The notes below the pieces were generated by a model. The model was not told the DNA's origin. It did not search any database and saw only the letters and a program-made list of their open reading frames with translations. 13,133 nt of DNA, from positions 1-13,133 of the forward strand of contig JBNJGH010000092.1 in NCBI GenBank assembly GCA_051747585.1, written 5' to 3'. Numbering within the stretch: position 1 is the first letter of the stretch; each line of letters begins with the position of its first letter. The translations under genes and the position numbers were made by a program. This DNA comes from Candidatus Rifleibacteriota bacterium. Its GTDB lineage: Bacteria > Muiribacteriota > Ozemobacteria > Ozemobacterales > Ozemobacteraceae. This document shows positions 1 to 13,133 of this stretch, piece after piece.

Positions 1-490
1 TCTTTGGATTGCTTTCTTTTATAAAATTATACAGGCTTTCGATTAATGACTTGATGTTTGTTTGTTCATTTTCAGGGCCGTTTAATAAATCCTGCCAGGA
101 GACTTTTCCTTCCCTGGCGACAATTTCGACTTCTTTGCCGTCAAAAAACTGATCGCCGATAAATTTTTGAAAAGCTTCAAATTTTTTTCTGTTTTTCCGG
201 TCGCTGTTTCTGTATTCAAGAACATCGTTAAAAAGGTTTTCGCCAGTGTGAATCTTTACGTTCTTTTCAGCTTCCTGCAATTCCAAAAGCTCTGTGGCTA
301 TAGAAAGTAGCGGCTGATTTTGTCTTAAAGATGCACTTGTTTTTCTGGAATTATTAGCACCAACAAAAATGTTAAGTTCTTTTATCGGGCCAATGTCATT
401 GAGAGGGAACTCTGGGGAGTCGGATAAAAATTCATCATTAAAATTCTTAATAGTTGAATAAAGGTTTAGATACTCTCGTTTTTCTGTCAC
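1..490 (-). CDS. Putative ABC/AAA_15 (OLD-like) P-loop ATPase-related protein; 3' end runs off the window; probably degenerate
   Basis: Not in the ORF track; translated by hand. The GTG at 490 overlaps the hsdS stop (GTGA), and the frame is open to position 1: MTEKREYLNLYSTIKNFNDEFLSDSPEFPLNDIGPIKELNIFVGANNSRKTS...IHTGENLFNDVLEYRNSDRKNRKKFEAFQKFIGDQFFDGKEVEIV...LYNFIKESNPK. LNIFVGANNSRKT resembles the beta-strand plus Walker A (GxNNSGK[ST]) of this family, with G replaced by R. Confidence 0.6.
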   Translation of the reverse strand, partial: MTEKREYLNLYSTIKNFNDEFLSDSPEFPLNDIGPIKELNIFVGANNSRKTSASLRQNQPLLSIATELLELQEAEKNVKIHTGENLFNDVLEYRNSDRKNRKKFEAFQKFIGDQFFDGKEVEIVAREGKVSWQDLLNGPENEQTNIKSLIESLYNFIKESNPK

Positions 491-1796
491 TTTTTCCTCT
501 TTTTTGCTTTTTTATTTGGGTTTTTAGACTCTGTTGCCACCTTTATCTCTTGCAGTAGCTCTGCGGCGGGTTGGTCGTTCGGGTTCTGGGGCACGAGTTC
601 GCCGCGGAAGGCTTTGGCTAAAATGCTGGCGGTAAGTGTTTCGACTCGTTTTCTGGCTTCTTCCAGTCTGGCTTCCATGGAATCGGCGAGTTTAAACAGG
701 GCTTCAACCCGTTTTACAATTTCTTCTTGTTCCTTGAGTGTAGGTAATGATAATGGGTATTTTTTTAGAGATTTTCCAGTAAGGTGTTTTATTGTTGTTC
801 CAGTGAAAAACTCATTTAGATTTTTTGATGTAGCATCTATATAAAGGTTGAAAACTAGCCAATCCGGCAAAACGTTATTATTTAATCTGACTCTATGCAA
901 TGCTTTTTGAAAGGTCAAGTTGTTGGGCCCACGTTTCCAAACAGCTGCTCGACCGGGCTCTCCGCCTTCACAGATAAAAACATCACCATTTTGCACAGAT
1001 AAAGTCTTTTGCTCTTTTTCATTAATTTGCAATTCTTTTAAATCTGATAAATCAAATGAAAACCATCTTATATTTGTATTACGCAAATATTGAACTGTTT
1101 TCCCAGTGTTTTTGTTCTTATCCAGCATTTTGCCAAGTCTTAGCTCAGCGCAATCTTCAAGATTTTTCTTATGCCAAGAGACATCTAATGAAGAATTCTG
1201 TTTTTCTCGCCAATCTTCTGTTAATTGGCCGGTAACTGCGGCGTTCAGCACTGACTGGCGGCAGAATCGAGGCGGGAGCGGGCCGCGTCGACATGGGTCA
1301 GAAGCCGGTCAAGCTTTGCTACAATTCGCTTTTGCTCGTTCAGCGGTGGAAGTATAAAAGGAGCGTTAGAAAATTTTGATTTGTTTATAATTGATAAAGT
1401 AGTTGCGGAAGCTTCTTTTTCTAGCCAACTCTTTAAGGTTAAACAGGCATAATAGCCAAATTTAGGAATAACACAATTTTCATAAAATTGTATTGAATTT
1501 ATTTGTTGGTTAGTTGCTGTTACTTGGCCAGCAATCCCAACTTTTCCCAGTGAACCTATACAAGTAACCATTATTGTATTTGGGGGCAATAAGCGCGCAA
1601 TTTTCCCACCTTTATTCGAAAGCCTTATAGTAGTTGAATTTATTATTGCGTTAATTCCTAAATCACCAGGTTTTACAAAAAGAATCGAATTTCCGTAATT
1701 TTCTTTGTTCTTTTTGGGAGGTGTATTACCGGTAGTAATTATCCCTAATTTTTTTAAAGTTGTCTCGACCCAGCCTTTTGGTAGATTTTTGGACAT
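487..1796 (-). pseudogene. hsdS: Type I R-M specificity subunit, split into ORFs 1245..1796 (TRD1 half) and 487..1251 (TRD2 half) by a frameshifting deletion near 1261
   Basis: HsdS motifs LPKGW, PPLNEQKRIVAKLD, RQSVLNAAVTGQLTEDWR and PTLKEQEEIVKRVE...SILAKAFRGELVPQNPNDQPAAELL. The start overlaps the hsdM stop (TAATG). The frame changes between RLDS and RQSVL. Confidence 0.92.
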
Positions 1797-3235
1797 TATT
1801 CTGCCTCGGCTTCAAGTAAAGCAATGATCTGGTTTAAGTCGGCCAGTGCTTCTTCAAGATCGGTCATTGCTGCTTTTGCCAGAACTTCGGGCTCGGGAAG
1901 GGTTTCTGAATCTTGTAACGATTCGTCTTTTAACCAGCTTATATCTAACGAGTCATCGCGCTTGTTGATAAAATCCCGGGAAAACATTCTAAATCTGCCT
2001 GTTTCACCTTGATCTTTGCGCTTCGAGCTTCCATCTGGATTTTCGCCAAAGCATTCGATGAATTCTTCAAAGTGCCCGGGTTGCAGGCTGTTGGTTTTGC
2101 CAAAACTCGGCATGTTGGTGCGCAAATCATAAACCCAGACGTTTCTGGTGTTGCCTTCTTCGCTTTTACCGCGGGTGAAGAACAATACATTCGTTTTTAC
2201 GCCCTGCGCATAAAATATGCCGGTAGGAAGGCGCAAAATGGTATGAAGGTTGCATTTGTTCATTAAATCGCGACGAATGCTTTTTCCTGTGTTGCCTTCA
2301 AATAGAACATTGTCGGGCAAAACCACAGCTGCACGCCCGCCGGGTTTTAAATGCCGGTAAATATGCTGTAAAAATGCCAGTTGCTTATTGCTGGTCGGAT
2401 AAGTGAAATCATCTCTGGTGGGCAGTCCTCCGCCTTTTTTGCTACCGAACGGCGGATTGGTCAAAATTACGTCGGCTTTAGGCAGAGTCTGCCCCTTCGG
2501 TGAAAGGGTGTCGCCATAAATCATGCCGGAGCTGTCGTTTTCACTTTCGAGTTCGTGGAGAATCATGTTCATTACACCAAGCCGGTGAGTGTCCTGAACG
2601 TGTTCCATGCCATAAAAGGTATGGTTCTTAAAGCGCTCGTATTCTTTGCCGGTAAGCTCAAAAACGTCTTTCTGGCTGCGCATATACCGGCCCGCTGAAA
2701 TCAAAAAACCACCGGTGCCGGCAGCGGGGTCCTGGACAATTTCGCCGTATTCCGGTTTGGTAAGTTGAACCATGACATTGATCAAAACCCTGGGGGTAAA
2801 ATACTGCCCGGCCCCTGATTTTTTCTCGTTGGCGTTTTTTTGCAGCAAACCTTCGTAAAGGTCGCCAAGCCCTTCCTGCTTTGCTTCAAACCAGTCAAGG
2901 CGATCTATGCTTTCGATCAGAGTAGTAAGATTTTTGGGTTGTTTGATAAAAGTTGTGGCGTTGGCAAAAACCTCACGTATCAATCTGTGGGAATCAGTGC
3001 CCAGCTTAACCAGCATGGTTCGGTAATTATCTAGCCTGTCATCTGCATTAGTCTGGAGTAAATAGTTCCAGCGGTATTCTTTGGGCAGCAGGTCTTCTTT
3101 GCCTGTTTCCTGCATCATTTTAAGAAACAAAAGATAGGTAAGCTCGGTAACATACTGATGGTAAGTGACACCATCGTCTTTGAGAATATTACAAAGGTTC
3201 CATAGTTTAGCGACTATATTCTGGGTTACGGACAT
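1796..3235 (-). CDS. hsdM: Type I R-M N6-adenine methyltransferase subunit (EcoKI-like), intact
   Basis: 479 aa. N-terminus IVAKLWNLCNILKDDG, GAGQYFTPR, SAM-binding motif I DPAAGTGGFL and catalytic motif IV NPPF; located between hsdR and hsdS. Confidence 0.97.
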   Translation of the reverse strand: MSVTQNIVAKLWNLCNILKDDGVTYHQYVTELTYLLFLKMMQETGKEDLLPKEYRWNYLLQTNADDRLDNYRTMLVKLGTDSHRLIREVFANATTFIKQPKNLTTLIESIDRLDWFEAKQEGLGDLYEGLLQKNANEKKSGAGQYFTPRVLINVMVQLTKPEYGEIVQDPAAGTGGFLISAGRYMRSQKDVFELTGKEYERFKNHTFYGMEHVQDTHRLGVMNMILHELESENDSSGMIYGDTLSPKGQTLPKADVILTNPPFGSKKGGGLPTRDDFTYPTSNKQLAFLQHIYRHLKPGGRAAVVLPDNVLFEGNTGKSIRRDLMNKCNLHTILRLPTGIFYAQGVKTNVLFFTRGKSEEGNTRNVWVYDLRTNMPSFGKTNSLQPGHFEEFIECFGENPDGSSKRKDQGETGRFRMFSRDFINKRDDSLDISWLKDESLQDSETLPEPEVLAKAAMTDLEEALADLNQIIALLEAEAE

Positions 3236-3238
3236 GTT

Positions 3239-6200
3239 TTATGCTTCTTTCTGCCACAAATTCCGGGTTATTTCAGTAATGACGGATTTTAATTTACCAT
3301 CAAACACCTTGTTGATTCTATTAAAACCGCCCTCAGATTTAAACTGAGCTTCATTAAAGGCTTCATCGTCAACTATGAATTCTGCCTTCATCTGGTTTGC
3401 AATTCTTTGTAACCATTTTTTCTGTGTCGGTTTCCATTCCTGTTTTTGCAGAATCCTTTCGATGGCTTGGTCTACTCTTTGTGAATAGGGTTTCAACGGA
3501 TCGCCAAGGGCTACTTTTCTTATATAGCCAATTATTCCGGCGGCAATTTCAGCGTTGGTTTGTTTTTGAAAAGCATTGCCGAGATAGGTTTCATTATAGC
3601 CCTGTTCATCGAGTATTAATTTAAGGGCTTTCAAATCTTTTCGGGTTAGATCAGAAGGCTTAGTCAGAACCGCCTTCAACGCAGCTACCTGATTTTTGTT
3701 CTCCTCTATGAACTGCTTGAAACCCTGAATATAATCTTCGGGCCGCTTTTGCCCTTTTCCGTAGCCGATGACTTCTTCCATGAACCTGTCTTCATCTTCA
3801 TTAATGGGAATAAATCTCCCGTTTCCTCCATCGAGCTTATCGATAAATCTGCCGATTCCCGGATGTTTTTCAAACCAGACTTTTACTTCTTCCAGAGAAG
3901 AATTTCGCAGCATCTCAAGGAATGCAATAAGCTTTAAGCCGGTTTTTTGCTCAAGAGCATCGCGAGAATCTTCCCCAAATCTTTTGCGTCTAAGCTTGGT
4001 AACAAACTGTTCCCGGGCAATCTCGCGAGACTCTTCAAGATCAATGGAAAGGATTTCCTGTTCCAGCTTGGCAAAGCTGATTTTCGGATTAACTACCACA
4101 GGCTTCATGTCTGTATGGTCCTGAAGGCTTTTGTAAATATCTACCGCGTCAAAAATTTTGAAAGTCTCTTTATTAAGTTCTTCACAGAGGCGCGTGGCGC
4201 GACCAAGCATCTGTTCGTAGAGTATTCTACTGTTAACCTTGCGCACAAAAACCAGATTGCAGATTTTGGGAACATCTATTCCGGTGGTTAGCAGATCAAC
4301 CGTAACCGCAATTGTCGGGAACTTTTCATTCTTGTAACGTCTTATAAGCTCTAAGGGTTTGTCGGCTGCGCCGGTTATTTTCATAATCATGTCATCGCTG
4401 ATGGAGCCGTGTTTACAATTCATGGCTTCCTTGAGATGAAGACACATGCTGTCGGCGTGTCGGTCATTCACACAAAAGATCAGGGTTTTCTCTTCGGTGT
4501 CGGGATTGAGGTGTGTCGCCAGCCATTCGGCAACCGCCTTGTTAAAACCGGGCGTCAGAACTGAATCATTATACTGGGAAACTTCGAAATCAAGTTGATC
4601 AGGCGTTGTTGCCTGTTCAACCTTGTTTTTCTTGATATTCAGAACCTTAACCCGCTCGCCTTCCTTCCAGCTGATGCCATTTTGTGATTGCCAGGTTTTC
4701 AAGCGCAACGGAGGCTCATGATCAATCAAAAAGCCGTCAATAACGGCCTCTCTATAAGAATAGGTATAAACCGGTTTGCCGAATATCTCGGATGTATGTA
4801 GAGCTGGTGTTGCTGTGAGGGCTATTTTGAAAGCATCAAAATAGTCAAGAACCCGGCGATACTTGGAAATATAGTCGAGACCATCACGAAATTGCAGTTC
4901 TGCGTCAGTCATGCCCTTATCGAGCAGGTAACCGCGGTGGCATTCATCAACAATAATGCAGTCAAACTGGTCGATTGATGGTTTGGTTGCTTCATCGATC
5001 GGATACAGAACCCGCCTCACCATGCTTTGCACAGTGGCAATCTGGACGCTGGTTTCAATATCAGGTTCACTGTCTTTTAATTCTTTTATTCCGAAAATCT
5101 CAGCGAACTTTCTCGTTCATTTGATCTCGGTGTCTTTGAAGGCATTGGCGGCTTGTTCGCCTAAAGAAGAACGGTCTACCAGAAAAAGTATTCGTCTGAA
5201 GCGCTGGGCTTTGAGTAGACGATAAACCAGGGCAATGCTGGTTTTGGTCTTTCCGGTTCCGGTTGCCATTGCTAACAGGGCAGCATCTTTGCCTGCAAGT
5301 ATTGCCTTTTCAACTTTTCTGATTGCTTTTTCCTGGTATTTTCGCAGCTGAAAATCAAATTTAAAATCAAGCTCGGCAAGTTTCTTTTCAGCTGCGGTAA
5401 AATCTATTCGGAAACGTTTGCGCAGGCCTTCAGGTGAATACCAGCCTTCAAGTGGCTTGCGAAGGTTTTGTGGTCTGCGAACATCACAGAACCAGATTCC
5501 GGAAAGTTGTTGGAATTGTCTTAAAAATGGTCTTCCGTTGGTGGCAAAGACAAATGGAATTTTATGTGAATTGTTTTCGGCGTTCACATTGGAAAATTCA
5601 GGTTTTTCCATTTCATCGGTGATCTGGAAATTTCTGGAATATCTTTTCGCCTGATCAATGGCAGAATAAACACTTCTGGTATTCTTTTTTGCTTCAATAA
5701 TTGCCAGGGGTTGAAGACCAACAAATAAAACGTAGTCAGCAGGGCCTGATCTGGTTGGCCATTCAGCAATTGCCTTGTTTTTACCTTTTTCCGGGCGGCT
5801 GCCGTTGGCGTATCTTAAATTTTCGCTATTCACTTCCCATCCGGCGTCACGCAGCTGCTGGTCAATGATTTTTCTGGTTTCTGCCTCGGAAAGCGCGATT
5901 TCATCAGAAACTTCATGGGCAGTCTGTATAGCTTCCTTTAAAGTGCTTTCCGGTTTGTTTTCACTTTCAAGACGTATCTTTTCAAGTTTCTGCTCGTAAG
6001 CCGTTTTTTCAGCTTCCAGCTCAGCTTCTTTTGTCAGCGCTTCCTGCTCGGTTTGTTGAAGTTGATGCCACAGCTTTTGTTTTTCCTGTTCAGCTTTGAA
6101 GCGCTTTGCTTTTTCTTCTTGCGAAAGTCTGGCGGTATTAACGATTTGTTGTTTTAGTTTTTCGTTTTCGCCGGCAATTTCTTCAAGTTGCTGTTTGTAT

Positions 6201-6640
6201 TTAGTTTCCAGGTTTTCAGGAGGGGAGGGCGGTTGAAACGGCGCGGCCCTGAATGTTTTATTTGCCAGCATACGATAAAAATACACAGACATAATGTGAG
6301 CGTAGCGAAGACTTTGTAGCGCTTCTCTAACTTCGCCTTTACCTTCGTGAGCCGCTTTGTTGCCGCTGTTTTTTACGGTATGGAACAGGAATTCCAGCTT
6401 TTGCGGTAAAATGTTCTGGTATTTGAGTTCCCGTAAAAGGTCGTTCTGGGAGGTTCTTTGATCAAAGTAAACTTTGAAATGAGATGCAATATTTTTGGTA
6501 ATGTTTTCGCCAAGAATTCGAAGTTTAACCAGCGCAGCTACAGGATCGGTTAAGCAGTGTTTTTCTGCCGAGATTGCCAGCTTAAAAAGAAACGGATCAA
6601 ACTCTTGTATAAATTCAAAATTCGGCGACTTAATATTCAC
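3239..6640 (-). pseudogene. hsdR: Type I R-M restriction subunit (EcoKI-like), interrupted by a single in-frame TGA at 5117-5119
   Basis: ORFs 5117..6640 and 3239..5032 are in the same frame; the junction reads DTEIK*TRKFAEIFGIKELKDSEPDIETSVQIATVQSMV. Nuclease motifs ADYVLF...IIEAKK...QAKRY; helicase motifs MATGTGKT, DECHRGY, TATP, LLTTGID and QMLGRATR. Would be 1133 codons if read through. Confidence 0.93.
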
Positions 6641-6678
6641 TCAAAGTTATCCTGCTGCAGAGTTATTTGATATCGTGT

Positions 6679-6707
6679 ATTATAATTGCCAACTGTTTAT
6701 AAGGCAA
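6679..6707 (-). promoter_or_regulatory. Sigma70-type promoter of the hsd operon
   Basis: Minus strand TTGCCT (6707-6702), 17-nt spacer, TATAAT (6684-6679), about 40 nt upstream of the hsdR GTG; an AGGA precedes the start. Confidence 0.65.
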
Positions 6708-6792
6708 GTAATACATATTAGAGTTAGCAATTATACATTTGTTTGTAGAAACCGTTTCAAGAGATTGTAGGTTGCTTTGCTTGCAATCTTTT

Positions 6793-6864
6793 CGATACCG
6801 ATAGCAATTCCGACACCCGAATAAACTTCGAAATTCGCTATCGGCATCGGGGCTCGCTTTTCGA
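6793..6864. repeat. Intergenic inverted repeat built from ~6-nt periodic CGAT/ATCG units
   Basis: CGATACCGATAGC (6793-6805) pairs with GCTATCGGCATCG (6837-6849) at 12 of 13 positions; the mismatch is G-U on the minus strand. Degenerate hexamer units continue (cgatac cgatag caattc cgacac / tcgcta tcggca tcgggg). Confidence 0.6.
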
Positions 6865-8106
6865 TTAATTTATTTTTTTGTTTTTGATCAGGTTGATTAA
6901 CCTGATTACTACTGAATCAAAGTTTGTATTTGCATTGGTTATGGGTTCATCAGAATTGTTAATTGTGCATGAAAGGCAGTAGAAGTCTTTGCGGTCTTTT
7001 GTCTGCAAGACCCAGGTATAATTAAGAACTCCCGGTTCACTACCGCCTTTATAACCAACTGTATGCCAGTTCTTTTTGTCGACTATCCCATGGGCAGGGT
7101 TTATTTGAATAGCCTTATTGGCTCTTAAACTGTAAATGGTTTTGCAAAGATTGTCAGTGCTGATAAGCCATTCAAGTTTATTGATTTTAACAGGCTTTTC
7201 CCATTCCTGAATCATTTTTATGGTTTTGCCATCGAGTGTTATTTCTTTGTTTTCAAGGTCGCTAAGAATTTTTAATTTTTCCGGATATTCAGATTTAATA
7301 AATTTCTCGCCAAGCTCAGGATAAAAAAGTTTAAGTTTGAACATTTCGGCAGTGTTGAAAACCGGTTTGCTGCTTTCAGGAAAAACTTCATGCAATTTCT
7401 CTCTGCCTATCAGGTTGAATATGTGATCTGTAGCTGTATTATCGCTGATTGAAATCATTAGATTGGCCAGAGTTTGCAATGTAACATTTGAGTTGTCGGG
7501 CCAGTCCTGAAGAATGCCGCTTGGCAGTGACTTCCAGCTGCTTTTTAATTTTACTACTTCATCCCAGCTGTGCTTACCGGCAGAAATAGAGTCTACAAGG
7601 GCTTTTAATAGATATATTTTAAAAGCTGAGCCTATTGCCATCGGGGTATCAGAATTGATATCAATTAATTTTTCTTTGTTGTTGCGAATAAGGCAAACTG
7701 ATATTTTTCCCGGCATTTCTTTAAACAGTTTTAAAACATTTTCAAGATTATCTTTTGTTATCTCCGGTGCTCCGAACCATAACGTATTTATCTTGCCTGC
7801 CTTGTCGAAGCCTATTCTCGATGCAGCCTTGCCCTTTTCGAAATTGAGAGTGTAAGGCGAAGTTGAGGTATCTAAACTTTCAAAATTTCCCAGACTGTCT
7901 GTATAAATGGCGACTATTTCCAGAATTTTATTTGCCGGAACCTGATCCAGAAATGATTTGGCAAAAAGCTTTTCCAGATTTTCCAGCTTCATTTTCTCGT
8001 CGAAAATATTTTGATAGGCCTGCTCTGCTGTTTCAGCAGCAAACAGCTGACAATTAAACAGACTAAACACTAATACAACAACGACTAAAGAATATCTTTT
8101 TTTCAT
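6865..8106 (-). CDS. Secreted serine hydrolase, class A beta-lactamase-like (Beta-lactamase2 family, Cpe/LpqF-type), 413 aa
   Basis: Start moved from 8190 to the ATG at 8106 because of a GGAGG RBS (GGAGGCATAAAATG) and a signal peptide MKKRYSLVVVVLVFSLFNCQLFA. Motifs: SxxK (GSAFK), SDN (ISDNTATD) and a KTG-equivalent (YKGGSEPG). The N-terminal FAKSFLDQVP domain is typical of Cpe/LpqF-like proteins. Confidence 0.85.
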   Translation of the reverse strand: MKKRYSLVVVVLVFSLFNCQLFAAETAEQAYQNIFDEKMKLENLEKLFAKSFLDQVPANKILEIVAIYTDSLGNFESLDTSTSPYTLNFEKGKAASRIGFDKAGKINTLWFGAPEITKDNLENVLKLFKEMPGKISVCLIRNNKEKLIDINSDTPMAIGSAFKIYLLKALVDSISAGKHSWDEVVKLKSSWKSLPSGILQDWPDNSNVTLQTLANLMISISDNTATDHIFNLIGREKLHEVFPESSKPVFNTAEMFKLKLFYPELGEKFIKSEYPEKLKILSDLENKEITLDGKTIKMIQEWEKPVKINKLEWLISTDNLCKTIYSLRANKAIQINPAHGIVDKKNWHTVGYKGGSEPGVLNYTWVLQTKDRKDFYCLSCTINNSDEPITNANTNFDSVVIRLINLIKNKKIN

Positions 8107-8175
8107 TTTATGCCTCCGTTTGTAACTATTTAAAAATACTTTAGTTGCCCACAAAAACACAAGCCACAAAAAAGG

Positions 8176-8438
8176 AACCACAGAGATCACAAAGTTACAC
8201 AGAGAATCTTTTTCAGTCTTTGTTTCCTATCATAAACAAGCTCTTAGAAAAACACCCGTGTTTTTCTAAGAGCTTGTTTATGATAGGAAGGCCGGTCGGT
8301 TTCACCGTCCGGCTTCCCCAGACATTAGCAGGTTGTTGAAAAAACACTGGTGCTTTTTCAACAACCTGCTAATGTCTGGGGAACAAAGGCTGAAAAAGAT
8401 AAAAAAACAACTCCGTGCTCTCGGTGCACTCTGTGGTT
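8176..8438. repeat. Nested multi-hairpin intergenic element, copy 1 (REP/REPIN/MITE-like or structured RNA)
   Basis: Terminal 3x CAC(A/C/G)(G/A)AG heptamer arrays in inverted orientation (8179-8204 / 8411-8435). A 17-bp stem, 8206-8222 / 8384-8400, has one G-U. Inside: a perfect 32-bp IR (8224-8255 / 8258-8289), a GC hairpin (8291-8313) and a perfect 30-bp IR (8314-8343 / 8354-8383). Confidence 0.9.
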
Positions 8439-8528
8439 TAATATAACCATTTAACGAAAAGTTAAGAAACAAAAAAATGAGCAGATAAATTAGTTGCCAG
8501 CTATTGGGGATTTTGTTAAAAATAAGCC

Positions 8529-9911
8529 ATGAAAATTTTGCAATGCAAAACTATATTGCTGCTTGCTGTTATTTTTTCAATATTCAGCAGTTGCGCTTAT
8601 TCAGAAGAGCTGCTTTTCTGGAACTTCTGGGATCCGAAGTTTATTCTTCCGGTTATTGAAGAGTTCGAAAAACAGAACCCCGGAGTGACAATAAAAAATG
8701 AACAGATCACCTGGGGAAACGGCTTGGATAAAATAGTTGTGGCAATGGCAAATGGCAAAGCGCCTGATATTTGTGAAATGGGTTCTACCTGGATGGGCAA
8801 ATTCATGGGCGAGGGCGCTTTAATAGATGTTACCGAGAAATTTCAAGACCTTAAACCCGAATACATGATGTGGAAACCGGCGACCTGGCAGGGCCGACTT
8901 TATGGAATGCCCTGGCTTGCCGGGACAAGGGTGCTTTTTTATAATCGCGAACTTTTTGAAAAAGCCGGGCTCGATCCCGATAATCCTCCTGCTACCTGGC
9001 AGGAATTTCTCGATGCAGCCCAAAAAATCCATAATCCCGACGAGGGTACCTACGGTTTTGGTATGAATGCCGGTGAAGGGCACATTCTTTATAAAAAGTT
9101 CATGCCTTTTGTCTGGGGTAATGGCGGCAAAATTCTAGATGAAAACGGGAACTTTGTTTTCGATTCGCCGCAAACCAGAGAAGCTTTGAATTTTTATCTT
9201 GAATTAAAAAAATACAGCTATCGTGAAAAGCAGGATTTGCTCGATGAAGCTTTTAAAAAAGGCTCGCTGGGAATGACCATATCAGGCTCATGGAATTTTG
9301 CCAGATACCCGGTTGATGCCCCGAATCTTGATTTTTCAGTAGGGCTGATTCCTAAACCCACAAAAAATAAAGGGTATTCCGCCTCTTTTCTTGGCGGAGA
9401 AATCCTGGTTCTATTTAAAAGCTGTAAAAATCCAGATATGGCGGCCAAATTTGTCAGGTTTCTGGTCGAAGCAAAAAACACATTGCCAATTACCAAAGAA
9501 GCACTGGTAAGTTTCCCTGCAGCAACTGACAGCTTTAATGATGAATTCTTTACTACAGACCCGAGGTTGCAGGTTTTCATAGAGCAAATGAAAACGGGCG
9601 TACATCCGCCGGTTCATCCCTTGTGGATCGAGCTTGAAAAAATAATTAACAAAGCAGTCGAAAGTGCTATGTACGGGGCGAACATAGATGAGGTTTTTGC
9701 TCAGGCTGAAAAAGAATATCAGAGAGTAGAATCAAGAGCGAAGCAAAATAAATCGGTTCGTTTAAAAGAGCAGAAGCAAAATCGAGAGGGAAATTCAGTT
9801 TTTTCAAGCTCGACTCAAACAATGCTTTTAGTTCTTATAGCTATAGGTACAATAGTTAATGCGATTTTGTTGAGTTTTCTTTTGTTAGAGGTAAAAAAAA
9901 ACGCAAGTTGA
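8529..9911 (+). CDS. Carbohydrate ABC transporter substrate-binding protein (SBP family 1) with a C-terminal hydrophobic extension
   Basis: Signal peptide; FEKQNPGVTIK, APDICEMG, GRLYGMPW...LFYNRELFEKAGLDP..PPATWQEF; directly upstream of two permeases. Confidence 0.93.
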   Translation: MKILQCKTILLLAVIFSIFSSCAYSEELLFWNFWDPKFILPVIEEFEKQNPGVTIKNEQITWGNGLDKIVVAMANGKAPDICEMGSTWMGKFMGEGALIDVTEKFQDLKPEYMMWKPATWQGRLYGMPWLAGTRVLFYNRELFEKAGLDPDNPPATWQEFLDAAQKIHNPDEGTYGFGMNAGEGHILYKKFMPFVWGNGGKILDENGNFVFDSPQTREALNFYLELKKYSYREKQDLLDEAFKKGSLGMTISGSWNFARYPVDAPNLDFSVGLIPKPTKNKGYSASFLGGEILVLFKSCKNPDMAAKFVRFLVEAKNTLPITKEALVSFPAATDSFNDEFFTTDPRLQVFIEQMKTGVHPPVHPLWIELEKIINKAVESAMYGANIDEVFAQAEKEYQRVESRAKQNKSVRLKEQKQNREGNSVFSSSTQTMLLVLIAIGTIVNAILLSFLLLEVKKNAS

Positions 9912-10798
9912 TATTTAAACGGCGGCCGGTTGGCCCCGTTCGGCGTGCTCAACGCACCCTGTTGTTTCTTTCCCCCTGGCTTATCACTTTTGCAGTTTTC
10001 TGGCTCTATCCGCTGATTTTTTCGCTGATTCTAAGTTTTTGCGATTATAATGTATTTCACCCCGATGTTTTCAGATTTGTCGGTTTTAAAAATTATCTGA
10101 GGTTATTTTCCGATCCCGAATTTTATCAGGCCTTCAAAAACACTCTGATATTTGTTCTTGGAACAACTCCGGTTACAACTGTTCTGGCTTTGGCTCTGGC
10201 TTTACTGGTCAATTCGGTTGCGAAAGGCACCCAGTTTTTTCGTTCTGCCTTTTTTCTTCCCTCTATTATTTCTATAGTAGTAACAGCAACAATTTTTAAA
10301 TCTTTTTATTCACCGGTTGGCATGCTTAATCGAATTCTTGAATTTTTTTCTCTTCCCGGTCATGCCTGGCTGATAGAGAAAGGGCTGGCTTTGCCCGCCA
10401 TTATGTTTATGAATATCTGGGCTTATACCGGTTATTATATGGTTCTATATCTCGCTGCTCTGAAGGCTGTTCCCGGACAGCTTTATGAAGCCGCAGATGT
10501 AGATGGCGCTTCAGACTGGCAAAAGTTCAGATATATCACATTGCCTCAGATTCATTATATGACAATATTTATTTTAATTGTTAACAGCATAAGAACCTGG
10601 CAGGTTTTTCCCGAGATATTTACTCTTACCCGTGGTGGGCCTGTCGGCACAACCAATTCAATTGTTCATCTCCTTTATGAATCTGCATTCAGATACCATG
10701 AAATGGGCTATGCTTCGGCACTGGCTTATATTCTGCTTTTTATTATTATGATATTTTCAATTATACAGATGAAGATGTTGTCAGGGAGGAAAACATGA
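9908..10798 (+). CDS. Carbohydrate ABC transporter permease (MalF/UgpA-like)
   Basis: Multiple TM segments, FVGFKNY, EAA loop LYEAADVDGASDWQKFRYITLP, LTRGGP and MGYASA. The TTG start overlaps the upstream stop (TTGA). Confidence 0.94.
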   Translation: MIFKRRPVGPVRRAQRTLLFLSPWLITFAVFWLYPLIFSLILSFCDYNVFHPDVFRFVGFKNYLRLFSDPEFYQAFKNTLIFVLGTTPVTTVLALALALLVNSVAKGTQFFRSAFFLPSIISIVVTATIFKSFYSPVGMLNRILEFFSLPGHAWLIEKGLALPAIMFMNIWAYTGYYMVLYLAALKAVPGQLYEAADVDGASDWQKFRYITLPQIHYMTIFILIVNSIRTWQVFPEIFTLTRGGPVGTTNSIVHLLYESAFRYHEMGYASALAYILLFIIMIFSIIQMKMLSGRKT

Positions 10799-11610
10799 GG
10801 GGAAAAACCATTAAAGGCAAAAGCATTTTTCTTTTTCTCTGCGTTCTTTCGGCAACTTATTTGTATCCATGGCTTTATATGCTGGTGCGCTCATTCTTAC
10901 GCCATGAACCGGGGTTGTCTGACGGCAAAGGTTTGTTTACCCTGGAAAATTATCAGCTTGTGCTTGGAAACGCTGGGTTTCCGACTTACACTTTAAACAG
11001 TTTTCTTGTTTTAACTGCTGTGTTGGTAGCCAATGTCGTATTTTCGGTTATGGTCGGCTATGCTTTTGCCAGGTATAAATTTCCCTTTAGAAGGCCTTTA
11101 TTCTGGCTGGTTCTTTTAACTCTTATGGTACCCAAGCAGACCCTGATGATACCTCTGCTGGATCTAATGATAGGCCTTGGCTTTCATAATACTCTATGGG
11201 CTCTTATTCTGCCTTTTTGCGTAGATGGGTTCAATCTCTTTTTAATGAAGCAATATATCGAAGGCTTGCCCCCTGACCTTGAAGAGGCTGCCCGGGTCGA
11301 TGGCTACGGCGAAATCGGTATTTTAATTCACGTAATTTTTCCTCTTTCGCGACCTGCAATTGCTGTGTTGGTAATTAATACCGCGATTATCACCTGGAAT
11401 TCATTTCTTTTTCCATTAATATTGACCGATACCGCAGATGTAAGAACTTTGCCCGTAGCTTTGGCAATGTTTTCTCAAGGTCCTTATGCTACTGACTGGG
11501 GCGCTCTGATGGCCGGCGCAAGTGTCAGCTCGTTACCAATAATTGCTCTTTTCTGGATTTTTCAGAAAGAAATTATTGAAGGAATAACCAGCGGCGCCCT
11601 CAAAGAATAA
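10795..11610 (+). CDS. Carbohydrate ABC transporter permease (MalG/UgpE-like)
   Basis: GYAFARYKFP, EAA loop LEEAARVDG, WNSFLFPLI, QKEIIEGITSGALKE; ATGA overlap with the upstream gene. Confidence 0.94.
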   Translation: MRGKTIKGKSIFLFLCVLSATYLYPWLYMLVRSFLRHEPGLSDGKGLFTLENYQLVLGNAGFPTYTLNSFLVLTAVLVANVVFSVMVGYAFARYKFPFRRPLFWLVLLTLMVPKQTLMIPLLDLMIGLGFHNTLWALILPFCVDGFNLFLMKQYIEGLPPDLEEAARVDGYGEIGILIHVIFPLSRPAIAVLVINTAIITWNSFLFPLILTDTADVRTLPVALAMFSQGPYATDWGALMAGASVSSLPIIALFWIFQKEIIEGITSGALKE

Positions 11611-11693
11611 AAATCAGCAATTCTCAGTCAGCTATTATTAGCTGGTTACCAAAAGTTTTGCTTTTATTTCTTTCTGTAAAATATCGAAATTTC

Positions 11694-11901
11694 ACCACCG
11701 AGATCACAGAGCGCACCGAGACGTTTTTTAATCTTTTTCAGCCTTTGTTCACAATATTACTCAGCATACATAAAAACATTAATGCTTTTATGTATGCTGA
11801 ATAATATTATGAAACCCGGCCGGTGAAACCGCCGGCTGATTGTCCAAAGGACAATCAACGGCTGAAAAAGATTCTCTGTGATTCTCTGAGGGCTCTGTGG
11901 T
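11694..11901. repeat. Nested multi-hairpin intergenic element, copy 2 (inverted relative to copy 1)
   Basis: Heptamer arrays at 11696-11720 / 11874-11899; stem AATCTTTTTCAGCC/GGCTGAAAAAGATT (11730-11743 / 11860-11873); a 66-nt palindrome at 11748-11813 with 3 mismatches; GC hairpin CCGGCCGGTGAAACCGCCGG (11816-11835); 9-bp hairpin TGATTGTCC-AAA-GGACAATCA (11837-11857). Confidence 0.9.
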
Positions 11902-11916
11902 TTAAGAAAATGTACA

Positions 11917-11944
11917 TTGCCGGTTGCAAAAAAATCAGTATAAT
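11917..11944 (+). promoter_or_regulatory. Putative sigma70-type promoter
   Basis: TTGCCG (11917-11922), 16-nt spacer, TATAAT (11939-11944), followed by a GAGG RBS at 11956-11959 and the ATG at 11967. Confidence 0.55.
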
Positions 11945-11966
11945 TAAATAACAATGAGGAAGTATT

Positions 11967-12941
11967 ATGCTGCGATTTTATAAAAGTTTCAGGTTTATAA
12001 GTCTTTTGCTGGTTCTGACAATGCTGGTTGCTCCGGTAGTTCAGGCCGCAGAGCTTTCTTTGTTCGACCGTTTAAAGCTTAAAACAGAACAAAAAATCGA
12101 GCAGGTTCAGCAACGTGACTGGTGGATAACCAAAGCTGTGGGCAAGGCGGTAGGTTTTGTTGCCGGTAAAGCCGGTGGTGGAATCGGTGCCGCTGTAGGC
12201 TATTTGATAGGTGCGGGAATGGGCGGCCCGGTGGTTGCAGGCATGGGTGCCATGATCGGTTTCCGCATAGGTGATATTGTTACACAAATATTTGCCGAGG
12301 CCGTTAGTAATGTGGTAACCCAATGGAAGCTGAAAGATAAACGGGAAGTAAATCTAACTACCGTAACTGAGGCGCTGAGGGTGGTTGATGCAGGAGCTTT
12401 AACTGCAGAATCGGTTGGTGCAGTTGTAGGTGATCTTGTTGGTGGCACAATGGGCGCAGCAGCCGGAATTGCTTTTTTTGCGGGGTGCGGCCCTGTGGCT
12501 TTGCCGATTCTGGGAACTTTTACCTCGGCCTATATTGGTAGTAAGATCGGCACATCAATATTTAGTGGAATTGGTAGTTGGATAGGGAGTAAATCTTTGA
12601 AAAAAGGTTATGAAGCCTATGCAGGAAGAGAACCCAAGATAGCTTCAGAAGACAGCGATATTTCTGAAACAGATTTTAACAATGATTTCAGGAATGAGTC
12701 TGAAGAAGAAGCGCAAATTTCAGAAAGCGAAGCAGATAGCAAAGATAAATCGATTTCTGATAAAAATGTTAATACCTCTATTTCAGATGCCCGCCAGGAA
12801 TATGAAAAGGCATATAAAGCCTATACCGAGGCAATGATTTCAGGCGCTGACTCAGAAGAAGCAACCAGAAAACTTCAGGTATACAGAGAAGCCCTGGAAA
12901 GATATAGAGCGATTATTTCTACCGTTCAAAGTAACAGATAA
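11967..12941 (+). CDS. Exported hypothetical protein with two glycine-zipper-like hydrophobic regions, an acidic linker and a C-terminal Tyr/Ala-rich helical domain
   Basis: 324 aa with RBS and promoter; signal peptide ending VVQA; GxxxG arrays (AVGKAVGFVAGKAGGGIGAAVG...; SVGAVVGDLVGGTMGAAAG...); D/E/S-rich linker; ARQEYEKAYKAYTEAM...YREALERY. Confidence 0.85.
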   Translation: MLRFYKSFRFISLLLVLTMLVAPVVQAAELSLFDRLKLKTEQKIEQVQQRDWWITKAVGKAVGFVAGKAGGGIGAAVGYLIGAGMGGPVVAGMGAMIGFRIGDIVTQIFAEAVSNVVTQWKLKDKREVNLTTVTEALRVVDAGALTAESVGAVVGDLVGGTMGAAAGIAFFAGCGPVALPILGTFTSAYIGSKIGTSIFSGIGSWIGSKSLKKGYEAYAGREPKIASEDSDISETDFNNDFRNESEEEAQISESEADSKDKSISDKNVNTSISDARQEYEKAYKAYTEAMISGADSEEATRKLQVYREALERYRAIISTVQSNR

Positions 12942-13112
12942 TTTTTTCTTGAGCTTTGAACAATAGATTTCTCTAATCATTAATTATCCATTTGTTTGTT
13001 GAAATACCTGAGATTACCGGATGAATAACAACTACTCTCCAATACTCTGGATAAATCGACAGGTTTTGCCGATATTAAATATAAGAGTAATTCCAAGGAG
13101 GGTGTATCGAGT

Positions 13113-13133
13113 ATGGAACACTTCAACAGCTTT
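13113..13133 (+). CDS. Probable 5' end of a gene (MEHFNSF...), truncated by the window
   Basis: Strong SD AAGGAGG at 13095-13101 followed by an ATG at 13113; the frame is open to the window end. Confidence 0.5.

Follow-up and report, generated by a model that had tools for sequence, protein, structure and literature searches.

The stretch at positions 8176-8438 of the DNA analysed here (the window: 13,133 nucleotides of contig JBNJGH010000092.1, from a Candidatus Rifleibacteriota bacterium) is a truncated member of a MITE family, to which it was assigned through the common core. It is probably the end-less core of a MITE of about 369 bp. An ISNCY-type DDE transposase acting in trans likely moves this MITE, and template switching during DNA replication likely keeps its hairpin arms matched and flips them.

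Parts of the focal stretch and the complete element

As single-stranded DNA the focal stretch folds with -101.4 kcal/mol, compared to -27.0 ± 3.8 for 200 shuffles (z = -19.7). Its parts, together with the flanking remnant, are as follows.

8131-8175, plus strand: eroded left subterminal remnant of the MITE, without TIR (anchored alignment, p = 0.0075, 400 shuffles)
8176-8205, plus strand: left heptamer array of three phased CACAGAG-type words, read from the sequence and similar in type to the arrays on both sides of GxxExxY genes in relatives
8206-8223, plus strand: left arm of the outer stem S1, pairing with 8383-8400 over 18 bp with one T-G mismatch
8224-8289, no strand assigned: long hairpin H3a, with perfect 32-bp arms (8224-8255 and 8258-8289) and the conserved tip of the family
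8291-8313, no strand assigned: GC hairpin H2, which forms the axis at the centre of the core
8314-8383, no strand assigned: long 34-bp hairpin H3b, with arms 8314-8347 and 8350-8383
8383-8400, plus strand: right arm of the outer stem S1
8401-8438, plus strand: A-run and right heptamer array (inverted CTCTGTG-type words, about 8410-8438)

The earlier note on this DNA had placed all of these parts of 8176-8438 where we find them, and the strength of the fold agrees with its description. The 17-bp enclosing stem that it reported exists and measures 18 bp with the one mismatch. The two inverted repeats that it called perfect have the 32 and 30 bp it gave them, except that the second does not stop there: 30 perfect pairs in H3b are followed by one A/G mismatch, which corresponds to the A-C tip mismatch of the family, and then by 3 more pairs.

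On the right side of the focal copy (8439-8520), the sequence is in register with the MITE by eye and its anchored alignment is not significant (p = 0.27, 400 shuffles). The local scores of the two flanks (23.5 on the left and 27.5 on the right) both lie below the 99th percentiles of the null (28 and 30), and no TIR was found at either end of 8176-8438. The neighbours are a divergent beta-lactamase-like gene (PF13354) on one side and a sugar ABC transporter operon on the other; contigs of the public runs X1 and X2 cover the copy in part, together with its flanks.

The family was searched with an anchor on the hairpin tip in the source assembly (330 contigs, 93.55% complete), and all family counts rest on this one fragmented assembly. 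The anchor returned 112 long hairpins at 110 loci, with 102 complete cores and 8 that were cut by contig ends or degraded, so that the copies are far more than the two visible in the window. In 100 of the cores, 141-145 bp in length, S1 encloses a 9-bp hairpin (H1), H2 and a single long hairpin (H3). Only 2 of 102 carry two long hairpins (190 and 195 bp), namely the focal copy and the one at C52:1328; the form with two long arms, which had been taken as the type, is thus an exception. Relative to their flanks, 62 of the 100 single-arm cores are oriented long-first and 38 short-first.

The heptamer arrays, where the boundaries had been drawn before, are not the ends of the element, since full copies extend about 80 bp further on the left and 75 bp on the right. 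These copies are about 369 bp long, their similarity reaching about 110 bp past the core on each side up to TIRs of about 16 bp, CAGCAATTCTCGGTCA. We collected 237 termini of the MITE (129 left and 108 right), from which 56 left-right pairs could be formed, 41 of them spanning 367-373 bp. Target duplications of 9 bp were exact in 17 of the 56 pairs and had at most one mismatch in 27, against a mean of 0.55 and a maximum of 4 in shuffled pairings; the 27 duplicated targets have a GC content of 34% and no fixed sequence. Between ends lacking a duplication (94 left by 59 right) there were 12 further exact 9-mers, compared to 0.16 in the control, 10 of them on different contigs and the other two being left and right ends 9 bp apart. 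The TIRs and the 9-bp target duplications make the element a MITE, and its movement is recorded in such full copies and in a contig of a related strain from which one copy is missing. The proposal of a non-autonomous mobile family is therefore borne out by 110 loci, TIRs, 9-bp duplications, an empty site and an IS of the cognate type in relatives.

Some end pairs do not conform to this picture. Among pairs around young cores, 14 of 31 have neither a duplication nor a partner elsewhere, and no reciprocal duplications were found for the end pairs lacking one, the tandem case aside. At G000:C49:23317-23326 and C64:10503-10512, exactly 9 bp separate a left from a right MITE end, the two facing outward, which looks like the insertion of one copy next to another. 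Two long end pairs (2152 and 2514 bp) were considered as ISs and rejected, being separate remnants. At five loci (G000:C13:13862, C78:11681-12007, C126:8948-9308, C133:2751 and C18:4828) we observed a variant of the MITE that has a different heptamer-like array (CGCAAAG-type) and purine-rich filler instead of part of the core.

Thirteen of the 102 copies are bare: both MITE flanks are missing, and similarity stops at the heptamer arrays or close to them. Another 14 have a flank on one side only. Three of the 13, the focal copy included, keep remnants of the left flank at p < 0.01, and no consistent repeat flanks the bare copies. On a weakly resolved tree the bare copies are scattered among the embedded ones (10 changes, compared to 10.3 when shuffled), the tree comprising 60 inner units and omitting 38 of the 46 young copies, the two double-arm copies and the contig-cut copies. 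This scatter fits either repeated loss of the ends or repeated escape.

The second copy of the window, noticed before at 11694-11901 in reverse orientation, is a member of the family with a standard core and has the following parts.

11606-11614, plus strand: candidate 9-bp target site adjoining the TIR, the matching duplicate of which is largely gone with the left end
11615-11631, plus strand: right TIR, read inward
11632-11730, minus strand: right subterminal region, right heptamer array and A-run
11731-11872, minus strand: standard 142-bp core with S1, H1 (11837-11857), H2 and H3 (11748-11813)
11873-11902, minus strand: left heptamer array; the left 80 bp and the left TIR are absent

Its left flank shows no significant alignment with that of the MITE (p = 0.57, anchored alignment), and its long arm has 33 bp with 3 mismatches. 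The 9-bp hairpin H1 had been seen correctly and counted as one of the arms; it is no reduced long arm and represents the norm of the family, present in 100 of 102 cores. The copy lies just past the last gene of the sugar ABC transporter operon. The comparison of filled and empty sites that had been proposed could be made here, as one contig of run X1 joins 11611 to 11907 without copy 2 (40 letters on the short side).

Other features of the window were recorded on their own account. Another dispersed repeat has its ends at 6729-6766 and 12982-13004, and its motif is also found directly beside MITE ends, at C69, C18 and C146; a contig of run X2 joins 6729 to 11615. The gene at 11967-12941 (plus strand) encodes a glycine-rich protein of 324 aa, likely exported and without Pfam match, and differs from an X1 contig at 59 of 485 bases, whereas the neighbouring genes are far closer. 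A type I restriction-modification locus occupies 3239-6640 and 487-1796 (both minus strand), in which hsdR is split into ORFs of 507 and 597 aa and hsdS into ORFs of 183 and 254 aa, by frameshifts that are either real or from the assembly.

The probable mobilising insertion sequence and the heptamer arrays

The 16-mer of the TIR was found in 22 of 50 genomes of the same family and in 0 of 36 others, and reversed-pattern controls gave 0. Several named TIR-carrying records among the matches listed (80 of at least 119) bear the name Candidatus Riflebacteria. One genome of the same family, G022, holds a complete IS of 1564 bp with both TIRs, which match those of the MITE almost letter for letter, and an ORF of 438 aa. 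The encoded protein matches PF01609 with 27.2 bits, over the cut-off, and no NCBIfam model at cut-off. Related transposases are followed on their 3' side by this TIR in G006, where the distance from the C-terminus is about 100 bp, in the congener G003 (a remnant) and in L113; the G006 transposase fragment, used as query, matched in 6 of 87 genomes. Among 18 records matched by the G022 protein, three ISNCY-annotated plasmid proteins are 33-36% identical to it over more than 90% of the length; ISNCY-annotated homologues include WP_212661733.1 (Acaryochloris) and WP_234711115.1 (Nostoc). Two of the three ISNCY-annotated homologues have CAGCAATT ends, and exact 9-bp duplications surround the Acaryochloris copy (L275) and the relatives' elements L046 and L050. 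The IS of G022 itself has no target duplication. This ISNCY-annotated group may correspond to the ISfinder subgroup ISMae2.

Judging from the matching ends, the MITE is likely mobilised in trans by an ISNCY-type DDE transposase of relatives, and the mobiliser would be the 438-aa enzyme of the IS with the same TIRs in a genome of the same family. No cognate transposase was found in the source assembly, which counts against our explanation; at about 94% completeness, the family may be silent now or the gene unassembled. Of the enzyme types that had been suggested earlier, the assembly has one RAYT, with other repeats, and no GxxExxY gene was found in it. The candidates of the genome were rejected in turn. 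Its IS1380- and IS1182-type transposases lack the TIRs of the MITE, the RAYT (on C196) is followed at its 3' end by repeats unrelated to the element, while the region 5' of it is off the contig, and a protein on C307 is 22% identical to the G022 enzyme and is without these TIRs. The C307 locus (G000:C307:183-2680, L273) is a two-gene element with a 308-aa ORF and a transposase-like ORF of 511 aa, in which no TIRs were found.

Other genomes contain elements of 119-301 bp that share these TIRs and are in most cases bordered by 9-bp duplications, whereas their palindromic interiors are unrelated to the present one. The same-TIR elements recorded are L065, L084, L090, L092, L111, L123, L129, L130, L279, L280, L283, L285-L288 and L290. 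One IS thus appears to spawn MITEs that collect different repeats. At L031:1480-2017 (G006:C41), a transposase with matching TIR is interrupted by sequence resembling a group II intron 3' end.

The second component of the element is the heptamer arrays. GxxExxY genes (PF13366) occur in 29 of 87 genomes of the phylum, with 0 matches in the source assembly or its five congeners. At 6 of 27 GxxExxY loci in relatives, inverted CACAGAG-type pairs stand on both sides of the gene, compared to 3 of 98 control windows with a heptamer pair on either strand; most of the other loci have related heptamer words by eye. The arrays of the focal copy and of the family are likewise inverted, phased heptamers. 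The left subterminal region of the MITE contains, by eye, a second array of the GxxExxY-flank class, and congener G002 has a similar array behind the TIR. A genome of another family (G042, L228-L251) has 16 copies of heptamer pairs, mostly without core, and two GxxExxY genes. The arrays of the MITE resemble those around GxxExxY genes, and a three-hairpin cassette stands where the gene would be; as to origin, the MITE would have taken up GxxExxY-type arrays with the cassette replacing the gene, and other MITEs of the same bacterial family with these TIRs hold other palindromic cargo.

Evolution of the hairpin arms and competing readings

We surveyed the 21-bp variable arm in the 100 single-arm copies. 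It occurs in 61 distinct sequences forming 27 clusters, with a mean identity of 52% among distinct arms, and still only 31 of 2100 base pairs are mismatched, 3-4 Watson-Crick pair types being present at every column. Changes were then counted in a young group of 46 copies that share the commonest core, 41 of which have a length of 142. H3 showed 22 two-sided and 6 one-sided changes in the 46 copies (14 and 6 distinct), whereas S1 showed 0 two-sided and 25 one-sided changes in the 41 copies (0 and 13 distinct among all 46); the distinct changes of H3 and S1 differ with p = 5e-5 (Fisher). In the same 41 copies, H1 had 5 two-sided and 3 one-sided changes and H2 had 1 and 11. The tip mismatch is A-C in 49 copies, G-T in 31, A-T in 13 and G-C in 6, four states which indicate that it undergoes inversion or repair.

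According to PMC8604942, template switching between the arms of inverted repeats produces arm homogenisation and spacer inversion and is favoured by long arms and short spacers. By analogy, the arms of H3 are likely kept matched, and the tip flipped, by template switching during DNA replication. A mutation in one 33-bp hairpin arm would usually be copied to the other and the tip would often be inverted, so that the arms drift and yet stay paired, while the short outer stem is left uncorrected. Whole cores have also changed orientation: a tree of 34 flanks requires 5 such changes, and supported branches force no fewer than 2 of them. For template switching, arms of only 13 bp separated by a 116-bp spacer would be a stretch, and recombination between copies may cause part of the core inversion.

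Recombination probably also accounts for the focal copy. Between its H3a arm and that of copy C1:62571 there are 4 differences in 21 positions, its H3b arm differs from every single-arm copy at 8 or more of 21, and the two arms differ from each other at 9 positions (hand count). Since H3a is nearer to the arm of another locus than to its own second arm, a crossover in H2 is favoured over an internal duplication. The focal copy with two long arms is therefore likely a rare end-less variant, the recombinant of a long-first and a short-first copy that would have crossed over in H2 and then lost its outer ends by erosion.

We weighed this explanation against a reading, unlikely in our estimate, in which the array-bounded inner unit (about 210 bp, or 263 bp in the focal copy) is itself a mobile, gene-less GxxExxY satellite. 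Its enzyme would cut the arrays or the tip, the arm would be re-made by fold-back synthesis, and the MITE would only have captured and amplified the unit. The heptamer pairs on both sides of 6 of 27 GxxExxY loci are in its favour, as are the 13 bare and 14 one-sided copies that end at or near the arrays; bare copies are also expected from an independently mobile unit, and they count to that extent against the preferred explanation. A further point in its favour is that the invariant positions of the tip show one difference in 1200 sites while the arms differ at 26%. Core-centred conversion would also be expected to leave the pattern seen in 24 full young copies, in which diversity is 0.037 in the core and 0.147 and 0.117 in the outer flanks, that is 3-4 times lower in the core. 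This gradient may reflect conversion between copies or assembler collapse of the repeat, and is also expected from the latter. Against the satellite speak the lack of a GxxExxY gene in the assembly and five congeners, the scatter of the bare copies on the tree with left remnants in 3 of 13, the lack of a consistent repeat around them and the fact that the core was not found outside the source species. In that respect, a BLAST search with copy 2 in 60 relatives returned a single match, of 35 bp, the tip motif had 0 matches in 86 genomes of the phylum and 0 in viral contigs, and the element was absent from all 11 metagenome matches, of which the longest prolonged the arm by 13 bp. The H2 motif matched in 11 other genomes, and none of the 15 places inspected lay in the scaffold of the element. 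A two-level version of this reading, which we hold equally doubtful, would combine a gene-less satellite of a GxxExxY system, its hairpin cut at the conserved tip and rebuilt by fold-back, with core-centred conversion and riding in an ISNCY-type MITE; the ends of ISNCY-type ISs would then collect different palindromic satellites in different Riflebacteria.

Selection on a structured RNA or an expression signal (terminator, RNase III site or mRNA stabiliser), with the paired changes being compensatory, is very unlikely. It would agree with the 96 of 102 cores that overlap no crude ORF of at least 100 aa and with the conservation of the scaffold (tip, S1 and H2). This conservation extends even to bare copies, which neutral decay alone does not explain and which counts against the preferred explanation. 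Genome-wide in the source assembly, moreover, 28 of the 35 copies in same-strand gene gaps point against the genes, the left end facing the start of the downstream gene (p = 0.0005, crude ORF calls). The structured RNA proposed earlier is nonetheless not supported. Rfam searches gave only sub-threshold miRNA-like hairpin matches for the window copy and none at gathering score for four other loci, no terminator-like site was found in 8000-8600, and the gap types of the copies match the background. Mismatches of G-T (11) and A-C (10) are about equally frequent, so that there is no wobble preference, against selection on the RNA strand, and both orientations are seen for the tip as well as for the core. 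Copies that are nearly identical already have more two-sided than one-sided changes, a pace that stepwise compensation would not reach, and S1 has no two-sided changes.

A further reading, highly improbable, regards the perfect symmetry and the flips as largely short-read assembly artefacts of a 100-copy palindromic repeat. In its favour, 79 of 660 contig ends lie within 200 nt of an element motif, and artefacts would suit the young end pairs without duplication (14 of 31), which our explanation leaves unexplained, as well as the lower diversity of the centre. In contrast, one-sided variants persist in S1 and H2 of the same copies, and symmetry is found in copies with a unique arm too, for which there is no other copy to collapse with. 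The 13-bp arms of S1 are shorter than usual assembly words, so that both orientations would need real junctions, and contigs of independent runs hold the element together with opposite-strand joints at the stems.

Two more ideas were discarded. The arms do not look like captured guides, since 24 representative arms had no exact match outside masked elements; there were 5 matches with one mismatch and 14 with two, where shuffled arms gave 0 and 5, and the commonest arm was the source of 13 of the matches. For foreign DNA this comparison consisted of a plasmid search with the window copy, which gave no match. A degenerate Ssn-related motif, taken from PMC11893778, had no match in the window copies or in 11 other MITE interiors.

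Relation to known elements and significance

The earlier note had not recognised a described family. This holds for the sequence family, which is new within the searches made, and does not hold for the kind, a MITE of a DDE insertion sequence; no description of the element was found in the literature searched, a scope that left aside subscription journals, supplements and ISfinder. Type II MITEs such as QMITE2 (Coxiella burnetii) and Chunjie (Geobacter) are reviewed in PMC10969869, and in the text available from it they share with our element a size below 500 bp, TIRs, target duplications, intergenic position, strong folding, similarity to the IS limited to the ends and many truncated, REP-like copies without TIRs. 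The difference lies in the interior, where GxxExxY-type arrays nest a four-way junction with a hypervariable, self-matched long arm and a flipping centre, and such an interior is absent from the descriptions in that text. The ISNCY-annotated IS group has in common with the MITE the CAGCAATT-type ends, the 9-bp duplications and, on the side of the enzyme, a DDE_Tnp_1 transposase, whereas the MITE is non-coding and shares only the ends.

REPINs and their RAYTs, as described in PMC3337134, are also hundreds of non-autonomous hairpin elements whose spacer varies yet keeps pairing. Our element differs in having TIRs and in making 9-bp duplications, as is usual where a DDE enzyme acts, and the repeats 3' of the C196 RAYT are unrelated to it, with no REP doublet matching them; the variable paired spacer is REPIN-like behaviour, not membership. 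GxxExxY heptamer genes share the inverted, phased CACAGAG/CTCTGTG words of about 9-10 nt in the same inward arrangement; unlike them, the element has a hairpin cassette at the place of the gene, is nested in IS ends and comes from an assembly without the gene. The template switching treated in PMC8604942 likewise involves arm homogenisation and spacer inversion, while the 116-bp core inversion exceeds the 2-5-bp spacer inversions given there, and here the events are countable over 100 paralogous copies.

As a MITE, the element is an ordinary kind of genomic parasite, lineage-specific and tied to a specific IS group through near-identical ends. It links the heptamer arrays of the poorly described GxxExxY genes to IS-driven amplification, and if the inner unit were independently mobile it would be a concrete substrate on which the GxxExxY nuclease family could be tested. 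The 100 paralogous hairpins provide a countable bacterial record of arm homogenisation and centre inversion, with the outer stem as an uncorrected internal control, and they carry the warning that an RNA structure should not be deduced from covariation in repeats of this sort.
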